A stretch of 64,000 bases of DNA from Candidatus Cloacimonadales bacterium (GCA_963662275.1 OY759316.1:2048001-2112000); one strand, 5' to 3'. Positions 1-64,000 are shown, numbered from the stretch's first letter. Translations and numbers: made by a program. The notes: generated by a model not told the origin, from the sequence alone.

Positions 1-813
1 CAAATGCACGTATACCATGGTCGCTCTAAGACTTTCGTGCCCGAGCAAGTCTTTGATGATGATGATACTGACACCTGCTTCCAATAAATGTGTGGCATAA
101 GAATGTCTGAGTGTATGACAGGTTACATGCTTAGGGATGCGTGTCTCCTTTAAGGCTGACTTCAGAGCTGACCGAAGAGTTTGGACAGAAATCTGGTTCG
201 AGGTTGTCATTCTGTTAATATCAGCCTGTCTGGTGCTTCTGCTCGGGAATAAAAGCTGTCTGTTCTGATGGGTTTTCCAATATTCCCGGAGTTCCTGATA
301 CAATTTTTCAGGCAGAGGTATTGACCTGTCTTTGTTGCCTTTGGATTGCCTTACCGTGATGGTCATCAATTCCCGGTTGATATCGGCTATTTTAATCTTG
401 ACTGCTTCCGAAATCCTTAATCCGCATTGATAGGTAAGAGTCAGTAAGAGTCGATAATCATAAGTATGAATGCGGGAGATAAGCATTCTAACTTCGTCTG
501 TGGTCAGAATCACAGGAAGTTTGTGCTCAATCTTTGCCTTAAAAAAGGTAAAATCCTCTTGCCTGAAACCAACAACATGGATGAAAAAAAATCTGATGCC
601 ATAATAGGCTGATTTTAAACTCTGAGGACTATAATTCTTGACGTTATGCAGGTAGACAAAATATGTTCTTACCTGTTCAATAGATAGTGTGCCGGGGTCT
701 TGACCATAATATGATGCTAAAGAAGTGACTTGTCTGATGTAATTGTATTTTGTCTCTCGGGACACGCCTCGAAGATCAAGGCACTCTAAAAAGCGAACTT
801 CGTATGATTCCAT
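1..813 (-). CDS. Tyrosine recombinase/integrase, 3' end outside window
   Basis: Reverse complement of 61578-62390; ATG at 813 with GGAGG RBS. Confidence 0.92.
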   Translation of the reverse strand, partial: MESYEVRFLECLDLRGVSRETKYNYIRQVTSLASYYGQDPGTLSIEQVRTYFVYLHNVKNYSPQSLKSAYYGIRFFFIHVVGFRQEDFTFFKAKIEHKLPVILTTDEVRMLISRIHTYDYRLLLTLTYQCGLRISEAVKIKIADINRELMTITVRQSKGNKDRSIPLPEKLYQELREYWKTHQNRQLLFPSRSTRQADINRMTTSNQISVQTLRSALKSALKETRIPKHVTCHTLRHSYATHLLEAGVSIIIIKDLLGHESLRATMVYVHL

Positions 814-940
814 ACTTACCTCCAGTTAATTTTGGGGGTAAGTATGCTTTTAGTGAGGGTTCAGTATATCAATAGTTTAAATGCATGAAACACGAGTTTA
901 CTGCGAACGGTACTGCTGCTTGCAGCTTCGTTCAACAAGA
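1..940 (-). mobile_element. Partial copy (cut by window edge) of tyrosine recombinase + IS91-family transposase element, inverted relative to the copy at 61454-63906
   Basis: 1-940 is the colinear reverse complement of 61451-62390 (coordinates sum to 62391 at both ends, so no net indel; no mismatch seen by eye). Identity stops after TTCAACAAGA at 940. Confidence 0.93.
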
Positions 941-1552
941 ATTTCTTTTAGATTAGATATTCTACTTGCTTTTTTAGGGATTTTATTATCATTATTTAGT
1001 ATCGGATTTTCTTTATTTAATCGTGGTGAACAGTTGAAAGAAAAAAAGAGAGTCGATCAATTAACTTTCTTATCGATGGTTACTCCTGATGAAAGAAAAT
1101 GTTTTATTGATTATGCCAGACTTGTAAATATCCCAGAAAGTTCTGTCATGGATATGGCTAGCTCGCTAACTCAAGGCGTAAATAGATTCAATCGAGGCGA
1201 AATAACTAATTCATTGAGTTACTTTCAATATGCAATAAATTCATTACCGGATTATCCAACAGGATACTTAGCTGAAGCATACGTTTTCGAAAAGCTAAAA
1301 AATCAAGATAGTTTGATTTGCTATCTTCAAAAAGCTATTGAAAAAGCTGAGTCGCTTAGACCAGATTTGAAAGTGATATTTATTGGTGAAGTTAATACAT
1401 TTATTGTGAATGATAAAGAGATTTCTGATCCTCTACCAATTGGCACTTCTGCATGGAATATTGATAGTTTTATCTATCACTGTAAGAAAAAGCTTGAAAT
1501 CTATAATATTAATGGATGCGAGAAGAAAAAAACTATTACAAACACTGAATAA
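881..1552 (+). CDS. Membrane-anchored TPR-like protein; first 20 codons come from the mobile element end, so probably an interrupted or fused gene
   Basis: Hydrophobic helix ILLAFLGILLSLFSIGFSL and TPR-like YFQYAINSLPDYPTGYLAEAYVF. The leader MHETRVYCERYCCLQLRSTR also starts ORF 61274-61510. Confidence 0.55.
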   Translation: MHETRVYCERYCCLQLRSTRISFRLDILLAFLGILLSLFSIGFSLFNRGEQLKEKKRVDQLTFLSMVTPDERKCFIDYARLVNIPESSVMDMASSLTQGVNRFNRGEITNSLSYFQYAINSLPDYPTGYLAEAYVFEKLKNQDSLICYLQKAIEKAESLRPDLKVIFIGEVNTFIVNDKEISDPLPIGTSAWNIDSFIYHCKKKLEIYNINGCEKKKTITNTE

Positions 1553-1776
1553 ACATAATGACAATCTATTAATCATGGTTATATGAAGCAGGTATTTAAC
1601 AGGATGATTATGGAATCATATGTCACAAATAGCATCTAGGATTGATAAACTAAATATTTTGTGAGTGAGTTCGAAAATAGCTCAATTTTATTCATACTTC
1701 CAACAATTCAGTTGACATAATTTCCATACTTTGCGAATTAATAAAATAATGTATTATTATGTAAAGGGGGAAACCT

Positions 1777-1980
1777 ATGCCTAGAATGACTGTTGACCCT
1801 AATTATTGTAAAGGGTGCGGTCTTTGTATTGAAGCATGTCCGAAGAAGATCATACGTTTTTCGGAAGAGATCAATAGCAAAGGCTATCATTACGCTGAAT
1901 GTTTTAACCAGGATGCCTGCATCGCCTGCAAGATGTGTTACATGACTTGCCCTGATGTGGCAATTACCGTGGAAAAGTAG
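1777..1980 (+). CDS. 2x[4Fe-4S] ferredoxin, delta subunit of 2-oxoacid:ferredoxin oxidoreductase
   Basis: Two CxxCxxCxxxCP motifs; operon context. Confidence 0.9.
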   Translation: MPRMTVDPNYCKGCGLCIEACPKKIIRFSEEINSKGYHYAECFNQDACIACKMCYMTCPDVAITVEK

Positions 1981-1988
1981 GAGGGATT

Positions 1989-3068
1989 ATGGCAAAAGTA
2001 TTAATGAAAGGAAATGAAGCAGTAGCAGAAGCCGCCATCCGTGCCGGTTGTCGTTTATATTTTGCATATCCCATCACTCCTCAAAGTGAACTAATTGAGT
2101 ATATGGCAAAAAAAATGCCACTCGTGAATGGAACATTCCTTCAAGCTGAAAGCGAAGTCGCTGCCATCAATATGGTATACGGCGCTGCCGGTTGCGGTAG
2201 ACGGGTCATGACTTCTTCCTCATCACCTGGAATCTCTCTCAAAATGGAAGGCTTATCTTATATTGCCGGTTCCATGCTTCCTGCTGTAGTCGTAAATGTA
2301 CAGCGTGGCGGTCCGGGTCTTGGTGATATTCAACCTGCCCAAGCTGATTACTTCCAAGCCACGAAAGGTGGGGGACATGGTGATTATCGTCTTATTGTCC
2401 TGGCACCCAGTTCAGTGCAGGAATTCGCTGATATGGCTGGAGAAGCTTTTGACCTGGCTGACAAATACCGCAATCCCGTCATGATTCTTGCCGATGGTAT
2501 GTTGGGTCAGATGATGGAACCTGTCGAATTTAAAGAGAATAAACCTGCTGAAGAACTACGTGATATCGAACATAAGCACGAATCCTGGTGTATAACAACA
2601 AATGAAGATGGTCCAAAACGACATCATCATGAGATCAATTCGTTGGAAATCGATCCCAAAGTGTTGGAAAAGCACGTCATTGAATTAGGTCAAAAGTATG
2701 ATTATATCACTAAACATGAAACACGCCATGAAGCATACAATGTATCAGATGATAATGAAATTCTTTGCGTTGCTTTCGGGACTGCCTCACGTATTGTGAA
2801 ATCTGCTGTGAATGATCTAAAAGATGAAGGTAAGAGCATTGGACTGATTCGTCCCATCACTTGTTGGCCTTATCCTTATGAAGCTGTGAAACAAGCGATT
2901 GGAAGTAAAGTAAAAAAAGTCCTCGTCTTCGAACTAAACCTCGGTCAAATGCTGGATGACGTCAAAATCGCCGTTGAAGGCAAAGTCCCTGTTGATTTTT
3001 ATGGAAAGGTAGGCGGTATCGTCTTCACACCGGATGAAATCAAACGTAAGATCGAAGAAAGTTTGTAG
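1989..3068 (+). CDS. vorB: 2-oxoacid (3-methyl-2-oxobutanoate-type):ferredoxin oxidoreductase alpha subunit
   Basis: GNEAVA, AYPITPQSE, QAESE, TSSSSPG, QRGGPG motifs. Confidence 0.88.
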   Translation: MAKVLMKGNEAVAEAAIRAGCRLYFAYPITPQSELIEYMAKKMPLVNGTFLQAESEVAAINMVYGAAGCGRRVMTSSSSPGISLKMEGLSYIAGSMLPAVVVNVQRGGPGLGDIQPAQADYFQATKGGGHGDYRLIVLAPSSVQEFADMAGEAFDLADKYRNPVMILADGMLGQMMEPVEFKENKPAEELRDIEHKHESWCITTNEDGPKRHHHEINSLEIDPKVLEKHVIELGQKYDYITKHETRHEAYNVSDDNEILCVAFGTASRIVKSAVNDLKDEGKSIGLIRPITCWPYPYEAVKQAIGSKVKKVLVFELNLGQMLDDVKIAVEGKVPVDFYGKVGGIVFTPDEIKRKIEESL

Positions 3069-3074
3069 GAGGAC

Positions 3075-3833
3075 ATGATGGAAGTTATTGCAAAAAGACC
3101 TGAATCACTAAGAGACGTTCAATTCACATATTGCCCGGGCTGCCTGCATGGTGTTGCCCATAGACTGATTGCAGAAGCTATAGATGAAATGGGCTTGCGG
3201 AATGTTATGATGGGTGTTGCACCCGTAGGATGTTCTGTATTTGCTTATAAATTCTTCGATTTTGATATGGCGCAAGCTGCTCATGGTCGTGCTCCGGCAG
3301 TTGCCACTGGAATGAAGAGAGCCAGACCGGATATGCATGTTTTTACTTACCAGGGTGACGGCGATTTGGCTGCAATTGGTACTGCTGAAATTGTACATGC
3401 TGCTAATCGTGGCGAACATATCAGTGTTTTCTTCGTTAACAATGCGATCTATGGTATGACGGGCGGTCAAATGGCACCGACTACATTACCAAATATGAAA
3501 ACAACCACTTCACCTTATGGCAGGAATGTGGAAGATGTTGGTTATCCTATTCGTGCTGCTGAATTATTGTCATCCCTTGTGGCTCCATATTATATCGAAA
3601 GAGTATCCTTGTTATCCCCTGGTGATATCATTAAAGCTAAGAAAGCTGTAGCTAAAGCGATTAGATACAACAAGGAAGAACGTGGATTTACTTTTGTCGA
3701 ATTCATATCAACTTGCCCAACCAATTGGGGTATTGATCCTATCAAATCAAGAGAATGGGCAAAAGAAAATATGCTTCCGTACTTCAAAATTGGCTGTTTA
3801 GTAGATAAGGGAAATACGGAGGAAGTAAAATGA
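3075..3833 (+). CDS. 2-oxoacid:ferredoxin oxidoreductase beta (TPP-binding) subunit
   Basis: YCPGC, HGRA, GDGD...NN, YGMTGGQ motifs. Confidence 0.9.
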   Translation: MMEVIAKRPESLRDVQFTYCPGCLHGVAHRLIAEAIDEMGLRNVMMGVAPVGCSVFAYKFFDFDMAQAAHGRAPAVATGMKRARPDMHVFTYQGDGDLAAIGTAEIVHAANRGEHISVFFVNNAIYGMTGGQMAPTTLPNMKTTTSPYGRNVEDVGYPIRAAELLSSLVAPYYIERVSLLSPGDIIKAKKAVAKAIRYNKEERGFTFVEFISTCPTNWGIDPIKSREWAKENMLPYFKIGCLVDKGNTEEVK

Positions 3834-4378
3834 AGACAGAAATTATTTGTGCCGGATTTGGGGGACAGGGTGCTCTGACCATTGGTAAATTCCTAGCCCA
3901 GGCAGGGATGAAAGAAGGACGCAATGTTTCCTGGCTTCCTTCCTATGGTCCTGAGATGCGTGGTGGTACAGCAAATGTATCTACAGTTATTTCTGATGTT
4001 CCGATTGCTTCACCGATCATTTCTTTCCCGGATATACTTGTTGCTTTAAATCAACCTTCATTGGATAAATTTGGACCGAGTGTCAAAGAAAAGGGACTTA
4101 TCATCGCTAATGAAGATATGTGTCCTCACGGTATCAAACGAGATGATATTCGATTCATCAATGTATCGATGTCTGCTCTTGCCCAGGAAATCGGGGATAT
4201 GAAAGTCTTGAATATGATTGCTATTGGTTTGATCATTGGAGCTACCGGTGTGATTACTTATGAAATATTGGAAGAGGATCTGAATTCCTTTATGAAATCT
4301 AAAAATCCTGACCTTCTTGATAAAAACCTCCATGCTATAAAAAAAGGTATGGAAATCGGGATGAACTCACGGATATAA
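3830..4378 (+). CDS. 2-oxoacid:ferredoxin oxidoreductase gamma subunit
   Basis: AGFGGQG and SYGPEMRGG motifs. Confidence 0.9.
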   Translation: MKTEIICAGFGGQGALTIGKFLAQAGMKEGRNVSWLPSYGPEMRGGTANVSTVISDVPIASPIISFPDILVALNQPSLDKFGPSVKEKGLIIANEDMCPHGIKRDDIRFINVSMSALAQEIGDMKVLNMIAIGLIIGATGVITYEILEEDLNSFMKSKNPDLLDKNLHAIKKGMEIGMNSRI

Positions 4379-4389
4379 CGTTATTCAAT

Positions 4390-4425
4390 GGGGGACAATT
4401 CAGCGAATCGTCCCCCTCTTATTTT
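4390..4425 (+). terminator. Probable intrinsic terminator of the oxidoreductase operon
   Basis: GGGGGAC...GTCCCCC stem followed by a T-rich tail. Confidence 0.6.
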
Positions 4426-4639
4426 GGTCAAAGAAGCTTCATATATACAACTATTATAGCACACTTATTTTTAAGTCTAATTAACTTTAAATACATATCT
4501 CACATTATCTGTTCTTTGGATGAGAAATTGCATATTGTATCAGAAGTACGAATAAATATTACAAAGTATGATAAAATCGGCACAGTGGGCTAAAAAGTTC
4601 TTGACACAGAGTATGACAAGAAATAAACAAGTCACACAT

Positions 4640-4726
4640 GCCGAAGTGGTGAAATTGGTAGACGCAGTGGACTCAAAATCCACCGGGCTTTTGTCCATGC
4701 CGGTTCGAGTCCGGCCTTCGGCACCA
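4640..4726 (+). tRNA. tRNA-Leu(CAA)
   Basis: GCCGAAG/CTTCGGC acceptor stem, GTGGA-CT-CAA-AA-TCCAC anticodon arm, long variable arm, GTTCGAG T-loop, encoded CCA. Confidence 0.97.
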
Positions 4727-4889
4727 CATATAAATAGGGGGACGATTAAAGTTCTTTTTGTTATTGCGCATGTTTTATCAAATTTGACGATGTCTTTTAC
4801 ATCGAGTATTGTAGGTATTTATTGAAAGAAAGAATTGATAATGATCGGACTTTATCTATATATTTTCGGAACAACAAAGTGGAGGAACG

Positions 4890-5951
4890 ATGACATCTCG
4901 CCATATGATATACAAAGGAATTTTACTGACGCTAGTTTTAGCGTTTATAATTCCAGTCTCATTAAGTGCAATATCTGAAGCGGCTGTACTGTGGCTTTTA
5001 ATCGAGCCAGGTTCAAATGCCGGTGGAATGGGTAATGCATATGTCGCCAAATCAAATGATGCTTTTGCCGGTTGGTGGAATCCAGCGGCACTTGCCTTTA
5101 ATCAAAAAACTCAAGTTGCCGGTATGCACTCCAATTGGCTGCAAGGTTCCGGAATCAACGATATTTATTATGAATATCTTGGGTGGGATCAATATTTTGA
5201 AGGTGTAGGAACGGTTGGTTTTAACGTCATTTACATGAACTATGGAAAACAGGATAAAACCGATGAGAGTGGTACTGATCAAGGTACTTTCCAAAGTTAT
5301 GAGTTTGCAGCTACAGGATCCTATGGATTCAAACTGATGGAAAAACTTGGTGGTGGACTGAATTTTAAATTCATCTATAGTAAACTTTCTCCTGATGAAC
5401 AAGGACAAACAGGGCAAGGGGTGAAAGGCAGCGGGAGTTCTTATGCCTTTGATGTTGCCTTAAAAGCAAAAGATGTTCTAATTCCACGTCTTGACTTGGG
5501 ATGGAATTTACAAAATATAGGACCCAATATTACATACGTTAACCAGGCACAGGCAGATCCATTACCTATGAATTGGAGAATGGGATTAGCATATCGTGTT
5601 TTTGATTCCCCTATGAACTCGCTTACAGCTACTGCTGATGTGAACAAACTATTAGCTAACAGCGATGGTGTTCTGCAAAGATTAATCACTGCCTGGGGTG
5701 ATGATACATCCAAACAGGAAATAGAATCAACCATTATTAATTTGGGCGGTGAATACTCTTATATGAATCTTTTCTCTGTTAGAGGCGGTTACATATATGA
5801 CAAAGCCGGCGAAGTTATCGGACCTTGTTTTGGAGTTGGTTTCCAATATACATTCACGAACAAATATAAGTTATTCTTCGATTTCGCCATGGTAGAAACC
5901 GGAAAATTAGTAGATTATAACAAGACTTTCTCAATAGGTTTAGACTTTTAA
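4890..5951 (+). CDS. PorV/PorQ-family outer-membrane beta-barrel protein
   Basis: Signal peptide, LLIEPGSNAGGMGNA...WNPAALAF motif, NIGP, C-terminal Phe. Confidence 0.82.
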   Translation: MTSRHMIYKGILLTLVLAFIIPVSLSAISEAAVLWLLIEPGSNAGGMGNAYVAKSNDAFAGWWNPAALAFNQKTQVAGMHSNWLQGSGINDIYYEYLGWDQYFEGVGTVGFNVIYMNYGKQDKTDESGTDQGTFQSYEFAATGSYGFKLMEKLGGGLNFKFIYSKLSPDEQGQTGQGVKGSGSSYAFDVALKAKDVLIPRLDLGWNLQNIGPNITYVNQAQADPLPMNWRMGLAYRVFDSPMNSLTATADVNKLLANSDGVLQRLITAWGDDTSKQEIESTIINLGGEYSYMNLFSVRGGYIYDKAGEVIGPCFGVGFQYTFTNKYKLFFDFAMVETGKLVDYNKTFSIGLDF

Positions 5952-5963
5952 TCTCGAGTTCTA

Positions 5964-8900
5964 ATGAAAATAAGTTACATGATTCTCGTGGTCATGTTCA
6001 TTTGCATGACCACGAGTACAATTTCTGCTAATAACTTACAGATAAGTAAGATTGATTTTAAGCAGCCTATCCCTAAACATCATCCTGGTGAGCAGTTATT
6101 ACTGAGTGGTAAAGCTCCCATTGTAAAACATGGCAGAGCAGCAAACGAGCGGTTACTCGTTATACTTGTTGATTTTGCCTCAGAAAATCCTGATGATCCA
6201 TTTACAACGGGAAACGGGAAATTCGTTTTACAAGCTGATTCTTCCTATCATATCACAATTGGCGCACCTCCACATGATCAGACATATTTTGAAGCAAATC
6301 TATATGCCCTGAGACTTTATTATCTAGCCGCAAGTTTGGGTAGCTATAATCTTTCTTATGATGTATATCCGAAAAATGCTTCTGCCTATACTTTACATCA
6401 TACAATGGGTTATTTTAATCCTCCTAATGCTAGTTCAGATGTCTTTCTTTCACGTATGGAAGAATACTTCAAAGAATCTTTTGAAATAGCTGACTCACTG
6501 AGTCCTGAAATTGATTTTTCTTCCTATGACCATTACATGATCGTTCATGCCGGTTCTGACTGGCAGCATGATATCTTTGGAGATACTCCTTCTGATATGC
6601 CATCCTTTTTTATCCATGTTGCGCCTGGAAAGGAAGCGATCGTTGATAGTACGTTTACCATTTCTCATGCCTGTAATGTTCCTGAAACAATCACCCAGGA
6701 TCTGCAATTATCTGTATCTGATTCAATCAATTATGTTTCAGGATATGGAGCATTAAATGGCGTGTTTGCTCATGAATTCGGTCATTCAATGGGGCTTGTG
6801 GATTTGTACAACGTCAGGACTTCTCAGCCTGAAGTAGGACTTTTTGATATCATGGATAGCGGTGGTGGAACTCAAATGATAGCACAAGTAGAGGGTAATA
6901 CTCTTTATCTTGTTGATGGAGGTTTACCTGCTTTACCCGGTGCTTGGTCTAGAGTAAAAATGTTTGAACAGGATTTTCGAGCACGACATATACTGGAAGA
7001 TTCCTCGGATATAGGCTATGGCAAGCGTTTTCAGATAAAAGCTGCGGAATCCAGATATACGAGTACAAATCCAAAACCATATTTTGTCAAAATCCCATTA
7101 TCAAGTACGGAATACATCCTTCTTGAAAACAGATCAGTCGATCCTGATGGAGATGGTGGTACCTCTCTAATAGGAATTGACCCCAATGATCCCACTAATC
7201 ATCAGTCAAATAATAAGAGAGTTATATTAGCACCATCACCTTATGCCGATAATTTATATACACCCAGTTACGAGTATGATTACCTGTTGCCATCATGGCA
7301 AGGTTCTTCCTCAGATCGACCTGCGATTGGGGGTGGAATTTTGGCATGGCATATCGATGATAAAATTATCTATCAACAGGGAGTTACTAATCAAGGTGAA
7401 TTCACTTCAAATTATGATAATAATAGTGTAAATGCAATTCATAGCAAACGCGGTATTCGTATCATTGAAGCTGACAATCTACCGGATATTGGTAATCAGT
7501 ATTCTTATTTTTGGACAGGAACTTCCTATGAATATTTCTTTAAAAACAGACCTGTTTTGGATAGTGATGGTTATTTTGAAAAATGGTCAGATTTGATATG
7601 GCGTGAAAAACTATCTTCGGATACACAACCAGCACTGATGACAAATGAAAATACACCCGCTCCATATACTATCAATTTTTATAGTAACCCGCACAATCTC
7701 ATGCAAATTGAAATTGCTTCAAATGCCTGGAGTGAGTTAAGTACAATAGGTAATTCTCCTAACCTGGCTGCTCTTGGACCTATCGTTGCAGGCGACTTTT
7801 ACAACACTGATATGCCCGTTATTTCTCAAAATAATATTAGTTATCTTACACACGAATATGAGGCTTCACAAAACATAGATCAGTGGAGTGCCCTATATGG
7901 TTCCTTCGATTTTTCTCCTGGAACGATTAATCATCCTATCATTGCAACTGATTTGAATCACAATCGAATTGGGGATTACTCTCTTGTCAATGGAAACAAG
8001 GTCAGTATTTTTGAAGGCTTGGCATATAGCGAATTAGTAATTCCAGATTCATTGATCACAGATGAACCACTATATGTAAATAATACCTATTTTATACCTG
8101 GGAATGAGAAGCTTTACACAGCGCAGAACCCCATGGGTAAAACAAGTTTATTCGGCACAAGTTTTTCCATTCCTGGTGCAAAGCTAATTGCAGATAGTAC
8201 GAGGGTGTACGCTTTATCAAATAACGAACTCGACATTTTAGATTTGAATACTGAATTAGGTTGGTCAGTCTCTAAACAATTTGATTTACCAGGTGCTTTC
8301 ACAAAGTATCAGCTAATAGGGTACAAGGATCTAGAATATCATCAATCAAATATCGTATTTCTTCTTAATGATTATGGGGATTTGTATCGATTGCAGAATG
8401 ATGATCTGCATCTGATTCTTAGAGTGAAGGATTATACATCCGTACCAGCAACTCAATTAGCGTTAGGTAAATTCAAAGATAACGAAGTTTGTCTCTTACT
8501 GGCTGCGGATAATATGATCATAGCGTTGAATCTAAATGGTGGTATCATACCAGGCTTTCCGGTGAGATTTGATCATGCTGACTTCACTTCTTTCGAGTAT
8601 CCAAAACTAGTGACTTTTGGGAATACCAATTTTGCGATGATTCCGGACAACAGAGGCGGTTATTTCACGATTAGTGAAGATGGTGTTTATGACGACAAAT
8701 ACAGCTATTTCTGGAATACTGATTCATTACCGGACTACTTACATTACGAAAACATCTCAGAGCGCCTCTATCTGTATTATTCCGATAGCATAGGAAATAT
8801 CAATGCTGCTTATATGAATTCGATTACATCTAATCCCATTATCTGGAATGGTTATCGGAATGGGACACTAGGGTTTTATCAAGGTGTAGATATTCCGGTT

Positions 8901-9170
8901 CAAGATTCTCTATCTTTTAACGCATATATTTATCCGAATCCAATATCCCATGGAAATGCTCGTTTACATATAGATCATCTTCAATTCTCAACGAAAGTTC
9001 ATGTATATGATATCCAGGGAAAATTGATGAAGGAACTTAAAGTCGATAAGAATAACTCAACTACTGCTGAACTTCTTCTGAATTTTAAAGATTGGAGTTC
9101 AGGAGTATATCTCTGTACAGTTGAAAGTAATCAAAAAATCGTTAGATTCAAGATCGCAATCGAAAAGTAA
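5964..9170 (+). CDS. Secreted M6 (immune inhibitor A-like) metalloprotease with T9SS type A-like C-terminal domain
   Basis: LLVILVDF, IVHAG, HEFGHSMGLVDLY zinc motif, DIMDSG Met-turn; C-terminal YPNP...YDIQGK...SSGVY...KIAIEK. Confidence 0.82.
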   Translation: MKISYMILVVMFICMTTSTISANNLQISKIDFKQPIPKHHPGEQLLLSGKAPIVKHGRAANERLLVILVDFASENPDDPFTTGNGKFVLQADSSYHITIGAPPHDQTYFEANLYALRLYYLAASLGSYNLSYDVYPKNASAYTLHHTMGYFNPPNASSDVFLSRMEEYFKESFEIADSLSPEIDFSSYDHYMIVHAGSDWQHDIFGDTPSDMPSFFIHVAPGKEAIVDSTFTISHACNVPETITQDLQLSVSDSINYVSGYGALNGVFAHEFGHSMGLVDLYNVRTSQPEVGLFDIMDSGGGTQMIAQVEGNTLYLVDGGLPALPGAWSRVKMFEQDFRARHILEDSSDIGYGKRFQIKAAESRYTSTNPKPYFVKIPLSSTEYILLENRSVDPDGDGGTSLIGIDPNDPTNHQSNNKRVILAPSPYADNLYTPSYEYDYLLPSWQGSSSDRPAIGGGILAWHIDDKIIYQQGVTNQGEFTSNYDNNSVNAIHSKRGIRIIEADNLPDIGNQYSYFWTGTSYEYFFKNRPVLDSDGYFEKWSDLIWREKLSSDTQPALMTNENTPAPYTINFYSNPHNLMQIEIASNAWSELSTIGNSPNLAALGPIVAGDFYNTDMPVISQNNISYLTHEYEASQNIDQWSALYGSFDFSPGTINHPIIATDLNHNRIGDYSLVNGNKVSIFEGLAYSELVIPDSLITDEPLYVNNTYFIPGNEKLYTAQNPMGKTSLFGTSFSIPGAKLIADSTRVYALSNNELDILDLNTELGWSVSKQFDLPGAFTKYQLIGYKDLEYHQSNIVFLLNDYGDLYRLQNDDLHLILRVKDYTSVPATQLALGKFKDNEVCLLLAADNMIIALNLNGGIIPGFPVRFDHADFTSFEYPKLVTFGNTNFAMIPDNRGGYFTISEDGVYDDKYSYFWNTDSLPDYLHYENISERLYLYYSDSIGNINAAYMNSITSNPIIWNGYRNGTLGFYQGVDIPVQDSLSFNAYIYPNPISHGNARLHIDHLQFSTKVHVYDIQGKLMKELKVDKNNSTTAELLLNFKDWSSGVYLCTVESNQKIVRFKIAIEK

Positions 9171-9182
9171 GAGGGTGAAATT

Positions 9183-10163
9183 ATGAACAGACGACTATTC
9201 TTAATCATGTTATGTACGATGTTTGTTTGGACTCTATGCGCACAAAATATTTTTGATGATCCTGACACATTGAAAAACGATATTATCAAAGTGAATTATC
9301 AACGTAAAAATGCCAAATTAGCGATGCTGATGTCTGCGATATTACCTGGAGCAGGTCAATATTATGCCGATAAAAAATCGATAACAACCTACATTTTTCC
9401 TATTATCGAAGCGGGTCTGATTTATGGTTATATTGATTATACCAATAAAGGTCATGACCTTGAACATAAGTATCAGAAGTATGCTACTGGTGAAACAATC
9501 ACTATCAAAAATAACGATGACGTTGTGATCTATACAGGTCCTCGTTATAATACTATATTTCAATTTGGATATTTGAACAGCAGTAGTGTATTGATTCAAG
9601 GTCTACAGCAGAATCTTGCAGGAATCTATACGGATGACATCTATGATAATATCTATTTTAAATGGAATCCCCAAAATATGGAGTTTAATCAGCACTTCTA
9701 TGAAGATATAGGTAAATACAATAAATATATCTTCGGATGGGCTGACTGGTATCAAGTATATGCCTATAATGGTCAAGGTACAATAGATTGGCAGAATGCA
9801 AGTTTTGTACCGGTGCCAAATGCCCCTAATTGGGCTTGGAATAGCAATCATACAATCTGGTTGGGTAATTATCCCACAAATCCTGAAAATATTATCCCCG
9901 GTCAATCCTATGACGAACCATATTCAGCTTTACGGGCAAAATATATCAATATGCGTAAAGATGCTGAAGTCAAATTTGATAAGGCTACAGATATTAATTT
10001 TGCCATTGTTATGAACCATCTTGTTAGTTCATTGGATGCTATAAGAGTAACACATAAGTTTAATCGTAATTATCTTTCACAAAACGAAATGCACTTTAAT
10101 TATCGGACTACCTTGTATAATTCTCATTTCACTCCCATGCTGACATTTTGTAAGGAGTTTTAA
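9183..10163 (+). CDS. Hypothetical DUF5683-like membrane/exported protein (paralogue 1)
   Basis: AMLMSAILPGAGQYY and NHLVSSLDA motifs. Confidence 0.65.
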   Translation: MNRRLFLIMLCTMFVWTLCAQNIFDDPDTLKNDIIKVNYQRKNAKLAMLMSAILPGAGQYYADKKSITTYIFPIIEAGLIYGYIDYTNKGHDLEHKYQKYATGETITIKNNDDVVIYTGPRYNTIFQFGYLNSSSVLIQGLQQNLAGIYTDDIYDNIYFKWNPQNMEFNQHFYEDIGKYNKYIFGWADWYQVYAYNGQGTIDWQNASFVPVPNAPNWAWNSNHTIWLGNYPTNPENIIPGQSYDEPYSALRAKYINMRKDAEVKFDKATDINFAIVMNHLVSSLDAIRVTHKFNRNYLSQNEMHFNYRTTLYNSHFTPMLTFCKEF

Positions 10164-10888
10164 TGAAGAGATTCATAATCCTGGTAGTACTGATATCAAT
10201 AACCGGGATTCTTTTCTGTGAAGATTTGAAATCTCCCAGGAAAGCTATGTTGTTTTCTGCCCTTGTTCCAGGAATGGGAGAACTTTATAGCGGGAATACC
10301 TCAAAAGCAGCAGTGTTTCTTTCTACAGAAGCTGCGATCTGGGTTACATATGCGCGTTTAGAACAGGAAATGAAATGGTCTAAAAGTAATTATATGGAAT
10401 TCGCTTTTAAAAAAGCCGGTATGCCATTGAATAGCAGTGGGAATATATATAAGCTTATGGAAGATTACTCCAGTAGTGCAGAGTATAATAATGAAGTTGA
10501 ATTAAACATCAGGAATAATCTTCTTCAACTTCTTAATGATCCTTCAGTTTCTTCTACTGATCGTGAATATTATGCTCGACTACTTAACGATCCTAATGAG
10601 TATCAGAATTTTATCACGGATTATACTTTTACTGGGAATGAATCCTGGGAATGGAGTAACCAGAATTCATATCATAAGTATTATAATCTTAGAAAAACGC
10701 GTCAGGAATTAGTTATCTATAAGAATTTTGCAGTCAGTGCAACTATCCTTAATAGGATTATCAGTATTGTTGATGCTGCATTGGTTGCCAAAAAGTGGAA
10801 CCATATCCATAATAAGTATGGTTACATAGAGGTTCAACCGGATTTTCCTAATAAAGGAGTGAATCTTGTTTATACACTTCATTTCTAA
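10163..10888 (+). CDS. Hypothetical DUF5683-like protein (paralogue 2)
   Basis: SPRKAMLFSALVPGMGELY and NRIISIVDA motifs. Confidence 0.65.
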   Translation: MKRFIILVVLISITGILFCEDLKSPRKAMLFSALVPGMGELYSGNTSKAAVFLSTEAAIWVTYARLEQEMKWSKSNYMEFAFKKAGMPLNSSGNIYKLMEDYSSSAEYNNEVELNIRNNLLQLLNDPSVSSTDREYYARLLNDPNEYQNFITDYTFTGNESWEWSNQNSYHKYYNLRKTRQELVIYKNFAVSATILNRIISIVDAALVAKKWNHIHNKYGYIEVQPDFPNKGVNLVYTLHF

Positions 10889-11546
10889 ACCAAAAAAACT
10901 CTTACTATGCTTCCTATTTCTTTTAATGATGCTATCGTTAAATGCACAAAACTCTTCAAGAGCAATTACGATACTGAAATCAGCTATTGTGCCAGGTTGG
11001 GGACAGCTCTCAATCCAGAAGCAACGCGGTTACGTTTTCCTGACGAATGAAATACTGCTAATTTCTGGTTTGTATTATTTTAATACGGAATCTGATGTAA
11101 AATTGAACAAAGCTTATGATATTGCTCTCTGTTCTGCTCATATTAATCCTGGTTCATATTCGGATGCCTATTTAATCACAATTGGAAAATACACTACTAA
11201 CGGTTTTGATGTAAATGGATATAATACAAATGTGCACGAACAGGCACTAGCTCTCTTTCCAGGTGATGAGCCATCACAAGCGACTTACTTTGACCAGAAT
11301 ATGATTCCGGATGCAAGAGGGTGGAATTGGGATTCAAATGACAAGCGTCAGGACTATCGAAAAGTCAGGAAAGAATCTCTTGATTTAAAAGATACAGCGA
11401 AAGTGATTACAGGAATGATTATCGCTAATCATCTCATCAATTTGATCGATGTTGCCCGTACGACAGCGCATAAGTCAAATATCCAAGTTGGCTTTACAGT
11501 TATGCCTGACATGACTCCACAACTACAATTCGCTTTGAAGTATTGA
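10866..11546 (+). CDS. Hypothetical DUF5683-like protein (paralogue 3)
   Basis: KSAIVPGWGQL and NHLINLIDV motifs; TTG start preceded by AAGGAG. Confidence 0.62.
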   Translation: MFIHFISKPKKLLLCFLFLLMMLSLNAQNSSRAITILKSAIVPGWGQLSIQKQRGYVFLTNEILLISGLYYFNTESDVKLNKAYDIALCSAHINPGSYSDAYLITIGKYTTNGFDVNGYNTNVHEQALALFPGDEPSQATYFDQNMIPDARGWNWDSNDKRQDYRKVRKESLDLKDTAKVITGMIIANHLINLIDVARTTAHKSNIQVGFTVMPDMTPQLQFALKY

Positions 11547-11548
11547 TC

Positions 11549-11576
11549 GAAGAGCAGGACTGCCGCCCTGCTCTTC
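11549..11576. terminator. Hairpin between convergent genes (possible bidirectional terminator)
   Basis: GAAGAGCAGG...CCTGCTCTTC 10-bp stem. Confidence 0.55.
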
Positions 11577-11681
11577 AATCTATACAATTTCTCCTTTTTC
11601 GAAATCATTCACGGAACTTCTTTTTCTTCATCAACCACCTCAAAAGGTAGCTATAACCACTTAATGCTCTAATAATCTCTC

Positions 11682-14600
11682 TTAATTCACCTGCACGCTA
11701 TTATCAAATTGATTCTTATCAACAAGTTTGATATAGGGATCAACGACTATTCTATCAGGTTTCTTAGTTGTAACGACTGTGAAGTGTTTTTTTCCTGATT
11801 CAATACGAACTACCTCTTGAAATAATGGAATAGCTTCATTCTTTTTGCCCTTTTCATTCTTTGCATACACCATGACATCAACAGGATCATTCATTTTAGT
11901 TTTTGAATATACTCCTTCTCCGTTATCATACATCTTAGCCGTTTCCACATCAAAATCAACTTTGTAGGTTTTGTCTTTTTTATCAGGCTTAGTATATTTC
12001 ATATGAGTCACTTTGTTGTCATAGAGTGTTACTTTCTTAAACCAATCATCAATCAGATATTTCAAGGAATCAGGTGTTTCCTTATCCAGGTAGGAAAGGA
12101 ATTCCAATGTGTTAGGATAGGGTCTGGAAGTATATTTTGTGGCATTCAGAAATTCTGAAAGAGCTTTATTCATATTCCGATCACCTATTCTGTCCGCCAT
12201 AGCTGACATGATGATAGGGGATTTTGCATAATAGATATACTGTTGGTCTTCAACCAGGTACAGAGGCTTTTCAGATCGGCTTTCATTGTGTCTGCTTGTA
12301 ATATATGTATTCAAGTCATTTTTTAGAAGTTTGGCAATGTTGTCCTTATTATACTTCATCTGTGACACTTTCAATGCAGAGTATTCTGCGAAAGTTTCGC
12401 TCAGCATCTGTGCCCCCTGCACAGCACCGGCTACAACCTGATGTGCCCACCATTGGTGAGCTGTTTCATGGGCGGTGACGTTATAAGGATAATCAACATC
12501 GCCTTTGCTTGCCTTCACATTGGCAATAAACCCGATGGATTCGGAAAAAGGAATTGTCGTGGGGAAGGACTGAGCATAAGTTGCCCAACGTGGAAATTCT
12601 ACAATACGCAGCACACGATGGGGGTAACTTCCGAAGTTCTCAGAATAGTAGGTGAGAGCGTTTTTCATTCCTTCCATCATACGATCCAGGTTGTATGGAT
12701 GTTCTTTATCGTAGTATATCTCCAGGCTCACTTTTTGGTTGGGATCGATCTTACTTTGCCATGTTGACTTTTTAACTTCTAGTTCAGCAGAAAGGAATGC
12801 AACAAAATTCAAGATTGGTTTATCCATTTTGTATTGAAAATACCGTCTCCCGTTTTTAGACCATTCTTTTACTAGGTAACCGGGAGAAATTGCTGTTTGA
12901 GAAGGGGAAGTGCTCATGACAACATCGAAATTAATCCAGTCTGAATCTTTGGACAAGAAAGTATTCATCCTAGCTTTGAGATCATCAACTTTCGCCATTT
13001 TTTCTTTTGGAGGTAAGCCCATTTTTTTTCGTTTATCAGGACTTGTTAATTCGCCACCTGCATCATAGACAAATCCAGGTACAAAATTCATGTTGTTGGT
13101 AAATGTCCCATTCTTCTCTACCGTAGAACTGCCATAACCCTTTGGTTTGGATATTGTTTTGAATTCTACCGCAAAGCTTTGACCAGGCATCAGCGGTTGC
13201 TTAAAGTGGTACGTCCTAATTCCATTATCCTCATCTACGCTTCTTGTGACGACATCTCTGCTAAAAGCAAGCTTCTTCAAATCCATATCTTCGTTATAGG
13301 TAACAAACATGGAATCAATTGGAACCGTATCTTTATTCTTCAGTAATAACCTACCGCTGAAAACACCTAAACGTTTCTCAGGATAAAAGTCGATTTTCAG
13401 ACTTACATCGGTGATCCTGGGACATGGAATTCCATCCCATTTCTTATACTTTTTTTCCACATCTGAACGGAGTTTCGTCCAAGTTTTACTAAGATGGAAA
13501 GTATTTATGATACTTACATTAATGAAGACAGTAGATGCTGTAACCAAATACACTACAGCAAACCCAATAACAACGGTTCTTACATTGAATTTCCATCTTT
13601 GACGGGCTAACGCAATTCTTTCTTTCAAATTGTTATTTCTGCCTCTCACATAAAAAAGCGCAGCAAGCGTGAACCCCAGTCCGACAGCAGCAGTCCAAAG
13701 GAGTGTACTGATGAAGCTCTCCATGAAAGTACCGTTCCATCCAGACATATCTGAATAACGCCTGGGAATACCGTAACCATAATTGAAAAGGGGATGTTCC
13801 AAACCAATATACAAGACAGAATTGTATAACATAACATAGCCGAGGAATACAAAGTGTGAAACATATTTGTTATTTACCAGGATATGAATGGAAAAAGCGA
13901 TGGCTGTGAAGCGCAGGTACGACATAAACTGGTATACGAATGTAACTAAATATACATCTGGTTTGATATTAGTGAACCCATTGAATAACTGATATCCGAT
14001 TCCCACAAGCATTGCGCAGATGATAATCAGCATTTCGATACTTAAAAGAGCAAAGAATTTGGAAAATAAGAACACCCAGCTTTTCGCTGGTGTACTATCC
14101 ATGATCAAGTCCATCTGGAAAGTTCGGCTCTTCCATAATAATTCACCGGTAAACAGAGTAATAATTACAAAAAGCAGAGTCGCTATCCCCACAACTATGC
14201 CGTCCAGTACTTGGTATGTGACAGGCAAAGTATTTGTTTCATAAATTTGCCCGTTTGAATATACAGTAAAACCAACTACAACAAGCCCCATCGCTAATAA
14301 GAGCCAGAAGTAAAACCGGGATGTGATGTTCTTTAATTCCATGACGGTTAGATAATAGAACTGCTGAAAGGATTGTTTAAAAGAGAAATCCTTTCTCACT
14401 TTGGCAATATCACCTGTATAAGGAATATATGGTGCCGATTCAGTTTTTTGCTTTGCTGTTTTTTCATGAGATTCAGGATATGCAAAACTGGTTTTTAGAT
14501 AGGATGCCCAAAATAGTACAAATCCTACTCCGAGCCATAGCAAACGATTAAGAATTAATACTGGTGTTAAAGGCAATAGCTTAGTATTCATTTCAGCCAT

Positions 14601-15290
14601 TGTCATTAAATTTGTGATAAATGAAGTCGTGTACATTGCTGAAGGGTCTAAAACCGCAATCAATTTTTTGATACTTATTTGTTCAGACAGAGAACCAAGT
14701 ACGATATATATCACAAGAAGCACTATTGCACTGATGTACACTGAGACTTGCTTCTTGGTCAAAGTCGCAACAGCGAAAAATATCCCGCATGAAAATATCA
14801 TGTTTGGAATCACAAGAATCAGATAGGGCCAAGCATAGGCTGCAAAAGAATTAGATCCAAAATAACTCTTATCCAGCCAGGGTAATAGGGAAGAAACAAA
14901 AATGCCGAGACCTACGGAAAGTAATATCAACGTAAGTACAGCAGTATTTCCAATAAAACGTCCAACAAGATAGCTGAATTTGCTGAATGGTTTAGTGTAG
15001 ATAATCTGAATCATGTTATTTTCATAATCTCTACTGATTGCATTACCGGCAAAAGCAGCACAGATAAAAATAGCGATCATCTGAAAGCCGAGTATCACAT
15101 TCTGGATAAAGAAAGGTGAGTTTAATAGAAGTTTCTCACTCCCTTCAATATTGACTTTCATCCCTGTGAATGCACCTGCTGAAATGACTACGATCAATAT
15201 TGAAAATAGGAAGAATATAGCCATATACACATAGGTTGACAACTTATGCAGACGGTATTTTAACTCAAAAGACAGCATTTCCCAAAACAT
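11682..15290 (-). CDS. Double ABC-2 permease fused to an M1-family aminopeptidase domain
   Basis: Two multi-TM permease repeats, then EFPRWATYAQSFP and HETAHQWW...SE zinc motif. Confidence 0.85.
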   Translation of the reverse strand: MFWEMLSFELKYRLHKLSTYVYMAIFFLFSILIVVISAGAFTGMKVNIEGSEKLLLNSPFFIQNVILGFQMIAIFICAAFAGNAISRDYENNMIQIIYTKPFSKFSYLVGRFIGNTAVLTLILLSVGLGIFVSSLLPWLDKSYFGSNSFAAYAWPYLILVIPNMIFSCGIFFAVATLTKKQVSVYISAIVLLVIYIVLGSLSEQISIKKLIAVLDPSAMYTTSFITNLMTMAEMNTKLLPLTPVLILNRLLWLGVGFVLFWASYLKTSFAYPESHEKTAKQKTESAPYIPYTGDIAKVRKDFSFKQSFQQFYYLTVMELKNITSRFYFWLLLAMGLVVVGFTVYSNGQIYETNTLPVTYQVLDGIVVGIATLLFVIITLFTGELLWKSRTFQMDLIMDSTPAKSWVFLFSKFFALLSIEMLIIICAMLVGIGYQLFNGFTNIKPDVYLVTFVYQFMSYLRFTAIAFSIHILVNNKYVSHFVFLGYVMLYNSVLYIGLEHPLFNYGYGIPRRYSDMSGWNGTFMESFISTLLWTAAVGLGFTLAALFYVRGRNNNLKERIALARQRWKFNVRTVVIGFAVVYLVTASTVFINVSIINTFHLSKTWTKLRSDVEKKYKKWDGIPCPRITDVSLKIDFYPEKRLGVFSGRLLLKNKDTVPIDSMFVTYNEDMDLKKLAFSRDVVTRSVDEDNGIRTYHFKQPLMPGQSFAVEFKTISKPKGYGSSTVEKNGTFTNNMNFVPGFVYDAGGELTSPDKRKKMGLPPKEKMAKVDDLKARMNTFLSKDSDWINFDVVMSTSPSQTAISPGYLVKEWSKNGRRYFQYKMDKPILNFVAFLSAELEVKKSTWQSKIDPNQKVSLEIYYDKEHPYNLDRMMEGMKNALTYYSENFGSYPHRVLRIVEFPRWATYAQSFPTTIPFSESIGFIANVKASKGDVDYPYNVTAHETAHQWWAHQVVAGAVQGAQMLSETFAEYSALKVSQMKYNKDNIAKLLKNDLNTYITSRHNESRSEKPLYLVEDQQYIYYAKSPIIMSAMADRIGDRNMNKALSEFLNATKYTSRPYPNTLEFLSYLDKETPDSLKYLIDDWFKKVTLYDNKVTHMKYTKPDKKDKTYKVDFDVETAKMYDNGEGVYSKTKMNDPVDVMVYAKNEKGKKNEAIPLFQEVVRIESGKKHFTVVTTKKPDRIVVDPYIKLVDKNQFDNSVQVN

Positions 15291-15303
15291 CAGATCCCCC
15301 TAT

Positions 15304-16185
15304 TTAAATGATTTCGCCAGCAGGGATAGTGCTGAAGTAAACATCAGATAAATCAGGGTCTTTGGGGTTGAATGTTGGATCCGGTAATTCAGGGCTTTGC
15401 ACTGTGATTTGCACTTGTCCGGAGTGCAGTCTGGAATTAATAACCTTGAATTTATCCTGATATTCCTGTATATTAGTCTTGTTCACAAGCTTTTTCCATA
15501 GCTGCCCTTGTAATGCATGGATTGAATCCAATGGATTCGCTTCAATGACAACTGTCCCTTTATGAATAATGGCAAATTCTGAACATAATTCACTTACATC
15601 GTCAACAATATGGGTGGAAAGAATAACGACTCGGTGCTCTCCCAGTTCGGAGAGAATATTATAAAAGTGATTCCTTTCTTTTGGATCAAGCCCCGCAGTT
15701 GGCTCATCAACAATGAGTAAATCCGGTTCCCCCAATAAAGCTTGTGCTATCCCAAAGCGTTGTTTCATACCACCCGAAAATCCCCCCAATTGCTTTTTCC
15801 GACAGTCAAAGAGATTCACTTCTTGCAGGTAGTGATCTACGATTTGCTTTCTTTCTTTAACATTGGAAATACCTTTTAGCCTTGCAAAGTGACTGAGCAT
15901 ATCAGATGCTGAAACGTTAGGTAGAAAATCGAAGTTCTGTGGAAGAAAACCTAATCTTTTGCGAATGGAAGTTTTGTCTTTTTTTATATCAATACCATCG
16001 AAAGTAATATTGCCACTATCAGCTTCCTGGAGAGTTGCAATAGTTCTCATCAAAGTCGATTTTCCAGCACCATTTGGTCCGAGTAAACCAAACATTCCTT
16101 CGCAGATGGATAAGTTAATTGATTTCAGTGCTTGAACACCGTTGCTGTAAGTTTTGGATAAATTGCTGATGATTAGCTCTTTCAT
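15304..16185 (-). CDS. ABC transporter ATP-binding protein
   Basis: GPNGAGKS, FSGGMKQR, VDEPT, STH; start placed at ATG 16185 after AGGAGG. Confidence 0.93.
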   Translation of the reverse strand: MKELIISNLSKTYSNGVQALKSINLSICEGMFGLLGPNGAGKSTLMRTIATLQEADSGNITFDGIDIKKDKTSIRKRLGFLPQNFDFLPNVSASDMLSHFARLKGISNVKERKQIVDHYLQEVNLFDCRKKQLGGFSGGMKQRFGIAQALLGEPDLLIVDEPTAGLDPKERNHFYNILSELGEHRVVILSTHIVDDVSELCSEFAIIHKGTVVIEANPLDSIHALQGQLWKKLVNKTNIQEYQDKFKVINSRLHSGQVQITVQSPELPDPTFNPKDPDLSDVYFSTIPAGEII

Positions 16186-16480
16186 TATTCCTCCTATTTT
16201 CATTTCTTGGAAAAATAGGATATTAATCCTAGCAAAAATTTAATCTTGATTTTGAAGTTAAGAAAAGATCAAGATTTGAATTGAGCAGTCAATAAAAAAA
16301 TATTGTTTTTTTACTAAGCACTTACCAAAGCATTTATATGAAAAAAAACTTGACCAAAATTACACTTATATATGACACTTTTTTAACTGTAATTGAATAC
16401 ATTCAGATACTCCGGATTTTATAGTAGGGTACTTTCACAATTAGATTTTCATGAATAGGTTAGTTGCTAAAAAAGGATAA

Positions 16481-18730
16481 ATGATGGATTCAAAACATAA
16501 TGAGAAAATGCTTTATGAGATGCAGCACAATTCTGTTAACGAACCACAACAATTCATTAATACAGTAAATTCGGCAATTAAAAACACTCAATCACATGCA
16601 TTCTATATGCAACAGTTTTTTCTAGCTAAAGCCATGCTGGTTTTAGGAAAAATCAAACCCGCTTTAGAACTGCTACATAGCATGAAGCCTGAATTAGAAA
16701 AAAAACGAGATTATTTTTGTTTAGGTAAATACTATATTACCTTATACAATATACAATTTCTTATGGGCTGGGATTCCAGACTATATACAGAATATTACAA
16801 TCTAGCTGAGCAATATGTAAAACAAAGCAATAGCAAAGCTCTTCAGTGCGAATTGAAAATACTAAACACACTGATAGCGGGAACGGATAAAACTCTTGAG
16901 ATGAAAGAAGAATTGTTGCAGGAAGCCATGCAGGATGCAATAGAAGCCAATATCCTGGATTTGAAACTGGAAGTTTATCTTGCCTATAGTCCGCTATATT
17001 TAGTCACTAACATGCCTGAACATGCTTCCCGTGAATTGATGCTGCTAGTTGATATGGTTCCTAAAGAACAAAACCCATTTTTATATACACAAATTTACAA
17101 CTACTTGGGTGTTATCCAGATGATGTTACAAGAATTTGTAAAATCAGAAAAGTATCTTTTACAGGGCATCACCATAGCAAAAGAGAAGGGATACAAACAG
17201 CAATTAGTAGCATTAATGTTGAACATGGGTTTGAACTATGTAGCCAACGGTAAGATTGAGGAGGGGATAAGTATATACCAGGAATGCATGCAGATTGTCA
17301 AAGACTGCGGGATGGAAAATTCTGTAAATGCAAACAAAGTACAAGACAATCTGGCAAATGCTTTAGGCAGAATGGACAGACTTGATGAAGCTATTGATAT
17401 ACTCAGATCTTCGTTAAATAGCAGTGTGATTTCTAACAACAAACTAAGGGAAAATATCCTGAACGTTAATCTTGCCAATATCCTGATCGAAAAGGAAGCT
17501 TTTGCAGAAGCTGAGCAACTACTTGACACTGCTATAAATTATTTTACCGAGGAAAAGAACCAGTTGTATCTAGCAGTTGCCTATCGTTGTAAGGCAAGGT
17601 TGCTAGAGGCAATGGAAAGCTACAAAGATGCTTTTGAAATTATGGAGCTGTTGGATAGAACCAACCAAAAGTATTTTTATGAAAATGTCAACAAGCATAC
17701 ATCGCAGTATCAGTTGCGGATCGATAAATTGCGAAGCGAATATTTGCTGATGAAAAGTCAATGTGCAGAGAATTTTGAATTTCATAACCTGAGCCTGAAT
17801 ACAGATCTGATCGGTGAACATCCTTCTTTGAAAAAAGCACTTAAAGATGCTTTTATGGCGGCAAAGTACTCATTTGCGAATGTTTTTATCACTGGTGAAT
17901 CAGGTACAGGCAAGGAAGTAATAGCTCAGATAATTCATAATGAAAGCAAGACAGGAAAACCACTAGTGGCAATAAACGCTTCGGCAATATCGCCTAATTT
18001 GATTGAGAGTGAGTTATTCGGTCATAAAAAAGGTGCCTATACAGGGGCAATGGAAGACAGAAAAGGAAAATTTTTACTGGCGGATAAAGGAACCCTATTT
18101 TTGGACGAGATATCAGAGATGCCGGTGGAATGCCAGGTAAAGTTGCTTCGAGCAATCGAGACACATACCATCCAGCCCGTTGGCAGCGATAAAGATATCC
18201 TTGTGAACTGCCGGATCATCAGTACTTCAAACTGCGAAATGGGGAGCTTAATCCGAAATAATAAATTTAGATTGGATTTGTATCACAGGCTGAACAAGAT
18301 AGAAATACATCTTATTCCATTGAGGGAAAGAATATCTGACTTGGAAGTGCTTATAGAGCACTTTGTTAAGCGTTTCTCCAAAGAATTACGTATTCCTGTC
18401 CCAATAATTAGCGAAGGTTTTTATCAGCGGTTAAGAGAATACAGCTTTCCGGGAAATATCAGAGAATTGATGAATATTGTGGAACGTATTTATATTCTTA
18501 AACCCGCACCAGTGTGGAAAGCTGATCAATTGGATGGTTTGATTAAAGATAAAACCAAAGTAGAATTCACTGATTTAAACATTTCGCACAATCTGAAGCA
18601 GGCAGAATATCAGATTATAATCGAGGCACTGGAGAAGACCGGATGGGTACAGAAGGAAACTGCCAAATTGCTAGCTATGCCAGAGAGTACTCTCAGCAGG
18701 AAAATTAAGTCTCATGGCATCAAACAGTAA
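16481..18730 (+). CDS. TPR-domain sigma-54-dependent enhancer-binding regulator with C-terminal Fis-type HTH
   Basis: GESGTGKE, ESELFGH, GAYTGA, FLDEI, RLDLYHRL, PGNIREL motifs; N-terminal TPR-like repeats. Confidence 0.9.
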   Translation: MMDSKHNEKMLYEMQHNSVNEPQQFINTVNSAIKNTQSHAFYMQQFFLAKAMLVLGKIKPALELLHSMKPELEKKRDYFCLGKYYITLYNIQFLMGWDSRLYTEYYNLAEQYVKQSNSKALQCELKILNTLIAGTDKTLEMKEELLQEAMQDAIEANILDLKLEVYLAYSPLYLVTNMPEHASRELMLLVDMVPKEQNPFLYTQIYNYLGVIQMMLQEFVKSEKYLLQGITIAKEKGYKQQLVALMLNMGLNYVANGKIEEGISIYQECMQIVKDCGMENSVNANKVQDNLANALGRMDRLDEAIDILRSSLNSSVISNNKLRENILNVNLANILIEKEAFAEAEQLLDTAINYFTEEKNQLYLAVAYRCKARLLEAMESYKDAFEIMELLDRTNQKYFYENVNKHTSQYQLRIDKLRSEYLLMKSQCAENFEFHNLSLNTDLIGEHPSLKKALKDAFMAAKYSFANVFITGESGTGKEVIAQIIHNESKTGKPLVAINASAISPNLIESELFGHKKGAYTGAMEDRKGKFLLADKGTLFLDEISEMPVECQVKLLRAIETHTIQPVGSDKDILVNCRIISTSNCEMGSLIRNNKFRLDLYHRLNKIEIHLIPLRERISDLEVLIEHFVKRFSKELRIPVPIISEGFYQRLREYSFPGNIRELMNIVERIYILKPAPVWKADQLDGLIKDKTKVEFTDLNISHNLKQAEYQIIIEALEKTGWVQKETAKLLAMPESTLSRKIKSHGIKQ

Positions 18731-18970
18731 TCTGATAAACCTAGATATTTCATTATTGGAATTTCATTATTGCAGTTCCACCTATTTTTCAAATGATATC
18801 TACACGGGATTAGCGTTGCAAAATCTTCATATCTACACCGTTTGCATTAAGTTACAAATGCAATTCAGCAATTAAGTTCGGATTTGATTTCAAAGCGGGT
18901 GAGACTGCAGCGTTAACGATCTATCCGAATATGCTATTAGAGAATCGAAATTTGGAGAAAAAACGAGAAT

Positions 18971-20251
18971 ATGGTGATTCAGATGAAAAACACTTTTACT
19001 CCCCAGTTTAAGCAAACAGCCCCAGACAGGTTGGAAATGAAAAAAGGTGGTGGCTGTATCGGCTGCTTTGGCGTTCCGTTCTTTATTGCCGGTTTATTCA
19101 TCCTTTTAATTGGTTTAAAGATTATACCTGTTTCTAATGCTAATGAAGTTCCCTGGTGGTCTTGGCTCGTGTTTGTATTCATGGGACTGGCTTTCACTAG
19201 TGTGGGAAGTGGTATGGTTTTTGGTCGCAACTGGATTACTTTGGATATGACAAGACGGCGAATCTGGGTCGCTTGGGGACTTCTCAAACCAATGCGGGGG
19301 CAGGAATATAACCTGGATGACTATGAAGAAATTACACTAAAATTTATAGCAGGTGATTCAGATACAGCAGATAGCTATCCAGTTTCTCTGAAAGATGTTA
19401 GTGGCAACAATGAGCTTGCCATTTTTAGTACAGGAAATTATGGAACATCCTTTGAACAGGCTACGTTACTTTCTAATTTCATTAATCTGCCTTTGAAAGA
19501 CTTAACTACTGATCATCCAATTACAGTCAAAACAGAAGAAACAAGCATAGATCAAGATACAATATTAACTGACATTGAAAGTGATATTCCTTCCCAGCCA
19601 TTTACTATGAAGTGTGACGTTCAAAAAGGAGAGAATTATGTAAAAATCAGGATACCCGGTCCAGCATTTTCATCATTCAGTTTAATTGGATTGCTCATTC
19701 CCATAGGTTTCTTTATCTTTTTTGGCTATCCTATTCTGTCCTTTTTTGAGAGTACTCACACACCTCATTATGTTCAATATTTTTTCATCGGATTCGTTTG
19801 TATCTTCTTTTTTCTATTTCCCTTTCTCAATCTCATTAAGTCATACATACTATCAAAAAGTTTCACGATGATAGTAACTGCTGATACACAAGGCATCTGT
19901 ATAGAGCAGCTTGGGCTAATACATAAAAAACCAGTGAATCTTACTCCAGATCAGATTATTGGTTTGGATTATGGAACGAGGGAATCTATTCAATCTCTTA
20001 CCTTGAGGAATATCCAATCATCTGACCACAGTAATAATATGAATAGGGGAGGAGTGTCATCTCCTGCGAAAGGATTATCGCCATGGATTACGTGGTTGGG
20101 AAAGTACTCTTATTCTAAAGGTATAATAATAAAAAGTACAAATGGGATGTATTCTTTCGGAGCAGGCTTACCAGATGATGAGATCTATTACCTATATATT
20201 CTAATAAAACAGAATTGCAACTGTAAATCAAAATCAACCAATAAAGAATAG
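18971..20251 (+). CDS. Hypothetical membrane protein (two similar TM-hairpin + soluble modules)
   Basis: 426-aa ORF with four predicted TM helices. Confidence 0.7.
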   Translation: MVIQMKNTFTPQFKQTAPDRLEMKKGGGCIGCFGVPFFIAGLFILLIGLKIIPVSNANEVPWWSWLVFVFMGLAFTSVGSGMVFGRNWITLDMTRRRIWVAWGLLKPMRGQEYNLDDYEEITLKFIAGDSDTADSYPVSLKDVSGNNELAIFSTGNYGTSFEQATLLSNFINLPLKDLTTDHPITVKTEETSIDQDTILTDIESDIPSQPFTMKCDVQKGENYVKIRIPGPAFSSFSLIGLLIPIGFFIFFGYPILSFFESTHTPHYVQYFFIGFVCIFFFLFPFLNLIKSYILSKSFTMIVTADTQGICIEQLGLIHKKPVNLTPDQIIGLDYGTRESIQSLTLRNIQSSDHSNNMNRGGVSSPAKGLSPWITWLGKYSYSKGIIIKSTNGMYSFGAGLPDDEIYYLYILIKQNCNCKSKSTNKE

Positions 20252-20342
20252 CCCAGGAAAAATTCCTATAAGTCTCATGGAAGACAAAGAAAACAGAAAA
20301 AAAACAAAAACTAAAGAAAACCTGAGGAAAATCTAAAAAAGT

Positions 20343-20430
20343 CTAGATGATCCCTAGATGATGCCTAGATGATCCCTAGATGAACCCCAGCTCAAAAAGA
20401 AAGTGCGAAGTACGAAGTTCGAAGTACGAA
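20343..20430 (+). repeat. Tandem 11-mer (CTAGATGATCC-like x4) and heptamer (AAGTACG-like x4) arrays
   Basis: Read directly at 20343-20386 and 20401-20428. Confidence 0.85.
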
Positions 20431-20659
20431 ATTACAGTGTTGTGGAGTAAGATGCCGATCTTACTGAATCTGCTCTTCATCCCCCATTGGGAAGGGGGGG
20501 CGGGGTAGCAGATAGTCTTATCTGTTTTGTGAGAGTGTCGTCCCGACCTCGAAAACTTCTGGCAGGATCGGCGTTCTGTTCTACAACCGCGTAAATGCGG
20601 AGCTACTCATCAGCAGGATCTACATCATACTCTACAATCTGTTGGACTTTACATGAAAG

Positions 20660-20778
20660 CTAAGAGTTTGGAGTTCAAATTTCCATCGAATCTATTACGA
20701 CTTCTCAAGTAGTAGGAAATTCGGACTTCAAAATCGACATTTTCATTCTCGGTAGCGAAAATCCTTTTCAGGGAAGTT
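20660..20778. repeat. Dispersed structured repeat, copy 1 (copy 2 at 42706-42825)
   Basis: CTAAGAGTTTGGAGTTCAAAT...TTCGGACTTCAAA...TTTCAT(T/C)CTCGG shared between copies. Confidence 0.8.
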
Positions 20779-20816
20779 CGAAATGCGGCAATGAAGCTGA
20801 CAAATGAAATATGAAA

Positions 20817-20887
20817 AGTAGGGGTTTGCGGTAGTAAACCCTTGTGCATGTGAATATGTGATGGGTTTACTACCGCAAACCCCTACT
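20817..20887. repeat. Perfect 25-bp inverted repeat, GTAG-type REP doublet (REPIN-like)
   Basis: AGTAGGGGTTTGCGGTAGTAAACCC-21 nt-GGGTTTACTACCGCAAACCCCTACT. Confidence 0.85.
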
Positions 20888-20888
20888 C

Positions 20889-21001
20889 TGTATCATAACT
20901 TTGAAAGTTGTTGTGGGGTTGGGTTTGAAACCCTACAACTCTTCAAGAGACCCCGAGGTTATAAACCATCGGGGAAAACAAGTTACAAACTTATGCAACA
21001 A
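20889..21001 (+). repeat. ~115-bp dispersed repeat family B, copy 1 (others: 28650-28768 and split copy 61434-61457 + 63903-64000)
   Basis: Shared TGTATCATA...CAACTC...AGAC...GTTA(C/T)AAAC...AACAAG...CTTATGCAACAA. Confidence 0.78.
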
Positions 21002-21089
21002 CCCAACTTCTTAAAATATTCCTTGCCATGATAAATGTAATTTACAAATTATAGATGATTAGATTAGGAATGAAAAGGAATGGCAGGAT

Positions 21090-24007
21090 ATGTGGCAAAC
21101 TTACCTCTCAGAAGTGAAAAGGATTTATCAAACTGGTGGTGCAACTGAACATTCGTATCGTACACCGCTCCAAAATCTATTGAATACATTTATTAAAGAA
21201 CAGAATATCAAAAATGTGGAAGTTTTGCATGAACCTCAGCATTCTGACTTTGGTGCCCCTGATTTCAGAATCATCAATACAGATAATTCCACTGTTGGTT
21301 ATGTTGAATGTAAGACCATAGGCACTAATTTATCTGAAACACTTCAGTCTGAGCAATTAAAGAGATATATAGATATTACTCCTAATCTTGTACTTACTAA
21401 TTATCTAGAGTTTGTTTTAATCCGAAATAGTGTACCAGTTCGAAACTTCTCACTAGCATCAGAATTCGATCTCAAGCAACATACAATCCAAATTAAAGAT
21501 ACTGCTGACCTTTCAGCAATACTTGTAGATTTCTTAAAAACCATTCCTCCAAGAATCAGGAATGTCAAACAACTGTCTGTTGAATTAGCAAAAAGAACTC
21601 ATTTACTACGTGAGCTTATTCAGCCTGAATTAGTATTAGCAAAAGAAAAGAAGCTCTATATTAGTTTCTATTCAGTTTTTAAAAAGGCTCTTTTCAATTC
21701 CTTAACAGAAGCTCAATTTGCAGATATCTATGCTCAGATCATCGGATTTGGATTATTGTTCCTTCGTTTTGCACGAGATAAGGATCTGACCCGTGATAAC
21801 ATCCTATCAAACATACCTGAATACATTCCACTATTAAGAGACTTCTTCCCTAATACTCATTTTGATGAATGGCCAGATCATATTGTTTGGGTATTAGATG
21901 AAATGCTGGAATTGCTGAATCACATGGATGTTAAGTTCATTAAAGAATCCATATCATATAAGAAATTATCATTAATAGAGAAACGTGAAGATAATCGCAA
22001 AGATCCTTTCCTATATTTTTATGAGGAATTCCTGACCCTTTATGATAAGAAGCTGAAAATAGAACGAGGTGTTTTTTATACTCCAGAAGCAGTTGTCTCT
22101 TATATTATCCGTAGCATTGATGAGATTCTTATCCAAGAATTGGACATACCGAAAGGGGTGCTGAATACAAATTTGAAGGTCTTGGATTTTGCAACAGGAA
22201 CAGGGACTTTCATCTTAGCCTGGATGGAATTAGTTATGAAGAGGGTAATAAAAGAAAACAACATGGGATTAATGAACAGCATTGTTTCTGATTATCTTCT
22301 AAAAAAGGTATATGGCTTCGAGTTTCTTATCGTTCCCTATATCCTTTGTCATTTCAGAATTCATGAATTCCTGCAAAGTGAATATTCAAATTATGCTCTG
22401 AATGAAAATGAAAGAGCACAAATCTATTTAACAAATACGCTGGAAAATGAAGAACCCCATTTCACTGAATTCTTTTCACATATTGATAATGAAGGAAAAC
22501 TCGCTGACCAAGCGAAAAATGAAGAAGAAATCATTGTCATTATGGGTAATCCTCCTTATTCAATAGCTAGTACTAATAATACAAAGTTCATAACTATTTG
22601 ATGAAGTCTTACAAAACTGCCGTCAAAGATGAGAAGAATCTACAGCCTCTTTCAGATGATTATATAAAGTTTATCAGGTTTGCTCAGTGGAAAATGGACA
22701 AAGTAAAGAAAGGAGTAATCGGCATTATTACTAATAACTCCTATCTTGATGGTCAGATTCACAGAGGAATGAGAGAAGAACTGCTTAAATCATTTGATAA
22801 AATCTATGTTCTTAATTTACATGGGAATACAAATACAGGAGAAAATTGTCCTGTAGATATCAAAGACGAAAACGTATTTGATATCAAGCAGGGAGTTAGC
22901 ATCATTTTCTTGATTAAGTCACCTGATCTATCAGAGAAAGGTCTATATTATGATGAATTATTTGGTACGAGATTATCAAAATATACCCACTTGTATGAAT
23001 CAACTGCATTAAATGATAAAGGCATTTTAGTTGAACCATCGATACCTGAATATTGGTTTGTTCCAAAAGAAATTGTGGATAAACAATATAGCTCTTCCTG
23101 GTCTTTAGCGGATATTTTTAAAGAATATATTAGTGGTGTTATGACAAATGATGATGCTAATTTGATTTCTTTAAAACCAAGTAAATCGGAATTTGAACAA
23201 TGCTATTATTATAAGCCTTTTGATATCAGATATATTGAGTATGATTTACATAAGATTTCACGCCACCGTTATCCAATTATGAAACATCTTTTAAAAGATA
23301 ATTTAGCTCTAGTATTCAGACGTTCTGGTGAAGGTAGTGAATGGGATTTAATTCATGTTACTTCTCATTTAGTCGATAAAAACTGCTTTGTGAGACAGAC
23401 ATATATTGCACCATTATTCGTATATGATGATGATCAACGGAATCATAATTTTTCAGATTCCTTCATGAAAGCTTTAGCTGAAATGTATGGATTGGAAATT
23501 GAACCGGAAATACTGTTTGCTTATATCTATAGTATTCTTTACTCCAATAAGTATAGATCTAAATACCATGAAGCTTTGCAATCAGGTTTTCCCCGAATTC
23601 CTTTCTGCGTTGAATATGATTTATTTATTGAAATTTCGGAACAGGGTCAGAGATTAATTGATTTGCATTTATTGAAAGCAGAACCGAAATCAATGAGTCC
23701 CAATCCTTGTTTTCCAGTAGCTCATGCGGATTTGTTTGTATCTAAAGTCAAGTATATCTCCAATGATGATAAGGATGGCAAGGTTTGGATTAATGATACA
23801 ACTTACTTTGATCGAATTCCTCATGCTATCTGGAATTATCAGATTGGAGGGAACCAGGTTTTAGAAAAATGGCTGAAAGAACGGAAAAAGCATAAATATA
23901 CGCTGACCGGTGCCGATGTATCTCATTTCCTGAAAGTGTGTGCTGTTCTTAATGAAACGATTGAGATACAAGAGAAACTGGATGGGTTGGTAGGCTCTTT
24001 TATTTAG
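21090..24007 (+). pseudogene. Single-polypeptide restriction-modification enzyme (type IIG/ISP-like: nuclease + N6-adenine MTase + specificity domain), split by a frameshift near 22590
   Basis: GAPDF...YVECK nuclease-like motif, LDFATGTGTF motif I, GNPPY motif IV at the end of ORF 21090-22601. DDYIKFIRFAQWK, ITNNSYLDG, FPRIPF and YQIGG..VLEKWLK continue in the -1 frame (22598-24007). Confidence 0.78.
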
Positions 24008-24067
24008 TACAAGCTAAACAAAATCACCGTATTGCTTTATAATGATAAGGAAGGTTTAGGAGAAGCA

Positions 24068-25212
24068 ATGGTAAAAGAATTTGATTCGCAGGAAACAATG
24101 TTAGCACATTCTGAAGCATAAGTAGAGTTGTATTCAAAATATCTTGTCGCTTACTTGTCTATTCTTCACAATTTTCCAAAAAAAAAAGAATTATTATTGT
24201 CGATACATATTGTGGAAGAGGAATCTATAAAAACGGAAGACCTGGCAGTCCAGTAAAAGCATATGAGATTGCATTGGAAGTGAGAAACAAAATAATTTCT
24301 GATAAGCAATTGGATTTATACTTTAATGATTTGAAGCCAAATTATACCGATTCAATACGTAAATATATCAGTGAGAATGAACGACACGATGACCACGTTT
24401 CAATTCACTTTTCAAATTATGATTATAATGACCTCATACAACATATTGCGAATTTAATTATGAATACCAATAAATATGAGACCAAGATCTTGATTTTTAA
24501 TGATCCATATGGTTATAAGAGCATAAGAAAGGAAGATATTTTAGGATTTTTGAGCAATGGAAACGTGGAGTTGTTTCAGTTTATCCCCATTGATTATATC
24601 AAAAGGTTTTCAAAGTTAGCTATTGATGATTCGGATGGAAGTCAAGCCATAACTAAATTTCTTGAAGATTTCTGCCCTGATTATCAAACATATTTGTCTG
24701 ATGCAAATTATGTCCAAATTTTACAGGATCATATTAAGCAAGCACTTACATTTAATCAAAAATTCTTAAGTTCTTCTTTTATTTTGGATCGCGGTTTGAA
24801 TAGGTATTTTTGCTTATTTTATGTTACTAATCACATAAGAGGATTGGAAGTCATGAATGAGGCTAAATGGAAACTTGACAGCACAACTGGTCAAATTTCG
24901 ACAAGAAATCCGGAGCAATTAAGATTGTTTGAAGATCATGTTCATGATGACTATTTAGATAAATTCAAACTTGATCTTCTTGGCTTTATAAGATCGTCAC
25001 TGAGTTATCGAACAAATATCGATATTTATGAATTTACAGTTAAAAATGATTCTGTTTGTCGACATGCTACTCTCTGTCTTGATCTATTAAGGAATGATAA
25101 TTTAATTCAAGTCGAGTTTATTGGACGGAATAATGCATACGGAATTACATATCCAAATTACAAAAAAGGGATTACTAAAATCCGAGTGAGAGGAGTAAAT
25201 GGTAAAAATTAA
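24068..25212 (+). pseudogene. tcmP: Three-Cys-motif partner protein (TcmP, methyltransferase-like fold) with a premature stop and a frameshift
   Basis: ATG 24068 HSEA*VELYSKYL (TAA 24119-24121); A10 run 24178-24187; then IVDTYCGRGIY...GSP in frame with ORF 24274-25212 containing FNDPYG and MNEAKWK. Confidence 0.72.
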
Positions 25213-25963
25213 GAGAAATTCACTTCTTTACAAAACTGAAGTTGAATACGGAGATTACACTATTAATCACGTGTTTGGTTGTTCGCATGGTTGCTTATAT
25301 CCTTGTTATGCGTTCCTTAACGCAAAAAGATATGGTAGAATTAAAACATATGAAGAATGGATAGAACCTAAGCTTGTGGAAAATGCCCTTGAATTATTAA
25401 AAAAAGAAATTCCTAAATTAAAATCGAAGATTCAATCAGTACATTTTTGCTTTACGACTGATCCTTTCATGTATGGATATGATAATATTTCAAAAGTTAG
25501 CGTAGAATTAATTCAGGAGCTGAATCGCAATGAGATACCATGTACAACTCTCACAAAAGGGATTTATTCTGATTCAATCAAATCTTTAGGAAATATGAAT
25601 AAATATGGCATAACACTAATCTCATTGGATGAAGATTTTAGAATGAAAATTGAACCATTTGCTGCACCTTACCAGGAAAGGATTGATAGCTTAAAGAAAC
25701 TCCATGATCATGGTCTGAATACCTGGGTTAGTATTGAACCTTATCCAACACCTAATATCATAAAACAGGACTTTGATGAGATACTAAAATCAATATCTTT
25801 CGTTGATAAGATCATATTTGGAAGAATGCACTATAACAAATTGATAACCAAATATCCAGACTATAAACAGTTCTATAATGAACTGGCAGCTAAAGTGATT
25901 GAATTCTGTGAGAAGAATAACATAGAATATCATATAAAGAATAAGACGGTAACAGGCTTATAG
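25199..25963 (+). CDS. Radical SAM protein (SPL-like/three-Cys-motif type)
   Basis: GCSHGCLYPCYA, FTTDPF, LTKG, TWVSIEP motifs; overlaps tcmP. Confidence 0.8.
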   Translation: MVKIKRNSLLYKTEVEYGDYTINHVFGCSHGCLYPCYAFLNAKRYGRIKTYEEWIEPKLVENALELLKKEIPKLKSKIQSVHFCFTTDPFMYGYDNISKVSVELIQELNRNEIPCTTLTKGIYSDSIKSLGNMNKYGITLISLDEDFRMKIEPFAAPYQERIDSLKKLHDHGLNTWVSIEPYPTPNIIKQDFDEILKSISFVDKIIFGRMHYNKLITKYPDYKQFYNELAAKVIEFCEKNNIEYHIKNKTVTGL

Positions 25964-25965
25964 TT

Positions 25966-26838
25966 ATGGCAAAATCAACTCCAAAGGGAAACACCTTAAT
26001 TTATGAAAATTGTATTGTCACCTATATTGATATTCTTGGGTTCAAAGATATTGTTAAAAATAGGTTTAAAGATGATCCAAATAAAGTTATATCACTTCTT
26101 GAAGTTTTCAATTATCAAGCAAATCAATATATTGGTTTTCATCATGGAATTTTAGAGTACGGCACAATTATCAGACATTTTTCTGATATGATTGTCAGAA
26201 TTATCAGATTTGGACCAGATGAGTCATTAGCAGAACAAGCAACAATTTGCTATTTGGAACTGAGTAATCTAGCACTAACTCAGAGTGAATTGTTTAAGAG
26301 ACACATATTAATTAGAGGTGGGATGAGTATTGGTTCTATTTGTTTTAATGATGAACATATCTTTGGAGAAGCACTTAATGATGCTTATATATGCGAAAGT
26401 TCCAGAGCAAAGTATCCTATAATCGTACTTAATGAGAGAATATTAGATAAAATGCAAGAATATTCAAATGAACCACCTGAATCTGATGAGAATCTGTATT
26501 CTCTTGTGTCAAAATATAATCATAATTGTTATTTTATTGATTTTTTCTTTCAGTCGTCAGGCGCTGGCGGATTACAAAGCCAAGATCTAGGTATGCGTTA
26601 TATGCAATTGTATAGAGATTTTATAATTGAAGAAATGGTAAGAAATAAAAAATCTCCCGAAGCACTTTCGAAAATTCTATGGATGAAAGATTATTTCAAC
26701 TATACACTATCCCGTTCTGGTTATTCCTCACGCGATATTAAAACATTATTAATAGGACAATTAAAACAAACTAAACGAATTGATCCTATTAGATCTTTTT
26801 ATGGAATCGATGTTTCAAAATTTGATAATTGGTTTTAA
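25966..26838 (+). CDS. Class III nucleotidyl-cyclase-like domain protein
   Basis: YIDILGFK, FSDMIV, IRGGMSIG, FGEALNDAY..ES, KYPIIV motifs. Confidence 0.68.
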   Translation: MAKSTPKGNTLIYENCIVTYIDILGFKDIVKNRFKDDPNKVISLLEVFNYQANQYIGFHHGILEYGTIIRHFSDMIVRIIRFGPDESLAEQATICYLELSNLALTQSELFKRHILIRGGMSIGSICFNDEHIFGEALNDAYICESSRAKYPIIVLNERILDKMQEYSNEPPESDENLYSLVSKYNHNCYFIDFFFQSSGAGGLQSQDLGMRYMQLYRDFIIEEMVRNKKSPEALSKILWMKDYFNYTLSRSGYSSRDIKTLLIGQLKQTKRIDPIRSFYGIDVSKFDNWF

Positions 26839-26963
26839 TTCAGGAATAAATCAGTAAAATTAATCTATGAATACATTTCAGAAACAAGAGATTAGAGACT
26901 AGGATAAATCAATTAAAAATAAATGTTAAAAATTAAGAATTGTCAGAGTAGAGAAAAGCAGAT

Positions 26964-27019
26964 GCAGAGCAGATCAGAACTAGCTCTCCCTTAATCCCTC
27001 CCTTTACAAATGGGAGGGA
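26964..27019. repeat. CCCTCCC/GGGAGGG hairpin repeat family C (also 45012-45060, 57152-57207, 58448-58506)
   Basis: 26975-27019 is the exact reverse complement of 57152-57196 (45 bp). Confidence 0.85.
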
Positions 27020-27144
27020 AATTCAAGATTTATTTTTCGAATTTTAAAAATAAATAGAAATGCTCCCTCCTATATATATATGAGAGGTGTTTTTTTGCAG
27101 AACTAAAAAATAATAGCTAAAAACTAAAAGTTGAAGAGCAGAAA

Positions 27145-27371
27145 GCAGAGGAAACCTCCGGAAATAAAGCAAAAGAGGTAAAGAAAATGAAATCCAAATG
27201 TTTAATTCTGTGAAGAAAGCGTTACAATATGTCATGAAAAAGATAAAATACAAAGATCAGCATTTAGTGAGTTATTTATCTTTCATCATTCATCTGCATA
27301 AAGACTTTGTTGAAATGGATGGGCATAAAGAAATGGATATTATTATCAAGCAATGTTGCTGCAGAGCATAG
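27145..27371 (+). repeat. ~225-bp direct repeat, copy 1
   Basis: Aligns to 28898-29118; 87-bp identical core 27251-27337 = 29004-29090. Confidence 0.9.
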
Positions 27372-27395
27372 AAAACCTATACATGAAATAACATA

Positions 27396-27450
27396 TTGAC
27401 AGAAAAGCAGTTACTTCGCTATTGTTCCATTATGGGAGTTGACTCCCATA
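27396..27450 (+). promoter_or_regulatory. Probable sigma70 promoter followed by a palindromic operator
   Basis: TTGACA-18 nt-TATTGT, then TATGGGAGT-TG-ACTCCCATA at 27431-27450. Confidence 0.5.
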
Positions 27451-27473
27451 TCTGCACATAATGAGGTGATCAG

Positions 27474-28643
27474 ATGATAAAACGTATTATTCAAGACACT
27501 TTGATCCAAACAGCCAAGACATTCAAGGTTGTAACGATAACTGGTCCAAGACAATCTGGAAAGACCACTTTAGCAAAGATGGTTTTTCGGGATTATAAGT
27601 ATCATGATATGGATAATCCATCATTAATTCAGCGGTTTAATGGTGATCCTGGAAGCTTTTTATCGCCTATGCATAGCAAGTTTATCATCGATGAGTTCCA
27701 AAATATACCTGAAGTATGTAATTACATAAAGGTCTTATGTGACGAAAACCAAATACCGGGACAGTATATTTTGACCGGTAGCAATCAATTTGAATTTATG
27801 CACAATATATCTCAATCCTTAGCGGGTAGAACTGCTTTACTCAAGTTATTACCCTTGTCCTGGCAAGAAATGTATATCAATGAAAATCCAGACATCTTTA
27901 CCGCTATTCAGCGTGGTTGGTATCCAGCTTTGTTAAATCAGGAAATCAATCAATCCATGTTTTACAGCTCCTACATCGGTACATACCTTGAAAGAGATAT
28001 TCGTAACCTTTCCTTAGTAAAAAACCTCAACCAATTCAGGCAATTCCTCAGTTTATGTGCCGGTAGGACAGGTTGCGAACTAAATAAATCAAAACTTGCC
28101 ACAGATGCAGGTATAGATATCAAGACATTGAACCATTGGCTTTCCCTGCTGGAGACGAGTTATATTATCACATTTATTCAGCCTTATCATAAAAACTGGA
28201 CGAAACGACTGACCAAAACACCTAAAATGTACTTCTTTGATACTGGATTAGCATGTCATTTATTGGGTATTCAGGATGCTGAGACATTGAGGAATCATCC
28301 GCTACGGGGAAATATCTTTGAAACTTACTTCATTGGAGAAGTAATCAAACATCTGAATAACAATGGTATGAGTGCAAATCTGTCATATCTGCGGGAAACC
28401 AGTGGGATTGAAATCGATCTGATAATTGAATATAATACAAAGCTGATTCCGATTGAAATAAAGTCCGGTATGACCTTCAACATGTCTTGGATGGACAATC
28501 TGAAGAAGCTCTCAAAACGTAGTACAGGTTTTTCTCCTGGGTTGATTTTCTATGCAAATGAGGATCAATATTCTCTGAATGGAATCAATATCTGCAATGC
28601 AAAGAAAGTGAGAGAAGCTTTAGTTACTCTCTATAATTTTTGA
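27474..28643 (+). CDS. AAA+ ATPase with C-terminal DUF4143 (PD-(D/E)XK-like) domain
   Basis: GPRQSGKTT, IIDEFQ, LTGS, SLAGR, KTPKMYFFDTG, EIDLI...IEIK motifs. Confidence 0.88.
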   Translation: MIKRIIQDTLIQTAKTFKVVTITGPRQSGKTTLAKMVFRDYKYHDMDNPSLIQRFNGDPGSFLSPMHSKFIIDEFQNIPEVCNYIKVLCDENQIPGQYILTGSNQFEFMHNISQSLAGRTALLKLLPLSWQEMYINENPDIFTAIQRGWYPALLNQEINQSMFYSSYIGTYLERDIRNLSLVKNLNQFRQFLSLCAGRTGCELNKSKLATDAGIDIKTLNHWLSLLETSYIITFIQPYHKNWTKRLTKTPKMYFFDTGLACHLLGIQDAETLRNHPLRGNIFETYFIGEVIKHLNNNGMSANLSYLRETSGIEIDLIIEYNTKLIPIEIKSGMTFNMSWMDNLKKLSKRSTGFSPGLIFYANEDQYSLNGINICNAKKVREALVTLYNF

Positions 28644-28649
28644 TATTTA

Positions 28650-28768
28650 CAATTGTATCATAGCTTTGTAAGCTTTTATGTTGTTGAGATTGCATACCTA
28701 CAACTCCTGAAGCAGACTCCTAAAGTTACAAACTTCAGGATGTAACAAGATGCAATCTTATGCAACAA
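28650..28768 (+). repeat. Dispersed repeat family B, copy 2 (intact)
   Basis: Aligns with 20889-21001 and with both flanks of the right-hand mobile element. Confidence 0.8.
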
Positions 28769-28897
28769 GTGGTTTGTGATTGCCTACATGAATCGGGCAG
28801 CTTGTTTTACGTTGTGCATTTCAGCAGAAGATACTAAAAATTAGAGACAAGTAAATTGCATAATGTTGTAGGGTGTAGGTGGTAGGTTGTAGAAAGA

Positions 28898-29118
28898 GCA
28901 GAGGAAACCTCCGGAAATAATGAAAAAGAGGAAAAGAAAATGAAACCTAAATGTTCTATTCTGTTAAGAAAGCATTGCAGTATGTCTTGAAAATGATAAA
29001 AGCCAAAGATCAGCATTTAGTGAGTTATTTATCTTTCATCATTCATCTGCATAAAGACTTTGTTGAAATGGATGGGCATAAAGAAATGGAGATTGTTATA
29101 AAGAATTGCAGAGCATAG
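28898..29118 (+). repeat. ~225-bp direct repeat, copy 2
   Basis: Aligns to 27145-27371. Confidence 0.9.
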
Positions 29119-29150
29119 CAGTTTGAAAACAGCGTTCCATTGTTGAAAAG

Positions 29151-29180
29151 AATAGCCCAGGATAAATTCCTGGGCTATTT
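29151..29180. terminator. Intrinsic terminator hairpin downstream of the VIT-vWA gene
   Basis: AATAGCCCAGGA-TAAAT-TCCTGGGCTATT 12-bp stem. Confidence 0.7.
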
Positions 29181-29233
29181 GAATTTCATAGGATTTACTT
29201 GTGAATTTCTTGCTTTTAACTAGCCTCTTCTGC

Positions 29234-31309
29234 CTATTTCACCATGACCATCTTACCAGCCAGGATTTCATTACCCCATTGGAGTGTATAGAAATACACA
29301 CCACTGGAGACAGATTGATTCATTTGATCAGTACCATCCCACATGATTTGATACAAGCCTTTACCATGTGTTTTTAATCCGAGAATTTTAATGAGTTGAC
29401 CTCGAATATTGTAGATTCTGACATAAGCTGGGAGATGATCATCCTTAGTAATTTCAAACCGTATGATCGTTGTCGGGTTAAATGGATTCGGGAAATTACC
29501 AAGTAATTTTACAGAATAAGGCAGAACGGGAAGGGCAGTTGGATCTTCGGTGGTTATTATTGTACCACTATGGAAACTAGTGAAGGGAGTGATCACACCC
29601 CAAGTCATACTCAAATCAACGATTGTCTGTTTCAATTCATGTGCCGTTGTTGAAGTGGAGTCCATACCGTAATATTGAATTAAAAGATCATCAATTTTCT
29701 GCTTTGCCCAGATCTTTGTAAGGAATGACTTATTAGGATCATTTGTTTCTGCAAGCTGCATATCATATTCATAAGTGACAACTTGATTGAAAGCATTACC
29801 GCTGAATGTGAAATGTACCGTCTGTGGAACCGCATAACGACCGCTAACGATCATCTGTCTGCCCAGATAAAGATTAGGCAATGGATTTGGAAACATTTGC
29901 TCTACCGCATCTGGTGGAGATACAGTAATGATTGGATCAAGCAATACTGGATTTCTGATAATATTGTAGAAAGCTGTGATTGTTGTATACACATCGTTCT
30001 GCCCTAAAAATTGGACAAGACCATGATTGTCCGTAGCAGTCTGGGATAACAATTGAGTATTGACATCATTAATACCAATACCGAAATTATACAGGAAGAT
30101 TGTTGATGTGCTATTCGTCATCAAATTATCAATATATGTGCGTAGTAGCTGCGTATCTTGTATTCCTGCAGTGGGACAGCCATCTGTTAAGAAAATGATG
30201 ATATTGGCAGTATCATCACCAGTATTACTGAATTGTGGCACTGTTAAATTGAATGCTGCCCCGATATTAGTCATACCCGAAGCAGTAATATTATTAATAA
30301 AAGTAAGAGCTGTTTGCGCATTTGTTGCGTTATATTCTTGATGTTCAGTCCAGATGGAAGAATTTGATTCATTAAAGATAACGATATTGAATCGATCACC
30401 TTCATTGAGGTGATTGACGATATATGTGGCAGCATTTTTCGCTTGCGTTATTTTTGTACCACTCATACTTCCGGAGCGATCAATGACAAGCGTAAACACT
30501 TTATTAATGATCTGTGTTGAATTGGAAGGATCAGGTTCTGCAATGAATGTAAAGAATCCATTACTCCAAACATCCGGAACAGAATCACGCAAAGTACTCA
30601 TTGACCATAAACCGAGTTCTGATGAATCCAGTGAATATCTGAGCAAGTAATCAGAATTTGCTGCAGTATTGGCAATGGAATAATGGCAAATACCCTGATT
30701 TGCAGTATGTTCGATTATATTGGGTTCCTGGTTGATGGACTGGAAGGAAGTAATGTTTCGAGTCGAATTCAATTCCACATCCAATGTTTGAGTCATTAAT
30801 GGCAAGGTGGAAATCAGGGAGTAGTTGTTTTTTAGACCTAATTCCACATTGCCATCAATGTATGGCAATAATTGAACATAGGTTAATTCAACAGCAAGAG
30901 TATCTTGGGGAAATATAACAGTTGTGAAGTCAAAAACGATGGGAAATGAACCAATATAACTGGTAAAATTTGTAGGAAATGTTGAAGGTCCTCCAGGAGG
31001 ACTACTCGGGTTTGGTGATATACTAGCTTGCCACCAAAATCCATTTGAAAACCATCTTAATTGAGTTGCACTACATCCTTCAGGTAAAGGGTAGTAGTAC
31101 CTTGGAGCTACATTAGTTGATGTTACATTCTTAAATGTTTCTTGTACAGTCACAACTGAAATCTGATTTTCAATTTGTACATCATAAGCGCAATTGATTA
31201 ATTTAGTTGTTTGAAACGTAGTTGAACTACTGTTGATAATAACTCCCGCTGCATGGAGAGCCAGTAATGTAGTAAGCAGAGATGCGACTAAAATAAACCG
31301 TTTCATCAT
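29234..31309 (-). CDS. Secreted VIT + vWA domain protein with FlgD-Ig/T9SS-like C-terminal domain
   Basis: Signal peptide, DRSGSM MIDAS motif, FLTDG, NFPNPFNPTT...WDGTD...SSGVYFY. Confidence 0.85.
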   Translation of the reverse strand: MMKRFILVASLLTTLLALHAAGVIINSSSTTFQTTKLINCAYDVQIENQISVVTVQETFKNVTSTNVAPRYYYPLPEGCSATQLRWFSNGFWWQASISPNPSSPPGGPSTFPTNFTSYIGSFPIVFDFTTVIFPQDTLAVELTYVQLLPYIDGNVELGLKNNYSLISTLPLMTQTLDVELNSTRNITSFQSINQEPNIIEHTANQGICHYSIANTAANSDYLLRYSLDSSELGLWSMSTLRDSVPDVWSNGFFTFIAEPDPSNSTQIINKVFTLVIDRSGSMSGTKITQAKNAATYIVNHLNEGDRFNIVIFNESNSSIWTEHQEYNATNAQTALTFINNITASGMTNIGAAFNLTVPQFSNTGDDTANIIIFLTDGCPTAGIQDTQLLRTYIDNLMTNSTSTIFLYNFGIGINDVNTQLLSQTATDNHGLVQFLGQNDVYTTITAFYNIIRNPVLLDPIITVSPPDAVEQMFPNPLPNLYLGRQMIVSGRYAVPQTVHFTFSGNAFNQVVTYEYDMQLAETNDPNKSFLTKIWAKQKIDDLLIQYYGMDSTSTTAHELKQTIVDLSMTWGVITPFTSFHSGTIITTEDPTALPVLPYSVKLLGNFPNPFNPTTIIRFEITKDDHLPAYVRIYNIRGQLIKILGLKTHGKGLYQIMWDGTDQMNQSVSSGVYFYTLQWGNEILAGKMVMVK

Positions 31310-31626
31310 GCCTCCTTTTTTCCTAGTTTCAGGAAATTCAATAACATACTAAAACATATGCAATGTTTGAACCAATGTCAAATAATAATGTCAAATCAAT
31401 CATTAAACAGTTCTTTTTCAAGATTTTAGGAAGAATAAATAAAATTCATTGACGTGTGCTATTAAAGAAGAAACTTCTTGTTTGCAATCTTGCTTCAATT
31501 AATATGTATGGATTGTGTAATGAATTGTAAGGATACTGAGAGTGAAGAGATGATGTTTTTTATTAATAGAAATACATACAATTTCTTTCGTTTTTTTGCT
31601 CTTCAGACAATCCAAAGGGAGTTTAT

Positions 31627-32097
31627 ATGATAAGTTTTGAGCAAAAGAAACTAAGAGCTATTTGTGATTTGGAAAATGGCTTCAATTGCGCTCAATCAGT
31701 GTTTCGACAATTTAGCCAGGAAAACGGAGTACCTGAATCTGTCTCACTTAGGATAGCATCCGGTTTCGGGGGAGGTTTGAAAATGGCAAAAACTTGTGGT
31801 GCTGTATCAGGAGCAATTATGTCCTTAGGTCTCATTTTTGGATATGAAAATCCAGAAGACCAAAAAACCATAGATAGAATGAATGAAATTACACTTCAAT
31901 TTCTGGATGATTTCAAAAAAAAATACCAAACTACTGATTGCAAGGATTTACTTGGCATAGATGTAAGTGTTCCTGGAAACCGACAAAAAGCTCGGGAAAG
32001 TGGAATAATGGGACTTATGTGTCCAGATTGTATCAACACCGCGATAGATCTAGTTGTAAACATGATTGATAAATATAGTGATCAAGAAAGTGCATAA
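31627..32097 (+). CDS. C-GCAxxG-C-C family putative redox protein
   Basis: NCAQSV, GFGGG, TCGAVSG and two later Cys residues. Confidence 0.85.
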   Translation: MISFEQKKLRAICDLENGFNCAQSVFRQFSQENGVPESVSLRIASGFGGGLKMAKTCGAVSGAIMSLGLIFGYENPEDQKTIDRMNEITLQFLDDFKKKYQTTDCKDLLGIDVSVPGNRQKARESGIMGLMCPDCINTAIDLVVNMIDKYSDQESA

Positions 32098-32138
32098 TTT
32101 CCAGATTGTACTTATTCAAGTATGATGGAGGTCATATT

Positions 32139-33308
32139 ATGAAATTCAAAACTGGATTGAGATGTCTCATTGTGTCCTTAACCATTATACTTACGTCCTG
32201 TTCTCTTTTTCCTAAAAAGCCGATATTACTTGGTGCCATTTATAATCTACATGGCAGCTTATCTTCTCTCGATATACCTTCATCAAATGGCTTGAAACTA
32301 GCGATTGACGAAATCAATCGGGAAGGAGGAATAAATGGACGGCAAATCCAATTGTTACTCAAAGATGGATATACAAATCCTGATTCAATAAAGGCTGCCA
32401 CACAATACCTGATTGATCGGAAAGTAGTAACAATCATTGGATTTAGTGATTCTGATCAAGTTCTTTATGCAGATAAGTTAATTGTAAAATCGAATATTCC
32501 TTATATAACTTCCGGATCCACTGCTCCCATCCTGGTCAAAAATATTCCCAAAAATCTCTTTCTTGGTTGTTTTGGTGATAATGTACAGGCTGCTGCAGGA
32601 GCAGAATTTGCTAAAACCAGACTTAACAGTAAGCATGTTTTTCTAATTACTAATCAGAATATGGAATATACCCGTTATTTAGCGCAGTACTTCAAGAATA
32701 GTTGGTTAGTTCTAGGTGGATCTGTGATTGGTGATTTATGTTATCGGGGAAATGCATCTGATTCAATTACCATCATTCAATCCTTAAAACGGGAGAAAGC
32801 GAATTACGAAGTTATTTATCTTGCTGCAGGTCCACCAGATGTGGGTCATTGGATCAGGTTGATCCGAAAAGCAGGAATCACACAACCAATTATTGGGGGT
32901 GATGGTTATGATACACCTCTTTTACTTAAATATACAAATGATTATGCAGATAATATCTATTATTCAACACATGCATGGATGAGTCAAAATGGCAGCAACG
33001 TTAAGATGAAGGAATTTTACATTGCCTATCATAAGGAGTTTGGAGTAGATCCGGAAAACTCTTTTGCTGCTTTAGCGTATGATGCAGCGATGTTATTTGC
33101 CGATGCTGCAAGAAGAGCGAAGAAGATAAACCCTAAATATTTACTTCAAGCTATTGAGAAGACTTCTGATTTTACTGGAATTACTGGTAGATTGAATTAC
33201 TTGAATGGCTCACATATTCCAGTCAAAGAAGTGATGATCGTTGGTATAAAGAAACAAAAGTATGCTTTGGAAGCTGTGATCATGCCGGAATATGTTCCAA
33301 TTCCTTAA
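32139..33308 (+). CDS. ABC transporter substrate-binding lipoprotein (branched-chain amino acid/LivJ-type)
   Basis: Lipobox LTSC, EINREGGINGRQI, ALAYDA; ATG 32139 after GGAGG. Confidence 0.82.
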   Translation: MKFKTGLRCLIVSLTIILTSCSLFPKKPILLGAIYNLHGSLSSLDIPSSNGLKLAIDEINREGGINGRQIQLLLKDGYTNPDSIKAATQYLIDRKVVTIIGFSDSDQVLYADKLIVKSNIPYITSGSTAPILVKNIPKNLFLGCFGDNVQAAAGAEFAKTRLNSKHVFLITNQNMEYTRYLAQYFKNSWLVLGGSVIGDLCYRGNASDSITIIQSLKREKANYEVIYLAAGPPDVGHWIRLIRKAGITQPIIGGDGYDTPLLLKYTNDYADNIYYSTHAWMSQNGSNVKMKEFYIAYHKEFGVDPENSFAALAYDAAMLFADAARRAKKINPKYLLQAIEKTSDFTGITGRLNYLNGSHIPVKEVMIVGIKKQKYALEAVIMPEYVPIP

Positions 33309-33332
33309 CACAGATCTTGGTGAAAAGGAGTG

Positions 33333-34163
33333 CTACTTAACTGGTGAAGGGTGAGTATTATTTGATAGATATTTTACTCTTCTCATTACTTTATTAACTC
33401 TGTCATTGGATACTGGTTTCCACCAGATTCCATCTTCTTTAAAATAGGAACCAATGATAAATCCATCTGCATAATCCCAATACTGATCCAGATTCTCAGC
33501 AGTAATCCCTGACCCAATTAGAATTGGAAGGGTCGTAACATTGCGAACATTCTTGACATCTGAAATATTCGCTTCCTTCCCGGTTGCGTTGCCAGTAATG
33601 ATAACACCATCACTGAGAAAGAATTCTGCAGCCTTAGCAGTTTCTTCGATCGAAACATCAGATGTGATAGCATGAGCAGAATGCTTCTTTTTGATATCTG
33701 TAAAAATCGAAATATGTTCTGCTCCGATTTGCCTACGATATCTAAGCAGTTCTCCAGCACAAGAGTCAATATAACCTTCATCAGCTACATGACCAAAAAC
33801 AAAGCCTTCCACACGAATAAAGTTGAAACCAGCAGCCAGTGAAGCGGCCAATGCTTCATTGTTAGCCGCTGCAAGTATCTGCATACCGCATGGAATGCTT
33901 ATCTCTTGTTTGATTCTATAACCAATGACGCTCATATAAGCGATGACTTCCGGTCCTACGCTTTTATTCAGATATGGGACATCATGCATATTTTCGATCA
34001 TAATGCAATCTAACAGCATATCTTCATATAATTTAGCTTCTTGTAATACGATGTCTAATATTTCATTCATCGAAAATTTGGACTGAGGCGTTCCTGGTAG
34101 AGCAGGAACGTGGATCATGCCAATAATTGCTTTCGTATCGGGAAATTGAGATTTCCAATTCAT
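33333..34163 (-). CDS. BtpA/SgcQ family protein
   Basis: IGMIHVPALPGTP, IENMHDVPY, DIKKKHS, ITGNATG motifs. Confidence 0.88.
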   Translation of the reverse strand: MNWKSQFPDTKAIIGMIHVPALPGTPQSKFSMNEILDIVLQEAKLYEDMLLDCIMIENMHDVPYLNKSVGPEVIAYMSVIGYRIKQEISIPCGMQILAAANNEALAASLAAGFNFIRVEGFVFGHVADEGYIDSCAGELLRYRRQIGAEHISIFTDIKKKHSAHAITSDVSIEETAKAAEFFLSDGVIITGNATGKEANISDVKNVRNVTTLPILIGSGITAENLDQYWDYADGFIIGSYFKEDGIWWKPVSNDRVNKVMRRVKYLSNNTHPSPVK

Positions 34164-34320
34164 AATTCACCTCATTCAGCTTAAGAATAAAACCTATATC
34201 AATAATGTCAATTATTGTTTTTTACAAACTACAGAATAAACAGATATGATGTGAAAAAGCATTGACAATAATTTGACCGAATTTATAGCATTAATCAAAT
34301 AATACTGAAGGGGTATCAAA

Positions 34321-34671
34321 ATGAAAGACATCATTTCGGTTTGCGGTTTAAAATGCAGTGAATGCAGTTGTTATCAGGCAACATTGCAGGATGATGACAA
34401 GAAAAGAGACGAAGTTGCTGTAGAATGGTCCAAGGCTTATGGGGCAAGTCTTAAAACTGAAGATATCAATTGTGATGGCTGCAATATGGGTTCTAATCGG
34501 GTCTTTGCACATTGCAAAGAGTGTAATATGCGTTTATGTGCTATTTCTAGAAACTATGAAACGTGTGCTGAATGCACTGATTATCCGTGCACGCAATTGG
34601 ATGAATTGCATAAAATGGTACCTTCAGCTCGAGATAACCTGGATGTCTTAAGAGATATCATCTTAAAATAG
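34321..34671 (+). CDS. DUF3795-like Cys-rich protein
   Basis: CGLKCSEC, CDGC, CAECTDYPC motifs. Confidence 0.8.
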   Translation: MKDIISVCGLKCSECSCYQATLQDDDKKRDEVAVEWSKAYGASLKTEDINCDGCNMGSNRVFAHCKECNMRLCAISRNYETCAECTDYPCTQLDELHKMVPSARDNLDVLRDIILK

Positions 34672-34763
34672 AGGCAAATGATAGCATCGTCAATAGATAA
34701 AAAATGCTTTACAACATAACCTCCAATTTTAAAGGTGTATTGAATTACTGAAGGAGGCTATCA

Positions 34764-35033
34764 ATGGCATTGCAAAAAGAGGCCAAGACGGCTATCATGG
34801 CAGAGTTTAAACTCCATGAGACAGATACTGGATCTCCAGAAGTTCAAATCGCTTTATTGTCAACACGTATCAAGGAAATCACGGAACATCTGAAAGTACA
34901 TCCTAAGGATTTTTCAACCCGTCGTGGTTTATTGAAATTGATCGGACAGAGAAGAAGATTACTGAACTATCTCATGAAGAATGACATCACCAGATACCGT
35001 ACAATTATCAGCTCTCTTGGGCTGAGACGATAG
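34764..35033 (+). CDS. rpsO: 30S ribosomal protein S15
   Basis: [12 protein letters not shown] and [18 protein letters not shown] motifs. Confidence 0.98.
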
Positions 35034-35041
35034 TATAGCTC

Positions 35042-35070
35042 GGGGGGATTTATATCCCCCCTTTTTATTT
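35042..35070 (+). terminator. Intrinsic terminator after rpsO
   Basis: GGGGGGAT...ATCCCCCC followed by a T run. Confidence 0.75.
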
Positions 35071-35172
35071 AATCCACGAAACAGGCAAGGGAACATCGAG
35101 CAATACGCTAATTTCATATATCATGGAATTTGCCTATTGCTTCTGTCTCCTTTGCGATACAAGGAGATACAC

Positions 35173-37422
35173 ATGCACAATTTTCACATTATCCGTAAAT
35201 CCATGGAGTTTTGCGGTCGCACACTAACTCTCGAAACCGGTAAGATAGCCAAGCAGGCAAACGGTTCAGTACTTGTTACTTATGGTGAAACAATCGTTCT
35301 TGTTACTGCCGTTATCGGTGATTTACCCAACCAGGATACTGACTTCTTTCCATTAACCGTTGATTATATGGAGAAGATGTATGCCTCAGGTAAAGTACCC
35401 GGCGGATTTTTCAAGAGAGAAGCCAAACCAACTACTGATGCAACTCTCAATGCACGTCTCATTGACCGTACGATCCGTCCTTTGTTCCCGGAAGGCTTTC
35501 GTAATCCGGTTCATGTTGTCGTTACCATTCTATCCTATGATGAAGTGAATGATCCTGCTTATCTAGGTATGATAGGAGCTTCAGCGGCTCTATCGATTTC
35601 GGATATTCCTTTTAACGGACCAATTGCTGGTGCCACGGTCGGTTTTATTGATGATAAAATGATTGTGAATCCTTCTCTTTTAGATATGGGAAATTCCTTA
35701 CTTAATCTTTCTGTTGGTGGTTCAAAAGATTCCATTGTGATGATTGAAGGTGCTGCTTCAGAATTATCAGAAGAGCAGATGCTTGAAGCAGTCTATCTTG
35801 GTCATGAAGAAATCAGGAAGGTATGTGCTCTCCAGGAAGAATTTCTTGCAGAAGCTGGAAAACCTAAAATCGAGATCAAGCTCGATGTTATTCCAGATGA
35901 TATTAGGATGAAGATCGAAAAAGACTTTGAACAAAAAGTAATTGAAGCTTCAAATATACTTGGAAAGCAAGCCCGTAATGATGCTTTCGAACAACTGAAA
36001 GAACAATTCATCGGTAAATACACGGAAGAATTAGGTACAGAAGGATATACTGAAACTAAACACCATTATATGAATGGTTATGAAGAATTGATACGCAAAT
36101 GCGTACGCCATGCAATTCTCTTCAACAACCATCGCGTTGATGGCAGAACAATGGATGAGATTCGTGACATCACATGTGAAATAGATATTCTTCCACGCGT
36201 ACATGGTTCCGCTCTTTTCACCAGAGGCGAAACACAAGCGCTTGGAACAGTCACTCTCGGTGGTGGTTCTGATGCTCAGATTATTGATGGTCTAGCTGAA
36301 GAATATAAAAAGAACTTTTATCTTCAATACAACTTCCCACCTTATAGCGTCGGTGAAGTTGGAAGAATGGGTGCTCCAGGACGTCGTGAACTGGGACATG
36401 GTAACCTTGCTGAACGGGGACTTCAAGTTGTTATCCCCAGTATGGATGACTTTCCGTATTCCATGCGATTAGTATCGGATATCATGGAATCAAACGGTTC
36501 ATCCTCAATGGCTTCCGTCTGTGCAGGCTCATTAGCCCTAATGGCTGCAGGTGTTCCAATTAAAGCTCCAGTAGCCGGTATTGCGAATGGTCTGATCATG
36601 GAAGGTGATAAATTTGTTGTGCTGACAGATATCATGGGATTGGAAGATCATCTAGGGGATATGGATTTTAAGGTGACAGGTACACGTAAAGGGATCAGTG
36701 CCATTCAAATGGATATCAAGATCCAAGGCATTACTAAGGAAATCATGTCCATTGCCCTGGCAAAAGCATTAGTCGCCCGCAATCACATCCTCGATATTAT
36801 GAATGAAACTATTCCTGAAGTGAAGCAGGAACTATCTTCCTATGCTCCTAAAGTTGAATCCTTTAAGGTTCCAACGGACAGAATCGGGGAGATTATAGGA
36901 CCATCAGGCAAAATGATCAAATCAATTATCGAAGCAACCAAAGTTGCCATTAATATTGATGATTCAGGTACTGTTACATTGCTCTCCTCTGACCAGGCAT
37001 CACTTGACCTGGCGAGAGGAATGATCATGAATATCATCACAGATCTGGAAATGGGTCAGATATATGAAGGTGTTGTTTCCCGTATTGAACCTTTCGGGGC
37101 ATTTGTTAAGATTATGGGAAACAAGGAAGGATTAGTTCACATTTCCCAAATGCATACAGCCCGTCTTGCATCTCCTGAAGATATGGTTCATCTTGGTGAT
37201 ATCGTTAAAGTACGATTCATCGGATCAGAACGAGGTAAGATATCCTTAGCGATGAAAGATGTACCAGGTAATCCAGAACCGGATCCAAGTAAATTACAGG
37301 CACGTACACCTCGTCCTGAAGGTGAAGATAGACCTCGTGGTGACAGAGATCGCGGTGGTTATGGACGTTCTGATGATCGTCGTCCCTTTAATCGTGGTGG
37401 AAATGACAGAGGACGCAGATAA
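35173..37422 (+). CDS. pnp: Polyribonucleotide nucleotidyltransferase
   Basis: [32 protein letters not shown] and S1 domains; ATG 35173 after AAGGAG. Confidence 0.97.
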
Positions 37423-37435
37423 TTTAGGAGAGGTC

Positions 37436-38842
37436 ATGAAATATAAGGTAGCTGATATTAATCTTGCTGACTATGGTCGCAAGGAAATCGAAATTGCAAA
37501 ACATGAAATGCCAGGGCTTATGGCTCTTGTAAAAAAATATGGCACAACCAAACCGCTGAAAGGTTCACATATCACAGGAAGCCTGCATATGACGATCCAA
37601 ACTGCTGTACTGATAGAAACTCTCGTTAATCTTGGTGCTTTTGTACGCTGGGCTAGTTGTAATATATTCTCCACACAAGACCATGCTGCTGCTGCTATCG
37701 CTGCTATGGATGTCCCGGTATTTGCCTGGAAAGGTGAAACGCTTGAGGAATATTGGTGGTGTACAAAGATGGCAATGACCTGGAACAATGCCGAAGGTCC
37801 TGATATGATCGTTGATGATGGGGGAGATGCAACTCTCCTGGTTCATGAAGGTTATAGATTGGAAGAGCTGTTTGCCTCTTCGCATAAGTTACCTGAGATA
37901 ACTACAGATAATAAGGAATTGGCAATTGTTCAGAGTATCATTATCGAAGACCTGGAAAAGGAACCGCAGAAATGGCATAAAATGGTGAAGAAGCTTCGTG
38001 GCGTCAGTGAAGAAACAACCACAGGTGTTCATCGTTTATACCAGATGCATGAAAGAAAGGAATTGCTTGTTCCGGCAATCAATGTCAACGATTCTGTGAC
38101 TAAATCCAAGTTCGATAATCTCTACGGCTGCCGTGAGTCCTTAGCTGATGGTATCAAGCGTGGAACAGATATCATGGTAGCAGGAAAAGTGGTTGTCGTT
38201 TGTGGTTATGGGGAAGTTGGCAAAGGCTGTGTTCAGTCTATGTCAGGGCTTGGTGCAAGAGTTATTGTTACTGAAATAGACCCCATCTGTGCCTTACAGG
38301 CAGCGATGGAAGGATATGAAGTTAATGTTCTTGAGGATGTGCTTGCAGAAGCAGATATCTTCGTTACTGCAACTGGTAATTGTGATGTCATTACCCTTGC
38401 TGATATGAAGAAGATGAAGAACCAGGCAATTGTCTGCAACATCGGACATTTTGATAATGAGATAGAAGTGGATGCTCTTATGGAATCACCTGGAATCAGA
38501 CGATTAAACATCAAACCGCAAGTGGATCAGTTCTTTTTCCCGGATGGTCATTCTATTATTCTGTTATCAGAAGGAAGATTGGTCAATTTAGGAAATGCAA
38601 CAGGACATCCATCATTTGTCATGAGCTGTTCCTTCACAAACCAGGTATTGGCTCAGATGGAACTTTGGCAGAAAGAATATGCACTCGGCGTTCATGTTCT
38701 TCCCAAATCTCTCGATGAAGAAGTAGCACGTTTGCACCTACCTAAACTAGGTGCAAAAATCACAAAACTAACTAAAAAACAATCGGAATATATTAATGTA
38801 TCGCAGAATGGTCCATTCAAACCGGATACATATCGATACTAA
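37436..38842 (+). CDS. ahcY: Adenosylhomocysteinase
   Basis: [36 protein letters not shown]; start placed at ATG 37436 after AGGAG. Confidence 0.97.
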
Positions 38843-38864
38843 ATCATAGTGGAGGAATCTGTTT

Positions 38865-40163
38865 ATGAAGCTTCTCAGCAAAATTGATAACAAAACTGCA
38901 AAAGTTGGTGTTATTGGATTAGGTTATGTAGGTCTCCCCATGGCAGTTACAGCCGCGAAAAAAGGCTTTCAAGTGCTTGGATTCGATGTCAGTGAATATG
39001 CTGTCAAACATGTGAATGCCGGTGAAAATTACATTGGTGATGTCAAAGACGAAGAGCTTAAGGAGATGGTTGATGCTGGTCGATTATCTGCAACTCACGA
39101 CTATACTCTGATCAATACAGTTGAAATCATTCTCATCGCTGTTCCAACACCTCTTGATAAGTATCATCAGCCCGATACTACGTTTATTGATGCCGTCACT
39201 CGTTCCATGACACCCCATCTGGCGAAGGAAACCCTGATCGTTCTAGAAAGTACAACTTACCCCGGAACCACACGCGAGATCATCTTACCTGAATTAGTTA
39301 AAGCTGGCTTCGTCGTTGGTGATGATATCTATTTGGCTTTTTCACCCGAACGTGTTGATCCGGGTAATGACACATATAAGACCAATAATACACCCAAGGT
39401 CGTTGGCGGAATTACCCCGAATTGCAGTAAAGTTTCAAAGAAATTCTACGAATCTATCCTGGATGCATCTGTTCTGGCAGTGTCTTCCCCTGAAGTAGCT
39501 GAAATGGAGAAAATCTATGAAAATACATTCAGGAATATCAATATTGCCCTTGCTAATGAAATGGCTGTGCTCTGTCATAGAATGGGAATCAGTATTTGGG
39601 AAGTGATTGATGCTGCCAAAACAAAACCTTACGGTTTCATGGCTTTTTATCCTGGTCCTGGTGTTGGGGGACATTGTATTCCCATCGATCCATTCTATTT
39701 GACTTGGAAAGCCAGGGAATTCAATTTTCACACAAGACTCATAGAACTAGCGGGCGAAATCAACGTAGCAATGCCCGAACATGTGGTTAATCGTGCCATG
39801 AAGATGCTTAATCGCAAGGGAATAGCCATGTCGCGTGCGAAGATATTGATCCTCGGTGCAGCTTACAAAAAGGATATTCGCGATATGCGTGAGTCACCAG
39901 TCGAAGATGTTGTTATAGAGTTGGAAAAAAGAATGTCAGACTTTGAGATCAATGATCCTTATGTGGAAGAATTCCATAATGAAAAGAATGGTAAGATGTA
40001 TAAAACAGTTGCCCTTGGAAATCTTGATAAATATGATCTATTGCTTTTGGTTACAGATCATTCTTGTTATGACTACAAGTCTCTTTTACATAGCGGTCGT
40101 TTGATCCTTGATACAAGAAATGCTTTCAAGGGTTTATCTGGAGATAATCTCGAAGTACTCTAA
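38865..40163 (+). CDS. Nucleotide-sugar (UDP-GlcNAc/ManNAc-type) dehydrogenase
   Basis: GLGYVGLP, ESTTYPGTT, FSPERVDPG, GVGGHCIP motifs. Confidence 0.9.
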   Translation: MKLLSKIDNKTAKVGVIGLGYVGLPMAVTAAKKGFQVLGFDVSEYAVKHVNAGENYIGDVKDEELKEMVDAGRLSATHDYTLINTVEIILIAVPTPLDKYHQPDTTFIDAVTRSMTPHLAKETLIVLESTTYPGTTREIILPELVKAGFVVGDDIYLAFSPERVDPGNDTYKTNNTPKVVGGITPNCSKVSKKFYESILDASVLAVSSPEVAEMEKIYENTFRNINIALANEMAVLCHRMGISIWEVIDAAKTKPYGFMAFYPGPGVGGHCIPIDPFYLTWKAREFNFHTRLIELAGEINVAMPEHVVNRAMKMLNRKGIAMSRAKILILGAAYKKDIRDMRESPVEDVVIELEKRMSDFEINDPYVEEFHNEKNGKMYKTVALGNLDKYDLLLLVTDHSCYDYKSLLHSGRLILDTRNAFKGLSGDNLEVL

Positions 40164-40175
40164 AATATATGTAAT

Positions 40176-40212
40176 GAACCGGTTTCGGGTATCCGTACCG
40201 GTTCTTTTTTTT
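40176..40212 (+). terminator. Intrinsic terminator
   Basis: GAACCGGT...ACCGGTTC followed by T8. Confidence 0.7.
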
Positions 40213-40232
40213 ATCATCTCAAAGGACTTAAT

Positions 40233-41180
40233 ATGAAAATACTTGTAACCGGTGGTGCAGGATTCATTGGCTCACACATTGTCGATCAATACATTAGTGA
40301 AGGACATGATGTTGTAGTTGTCGATAATCTAAGCACAGGAGACAAACACCAGGTCAATCCCAATGCTCAGTTTTATCAGTGTGATATTAATTCAGGTGAT
40401 TTGGATACCATTTTCTCCAATGAAAAACCACAAATCGTGAATCACCATGCTGCCCAAATCTCTGTTCCATATTCAGTGGAAAACCCGCTCATTGATGCCA
40501 CGACAAATATCATGGGAATGCTGAATTTATTGGAATGCTGTCGAAAATATCATGTGCAGAAAGTGATATTTGCTTCCAGTGGTGGTGCAATTTATGGTGA
40601 AGCTGCAGAAATACCTACTCCTGAGACATGTACTCCCAATCCTCAATCCCCATATGCCATTCATAAATTGATTGGGGAGAATTACCTGGCTTTTTACAAA
40701 AAAACATACAATATTCAATATACTGTTCTCAGATATGCGAATGTCTATGGACCGAGGCAAATACCCAGCAGTGAAGCTGGTGTAATCTCAAAATTCATCA
40801 ATCAATTACTTCGCAGGGAACAGACAACCATCTTCTACTATGAAGGTGAACCTGAAGGAATGTCGCGAGACTATGCTAATGTGAAAGACATTGTGCAGGC
40901 AAATCTATTAGCACTGAATGGTGGTGATGGTGAGATATTGAATATTGGTACCCAAATCATGACGACCACCTCTCAATTATTGAATACAATTGCTGATCTC
41001 ATGCATCTGGAAGTTAAACCTTTACGCCAGCCACCTCGTCCGGGTGATATTCGTTATAATTGTTTGAATAATGAAAAAGCCAAGCATATCCTGGGTTGGA
41101 AACCAACCTTATCCTTAAAGGATGGATTGCTGGAAACAATTGAGTATTTTACTACTCGATTTGATGAGGAGAGATCATGA
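40233..41180 (+). CDS. NAD-dependent epimerase/dehydratase (GalE-like)
   Basis: TGGAGFIG, YAIHK (YxxxK), RYANVYGPRQ motifs. Confidence 0.9.
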   Translation: MKILVTGGAGFIGSHIVDQYISEGHDVVVVDNLSTGDKHQVNPNAQFYQCDINSGDLDTIFSNEKPQIVNHHAAQISVPYSVENPLIDATTNIMGMLNLLECCRKYHVQKVIFASSGGAIYGEAAEIPTPETCTPNPQSPYAIHKLIGENYLAFYKKTYNIQYTVLRYANVYGPRQIPSSEAGVISKFINQLLRREQTTIFYYEGEPEGMSRDYANVKDIVQANLLALNGGDGEILNIGTQIMTTTSQLLNTIADLMHLEVKPLRQPPRPGDIRYNCLNNEKAKHILGWKPTLSLKDGLLETIEYFTTRFDEERS

Positions 41181-42499
41181 ACCTGGCAATAATAGGTACA
41201 GGCTATGTAGGACTTGTCACGGGTACATGTTTTGCAGAAATGGGTAATAATGTGATTTGCATCGATAATGATCCTCTGAAGATTCAAAAGCTGAAGAATG
41301 GTCAGATACCGATTTATGAACCTGGTCTTGAAGAAATGGTAAAACGCAATGCGGAAGAAGGAAGATTGTCGTTTAGCATGGATTTAGAGGCTGCAGTTCA
41401 ACAATCACTGATGCTTTTTATTGCTGTTGGAACTCCTCCTGATGAAGATGGTTCTGCTGATTTGAAATATGTTCTCCAGGTTGCACACGACATTGCTTCC
41501 TATATGGATGATTATAAGGTAATTGTAGATAAATCTACAGTACCGGTGGGGACTGCTGATAAAGTCAAGGAAACCATTAAAAAAGAACTGACAACGCGGA
41601 ATCTGAATATGGCTTTCGATGTAGTTTCCAATCCCGAATTCTTGAAAGAAGGGGATGCTATTGATGATTTTATGAAGCCTGATCGTATTATCATTGGGGT
41701 GGATAATCAGAATGTTGCAGAAATCATGAAACTACTTTATGCACCTTTCAACCTGACAAATAACAGGGTGATCCTCATGTCAATTCGATCAGCGGAACTG
41801 ACCAAATACGCAGCAAATTCTATGTTGGCAACCAAGATATCTTTCATGAATGAAGTAGCTCTTCTCTGTGAAAAAACCGGAGCAGATGTGAATGAAGTTC
41901 GTATTGGGATTGGCTCTGACACTCGTATTGGTTATAAATTCATATATCCTGGTGTTGGTTATGGAGGTAGCTGCTTTCCAAAAGATGTCAAGGCATTGAT
42001 ACAAATGTCAAAAAAACATGATCTTCCAGCTACCCTCATGTACGCTGTTGAAAAAGTAAATGAAAAACAGAAATCGATTCTAATCCATAAAGTCAAAACT
42101 CATTTTAGTGATGATCTTTCAAGCCTTACATTTGCAATTTGGGGCTTATCTTTCAAACCCCAGACAGATGACATGCGAGAAGCTTCATCATTGGTTATCA
42201 TCAAAGGATTATTAGAGGCTGGGGCGACAATTATTGCGTATGATCCAGTAGCTATGGAAGAAGCAAAAAAGAAGCTATCTGGATTACAAGGCATTACTTT
42301 TGGCAAAGATCAGTACCAGATTCTTGATGGAGCAGATGCGATGCTGTTAATCACTGAATGGCACCAATTCCGTTATCCTGATTTCAATAAAATCAAAAGT
42401 TTACTCAAACAACCTGTGATATTCGATGGAAGAAATCAATATGAACCTCACCAGTTAAGAGATTTGGGCTTTACTTATTACGGAATTGGAAGGTTGTAG
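41177..42499 (+). CDS. ugd: UDP-glucose 6-dehydrogenase
   Basis: GTGYVG, KSTVPVG, SNPEFLKEG, GYGGSCFPKD motifs. Confidence 0.92.
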   Translation: MNLAIIGTGYVGLVTGTCFAEMGNNVICIDNDPLKIQKLKNGQIPIYEPGLEEMVKRNAEEGRLSFSMDLEAAVQQSLMLFIAVGTPPDEDGSADLKYVLQVAHDIASYMDDYKVIVDKSTVPVGTADKVKETIKKELTTRNLNMAFDVVSNPEFLKEGDAIDDFMKPDRIIIGVDNQNVAEIMKLLYAPFNLTNNRVILMSIRSAELTKYAANSMLATKISFMNEVALLCEKTGADVNEVRIGIGSDTRIGYKFIYPGVGYGGSCFPKDVKALIQMSKKHDLPATLMYAVEKVNEKQKSILIHKVKTHFSDDLSSLTFAIWGLSFKPQTDDMREASSLVIIKGLLEAGATIIAYDPVAMEEAKKKLSGLQGITFGKDQYQILDGADAMLLITEWHQFRYPDFNKIKSLLKQPVIFDGRNQYEPHQLRDLGFTYYGIGRL

Positions 42500-42682
42500 C
42501 TCAGACAGCATTGTCAGTTTTAGTAAAGGTTGTCAAACCTCGAAACAACTGAAATATTCGGTTCATTGAGTGATTTCGACGAAGGAGAAATTGTATCGAA
42601 ATGAACCAATGTGATCCTATAAGGTTGTGCAATGTCGTCTCCTCGATAAAAATAGATAAATCTGTTCTCTCGGAGAACTCAA

Positions 42683-42825
42683 CTTTCATCCTCGGAAGCG
42701 AAAACCTAAGAGTTTGGAGTTCAAATGCCCTAAACAAATTATCATTGAATTCCTAACTAAAAGGGCATTCGGACTTCAAACCGATCTTTCATCCTCGGAA
42801 GCTAAAACCTATTTTCATTGAAGTT
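42683..42825. repeat. Dispersed structured repeat, copy 2, with a flanking ~26-bp direct repeat
   Basis: Homologous to 20660-20778; CTTTCATCCTCGGAAGC(G/T)AAAACCTA occurs at 42683 and 42786. Confidence 0.8.
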
Positions 42826-43113
42826 TAACACCACGTGATCATATCAGTAGTAATTCCATTTGAAACTTCAAACATCCTTGTTATTTACAATAAACGTAAT
42901 ATGGTTGGATTACTATACTATTACGGTACAAATACGGTTTTTTACCGTAATGCGATCTAGGGCGCTGCTTTGAATAGTGGGAATGAGGACAGGATTTGGA
43001 AAAGAAATAGGATAGTCATGATAAAAGATGTTGACTCGAAAGGCTGAATAATTTCTATCAAATATCTGAAAGGAATTGTATGAATTCTTTTAAATGACTT
43101 AAGAAGGGTTTTT

Positions 43114-43563
43114 ATGTTTGACAAAGATGAACACTATATGCGGATTGCCCTTGAACAGGCATCGATAGCGGTTGCTGAGGATGAAATACCGGTTGGTGCT
43201 ATCCTGGTGAAGAATGATGAAGTTGTTGCTTCGGAACATAATCGTACTAGGCAATTGCAGAATCCATTAGCTCATGCAGAGCACATTTTGCTGGATGCGA
43301 TGCAAGAGAAAGGTGAAAAGTACTTGTACGATTACACTTTGTATGTCACTGTGGAACCATGCAGTATGTGTGCCGGGATGTTGATTTGGAGCCGTATTGG
43401 CAGGATTGTTTTTGGATGTTATGATGAAAAAGCTGGTGCTGTGGGATCAATTTATCATATTCCCAGAAACAAAAACTTTAATCATCGTCCAGAAATTAGA
43501 TCAGGTGTTCTGGAAACTGAATGTCGTGAGATCATGATAGATTTTTTTCAAACCAAACGCTAA
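43114..43563 (+). CDS. tadA: tRNA adenosine(34) deaminase
   Basis: EIPVGA, HAE, EPCSMCAG motifs. Confidence 0.9.
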   Translation: MFDKDEHYMRIALEQASIAVAEDEIPVGAILVKNDEVVASEHNRTRQLQNPLAHAEHILLDAMQEKGEKYLYDYTLYVTVEPCSMCAGMLIWSRIGRIVFGCYDEKAGAVGSIYHIPRNKNFNHRPEIRSGVLETECREIMIDFFQTKR

Positions 43564-43565
43564 GC

Positions 43566-43655
43566 GGAGAGTTGCCAGAGCGGTTGAATGGGACGGTCTC
43601 GAAAACCGTTGTCCTCTTACGGGGACCCAGGGTTCGAATCCCTGACTCTCCGCCA
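43566..43655 (+). tRNA. tRNA-Ser(CGA)
   Basis: GGAGAGT/ACTCTCC acceptor stem, ACGGT-CT-CGA-AA-ACCGT anticodon arm, long variable arm, CCA. Confidence 0.97.
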
Positions 43656-43802
43656 TAATTCTATTTATACTTATCCAGCTATTTTCAAACATCTTTATTG
43701 AATATAGGTGGTCATTCAGTAGTGATTTTTTCGGGCGCAGTATTGCATTATATTGTGTTTCAATTTTACCATTTTTTATGGAAAGAAATCACCACTTAAA
43801 AG

Positions 43803-43828
43803 AAAAAAGCCGTTCTTATGAACGGCTT
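43803..43828 (-). terminator. Terminator downstream of tRNA-Leu(CAG)
   Basis: AAGCCGTTC...GAACGGCTT stem with an A run on the + strand. Confidence 0.7.
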
Positions 43829-43834
43829 AATTTA

Positions 43835-43922
43835 TGGTGCCGGAGCGGGGACTCGAACCCCGATGAGCATATTGCTCACTAGAACCTGAATCTAGCGTGT
43901 CTACCAATTTCACCACTTCGGC
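43835..43922 (-). tRNA. tRNA-Leu(CAG)
   Basis: Minus strand GCCGAAGTGGTGAAATTGGTAGAC...CTAGA-TT-CAG-GT-TCTAG...GTTCGAG...CGGCACCA. Confidence 0.97.
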
Positions 43923-44053
43923 AAGAAGTTGTTAAGCTATTTCTGTCTGGTTTCCCGTCAAGAAAAAAAACGTCTGTACTGCTTCTTGACAGTTTCTTTC
44001 GATACACGCTTTTGGTATTACGTCAGTATATAATGACCCCAAAGTGAGGTTCC

Positions 44054-44884
44054 ATGTTGACGCAACAATCTATTGGCATTTTTGATTCAGGTGTAGGCGG
44101 GTTGACTGTCTATCACGCTATAAGAAACGCTTTTCCACATGAAGATCTGGTCTATTTCGGTGATACTGCCAGAGTACCGTATGGTCCAAAATCAAAGAGA
44201 ACAGTGATCGACTATTCTATTCAAAATACACGTTTTCTATTGCAACAGCACGTAAAAATCATCGTAGTTGCGTGTAATACATCCTCTGCGGTCGCAATTG
44301 AAACTCTGAAAGAGATTACAGATATCCCTGTCATCGGTGTCATACTTCCCGGTGCTGAAGCAGCCGTAGCTGCAACACGTAATCACAGGATCGGTGTGAT
44401 TGGTACCTATGGTACGATTCGAAGCCAGGCTTATACCCAGGCAATTCTTAGCCTGATGCCTGAAGCCAAGGTCTTTTCACAGGCATGTCCGTTATTTGTT
44501 CCTCTTGCTGAAGAAGGATGGGAAGACCACATAGTAACGAAACAGATTGCTCAGGAGTATTTAAAAACTCTGCTAACAGAAGGGATTGACACACTAGTCC
44601 TGGGTTGTACGCATTATCCGATATTGAAGAGAGTCATACAGGATGTAGTTGGGACAAACATTATTCTTGTTGATAGCGCAGATGCCATTATTCCTCACCT
44701 TCTCCATGATTTGCCTGAACCAAGAACTGATGATATTGGAAAAGACACTTTTTTCGTAAGTGATAATGAGGCTCAATTCCTCAGCATAGCAAAACGGATA
44801 TTGGCAAATGAACCTAATTCTCTGCAAAAAGTTAGATTGGGTGAAAGCTGGTATATTGAGCAGAAGGTGACAGGTTCAGATTAG
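44054..44884 (+). CDS. murI: Glutamate racemase
   Basis: FDSGVGG, PYGPKS, ACNTSS, LGCTHYP motifs. Confidence 0.96.
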   Translation: MLTQQSIGIFDSGVGGLTVYHAIRNAFPHEDLVYFGDTARVPYGPKSKRTVIDYSIQNTRFLLQQHVKIIVVACNTSSAVAIETLKEITDIPVIGVILPGAEAAVAATRNHRIGVIGTYGTIRSQAYTQAILSLMPEAKVFSQACPLFVPLAEEGWEDHIVTKQIAQEYLKTLLTEGIDTLVLGCTHYPILKRVIQDVVGTNIILVDSADAIIPHLLHDLPEPRTDDIGKDTFFVSDNEAQFLSIAKRILANEPNSLQKVRLGESWYIEQKVTGSD

Positions 44885-45070
44885 GGAATAGGGAGTAGGG
44901 AGTAGGGTTCGTTGAGTGATAGTAGCACTGTTTTTAAACCATGGAAAAATTGTATAGAGATGAATTAACAGAAGGAGATAGGCTCATTGCAGAGGGATGA
45001 ACAGTCAGATCTCCCTCCCTTTTGTAAGGGAGGGGTTGTGGGAGAGTTAGTTCTGCTCTGAACCTTAACC

Positions 45071-45133
45071 CTGTATGCTGTACGCTGTACCCTGTACGCT
45101 GTATCCTGTACGCTGTATGCTGTACGCTGTACC
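45071..45133 (+). repeat. Heptamer tandem array CTGTA(C/T)(G/C) x9 upstream of pyrG
   Basis: Read directly. Confidence 0.9.
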
Positions 45134-45161
45134 CTTCATAAATAACACAAAGGATTGATAA

Positions 45162-46754
45162 ATGGCTAAATACATCTTTGTTATGGGTGGTGTTCTTTCT
45201 TCTCTCGGGAAGGGGATTGCATCTGCTTCCATAGGCATGTTGCTGAAAAGAATGGGTTATACCGTAGGAATGCAGAAGTTAGATCCGTATTTAAATGTCG
45301 ATCCGGGAACAATGAGTCCATTTCAGCATGGTGAAGTATTTGTAACTGACGATGGGGCAGAGACGGACCTTGATTTAGGACATTACGAAAGATTCCTGGA
45401 CCAGTCGCTGGATAAATATTCCAGTTCATCAGCCGGACAAGTTTACGAAACTGTACTGATGAAGGAACGTCGAGGTGATTATCTTGGCAAGACTGTTCAG
45501 GTGATACCGCATGTGACAAATGAGATCAAGGAGAGAATCAAGAAATACGATGGACAATTTGATATTATCCTTACTGAAATAGGTGGAACGGTTGGTGATA
45601 TTGAGAGTCTTCCATTCTTGGAAGCTGTCCGTCAATTTCGTTTGGAAGCAGGAATCAAAAACTCCCTGTTCATTCTTTTGACATATGTCCCTTATATTAA
45701 AGCTGCCGGAGAATTGAAGACGAAACCTTCCCAGCATAGCGCTTATAAATTACGTGAAATCGGTATTCAGCCTGATATTTTGCTTTGCCGTTCTGAAAAG
45801 GCTTTTGATGAGGAAATTTATAATAAAATTGCTCTTTTCACAAACGTACCTAGAGACCATGTATTTAATGCAATTGATGTTAAATCCGTTTATGAAGTAC
45901 CTAATATGTTTCTTAAACAGGGCGTGCCAGGTATCATCTGCAAGCATTTCCATATTAAAAAAAGCAAACCTCTTCTTAAGGATTGGCTGCAGTTCAACTA
46001 TAATCAATCACATGCGAAGAAAGATATTACTATTGCTATATGCGGAAAATACGTTAAACACCAGGATGCTTATAAAAGCGTGGAAGAGTCCCTGATTCAT
46101 GCAGCAGCATTTCACAGTCTGAAACTCAAAATCAAGTGGGTTGATTCGGAAGATACTATTTCGTCTGCCAATATTGCTAAGGAATTAATGAATGTGGATG
46201 GAGTACTTATTCCCGGTGGATTTGGTATTCGTGGTATTGAAGGCAAAATCGCAATTGTTCAATATGCCAGGGAGAATGGCATTCCATTTTTTGGAATCTG
46301 CCTGGGTATGCAGGTTGCTGCCATTGAATTTGCCCGTAACATCTGTAATTTAGCAGGTGCAAATAGCACGGAATTCGATACTGAGACAAAACATCCTGTG
46401 ATAGCTCTAATGGAAGATCAACAGTATATTGAAAAAATGGGTGGGACAATGCGACTTGGTGCTTATCCATGTAAAATGGTGAAAGGCACTTTGGCTGAAA
46501 GAATCTATGGCAATCCGGAAATTAGTGAAAGACATCGCCATCGCTATGAAGTGAATAACCTATACAGAGATGCCTTGACGAAGAAGGGAATGGTGATCTG
46601 TGGAATTTCACCTGATGGTTTACTGGTAGAGATGATTGAGTTGCCAAATCATCCATTCTTTATTGGAGTTCAGTTTCATCCTGAATTCAAATCCAGACCT
46701 ACGAATCCACAACCTATCTTTGCTGCCTTTGTACAAGCTGCAAGTAAAGCATAA
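45162..46754 (+). CDS. pyrG: CTP synthase
   Basis: GGVLSSLGKG, DPGTMSPFQHGE, GICLGMQ, QFHPEF motifs. Confidence 0.98.
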   Translation: MAKYIFVMGGVLSSLGKGIASASIGMLLKRMGYTVGMQKLDPYLNVDPGTMSPFQHGEVFVTDDGAETDLDLGHYERFLDQSLDKYSSSSAGQVYETVLMKERRGDYLGKTVQVIPHVTNEIKERIKKYDGQFDIILTEIGGTVGDIESLPFLEAVRQFRLEAGIKNSLFILLTYVPYIKAAGELKTKPSQHSAYKLREIGIQPDILLCRSEKAFDEEIYNKIALFTNVPRDHVFNAIDVKSVYEVPNMFLKQGVPGIICKHFHIKKSKPLLKDWLQFNYNQSHAKKDITIAICGKYVKHQDAYKSVEESLIHAAAFHSLKLKIKWVDSEDTISSANIAKELMNVDGVLIPGGFGIRGIEGKIAIVQYARENGIPFFGICLGMQVAAIEFARNICNLAGANSTEFDTETKHPVIALMEDQQYIEKMGGTMRLGAYPCKMVKGTLAERIYGNPEISERHRHRYEVNNLYRDALTKKGMVICGISPDGLLVEMIELPNHPFFIGVQFHPEFKSRPTNPQPIFAAFVQAASKA

Positions 46755-46774
46755 CTCAGTTCCTGCTCTACTAA

Positions 46775-49030
46775 TTACCTTTTTCTTTGCTTATTTCCTC
46801 TATTTCCTGACTTAAAATTCTTATGCTTGCTCCTGGCTTTGAACTTATCCTTGGAGCGGAAGTTCTCATCGTTCACATTTCTGCCTGTATGTTCCGAATC
46901 ATGCTCTGTCATTACTTCTTTCAAAGCAAAATAGACATCATCTGTGACTTGGCTGACCTGCACCTTAACCCGATCAACTAATTGCAGGAAAACACCGGTA
47001 GAGTCGCCTAAAATGCGCAGGAATTGGTCATCTACATCAAAACTATCACCTTTCAAGGTTGCTGTAGGCAAGATACCATGAATAGGAAGCTGATCCAACT
47101 GGATGAAGATATTCGTATTGTTCAAGCCTGTAACGATGCCTGTGTATTCCTCTCCCACGTTCTTCTTCATATATTCAGTGATCATGAATCTCTCCACATC
47201 ACGTTCAGACTGATCTGCAATCAGTTCCTTATCAGAAGCGATAGTCGCCATCGTCTCCATTTCCTTTGTCGTGAAATCAACACGTTCTGTATGCAATATG
47301 ACTGTCTTTAACAAATGATGAATGACAAGATCGCATAAACGTCTAATCGGAGATGTAAAGTGGGTGTATGTTTCCATTGCCAGTCCGAAGTGGGGGAGAT
47401 GACTGGTAGAGTATTTCGCTTTTTTCATACTGCGTAAAACTATCTTATCAAATACTTTATGATAATCTTCGCTAGGCAGGGACAGCAGGAATTCCTGCAA
47501 GGTTTTATTCATCGTTTCTTGACGTTCAAAGGTCAGTCCATAATATTCTGATAAAGCTTCCAGTTTATCGATCTTTTCAGAATCAGGAAATTCATGAACA
47601 CGATACATTGTGGTTTTAGATTTCTCACTCAATTGCCAGGCTACATATTCATTGGCGATCAGCATAAAGTTCTCTATCAGCGTATGGGACTCTGTTTCAT
47701 AAGATAGATCCAGTCTACGAATCAGACCTTCATCATCATAGATGTATTCTGTTTCAGGAAGATCGAAGAACAAGTAACCCTGTTTTCTTCTCTTTTCTGA
47801 TAAAACCTTTGATAGGATACGCATTTCATGAAGAATATCTTGTACTGGTTGAGGAATGCTATTCTCCTGTCCGGCAAAGAGTTTATCCACTTCTTCATAA
47901 TTCAGACGAGAATCAGATTTAATGACGCTCTCACAGATTTCATGTTTGTAAATACGACCTTGCTTATCCATTTCCGCAATGACTGTCATGGTATATTTCT
48001 CTTCATCGGGACGCAGGCTGCACAGTTTGTTAGAAACCTGTTCAGGAAGCATGGGGATGACTTTCTTAGGAAAATAGTAGCTGTTCCCACGATTTAAGAC
48101 TTCCGTGAATAGGGGAGAGCCGGTTTTAACATAATGCGCCACATCTGCAATATGCACATAGAGTTTATAGCCCTGATCAGTTATCTCCAGAGAAATAGCG
48201 TCGTCGTAATCTTTTGCAGAGATGGGATCAATTGTGAAAGTCAATAAATTACGGAAATCGTGGCGTTTGGCAATCTCTTCCGCTGTAATCTCAACCGGTA
48301 ATGCATTGGCAGCATTGATCACTTCCACTGGAAATTCTAAGGGAAGGTCGTACTGTTTCATGATTCCCAACATCTCGATATCCGGATTACCGGCAGTTCC
48401 CAGGACTTCAATTACTTTACCTGCGGGAACCTTATTTGAAGCTCTGCTGCCCCAATTCGTGATAGCTATGATAACTTTATCTCCTACTCTTGCTGTTCCC
48501 TGGTCTGAAATCTCGAAATAGGTAGATATCCTTCGATTATCATTCACGAAAATGATCTTGCCTTGGTATTCAGTGATATTACCAACGAATTGATCACGAG
48601 CCCTTTTGAGGACATCTCTAATGATTCCGTACTGTTTGTTCTGCCTGCCATACTTGATTTCAACACGTACGATATCGTCATGAAAAGCATTGAGTGTATC
48701 TTCAGAGGAGACAAAATAATCACCATTCTCGGTGATCACAAAAGCATAGGATAGGTTCTTTGCTAAGGAAGTGGCGTCAAATCTGCCTTCAACGAACAAT
48801 TCTTTTTGTGTTGATTGCTCTTCAACAGGTTTTCCATCCGATAATCTATATTCACGATTCTTTAAGTGAATAGAACCATCTTTTATCATATCCTGTAAGG
48901 TTAACTTCAATATCTTTCCCTGGTGTCTTGGAAGCCTGACGTTTTCAGCAAGCTGCTCATAAGTAAAACCATATTCAGGTTTTGTGTTCATAAACTCTAG
49001 TATTTGGTATTTGTAAATCTTGTTGTCCAT
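46775..49030 (-). CDS. rnr: Ribonuclease R (RNB family)
   Basis: TIDPISAKDYDDA, HIADV, YTHFTSPIRR, C-terminal S1 domain and basic tail. Confidence 0.92.
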   Translation of the reverse strand: MDNKIYKYQILEFMNTKPEYGFTYEQLAENVRLPRHQGKILKLTLQDMIKDGSIHLKNREYRLSDGKPVEEQSTQKELFVEGRFDATSLAKNLSYAFVITENGDYFVSSEDTLNAFHDDIVRVEIKYGRQNKQYGIIRDVLKRARDQFVGNITEYQGKIIFVNDNRRISTYFEISDQGTARVGDKVIIAITNWGSRASNKVPAGKVIEVLGTAGNPDIEMLGIMKQYDLPLEFPVEVINAANALPVEITAEEIAKRHDFRNLLTFTIDPISAKDYDDAISLEITDQGYKLYVHIADVAHYVKTGSPLFTEVLNRGNSYYFPKKVIPMLPEQVSNKLCSLRPDEEKYTMTVIAEMDKQGRIYKHEICESVIKSDSRLNYEEVDKLFAGQENSIPQPVQDILHEMRILSKVLSEKRRKQGYLFFDLPETEYIYDDEGLIRRLDLSYETESHTLIENFMLIANEYVAWQLSEKSKTTMYRVHEFPDSEKIDKLEALSEYYGLTFERQETMNKTLQEFLLSLPSEDYHKVFDKIVLRSMKKAKYSTSHLPHFGLAMETYTHFTSPIRRLCDLVIHHLLKTVILHTERVDFTTKEMETMATIASDKELIADQSERDVERFMITEYMKKNVGEEYTGIVTGLNNTNIFIQLDQLPIHGILPTATLKGDSFDVDDQFLRILGDSTGVFLQLVDRVKVQVSQVTDDVYFALKEVMTEHDSEHTGRNVNDENFRSKDKFKARSKHKNFKSGNRGNKQRKR

Positions 49031-49032
49031 AA

Positions 49033-49470
49033 TTAGTACTTTTTTCCTATTTTTTCTTGTAGTAGTTCTGTTAATTCGGGTAATTCCGCTCGTGTCTTAG
49101 AAAATCTTAAAGACTGACCACGAAAGGGATCAAGACGACGAGGTATCTTGAATGTGCTTAACATGATACCATTCTTATCGGCATAAAAACATCCGAAATC
49201 AGAGTATTTTCGTTGAATCCTGATGAACCAGTAAAATACAATGAAATGGTCTTCAAAGAACAGATAACGTGTCACGATAAAATATGGCATCAGATTACCA
49301 ATAACCAGCCCCATACCAAAGTAATAAAAGAATGGTGTATTCCATCTTACAATCGCTGTTCGCCATAATATAATATTCAGTAAGAGAAGGAACAAGACCA
49401 ATAGGGAAGAGGTGACAGGTTTTTCTAAAAACGGGTGAGAGTGCCATTCTAATATGGGCTTACTCAACAT
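49033..49470 (-). CDS. Hypothetical membrane protein
   Basis: Two TM helices; coupled between yicC-like gene and rnr. Confidence 0.7.
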   Translation of the reverse strand: MLSKPILEWHSHPFLEKPVTSSLLVLFLLLLNIILWRTAIVRWNTPFFYYFGMGLVIGNLMPYFIVTRYLFFEDHFIVFYWFIRIQRKYSDFGCFYADKNGIMLSTFKIPRRLDPFRGQSLRFSKTRAELPELTELLQEKIGKKY

Positions 49471-50341
49471 TCTGAACCATCTCCCTAATCTTCTCGATTT
49501 CTTCCTTTATGATGAGAACATCCTGGAATGAATCCGGTGTGCTGTACTTCGAACCAAGTGTATTCCCTTCTCGATGCATTTCCTGTATGATAAAATTCAA
49601 CGTCTTACCGGTTTCCTCTGAATTATTACTATTAAGAATTGCCTGGAATCTCTTAATGTGGTCTTCCAAGCGCATCAACTCTTCATGAATGTCTGCTTTA
49701 TCTATGTAGATTGCTGTTTCCATGAGCAACCTCTTCTCATTCTCTTCCGTCAAGTGCTCTTTCAGTAATTCCTGGATACGTGTTTTGTACTTTTCATATA
49801 ATGTGGATTTGTATGCTTCAAATGCAAGATTAACATTTTTTGAAGAAACCTGAATCTTTTCCAGTGAATCTGATAAAACAGCACACATACCTCTTCCTTC
49901 TGACAATGCCATCTCTTCCTGCTTCTGAATAGCTTCATTAAGGCATTTGATATAACCTGTCTTGAATTCCTGGTTATCTAGTGATTCTGTGTTGATGATT
50001 AGTACACCAGGCTCATCCAGAACTTTGTCAATGGATATTTCCTGTTCAGTTTTCAACATTACTTTAACCTTCTGGAATAGATCCCAATAGGTTTTAAGCT
50101 TGTTCTCATCCATTTCAATCTGAGGTATTCTCCTGTCACGCAGATTAACACGCACGTCTATAAAACCTCTTTTTATCGTCTCTCGAAGTGTATTCCTGGT
50201 AGTGATTTCCATAAAATTGAGTTCGCGGGGTAAATATAGCTTTAAATCGAAGAATCTAGAGTTAACAGATTTTAATTCTATATCCAAATCCATTTCTTGG
50301 ATAATTATACTTGATTTTCCATATCCCGTCATACTCTTCAT
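49460..50341 (-). CDS. yicC: YicC/YloC family endoribonuclease
   Basis: MKSMTGYG, KSVNSRF, EMHREGNTLGSK, EKIREMVQNVE motifs. Confidence 0.93.
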   Translation of the reverse strand: MKSMTGYGKSSIIIQEMDLDIELKSVNSRFFDLKLYLPRELNFMEITTRNTLRETIKRGFIDVRVNLRDRRIPQIEMDENKLKTYWDLFQKVKVMLKTEQEISIDKVLDEPGVLIINTESLDNQEFKTGYIKCLNEAIQKQEEMALSEGRGMCAVLSDSLEKIQVSSKNVNLAFEAYKSTLYEKYKTRIQELLKEHLTEENEKRLLMETAIYIDKADIHEELMRLEDHIKRFQAILNSNNSEETGKTLNFIIQEMHREGNTLGSKYSTPDSFQDVLIIKEEIEKIREMVQNVE

Positions 50342-50709
50342 TAGGATGATCTCCTTTGTCTAATTCAATTTGAAAAGAGGTATGATTGATTTTATTTTAC
50401 CTTGCTATACTGACAAGTTAATTCTTTCCACACAAAAACCAAAAGACTTTGTTTTTCAATTCACGAACTAACCAAAATACAATTTACAGAGTGTGCTCAA
50501 ATAAAAATTGTGGGAAGAGAAAAACGATAGGTGGTAGTAGGGAAGAACCAGGTAAGCATCTTAACTGCATAAAGTTAGACTGATTCATGCTAGTTTACAT
50601 AATGATGATTATATCGTGTATCGCAAAGGTCTTTGAAGAGAGGGATTGCAGCGTTTATTAAAAGAAACGAAATCACAGGACAAACTCATTTGTTAGGCTA
50701 CAGAGCAAA

Positions 50710-52107
50710 TTATCTTAGACTCTCAATTTCTTGCAAGAATAATTCTTCCTGTTTTTCAGATTGCCATTTCCAGAACACGTCACCTGAAATAACGGGGATG
50801 TTCTTCTTTCTGCAGAATCTGACAAGCGGTGTTTCGGTTTTTGAGTATGGAAGATCGATCACATTGTCAAAATGAAGATTTTGTAAAAGCGTGTTATCAG
50901 GAACACCTTTCATGCCTAAAGGGGTACAATTTATTAGCAAACTCCATTTTCCATCATTTAAAGCGTTTTTAGATACCTGGGATACATGATATACGTCTGA
51001 GAGTTCTTTTTGCCGCTTTTCATTCCTGCCATAGATACATATATTCGGGTAACCTGACATGATGGAAAGAGCCATTTCAGCCATTGCGCCTGTGCCAAAG
51101 ATCAATACTGATGCACCTTTGATGAAGTTTAGGAACAACAATGAACGTCTGAATGCTATTTCATCGTTATTAATTGCTCGATATTCATAATTTGCTTCAT
51201 TTTTCCCTGGTAAGAAACAATTGGCAATTTTGGTTTCAGAATTAATTGACTCGGTTATGCTTTTCTTCCATGGCATTGTAATTGAGAAGCCATAAAAGGA
51301 TATAAATTTGGATGAAGCTGTAAACCATTTCCAGAAATCATCCCAATCAGTAACTTGGAATGGCAGATATGCTGCAGGATAACTCTTTTGTCGAAAAACT
51401 TGACTATAGTAAGTTAGTCCTTTAGAATTCCAGACCTGTTCTCCACCAATAATACCACCTATATGATAAGCTGCATTGATGGATCTCAATCCAAAGATTT
51501 GGCTTTCTTCATAAGTTAATTGACCTAAAGCTGTTTCTTGACCTTGAATGCCAATATAAGTGCCCACCGAACCAAGATGTGTGTATAACATTCTTGCCAG
51601 CTTACCTAGTTTTCCCAGTCCTGCGAATAATACAGGTTTATTGGATAGACTTAATTCCGTATGCAAAATAGTCAACTGAGAATAAGTATTTACCTCAATA
51701 GCCAATTTCAAGTAATGTGCTGGAAGTCTGTTAGATAGCTCAACGATCTCATGTAATACTTGATATGCATTCTCATTATTTTTCGCATGCCAGGAAAGAA
51801 TTAATCTCTCGGGATTCAGTGAATGATCTTCTTTCAAATAATGGAAGATTTCATCATCTACAAGCGCTTCTGAGTATCGGAGTACATTCTTGTATAGTTG
51901 AAGCTTTTCCATTCGTGTAAAGCTATGAATACCACCTTCAGTTGAATCTCTAATGGTTACAATTGTTTTCGGAGTCAATGAAGAGACATCAAAGTCACCT
52001 AAATGTGTTCCATAATCAAGACGGTATTCGATAAAATCTGTATCTTTATTAATTGATTGAACTATTGGATCATCTTTTAATGAATAGGGAATAGACAGTA
52101 TGATCAT
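50710..52107 (-). CDS. Fused type I 3-dehydroquinate dehydratase / shikimate dehydrogenase (divergent)
   Basis: IEYRLD, TIRD..EGG, ILSWH, GFSITMPWK, GTGAMA, INCTPLGM; start placed at ATG 52107 overlapping the aroC stop. Confidence 0.75.
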   Translation of the reverse strand: MIILSIPYSLKDDPIVQSINKDTDFIEYRLDYGTHLGDFDVSSLTPKTIVTIRDSTEGGIHSFTRMEKLQLYKNVLRYSEALVDDEIFHYLKEDHSLNPERLILSWHAKNNENAYQVLHEIVELSNRLPAHYLKLAIEVNTYSQLTILHTELSLSNKPVLFAGLGKLGKLARMLYTHLGSVGTYIGIQGQETALGQLTYEESQIFGLRSINAAYHIGGIIGGEQVWNSKGLTYYSQVFRQKSYPAAYLPFQVTDWDDFWKWFTASSKFISFYGFSITMPWKKSITESINSETKIANCFLPGKNEANYEYRAINNDEIAFRRSLLFLNFIKGASVLIFGTGAMAEMALSIMSGYPNICIYGRNEKRQKELSDVYHVSQVSKNALNDGKWSLLINCTPLGMKGVPDNTLLQNLHFDNVIDLPYSKTETPLVRFCRKKNIPVISGDVFWKWQSEKQEELFLQEIESLR

Positions 52108-53402
52108 TCTTTCTTTCCCATGTTTATAATCTGGAACCAGATTGCGTCTATTTTTCCAGCCCCTATCCCCCACTCTTCACCAATTTTATGAAGCCTGCCT
52201 AAGAGGTCTCTTTCCCGATCTTTATCTTCAAGAGGAACATTACTGTGTAATTTATATTCTCTAATTTTCTTTACAATCTCAAAACGTCGAAACAAAGCTA
52301 ACAGGATATCTTCATCGATTTTATCGATAGCTTCTCTGTAATCCGATAAGGATTGTTTTTCCTGTTTGATAAGCTTTTGGAACGCTAGTGCATCAGCTAA
52401 AACGAGTTTGATCATCGCTTCTGCCACAGGGATAACACGTGGAGCGATACAGACATCAAATCTGCCTTCCATGCTGATCTTTGAAGATTTACCCAGATGA
52501 TTGACCGTTTCTTGAGGCATATGAATAGATGGAGTAGGTTTTACCGCATAACGCAATGTGATTTGCTGACCTGTAGAAATGCCACCGAGGATTCCACCCA
52601 TGTGATTACTGCTAAAACCATTCTCATTCATCATATCGTTGCTTTGATTACCTGTCATAGAGCAAAGAGCAAATCCATCACCGAATTCAATACCTTTCAC
52701 TCCTCCAATGGATAGAATCGCTTTTGCCAGATTAGCATCAAGTTTCTCAAATACAGGATCACCCAATCCGCATACCAGGTTATCAATTCTCACTTCAACA
52801 ACTGCCCCGACTGAATTGCCTTTCGCAAGTAATTGCTGCAAGTAGTTCTCAACTTCATGAAGTGAATTAGAATCAGCCCAATAGAATGGGTTGTCTTCGT
52901 AGATAGCGTTTGATGTAGCCATAAAATGCCCTATTTGAATCATTTTGGATGAGATTTGAATATTACCCAATATATCAGAAACCAATCCTGATGCAGTAAC
53001 ACGTGCTACAGTCTCACGACCGCTTGCTCTGCCACCACCACGATAATCAAAAATCTTGTACTTTTGAAAATATGTATAATCAGCGTGACCGGGACGGAAT
53101 AGCTCTTTTAGGATGGTATAATCTTCACTACGGGCATCAGTGTTGTAAACAACAAGACAGATCGGCATACCGGTGGTCTTACCTTCAAAAACACCGGATA
53201 AGATATGTATCTTATCTTCTTCCTTCCTAGCTGATGATGAGATGGATTGATTTGGTCTACGTTTATCAAGAAGAGCTTGAATTTCCTGCAAAGGAAAATC
53301 CATACCCGGTACAACATCTTCAATAACTACACCAACAGCAGGTCCATGACTCTCACCGAAAGTGGTTATACCAAAGAATTTACCAAATGAATTTCCGTTC
53401 AT
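52104..53402 (-). CDS. aroC: Chorismate synthase with C-terminal AroQ-type chorismate mutase domain
   Basis: TFGESHG, RPGHAD, GGGRASGRET, GGILGGIS; tail LSDYREAIDKIDEDILLALFRR...DKDRE. Confidence 0.9.
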   Translation of the reverse strand: MNGNSFGKFFGITTFGESHGPAVGVVIEDVVPGMDFPLQEIQALLDKRRPNQSISSSARKEEDKIHILSGVFEGKTTGMPICLVVYNTDARSEDYTILKELFRPGHADYTYFQKYKIFDYRGGGRASGRETVARVTASGLVSDILGNIQISSKMIQIGHFMATSNAIYEDNPFYWADSNSLHEVENYLQQLLAKGNSVGAVVEVRIDNLVCGLGDPVFEKLDANLAKAILSIGGVKGIEFGDGFALCSMTGNQSNDMMNENGFSSNHMGGILGGISTGQQITLRYAVKPTPSIHMPQETVNHLGKSSKISMEGRFDVCIAPRVIPVAEAMIKLVLADALAFQKLIKQEKQSLSDYREAIDKIDEDILLALFRRFEIVKKIREYKLHSNVPLEDKDRERDLLGRLHKIGEEWGIGAGKIDAIWFQIINMGKKE

Positions 53403-54283
53403 GTAAATAAGCAGTTAAATGGAGCTAGTAGATTGTCCTCAAACAACTGGATATGCTCTTTGCTGGCATCTCTCAATTCCTGGAAATGCTTCACAAGATT
53501 CAATTCAGATTCAATGTGTTCAAGTCGAGTTTGTAATATCTCCCTGATGTCATCAAAGGGAAGCAGCTTTGACTCATGCCTTCCGATTAACATCAGGATA
53601 TGATATCCCATTGGAGAAGGAAAGGGATTGCTGATTTCGTTCAATTTCAAGCTAAAAGCCACATCATCCATTTCCTTCATTAGTTTATCACGATAGAAGA
53701 ATCCCAGGTCACCACATTTCTTAGAACTTGGGCAATCGGAATATTCCTTGGAAGCTTTAATAAAATCGTCTAGAGTATGTATGTTTTTTCGTATCATTTC
53801 AGCTTTCTCACGGGATTCTTCCGATACTCCCTCGATGAGAATATGTTTACAATCCACTTCTTCCTGGGTCATGAACAGTTCTTGGTTATCCAGGTAAAAC
53901 TGCTTCAGTTTGGATTCAGGAATTTCTACAGGTATTTGTTGAAATTTCTGAATATGCTTTCGCAGGAGAATTTTATTCCTAACAATTTCTCTCAGATCTT
54001 TTTCCAGGAAGCGATTTTTTAACAACATCGCATCAAAATCATCTTCAGTGTCGAATTCGTTGATGAAATCAAACAGCTCAGAATCATATTCCTCAGGTGT
54101 TATGACAATATTTTCATCGGCAGCTTCATGAAGAAGGAGATAGCGATCAATAACAACTTTGAGTGCTTTTTTCTGTAAGGTGCAGATCATGAAATTATCA
54201 ACGATTTTACTTAATTGGTCTAATTCACGCATAAATTCACTTCTGCGTATCTCATGTCCATAGACTTTGGCGACAACATCCAT
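53399..54283 (-). CDS. PpiC/parvulin-type peptidyl-prolyl isomerase
   Basis: KHILI, YSDCPS, GDLGFF, GYHIL motifs. Confidence 0.85.
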   Translation of the reverse strand: MDVVAKVYGHEIRRSEFMRELDQLSKIVDNFMICTLQKKALKVVIDRYLLLHEAADENIVITPEEYDSELFDFINEFDTEDDFDAMLLKNRFLEKDLREIVRNKILLRKHIQKFQQIPVEIPESKLKQFYLDNQELFMTQEEVDCKHILIEGVSEESREKAEMIRKNIHTLDDFIKASKEYSDCPSSKKCGDLGFFYRDKLMKEMDDVAFSLKLNEISNPFPSPMGYHILMLIGRHESKLLPFDDIREILQTRLEHIESELNLVKHFQELRDASKEHIQLFEDNLLAPFNCLFT

Positions 54284-54318
54284 GCTAAACCTCAATTCTC
54301 AATTTGTATTTGTTGATC

Positions 54319-55239
54319 CTATAAGTCCACACAGAAATGCCCCACCACATCTATTAATTTTGATAAGGTAATCGCATCAGGCGAAATTGTCAAATCGAAA
54401 TTGCATTTATTATACCAAGTCCATTGGCGTTTAGCATAATTACGAGTATGCTGTTTCGCTTTGATTAAACAATTCTGCCACGAATCCAATTTAGTGAAAT
54501 AAGGTATAAACTCTCTGTAACCAACTGCATTCATCCCAGGATCTCGCCAATCATAACCATTATGCAGCAGGTCTTCTATTTCTCGTAAAATCCCTTTCTC
54601 AATCATAGTGTCAAGTCTTTTCTCGATTCTCTGGTACAATTCAGAACGATTAGGAGAAATGAATATTCTTAACGCCCTGAATGGTGAAGTATGCTCTTGG
54701 TGTTTCCAGTGTTCTGTAATGGGAGTACCTGTGAATTTCCATACCTCCAAAGCACGAAGGATACGCTGTTGATCATTTACACTTATCTTACTGGCAGCAA
54801 TAGGATCTATCTTTGAAAGATACTGATGAAGAAACTCCAAGCCATTCTTTTCCTGGAGTTCACGAAACTCCTGTTTCACTTCAATTGGAACTTGTGGTAT
54901 TGTGAATAGTCCATGTAATAGGGAACGAATATAGAGACCTGTTCCACCAGCAATAATTGGTATTTTCTTTTGTGACCACAATACAGCACAAATCTTTCCA
55001 GCCTGGTTTTTGAAATCCCCTGCTGTGTATGTTTCTTTAATATCAATGATATCAATGAGATGATGATGTACCATTTCCTGTTCTTCTTTTGAAGGTTTTG
55101 CCGTACCGATATCCAGTTTCTGGTACACTTGGCGTGAATCGGCAGAGATCAATTCAGTGCCTAATTCCAAGGCAAGCTGCATGGCAATGGCGCTTTTTCC
55201 TGAACCTGTAGGACCTTCTATTGTAATAATTGGAATCAT
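54319..55239 (-). CDS. miaA: tRNA dimethylallyltransferase
   Basis: GPTGSGKS, SADSRQVY, IGTAKP, YAKRQWTW motifs. Confidence 0.96.
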   Translation of the reverse strand: MIPIITIEGPTGSGKSAIAMQLALELGTELISADSRQVYQKLDIGTAKPSKEEQEMVHHHLIDIIDIKETYTAGDFKNQAGKICAVLWSQKKIPIIAGGTGLYIRSLLHGLFTIPQVPIEVKQEFRELQEKNGLEFLHQYLSKIDPIAASKISVNDQQRILRALEVWKFTGTPITEHWKHQEHTSPFRALRIFISPNRSELYQRIEKRLDTMIEKGILREIEDLLHNGYDWRDPGMNAVGYREFIPYFTKLDSWQNCLIKAKQHTRNYAKRQWTWYNKCNFDLTISPDAITLSKLIDVVGHFCVDL

Positions 55240-57122
55240 ATTAGTCTTTTAAAACGCTTTTCCAACTCATTCAAAGACATTCGTATCATCAATGGTCTGC
55301 CATGTGGACAAAAATATGGAACTTGGCAAGCAAAGAGGTCATTGATGAGTACAAGCATTTCCTTACGACTCAGCTTCTTACCGGCTTTAATTGCAGCCTT
55401 GCAGGCAACGGATTTAGAAATACTGTCACGGAAATCCTCCGTGGTTTCATATTCTGATTCAAACTGCTTTAAGATCTCAATAAACAGCTCTCCCCCTTCC
55501 CAATCTTCAATTTCTATGGGGATTTCCTCAATCACAACCGAGTTACCGCTAAATGATTTAATGGAGAAACCTACTTTATAAAATGCTTCAAGATTTTGTT
55601 CTATCTGCTCCATTACCAATGAACTAATGTAAGGAGGAATATCCACAACGATGGGAAATAATAGTTTTTGAGTTTCTGCTGCCAAACCGTGCAGACGATG
55701 TATGATCTTTTCGTAGATTATTCTTTCATGGGCAGCATGTTGGTCAATAATCATTAAACCATCTTCCACCTGGATAAATATATAGGACTGATGCAGTTGC
55801 CACGGATTCACTAAATCTTCTTCCGACGGTAAAAAGAATGAAATATCCTGCTGGTCAGGAACAACTTTATGCGCCTCTTCCCCACCTTTTAACACTGGAC
55901 GCTGGGTAAATAAATCCGGCTGCTGATAAAGCTCTCCGAAAGGTTTCCGGTAGCTTGTAAATCTTGGTTCACTATTCCCGTTTGAATTTCGAAGTCCGAA
56001 GTTCGAAGTTCGAACATCGGAATCGTTTTCACTACGCAGTGGAATGTTATTTATAACATTTTCTGAATTCTTCTCTTCTCCGCTCGCACTTCGATTGAAT
56101 CGTTTCTCTTCATAATCCAGCAAAGCATTTGTGATCGTATTCGTCACAAATCCAAACACAAGCTGTGTATCTCTGAACCTGACTTCTGATTTTGCAGGAT
56201 GCACATTAATATCTATCAATTCGGGATTAATATTCAAAAACAAAATATACGGAGGCAGGTTCCCCTGGTTGTAAGAGCGGTTCTTTTTCAGGAATGGTTC
56301 ATACGCTGAACGAATACTATGCTGAACGATTTTATCAGTGATATAGCGTCCGTTAATGAACAGATAGCGATAGTCGGCATAACTGCTTTTCTCTTCTTCC
56401 AGTCCACCGATATAGCCTTCCATTTGAATCGCTGATTGCTGATGATTTATTCTGATCCAATCCGCATCCAGGAAAGGTGTACCGAAGACAGCCTGCATGC
56501 GTGCATCACGTGAATCTGTTTGCGGATAATGAAGCCGTTCCTTGCCATCTACGACAAAACGAAAAGCAATATTTGGGAATAATATCGCCTGATAATGTAG
56601 GTAGTTCATGATATGCTTGAGTTCAACCTGGTCAGTTTTAAGGAACTTTCGACGCGCCGGTACTTGGCTGAATATCTTACGAACCTGTATGGTAGTGCCA
56701 ACATTAGCTGCAGTTTTTGAGACATTATTGAGCTGTCCATCCCAGAAATCTACTTGAGAGGCAAGCTCTGAGTCAGCTTCCCGGGTAATGAGAGTCAGCT
56801 TACTGACAGAAGCAATGGAAGGCAATGCTTCACCCCGAAAACCGAGAGTGGAAATGGCTATGATGTCATCCACTGTACGAATCTTGGAAGTGCCATGGCG
56901 TTCAAAAGCAGTCAACGCATCATCGGGACTCATCCCGGAACCGTTATCAATGACCTGGATCAGGTCTTTACCACCATTCTCAACAGTAATGGAAATGGAA
57001 TCTGCACCGGCATCAATAGAATTCTCAACCAGTTCCTTCACTACTGAAGCCGGACGTTCTATAACTTCACCGGCAGCGATCCTGTTCGCAACTTCTTCTG
57101 CCAGTACTTTAATTTTATTCAT
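55236..57122 (-). CDS. mutL: DNA mismatch repair endonuclease MutL
   Basis: IAAGEVIERP, GFRGEAL, DQHAAHERIIYE, ACK, CPHGRP motifs. Confidence 0.97.
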   Translation of the reverse strand: MNKIKVLAEEVANRIAAGEVIERPASVVKELVENSIDAGADSISITVENGGKDLIQVIDNGSGMSPDDALTAFERHGTSKIRTVDDIIAISTLGFRGEALPSIASVSKLTLITREADSELASQVDFWDGQLNNVSKTAANVGTTIQVRKIFSQVPARRKFLKTDQVELKHIMNYLHYQAILFPNIAFRFVVDGKERLHYPQTDSRDARMQAVFGTPFLDADWIRINHQQSAIQMEGYIGGLEEEKSSYADYRYLFINGRYITDKIVQHSIRSAYEPFLKKNRSYNQGNLPPYILFLNINPELIDINVHPAKSEVRFRDTQLVFGFVTNTITNALLDYEEKRFNRSASGEEKNSENVINNIPLRSENDSDVRTSNFGLRNSNGNSEPRFTSYRKPFGELYQQPDLFTQRPVLKGGEEAHKVVPDQQDISFFLPSEEDLVNPWQLHQSYIFIQVEDGLMIIDQHAAHERIIYEKIIHRLHGLAAETQKLLFPIVVDIPPYISSLVMEQIEQNLEAFYKVGFSIKSFSGNSVVIEEIPIEIEDWEGGELFIEILKQFESEYETTEDFRDSISKSVACKAAIKAGKKLSRKEMLVLINDLFACQVPYFCPHGRPLMIRMSLNELEKRFKRLI

Positions 57123-57496
57123 TCATTTCTCCAATAAGTTCTGCTCTGGTCTCCCTCCCATTTGTAAAGGGAGGGATTAAGGGAGAGCTAGTTCTGTTCT
57201 GCTCTGCTCTTTTCTGCTCTGAGCTATTCCCTATTCCCAATTTACTATTCCCATCTGCTAAGTCTGACTTAGCCCCTTCTGCAACGTAAAATTGAAGAAG
57301 TAACTTTGATTGTCAATATAATTACCCCCCTACCTGAGGGGGGATTAAGGGGGGGCAACTTCTTCTCTGCCCATATTTCATTTCCCATTTCCCATTATCC
57401 CAGAGGTTCCTCCTCTGGCTATCGGATTTCATACATCCGATATGTTATGCCTCTGCCATTTTTTAATTTTTAACTTTTAATTCTCTTCCCTAATTC

Positions 57497-58363
57497 TTAA
57501 TTCTTAATTCCCTTGTATCCTCTCATGATAAACCCATACCCCACAAACAGTATCACTGCCAGTATCCCAAAGACGATAAGCTGAGGGAACTGAAATGTCG
57601 GATCATGCTTGAAGAACATCACCCAGCCCATGGCATTCACGGCAAGGATCTGAGTCAGAAAGAAACCATACAGCAGGTTTTGTATGGGAAAGGATGTCTC
57701 TCTCCGTGTCCAAAGCAGATACACACTGATGAATCCCAGGGGAATACAGAAGCCAAGATCAACCGCGCGGACAAGCCAGAAAGCTGTTGGAGCTTCCGCA
57801 TAACCATTTGAAGTACCAGTCTGCATCACTTCTATAATTCCTTTGATCCACATGGAAGCAAAGATCATTAGGAAAAGAGGAAACAAGACTGAATATACGA
57901 TCAAACCAGCCTTTTTGAAATGGCTGGAAACTTTCCCGGGAAACAATGAGAGCGAATAGAGTAGTAAGATCAAACCCGCAATGATGATATAGATGAAATG
58001 AAATGCAAATTTCTCACTATTCCCGGTATAGACTGCAGAACTCCACTCCCAGCCGATGCTATAGGATAACGCATAGTAGAATAGAAATAATGGTGATGCT
58101 GCCAGCAGATACTTGGCGATCTGTTTTCTCAGGAGCAGGCAGATACCGCCTATGATCAATATTGGACACATCACGACCAGGTTGATGATATCCTGCCCGA
58201 TCAATTGATTATTTACCGTGATGTGTGTTTTGTATTGTATGATATTCATATACAAGGGACCTAAGATTGCCAAATATGCCAGTAAAATACCCGTTACAAT
58301 TGCTAACAATGAAACGAAAATACGTTCAAAGGACGAACCAAAACCAGGTGATGCACTATCCAT
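57497..58363 (-). CDS. Hypothetical multi-pass membrane protein
   Basis: About 8 TM helices; GQD and DLG motifs. Confidence 0.75.
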   Translation of the reverse strand: MDSASPGFGSSFERIFVSLLAIVTGILLAYLAILGPLYMNIIQYKTHITVNNQLIGQDIINLVVMCPILIIGGICLLLRKQIAKYLLAASPLFLFYYALSYSIGWEWSSAVYTGNSEKFAFHFIYIIIAGLILLLYSLSLFPGKVSSHFKKAGLIVYSVLFPLFLMIFASMWIKGIIEVMQTGTSNGYAEAPTAFWLVRAVDLGFCIPLGFISVYLLWTRRETSFPIQNLLYGFFLTQILAVNAMGWVMFFKHDPTFQFPQLIVFGILAVILFVGYGFIMRGYKGIKN

Positions 58364-58551
58364 ACAATACCTCTAAGCTAAAATTTCTTTATGCACAACA
58401 AATTATGAAAGTAATTATTTGAAGTCAATAAATTGATAAAATGTCTTTCCCTCCCATTTGCAAAGGGAGGGTGGCTTTAGCCGGGAGAGCTAGTTCTTCT
58501 CTGCTCCGCTATGTTCTTCTCTACATCCGACTGGCATCTATTGATTAAAAA

Positions 58552-58834
58552 GAGCAGCCCCTAAGACCTGATAAACCAGGCTTTCATTCTCAATCTCATA
58601 GAGATGAAATCCAATAGCCAGTGGCGTAAGCCTCTGGGATCGATGGGAAATGAGACAATAATATCAATTACACCAAACCCCTCTTACCAATTTTGCGTGT
58701 TAAATTGGTATGAGGGGTTTGGTGGTTAAAAAACTCGTGATTTATCATACCTGAGGCTTACGCCACAGGCTATCGGATTTTACATCTCCGATGTTGTACA
58801 AGATTCCAAAATAATGAGCAGCCCACAAGACCTG
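58552..58834. repeat. Nested inverted-repeat (MITE/REPIN-like) unit flanked by 19-bp direct repeats
   Basis: Outer IR 58601-58639/58750-58788, inner hairpin 58671-58724, GAGCAGCCCnnAAGACCTG at 58552 and 58816; single arm also at 57398-57441. Confidence 0.75.
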
Positions 58835-59046
58835 CATATTTACAATATGCTTATGGCTATACCAAGGTTTCCTTAGGATTTACTTACTCACATCGTTAAA
58901 GTGAATCTTAGAAGTAAACTCTTGGGAACCACTTTGTCAGCTTGTTTGTTTATTGAGTTATTTTATATTATGTATAGATTTTATAGCGTGCTTATAGCTT
59001 CCACAGAAAGCTTAAAAAAAGCAAAAATCAAAAGCCAAACCCCAAA

Positions 59047-59907
59047 TCATTTAGACCTAAACAAACGGAACCCGAAGATAGTGCCCCCATAGTCGGGACT
59101 ACCGGAGTCGCAGTAGGAAACACGGCAACTGAGGGCGACGGTGTACCACGAACCACCCCGCAACAGTCGACACAAGCCAGCATCTGCACCCTTCGGATCG
59201 GAAACAGTTCTCTTTCTGTCACAGTTTAAACTATACCAGTCCCAACACCATTCCCAGACATTTCCACTCATATCATATAATCCAAGTTCATTCGCCTGCT
59301 TCTGACCAACCTGGTGAGTTGTGCTTGAGGAATTGTCAGCAAACCACGCAACACTGCCCAGATCATTGCTTCCAGCATATGTATACCCTTTGCTCTTGTT
59401 ACCACCTTTGGCAGCAAATTCCCATTCTGCTTCAGTAGGAAGTCTAAAACCATTTGCGCTCCAATCACAGGCGATGTTTTCACCGCATCCGCTATAACAG
59501 GGTGTCAACCCTTCTATTTGACTCAGCTTGTTGCAAAATTCCACACAGTCATGCCAAGATACGGTCTCTACTGGAAGGTTATCACCTTTGAAATAGGATG
59601 GGTTATTGTCCATCACTTCATGCCACTGCTTTTGAGTTACTTGGTATTTGCTGACATAAAAAGAAGAGAGAGTAACCTGATGAGTAGGCTTTTCACTGTA
59701 TGGTCCCCCACCGGTAGTATCGCCCATAGTGAAAGACCTGCCTTCAACAAAAACCATATTCTCATTCAACTTTTGCGATTGATCTAAATCTTCATTGCTA
59801 ATTATTTTTGGTGCAGTAGGATGCGGTTTATTCTTTTCTCGCTTTTTACCGCACTTTGTACATTTGTTTCCATTCCATTTATGACCAAAAAAGCATGAAA
59901 ATCCCAT
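59047..59907 (-). CDS. Formylglycine-generating-enzyme (SUMF1/C-lectin fold) family protein with N-terminal Cys/His zinc-ribbon-like motif
   Basis: PVETVSW, FRLPTEAEWEFAA, GLYDMSGNVWEW, RGGSW, GFRL motifs. Confidence 0.9.
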   Translation of the reverse strand: MGFSCFFGHKWNGNKCTKCGKKREKNKPHPTAPKIISNEDLDQSQKLNENMVFVEGRSFTMGDTTGGGPYSEKPTHQVTLSSFYVSKYQVTQKQWHEVMDNNPSYFKGDNLPVETVSWHDCVEFCNKLSQIEGLTPCYSGCGENIACDWSANGFRLPTEAEWEFAAKGGNKSKGYTYAGSNDLGSVAWFADNSSSTTHQVGQKQANELGLYDMSGNVWEWCWDWYSLNCDRKRTVSDPKGADAGLCRLLRGGSWYTVALSCRVSYCDSGSPDYGGTIFGFRLFRSK

Positions 59908-59925
59908 AATAATATATCCTTCTTA

Positions 59926-60998
59926 CTACAATTCTACATCTGTCTCTATCTTCAGCTCTTTATCACCTTCATATCCAGCAAACTTCATCATATTCTTACA
60001 ATGTCCAACAATCGCATCAGCAGAGCGATTGCCTTCAGTGAACCAACTATTGTCTAGTTTAATTGCTTCATGGAATTCATCTCTATCCTTCGAAACCCTG
60101 TAAACTCCTTCAATAGCCAAATTGGCTTTGATCTTGATCAAATGGTTATACGTGACAATCTTCACATCTCTCCAAGTATTTACATTATACCAGGTATCAA
60201 TTACAAAGACTCTTTTTGGCATATTACCGCGATATAATGATGGTTTGAGTATTGACGTAGTTTTCTTAACGGGTTTAGGATTGGGAGTATCAATCACAAT
60301 TACTGGTTCAATAGGTACGAGTTTCTTCTCCCACAATCTCTTTATCTCTTCTAATGAAATCTCATGCCCACGTTCTTTCAGAATGAATTGCACAAGCTGA
60401 TAGTTATTCAGTTCAGGAAACTCACTGGTTTTATCTTTGGCATCATGTTTGGCTATTTCAATTTCCTTACTGAGTTTGAGATCATTGAGCATCTTCTCAG
60501 CGGTATTCACAGCATCTTTGACAAACCGATTCTTTGAAAGCACCTCAGTAAGAATAGAAACGATGTAATCTATATTATCTTCAATCAAATCAAAGGTGCA
60601 GAAAAGCTTCTGAGCAAATGTACCGGTAGCAGATGATAGATAGAACCGCCAGATCTTTCCATCTGTTAGTATGGTGATGGAGGCTGTATTAAAGAAATTA
60701 TAATCCTGTAATTGATCTTCAGAACTTTCGATGTTGCCTCTCATTTTACCAACAGCTTTCACTTCAAAGAATACACCGGTGTTTTCTCTTTCATCAGACT
60801 ATGAAACAGAACGACATCCACACTCCCTTCTTTGGTTTTCAGCTTAATCGGATATTCGGTATAAAACTCTTCCGGATTCCAGATATCCCAACCCAATTCC
60901 TGGCAGATACGGGCAACGATTCCCAAACGGACATGTTCTTCTTTGGTGTAGGAGTGGTTTTCTAACTTCTTTTTAATATCTTCAATTACTTTAATCAT
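59926..60998 (-). pseudogene. HsdR_N-like PD-(D/E)XK restriction endonuclease, frameshifted near 60775
   Basis: LGWDIWNPEEFYTEY...VDVVL in 60759-60998 continues as VFFEVKA...QLQDY...LTDGKIWRFY in the frame of 59926-60762. Confidence 0.72.
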
Positions 60999-61577
60999 GA
61001 TAAACCTCTCAACCTTATTTATTGAATGTAATTTTCTTTGGCAAGGAAAAAGTCAGTGAATTAAGAATTAACAATTCGACTTCGCTCAATGAGAAATTAA
61101 AAAGTTAAGAATTATCAGAAAGAGATGTGCAGAATTTAAGATTTAAGATTTAAGATTGAAGATTGAAAAGATTGGAAGAGCATAACTAAGGGAACGCCGA
61201 ATTGCTTTCGGTGGTTGTTGCATTGTTTGCAACGTCTTCTTTTTCATATTACTTTAGACTGCATGTTCATTTCCTATGGCTTAGTTCTGCAGTTATTTGT
61301 GGAACTATGTCTTATCGATTTCCATTTAAAAATGCATAGCCGTTTCAAAACAGCGTTCCGAGATTGCAACACGGTTTGTAACGCGTTATTCATAAGGTGT
61401 ACCGCTATATTTATATAGCATCGTGTCTGGTTCTGTGACATAAGATTGTATCTTGTTGAACGAAGCTGCAAGCAGCAGTACCGTTCGCAGTAAACTCGTG
61501 TTTCATGCATTTAAACTATTGATATACTGAACCCTCACTAAAAGCATACTTACCCCCAAAATTAACTGGAGGTAAGT

Positions 61578-62450
61578 ATGGAATCATACGAAGTTCGCTT
61601 TTTAGAGTGCCTTGATCTTCGAGGCGTGTCCCGAGAGACAAAATACAATTACATCAGACAAGTCACTTCTTTAGCATCATATTATGGTCAAGACCCCGGC
61701 ACACTATCTATTGAACAGGTAAGAACATATTTTGTCTACCTGCATAACGTCAAGAATTATAGTCCTCAGAGTTTAAAATCAGCCTATTATGGCATCAGAT
61801 TTTTTTTCATCCATGTTGTTGGTTTCAGGCAAGAGGATTTTACCTTTTTTAAGGCAAAGATTGAGCACAAACTTCCTGTGATTCTGACCACAGACGAAGT
61901 TAGAATGCTTATCTCCCGCATTCATACTTATGATTATCGACTCTTACTGACTCTTACCTATCAATGCGGATTAAGGATTTCGGAAGCAGTCAAGATTAAA
62001 ATAGCCGATATCAACCGGGAATTGATGACCATCACGGTAAGGCAATCCAAAGGCAACAAAGACAGGTCAATACCTCTGCCTGAAAAATTGTATCAGGAAC
62101 TCCGGGAATATTGGAAAACCCATCAGAACAGACAGCTTTTATTCCCGAGCAGAAGCACCAGACAGGCTGATATTAACAGAATGACAACCTCGAACCAGAT
62201 TTCTGTCCAAACTCTTCGGTCAGCTCTGAAGTCAGCCTTAAAGGAGACACGCATCCCTAAGCATGTAACCTGTCATACACTCAGACATTCTTATGCCACA
62301 CATTTATTGGAAGCAGGTGTCAGTATCATCATCATCAAAGACTTGCTCGGGCACGAAAGTCTTAGAGCGACCATGGTATACGTGCATTTGACTAACGTTT
62401 CCCGAGAGCAGTCATGTAAAATCATCAATGAACTGATGAATAAGATGTAA
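61578..62450 (+). CDS. Tyrosine recombinase with N-terminal SAM-like domain
   Basis: GLRISE, SKGNK, HTLRHSYATH, LLGH, TMVY catalytic residues. Confidence 0.95.
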   Translation: MESYEVRFLECLDLRGVSRETKYNYIRQVTSLASYYGQDPGTLSIEQVRTYFVYLHNVKNYSPQSLKSAYYGIRFFFIHVVGFRQEDFTFFKAKIEHKLPVILTTDEVRMLISRIHTYDYRLLLTLTYQCGLRISEAVKIKIADINRELMTITVRQSKGNKDRSIPLPEKLYQELREYWKTHQNRQLLFPSRSTRQADINRMTTSNQISVQTLRSALKSALKETRIPKHVTCHTLRHSYATHLLEAGVSIIIIKDLLGHESLRATMVYVHLTNVSREQSCKIINELMNKM

Positions 62451-63593
62451 ATGGATTTTAGCAGGATTCTCAAAAACAACCTGTCCGAGTATCTGGAAAA
62501 ATATGGAAACCAGTCACCGGAAAGCCATTTAAGAGCGATCAGAGATATTCTCCTTTGCCGGACACCTGAACTGGGCGGAGAAGTCTATTTATGCCAGGAA
62601 TGTGCGGAACTGCATTATTCCTATCATTCCTGCAAAAACCGTCACTGCCCGAAGTGTGGCCGTAATGATTCAGCGAAATGGCTGGAAAAGCAGCTTGCCA
62701 AACTGCTGCCGGTTAAGTACTTCATGGTAACTTTCACCATACCCCGGGAACTGCACAAAACATGCCTGTCAAATCAGAAACTGCTTTATGATCTTCAGTT
62801 CAAAGCATCATCTGAAGCCTTAAAGACATTGCTTTCAGATCCCAAATATGCCGGTGGCGTTTCAGGCTTTACCGGGGTACTTCATACCTGGACAAGGCAG
62901 CTTGAATATCATCCTCATATTCATTATATAGTCCCCGGCGGAGCTTGGAATAAAGAACGAAAGGAATGGCAAAAAGCAGGCAATAAGTTCCTGATTCCGG
63001 TCAAAGCTCTTTCGGTGATTTACCGGGCAAAATTCCGTGATTTGCTTCGACTGGAAAATCAGCATCTGTTTGGTCGGATATCCCCGCTAGTCTGGCAGCA
63101 AAAAGAGTTTGTCACAGACTCCCGACCCGTCGGAAAAGGTCGGGAGGCTCTGACTTATTTGGCCAATTATGTGTATCGGACCGCCATCACCAACAATCGC
63201 ATCCTTTGGGAAAAGGACGGGCTGGTAACCTTTAAATACAAGCCGGCAGGTTCAGCTAAATTCGCCTTTAAAAGCGTCGACTCCGTGGAGTTTATCAATA
63301 AGTTCCTGATGCATGTTCTGCCGCAGGGATTTCAGAAAATCAGATACTACGGATTTCTCAGTCCGGCGGCAAAATCTGTCTGGGAGATGGTCAACAGCTT
63401 TTTCCCAGCAAAGTCCGATTCTAATGACAAGAATCAGACAGCTAAAACTTTTGTAATTCCCAAATTTGAAAAAGACCTCTGCCCTAATTGCAAATCAAAG
63501 ATGACACAGCATGCTTCAATTACCGGAAAACCAAGATCACCGCCTTGGTCGCTGTTGTTTTTGGCAAATTGCTTTGATGGCGGTAAACTGTAA
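62451..63593 (+). CDS. IS91-family Y2 HUH transposase with N-terminal zinc-binding domain
   Basis: SCKNRHCPKC, HTW...YHPHIH (HUH), YLANY (YxxxY), HVLPQGFQKIRYYG. Confidence 0.93.
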   Translation: MDFSRILKNNLSEYLEKYGNQSPESHLRAIRDILLCRTPELGGEVYLCQECAELHYSYHSCKNRHCPKCGRNDSAKWLEKQLAKLLPVKYFMVTFTIPRELHKTCLSNQKLLYDLQFKASSEALKTLLSDPKYAGGVSGFTGVLHTWTRQLEYHPHIHYIVPGGAWNKERKEWQKAGNKFLIPVKALSVIYRAKFRDLLRLENQHLFGRISPLVWQQKEFVTDSRPVGKGREALTYLANYVYRTAITNNRILWEKDGLVTFKYKPAGSAKFAFKSVDSVEFINKFLMHVLPQGFQKIRYYGFLSPAAKSVWEMVNSFFPAKSDSNDKNQTAKTFVIPKFEKDLCPNCKSKMTQHASITGKPRSPPWSLLFLANCFDGGKL

Positions 63594-64000
63594 GTTAATT
63601 TTACCGACGGGATTGTCTTGCCTAAATTATAGAAACAACCGAAATATTACAGGCAATTTGCTAAAATACTTGAAAACAATATCAGCCCATACACAAAAAG
63701 TCTGATCTCAAAGTGATTTGATAACTTCTGAAAAGAAAATCATCTCTTCCATTGGTAAAAGACTCTGCTAAAATTGTAAAAATCCAATTCAACCCAAGAA
63801 ATCTTCAAAAAGCAATTTCCAAATACATATTCAAAATCACCCTGCTACTTGAGCTTGTTCAACAGCATATCCAATCATGCCTATGATGGGAAATGCTTAT
63901 TATGTTATATCCTTAAGTTTGCAACTTGAGGGTCTTTTTGTCAGAGTTGAATGGTTTCAAACCCAACAACATAACAATTCACAAAATTATGGTTCGATTG

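Follow-up and report, generated by a model that had tools for sequence, protein, structure and literature searches.

The 2449-bp insert at positions 61455–63903 (register GTTGAAC...TATTAT) of the analyzed window, a stretch of 64,000 nt from Candidatus Cloacimonadales bacterium (GCA_963662275.1, OY759316.1:2048001–2112000), is an IS91-family insertion sequence and belongs to the catalogued subgroup with an upstream tyrosine recombinase. By analogy to IS91, it probably moves by rolling-circle transposition driven by its HUH enzyme. Both the gene pair and the family are already known; the element itself appears, from sequence comparison, to represent a new sequence family, with the nearest recombinases found being 96% identical (one small metagenome cluster) and the next at most 59%.

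The first gene encodes a tyrosine recombinase of 290 aa (61578–62450, plus strand; Pfam PF00589 and PF13495), and its stop codon TAA (62448–62450) directly abuts the ATG (62451) of the second gene on the same strand. The latter encodes an IS91-family Y2 HUH transposase of 380 aa (62451–63593, plus strand; NF033538 with 363 bits at a cut-off of 125; Pfam PF04986 and PF14319), in which an N-terminal zinc-binding domain is combined with the Y2 HUH domain, as is definitive of the IS91 family (NF033538, Pfam). Its motifs HPHIH (residues 154–158) and YLANY (236–240) align with HPHVH and YLGRY of the IS1294 transposase. In the recombinase, the catalytic residues R133, K158, H233, R236, H259, and Y268 are present, and all six are likewise kept in 25 aligned homologues. 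The pair was found in the same order in 29 of 79 fetched loci holding a recombinase relative, and also in three plasmid relatives (transposase at least 31% identical), with a 4-nt overlap of the genes; all close relatives examined have the recombinase gene coupled to the transposase gene. The same pair, order, and coupling characterize the IS91 members with a phage-integrase-type gene, which presumably include ISShvi3 and ISWz1 (upstream gene as given in ISfinder). ISShvi3 (PMC9229058) and ISWz1 (PMC11322121) appear in the literature as IS91-family elements, and PMC8496243 mentions IS91-family elements with a second open reading frame of the phage integrase family, in line with an initial reading made from the sequence alone (the sequence-only reading), which had called the gene pair known among IS91 relatives. 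Our literature search returned no paper on the end anatomy of recombinase-carrying IS91 elements or on the role of their recombinase, and PMC9345347 and PMC3469429 name IS91 just in passing.

BLAST of the element against its own genome (4.38 Mb) revealed 13 copies with 99.8–100% identity, and the 290-aa and 380-aa proteins are identical across all of them. Thirteen identical copies therefore point to a recently active element. They are dispersed singly between 0.46 and 3.04 Mb, and no tandem copies were found among the 13. The left part of a second copy (copy 7) lies on the minus strand at 1–936 and runs off the window start (BLAST). In assemblies of public runs, the depth of the element contig was ~14x that of the flanks, which agrees with 13 copies. 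These public data are assembled contigs (five runs contain the stretch, four of which were compared); the single joint that skips the element in them (758 to 3245, with 35 other letters in between) stems from a paralogous copy of the target repeat and not from the empty site of this locus, and the circle junction is absent from them, contigs being unable to show rare forms. According to cumulative GC skew, a weak signal here, the transposase-sense strand is lagging in eight copies and leading in five, i.e., there is no orientation bias. Tandem Repeats Finder reported nothing relevant in the 64-kb window.

The element interrupts a target repeat of ~113 nt with four hairpin modules, and the empty site can be read from an intact paralogue (28654–28766, plus strand; read at 28650–28768). 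The left flank (61434–61457) ends in ...ATCTTGTT and the right flank, from 63903 on, begins with TGTTATATCC; the intact repeat reads ...ATCTTGTTACATCC on the other strand and holds a single TGTT. The anatomy and the rebuilt empty site proposed in the sequence-only reading, with the flanks joined at a shared TGTT, are thus correct. The left piece of the interrupted repeat, with the hairpin AAGAT-TGT-ATCTT, occupies 61441–61454 and the right piece 63904–63996, both on the minus strand. The right piece corresponds to an nhmmer hit at 2111996–2111898 (window 63898–63996; model positions 2–100), of which the six end bases 63898–63903 are the spacer of the element, leaving only 63904–63996 to the target. 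In total, 38 nhmmer hits of the target repeat are spread over the genome and do not form an array (blastn-short gave only 16 pieces, and nhmmer was used instead). The repeat was also considered as an integron attC site and rejected: inspection by eye revealed no complementary RYYYAAC/GTTRRRY pair, and its copies are dispersed.

Intact modules of the repeat, collected with a fuzzy pattern (n = 16), contain one GTT in 15 cases and ATT in one, and a doubled triplet in none. Since intact repeat copies carry ATCTT-GTTA-N3-CCTGAAG with the same spacing as at the insertion, the GTTA adjoining the right end (63904–63907, plus strand; 13 of 13 copies) belongs to the target. The repeat modules bearing an insertion have GTTA at this place, and 10 of the 16 intact modules, which lack an insertion, have GTTT; from these sequences, GTTA appears to be required in the target. 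More generally, insertion takes place at TGTTA, often where a hairpin of a repeat has its foot. The 24 nt before the insertion fold with −1 kcal/mol or less at 7 of the 13 sites, compared to 26% of 3000 random TGTTA sites; this excess of hairpin feet is weak and stems from the repeat-borne sites.

At the left junction, TGTT (61454–61457, plus strand) comprises the last base of the target (T, 61454) and the first three bases of the element (GTT, 61455–61457). GTTGAAC (61455–61461) opens all 13 copies and is preceded by T in 12 of them. At the right end, ...TATTAT-GTTA follows directly in 12 copies, and the end is kept in all 13 when copy 7 is counted, where an IS21-family element is inserted in the last bases with TATT on both sides and the end beyond it reads TATTATGTTA. 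Aligning all genomic copies and reading the far end of the left copy, as had been suggested, thus bore out that the element starts with GTTGAAC and ends with GTTCAAC, a hairpin, TATTAT, and GTT. Copies without a downstream hairpin and GTT, which would have spoken against this arrangement, are absent.

Several sequence features mark both ends, all of them given here on the plus strand. The left terminal inverted repeat (IRL; GTTGAACGAAGCT, 61455–61467) is complementary, with one bulged base, to an inner right box (IRR; AGCTTGTTCAAC, 63852–63863) that lies 40 nt inside the right end. This box contains GTTCAAC (63857–63863), the exact reverse complement of GTTGAAC, so the two boxes of a circle junction would be perfectly complementary, as previously stated. 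Directly after it, a subterminal hairpin (63864–63897) has a GCCT loop between arms of 15 nt that contain two mismatches (AGCATATCCAATCAT / GCCT / ATGATGGGAAATGCT), with a folding energy of −8.4 kcal/mol (z = −1.93; 6 of 200 shuffles as good). The element closes with the 6-nt spacer TATTAT (63898–63903), which stays unpaired when folded and forms a one-sided bulge. A small subterminal palindrome at the left end, GCTGC-AA-GCAGC (61465–61476), is weak when folded alone (z = −1.08; 27 of 200 shuffles as good). Folding of the circle junction, in which IRL and IRR pair, yielded −23.0 kcal/mol for the top and −23.4 kcal/mol for the bottom strand, compared to −7.3 and −7.0 kcal/mol (sd 2.3) for 300 shuffles each, none of which was as good. 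By analogy to IS91, the IRL would represent terIS, where GTTG (CAAC on the bottom strand) would serve as cleavage tetranucleotide, and the right hairpin would be the oriIS palindrome.

To compare these ends with those of relatives, end tables were read by eye; an automatic inverted-repeat finder was left unused, its output being spurious in 7 of 14 loci. Ends were readable in about a dozen of the 29 two-gene loci, and the remaining loci, which have no clear inverted repeat, were excluded from the counts. A metagenome scan contributed seven loci, with both ends visible in one (L086). A left-end repeat that pairs with an inner box, comparable to the IRL, was read in 11 further elements. A long hairpin follows the box in the minimum free energy (MFE) fold of 11 of 12 elements, with differing arm sequences; it begins directly after the 5' box in our element and after 0–5 nt in the relatives, and where the hairpin is clear (11 elements), 4–10 nt separate it from the following triplet.

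Across these ends, the triplet that opens the IRL, the one that closes the inner box, and the one that follows the spacer correspond to each other, in three different states. GTT/AAC/GTT applies to the 13 copies in this genome and to L001, L008, L023, L106, and L107 (the genome of L008 has a single copy of its element, whose ends therefore have no second copy for comparison), CTT/AAG/CTT to L086, and GAC/GTC/GAC to nine of nine copies of the L027 family. In 4 of 12 lineages (L002, L012, L021, and L105), the agreement is only partial. Because the left GTT covaries with the inner box in relatives, it is borne by the element. This bears on another account, in which staggered cuts would have duplicated 3 bp of the target in the ordinary way, giving the shared GTT, and the element proper would start at GAAC. 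All 13 copies indeed have GTT at either side, and IS1294 begins at GAAC by position; a triplet derived from the target would, however, not covary with the inner box (GTT-AAC, CTT-AAG, GAC-GTC), and PMC13181058 reports the IS91 family to be without duplications, which makes this account highly improbable. Regarding the sequence-only reading, its insert length of about 2449 bp holds, but the duplication of TGTT does not: the left GTT belongs to the inverted repeat of the element and the right GTTA to the target.

The rolling-circle route favored here follows that of IS91. The Y2 HUH transposase would nick the bottom strand at oriIS (right end), between the flanking TAAC and the ATAATA of the element, and the nicked strand would be displaced by rolling-circle replication. 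A second cut after GTTCAAC at terIS (left end) would release a single-stranded circle, which would be joined into a site imitating its own nick site (bottom strand TAAC^A, i.e., TGTTA on the top strand). The shared GTT would then not be a duplication, the left GTTG representing the cleavage tetranucleotide of the element and the right GTTA the target tetranucleotide. The inner box ending in AAC, which pairs with GTT in the folded circle, may guide both the cut at terIS and the choice of target, and the recombinase may be an accessory enzyme with a role in, e.g., better termination or the resolution of tandem copies.

What is known of the family fits this route. According to PMC13181058 (2026), insertion of IS91-family elements leaves the target unduplicated and takes place next to a target tetranucleotide beside oriIS (CTTG, GTTC, or GTCC), each end contains a subterminal palindrome, terIS is marked by a cleavage tetranucleotide, and a bottom-strand circle is used. 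With GTTG on the left and GTTA on the right, the ends of our element fit the IS91 junction rule. It shares with IS91, IS801, and IS1294 the transposase family and motifs, the lack of a target duplication, the subterminal palindromes, and the similarity between the target tetranucleotide at oriIS and the one at terIS. The tetranucleotides themselves differ: in place of GTTC or CTTG, our element has GTTG at the left and GTTA at the right end, which read CAAC and TAAC on the bottom strand. IS91 likewise has a coupled upstream gene, orf121, which tunes termination and improves its accuracy (PMC13181058); here, the upstream gene encodes the 290-aa tyrosine recombinase instead. IS1294, which has no recombinase, is informative as well: its copies begin with GAAC and a palindrome and are followed by GAAC after their end, tandem copies share one GAAC (exact tandems were present in two of four fetched plasmid loci), and the MFE fold of the natural tandem junction likewise has its two ends paired. 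As IS1294 follows the same rule without a recombinase, the HUH enzyme is enough within the family. A palindrome is found at the same left-end place in both elements, and PMC13181058 describes a palindrome at terIS. In contrast, the inverted repeat of our element lies at the very left end and inside the ori hairpin, while the pairing arms of IS1294 enclose the ter palindrome, and the transposases are only ~26% identical. Some observations speak against a reading in which the HUH enzyme does everything. The target tetranucleotide TAAC on the bottom strand differs from the published GTTC and CTTG, and the GAC family deviates from the T that is published as the rule for the second position. Furthermore, the recombinase keeps an active site that a mere regulator would not need, and it falls into the group nearest to the integron integrases, enzymes whose substrates are folded single strands.

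The last two points lead to the mechanism suggested in the sequence-only reading, in which the HUH transposase only makes the single-stranded circle and an IntI-like recombinase joins its attC-like folded junction to a GTT target at G|TT. GTTCAAC, paired with GTTGAAC, would be the R box, followed by the bulge and a second stem, comparable to integron cassettes and CTX-type phages. Its boxes match RYYYAAC...GTTRRRY, the consensus quoted in that reading, as exact complements, the junction fold is strong, and 11 of 12 elements retain the design. In attC sites, the spacer has about 6 nt, and the 3' spacer measures 6 nt here. The nearest solved relative of the recombinase is the integron integrase VchIntIA (IntI4; 2a3v, E = 1e-31), and its best NCBIfam match is likewise an integron integrase (TIGR02249), with 180 bits in two stretches, below the cut-off of 265. 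The recombinases of IS91 elements are, moreover, presented as the closest homologues of IntI in a classification paper (10.1101/542381), all catalytic residues are kept in ours, and ISShvi3 was described adjoining an attC site, with a new cassette-like structure being formed (PMC9229058). Box, end, and target triplets also covary as strand swapping inside the folded box would require, so that the three-way covariation is equally predicted by both mechanisms.

Against this mechanism, the IntI-specific insertion is absent: residues 178–188 of the recombinase (10 residues) stand where IntI4 has residues 180–222 (42 residues), and IS91 recombinases in general are without the insertion according to the classification paper. 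The transposase, in turn, keeps both tyrosines, and IS91 TnpA alone inserts the circle, as stated in PMC13181058. IS1294 shows the same junction rule and tandem copies without any recombinase, and neither a cassette array nor an attI platform was seen, the 13 copies being dispersed. True attC sites have L'' and L' boxes, a two-sided unpaired spacer, and extrahelical bases, a layout that differs from that of the element, which has no L boxes and a 6-nt bulge on one side only; the L-box spacing had already been called non-canonical. Recombinase-driven integration thus seems unlikely to us. What stands of the suggestion is the cassette-like topology (genes, box, hairpin, spacer, and GTT), its conservation in distant relatives, and the kinship to IntI; integration through an attC-like hairpin by the recombinase is not supported by the sequence. 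The sequence, however, cannot separate the two models, because the proposed cuts of both enzymes lie within the same four shared bases: the HUH enzyme would nick after AAC and the recombinase would cut inside this triplet, one base apart and with the same resulting sequence, the junction being placed anywhere within TGTT.

As another alternative, the recombinase could be a resolution or excision enzyme acting at the box-hairpin-box junction, where it would convert the tandems or joined replicons sometimes produced by HUH-driven rolling-circle transposition into single copies or excise circles, without any part in the choice of target. Right ends are tandem or partly duplicated in two relatives (a 28-nt stretch occurs twice in L086, as does TACGTTA in L105), the exact tandems of IS1294 fit as well, and the gene at the same position in IS91 improves accurate termination (PMC13181058). 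If the hairpin were extruded, inverted arms of 12–13 nt would flank a 6-bp center. Xer-type core sites likewise consist of inverted arms around a 6-bp center. The comparison with a core site rests, however, on an assumed cruciform extrusion, and with no tandem among the 13 copies, nothing points to a need for resolution. We consider such a role, taken as the main function of the recombinase, quite unlikely.

Set beside other mobile elements that rely on single strands, the element, or a mechanism considered for it, shares traits with three of them. Like integron cassettes, the element consists of genes followed by complementary boxes around an imperfect palindrome, has its junction at GTT, and comes with an IntI-like recombinase, and activity on folded single strands as for integron cassettes is plausible. 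Unlike them, it has a recombinase without the IntI insertion, no attI platform or array, and its own HUH transposase, and GTT is replaced by CTT or GAC in its relatives. In CTX-type phages, a HUH rolling-circle protein produces a single strand that folds into a tyrosine-recombinase site, which is then used by the host XerCD at the target dif. This is the same logic as in the mechanism of the sequence-only reading; here, the recombinase is the element's own and the targets are dispersed TGTTA sites. Elements of the IS200/IS605 family (e.g., IS608) use a Y1 HUH enzyme and subterminal hairpins, and a guide by the hairpin pairs with the cleavage and target tetranucleotides; they move by single-strand cut-and-paste, without rolling-circle copying and without a recombinase. 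Such guide pairing would explain the covariation of box, end, and target in our element, which differs in its Y2 enzyme and the presence of a recombinase.

With 13 identical copies, exact ends, and a defined TGTTA target, this genome is a good test case. If the inner box acts as a guide, altering its last three bases is predicted to change both the cut end and the chosen target. In a further-reaching and rather doubtful view, the recombinase-carrying IS91 clade would consist of self-mobilizing cassette-like elements, whose triplet is set by pairing with the inner box and can evolve (GTT, CTT, and GAC). The transposase would produce the bottom-strand circle, and the recombinase would exchange one strand of its folded junction with a target bearing the same triplet. 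Relatives of the element also sit in multidrug-resistance regions, as described for ISWz1 in PMC11322121. A hybrid mechanism of transposase and recombinase would, if it exists, have implications for how integrons arose. These insertion sequences may in that case have a common origin with integron integrases and attC sites, and they would join integrons and CTX-type phages as the third system with a tyrosine recombinase that acts on folded single-stranded DNA.

The element, a 2449-bp insert (61455–63903, + strand), carries two genes on the same strand: a tyrosine recombinase gene (61578–62450, +; 290 aa; Pfam PF00589 and PF13495) and a transposase gene (62451–63593, +; 380 aa; Pfam PF04986 and PF14319), with the recombinase stop codon directly abutting the transposase start codon. 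The transposase scored 363 bits against the NCBIfam IS91 model (cut-off 125), and its HPHIH (154–158) and YLANY (236–240) sequences line up with the IS1294 HUH and YxxxY motifs. A BLAST search of the genome (4.38 Mb, one contig) revealed 13 copies with 99.8–100% identity, all encoding identical proteins; the element is recently active. GTTGAAC forms the start of all 13 copies and is preceded by T in 12. The end, GTTCAAC-hairpin-TATTAT with GTTA directly after it, is uninterrupted in 12 copies. Copy 7, whose left part occupies window positions 1–936 (− strand), at first appeared aberrant, seemingly without the GTT end. Its last bases have been hit by an IS21-family element (genome C1:2043860–2046489, beyond the window; genes of 529 and 249 aa), which has TATT on both sides and occurs in six identical copies in the genome. 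Past this element, the end of copy 7 reads TATTATGTTA; end and GTTA are therefore kept in 13 of 13 copies, and the element anatomy proposed in the sequence-only reading, from GTTGAAC to a terminal hairpin followed by GTT, was borne out.

The two flanks of the element are separate pieces of one repeat of approximately 113 nt, which comprises four hairpin modules and gave 38 nhmmer hits genome-wide, including an intact copy at 28654–28766 and a further site at 20889–20999. The repeat has inverted hairpin-plus-GTTA ends and resembles a MITE or REP mosaic. A fuzzy pattern search identified 16 intact copies of the interrupted module. None of them doubles the triplet (one GTT in 15, ATT in one), and in these copies the distance to the following module assigns GTTA to the target. 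The empty site rebuilt from the two flanks is correct. In six of the 13 insertions (copies 0, 1, 3, 8, 10, and 12), a member of this repeat family adjoins one or both sides, as read by eye; nhmmer recovered three of the six as well. Five insertions are preceded by the hairpin AAGAT-TGT-ATCTT and one by the related hairpin AGCTT-TGT-AAGCT from the other end of the repeat, and the insertion point after either hairpin lies exactly between stem and GTTA. Modules with an insertion at that position read GTTA, whereas of the 16 intact modules, 10 have GTTT instead, and none of these holds an insertion. As the genome offers 10,609 TGTTA sites, the repeat is a strongly preferred target.

Among 8000 scored candidates, 5849 recombinase homologues reached E 1e-20 or better. 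Many lie on contigs of 2.4–2.7 kb, a size close to that of the element, which is what multi-copy repeats would give when they assemble separately. From species-representative genomes, 79 loci were taken by a profile of 26 sequences, and in 29 of them, spread over many phyla and including one archaeal MAG, the recombinase gene is followed by a same-strand IS91 transposase gene. In all three examined plasmid relatives with at least 31% transposase identity the recombinase gene overlaps the transposase start by 4 nt, and a 29%-identical plasmid relative does not have this arrangement. The element is a newly found member of an already catalogued IS91-family subgroup. Ends were readable in 12 lineages, all with an inverted repeat at the very left end and internal to the right end. 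A long hairpin follows the inner repeat after 0–5 nt in 11 of them, with a gap of 4–10 nt between hairpin and junction triplet (11 of 12), and its arm sequences vary between lineages. Past the spacer, six lineages have the tetranucleotide GTTA; GTTG, CTTA, GACn, and GTCA were each seen in a single lineage.

In eight of the 12 lineages, three triplets correspond to one another, namely the one opening the left repeat, the one closing the inner box, and the one past the spacer. They do so in three states: GTT/AAC/GTT in this genome and in loci L001, L008, L023, L106, and L107; CTT/AAG/CTT in locus L086; and GAC/GTC/GAC in the L027 family (9 of 9 copies, the ends of each defined independently). 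Agreement is partial in L002, L012, L021, and L105. Because the triplets covary, the left one must be part of the element, the inner box is able to pair with it, and the target triplet is selected to match it. An ordinary 3-bp target duplication is thereby made very unlikely, and the earlier view of the shared TGTT as a duplication had to be given up, the left triplet being element-borne and GTTA target-owned. Some individual junctions deserve mention. In L086 (a metagenome contig), the final 28 nt of the right end, comprising some of the loop, the 3' arm, the spacer TATTAG, and CTT, are tandemly doubled (3444–3499), which may reflect either insertion beside an end already present or the loss of a tandem copy. 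L105 (a Herpetosiphon plasmid) has TACGTTA twice at the right junction, approximately 335–350 nt past the transposase stop, and its left triplet ATT mismatches both its own inner box (..CAAA) and the right GTT. Nine GAC-type copies in genome G001 (L092–L100) follow a semi-conserved left flank, which reads ..TAA-ACCCTTGGC in five of nine, and two share a right flank; a repeated target seems to be favored by this relative, too. At least two more diverged families of the element are present in G001 (70% and 66–67% identity).

IS91-family elements are described as causing no target duplication; the target tetranucleotide (CTTG for IS91, GTTC for IS801 and IS1294, GTCC for IS1294b) stays beside oriIS, subterminal palindromes lie at oriIS and terIS, and a cleavage tetranucleotide lies at terIS (PMC13181058). 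In the transposase sense, IS1294 on four plasmids starts with GAAC and a palindrome, and another GAAC comes directly after its end. On two of them, from E. coli (L081) and Klebsiella (L083), exact head-to-tail tandem copies with a period of 1688 bp have a single GAAC in common. The element follows the same junction logic with different letters: GTTG and a small palindrome at its start, and a hairpin, a 6-nt spacer, and the target GTTA on its right side. The bottom-strand reading is TAAC^ATAATA-hairpin for the ori end and GTTCAAC^ for the ter end. A script-built 90-nt circle junction folds at −23.0 (top strand) and −23.4 kcal/mol (bottom strand), compared to −7.3 and −7.0 kcal/mol (sd 2.3) for 300 shuffles per strand, none of which was as good. 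In this fold, 19–20 bp join both ends and enclose the hairpin, with the six spacer bases bulging out on one side only.

Two enzymes could act at this junction. With the HUH transposase, the bottom strand would be nicked after AAC; in an integron-like reaction, the recombinase would cut within AAC (G|TT on the top strand). Nick and cut lie one base apart within four shared bases and yield identical products, and both models predict the triplet covariation, the former by guide-like pairing, as in IS608, the latter by strand swapping in a folded box. We rank ordinary rolling-circle transposition, with the recombinase as an accessory, first and consider it the probable mechanism. Recombinase-free IS91-family members match the whole architecture of the element, IS1294 makes tandem copies and pairs end to end without a recombinase, and the transposase of the element is intact. 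IS91 circles insert as the bottom strand only, for which TnpA alone is sufficient; the stop of IS91 orf121 overlaps the start of tnpA, and this gene both inhibits TnpA and makes cutting at terIS more accurate (PMC13181058). A catalytic role of the recombinase is favored by its old and stable coupling to the transposase gene and by its active site (R133, K158, H233, R236, H259, and Y268), which is invariant in 26 aligned sequences. VchIntIA is its nearest solved relative (E 1e-31), and in a published classification the closest homologues of IntI are IS91-associated recombinases (10.1101/542381). Membership in the integron system is opposed by the missing IntI-specific insertion (10 residues where IntI4 has 42) and by a score below the family cut-off for integron integrases. 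It is also opposed by a junction fold that, unlike attC, has neither L boxes nor a two-sided spacer, and by the absence of an attI platform and a cassette array. Integron-like integration appears unlikely to us. An ISShvi3 adjoining an attC site has been described (PMC9229058); the targets here are dispersed TGTTA sites rather than integron sites, and half of these adjoin the foot of a repeat hairpin. A preference for ...YAAC at hairpin feet of single-stranded DNA would be consistent with this pattern. At the target foot, fold energy was only weakly enriched, and copies are oriented 8 to 5 relative to replication direction. Assembled contigs of public runs, which cannot show rare forms, contained neither the empty site nor the circle junction. 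Our literature search turned up no publication addressing the end anatomy or the recombinase role, parts of which may be described in ISfinder, TnPedia, or older IS91 papers. The integron-like mechanism is an attractive reading of the element, and the covariation of box, end, and target, together with a well-defined active element, makes the question of the enzyme directly testable.
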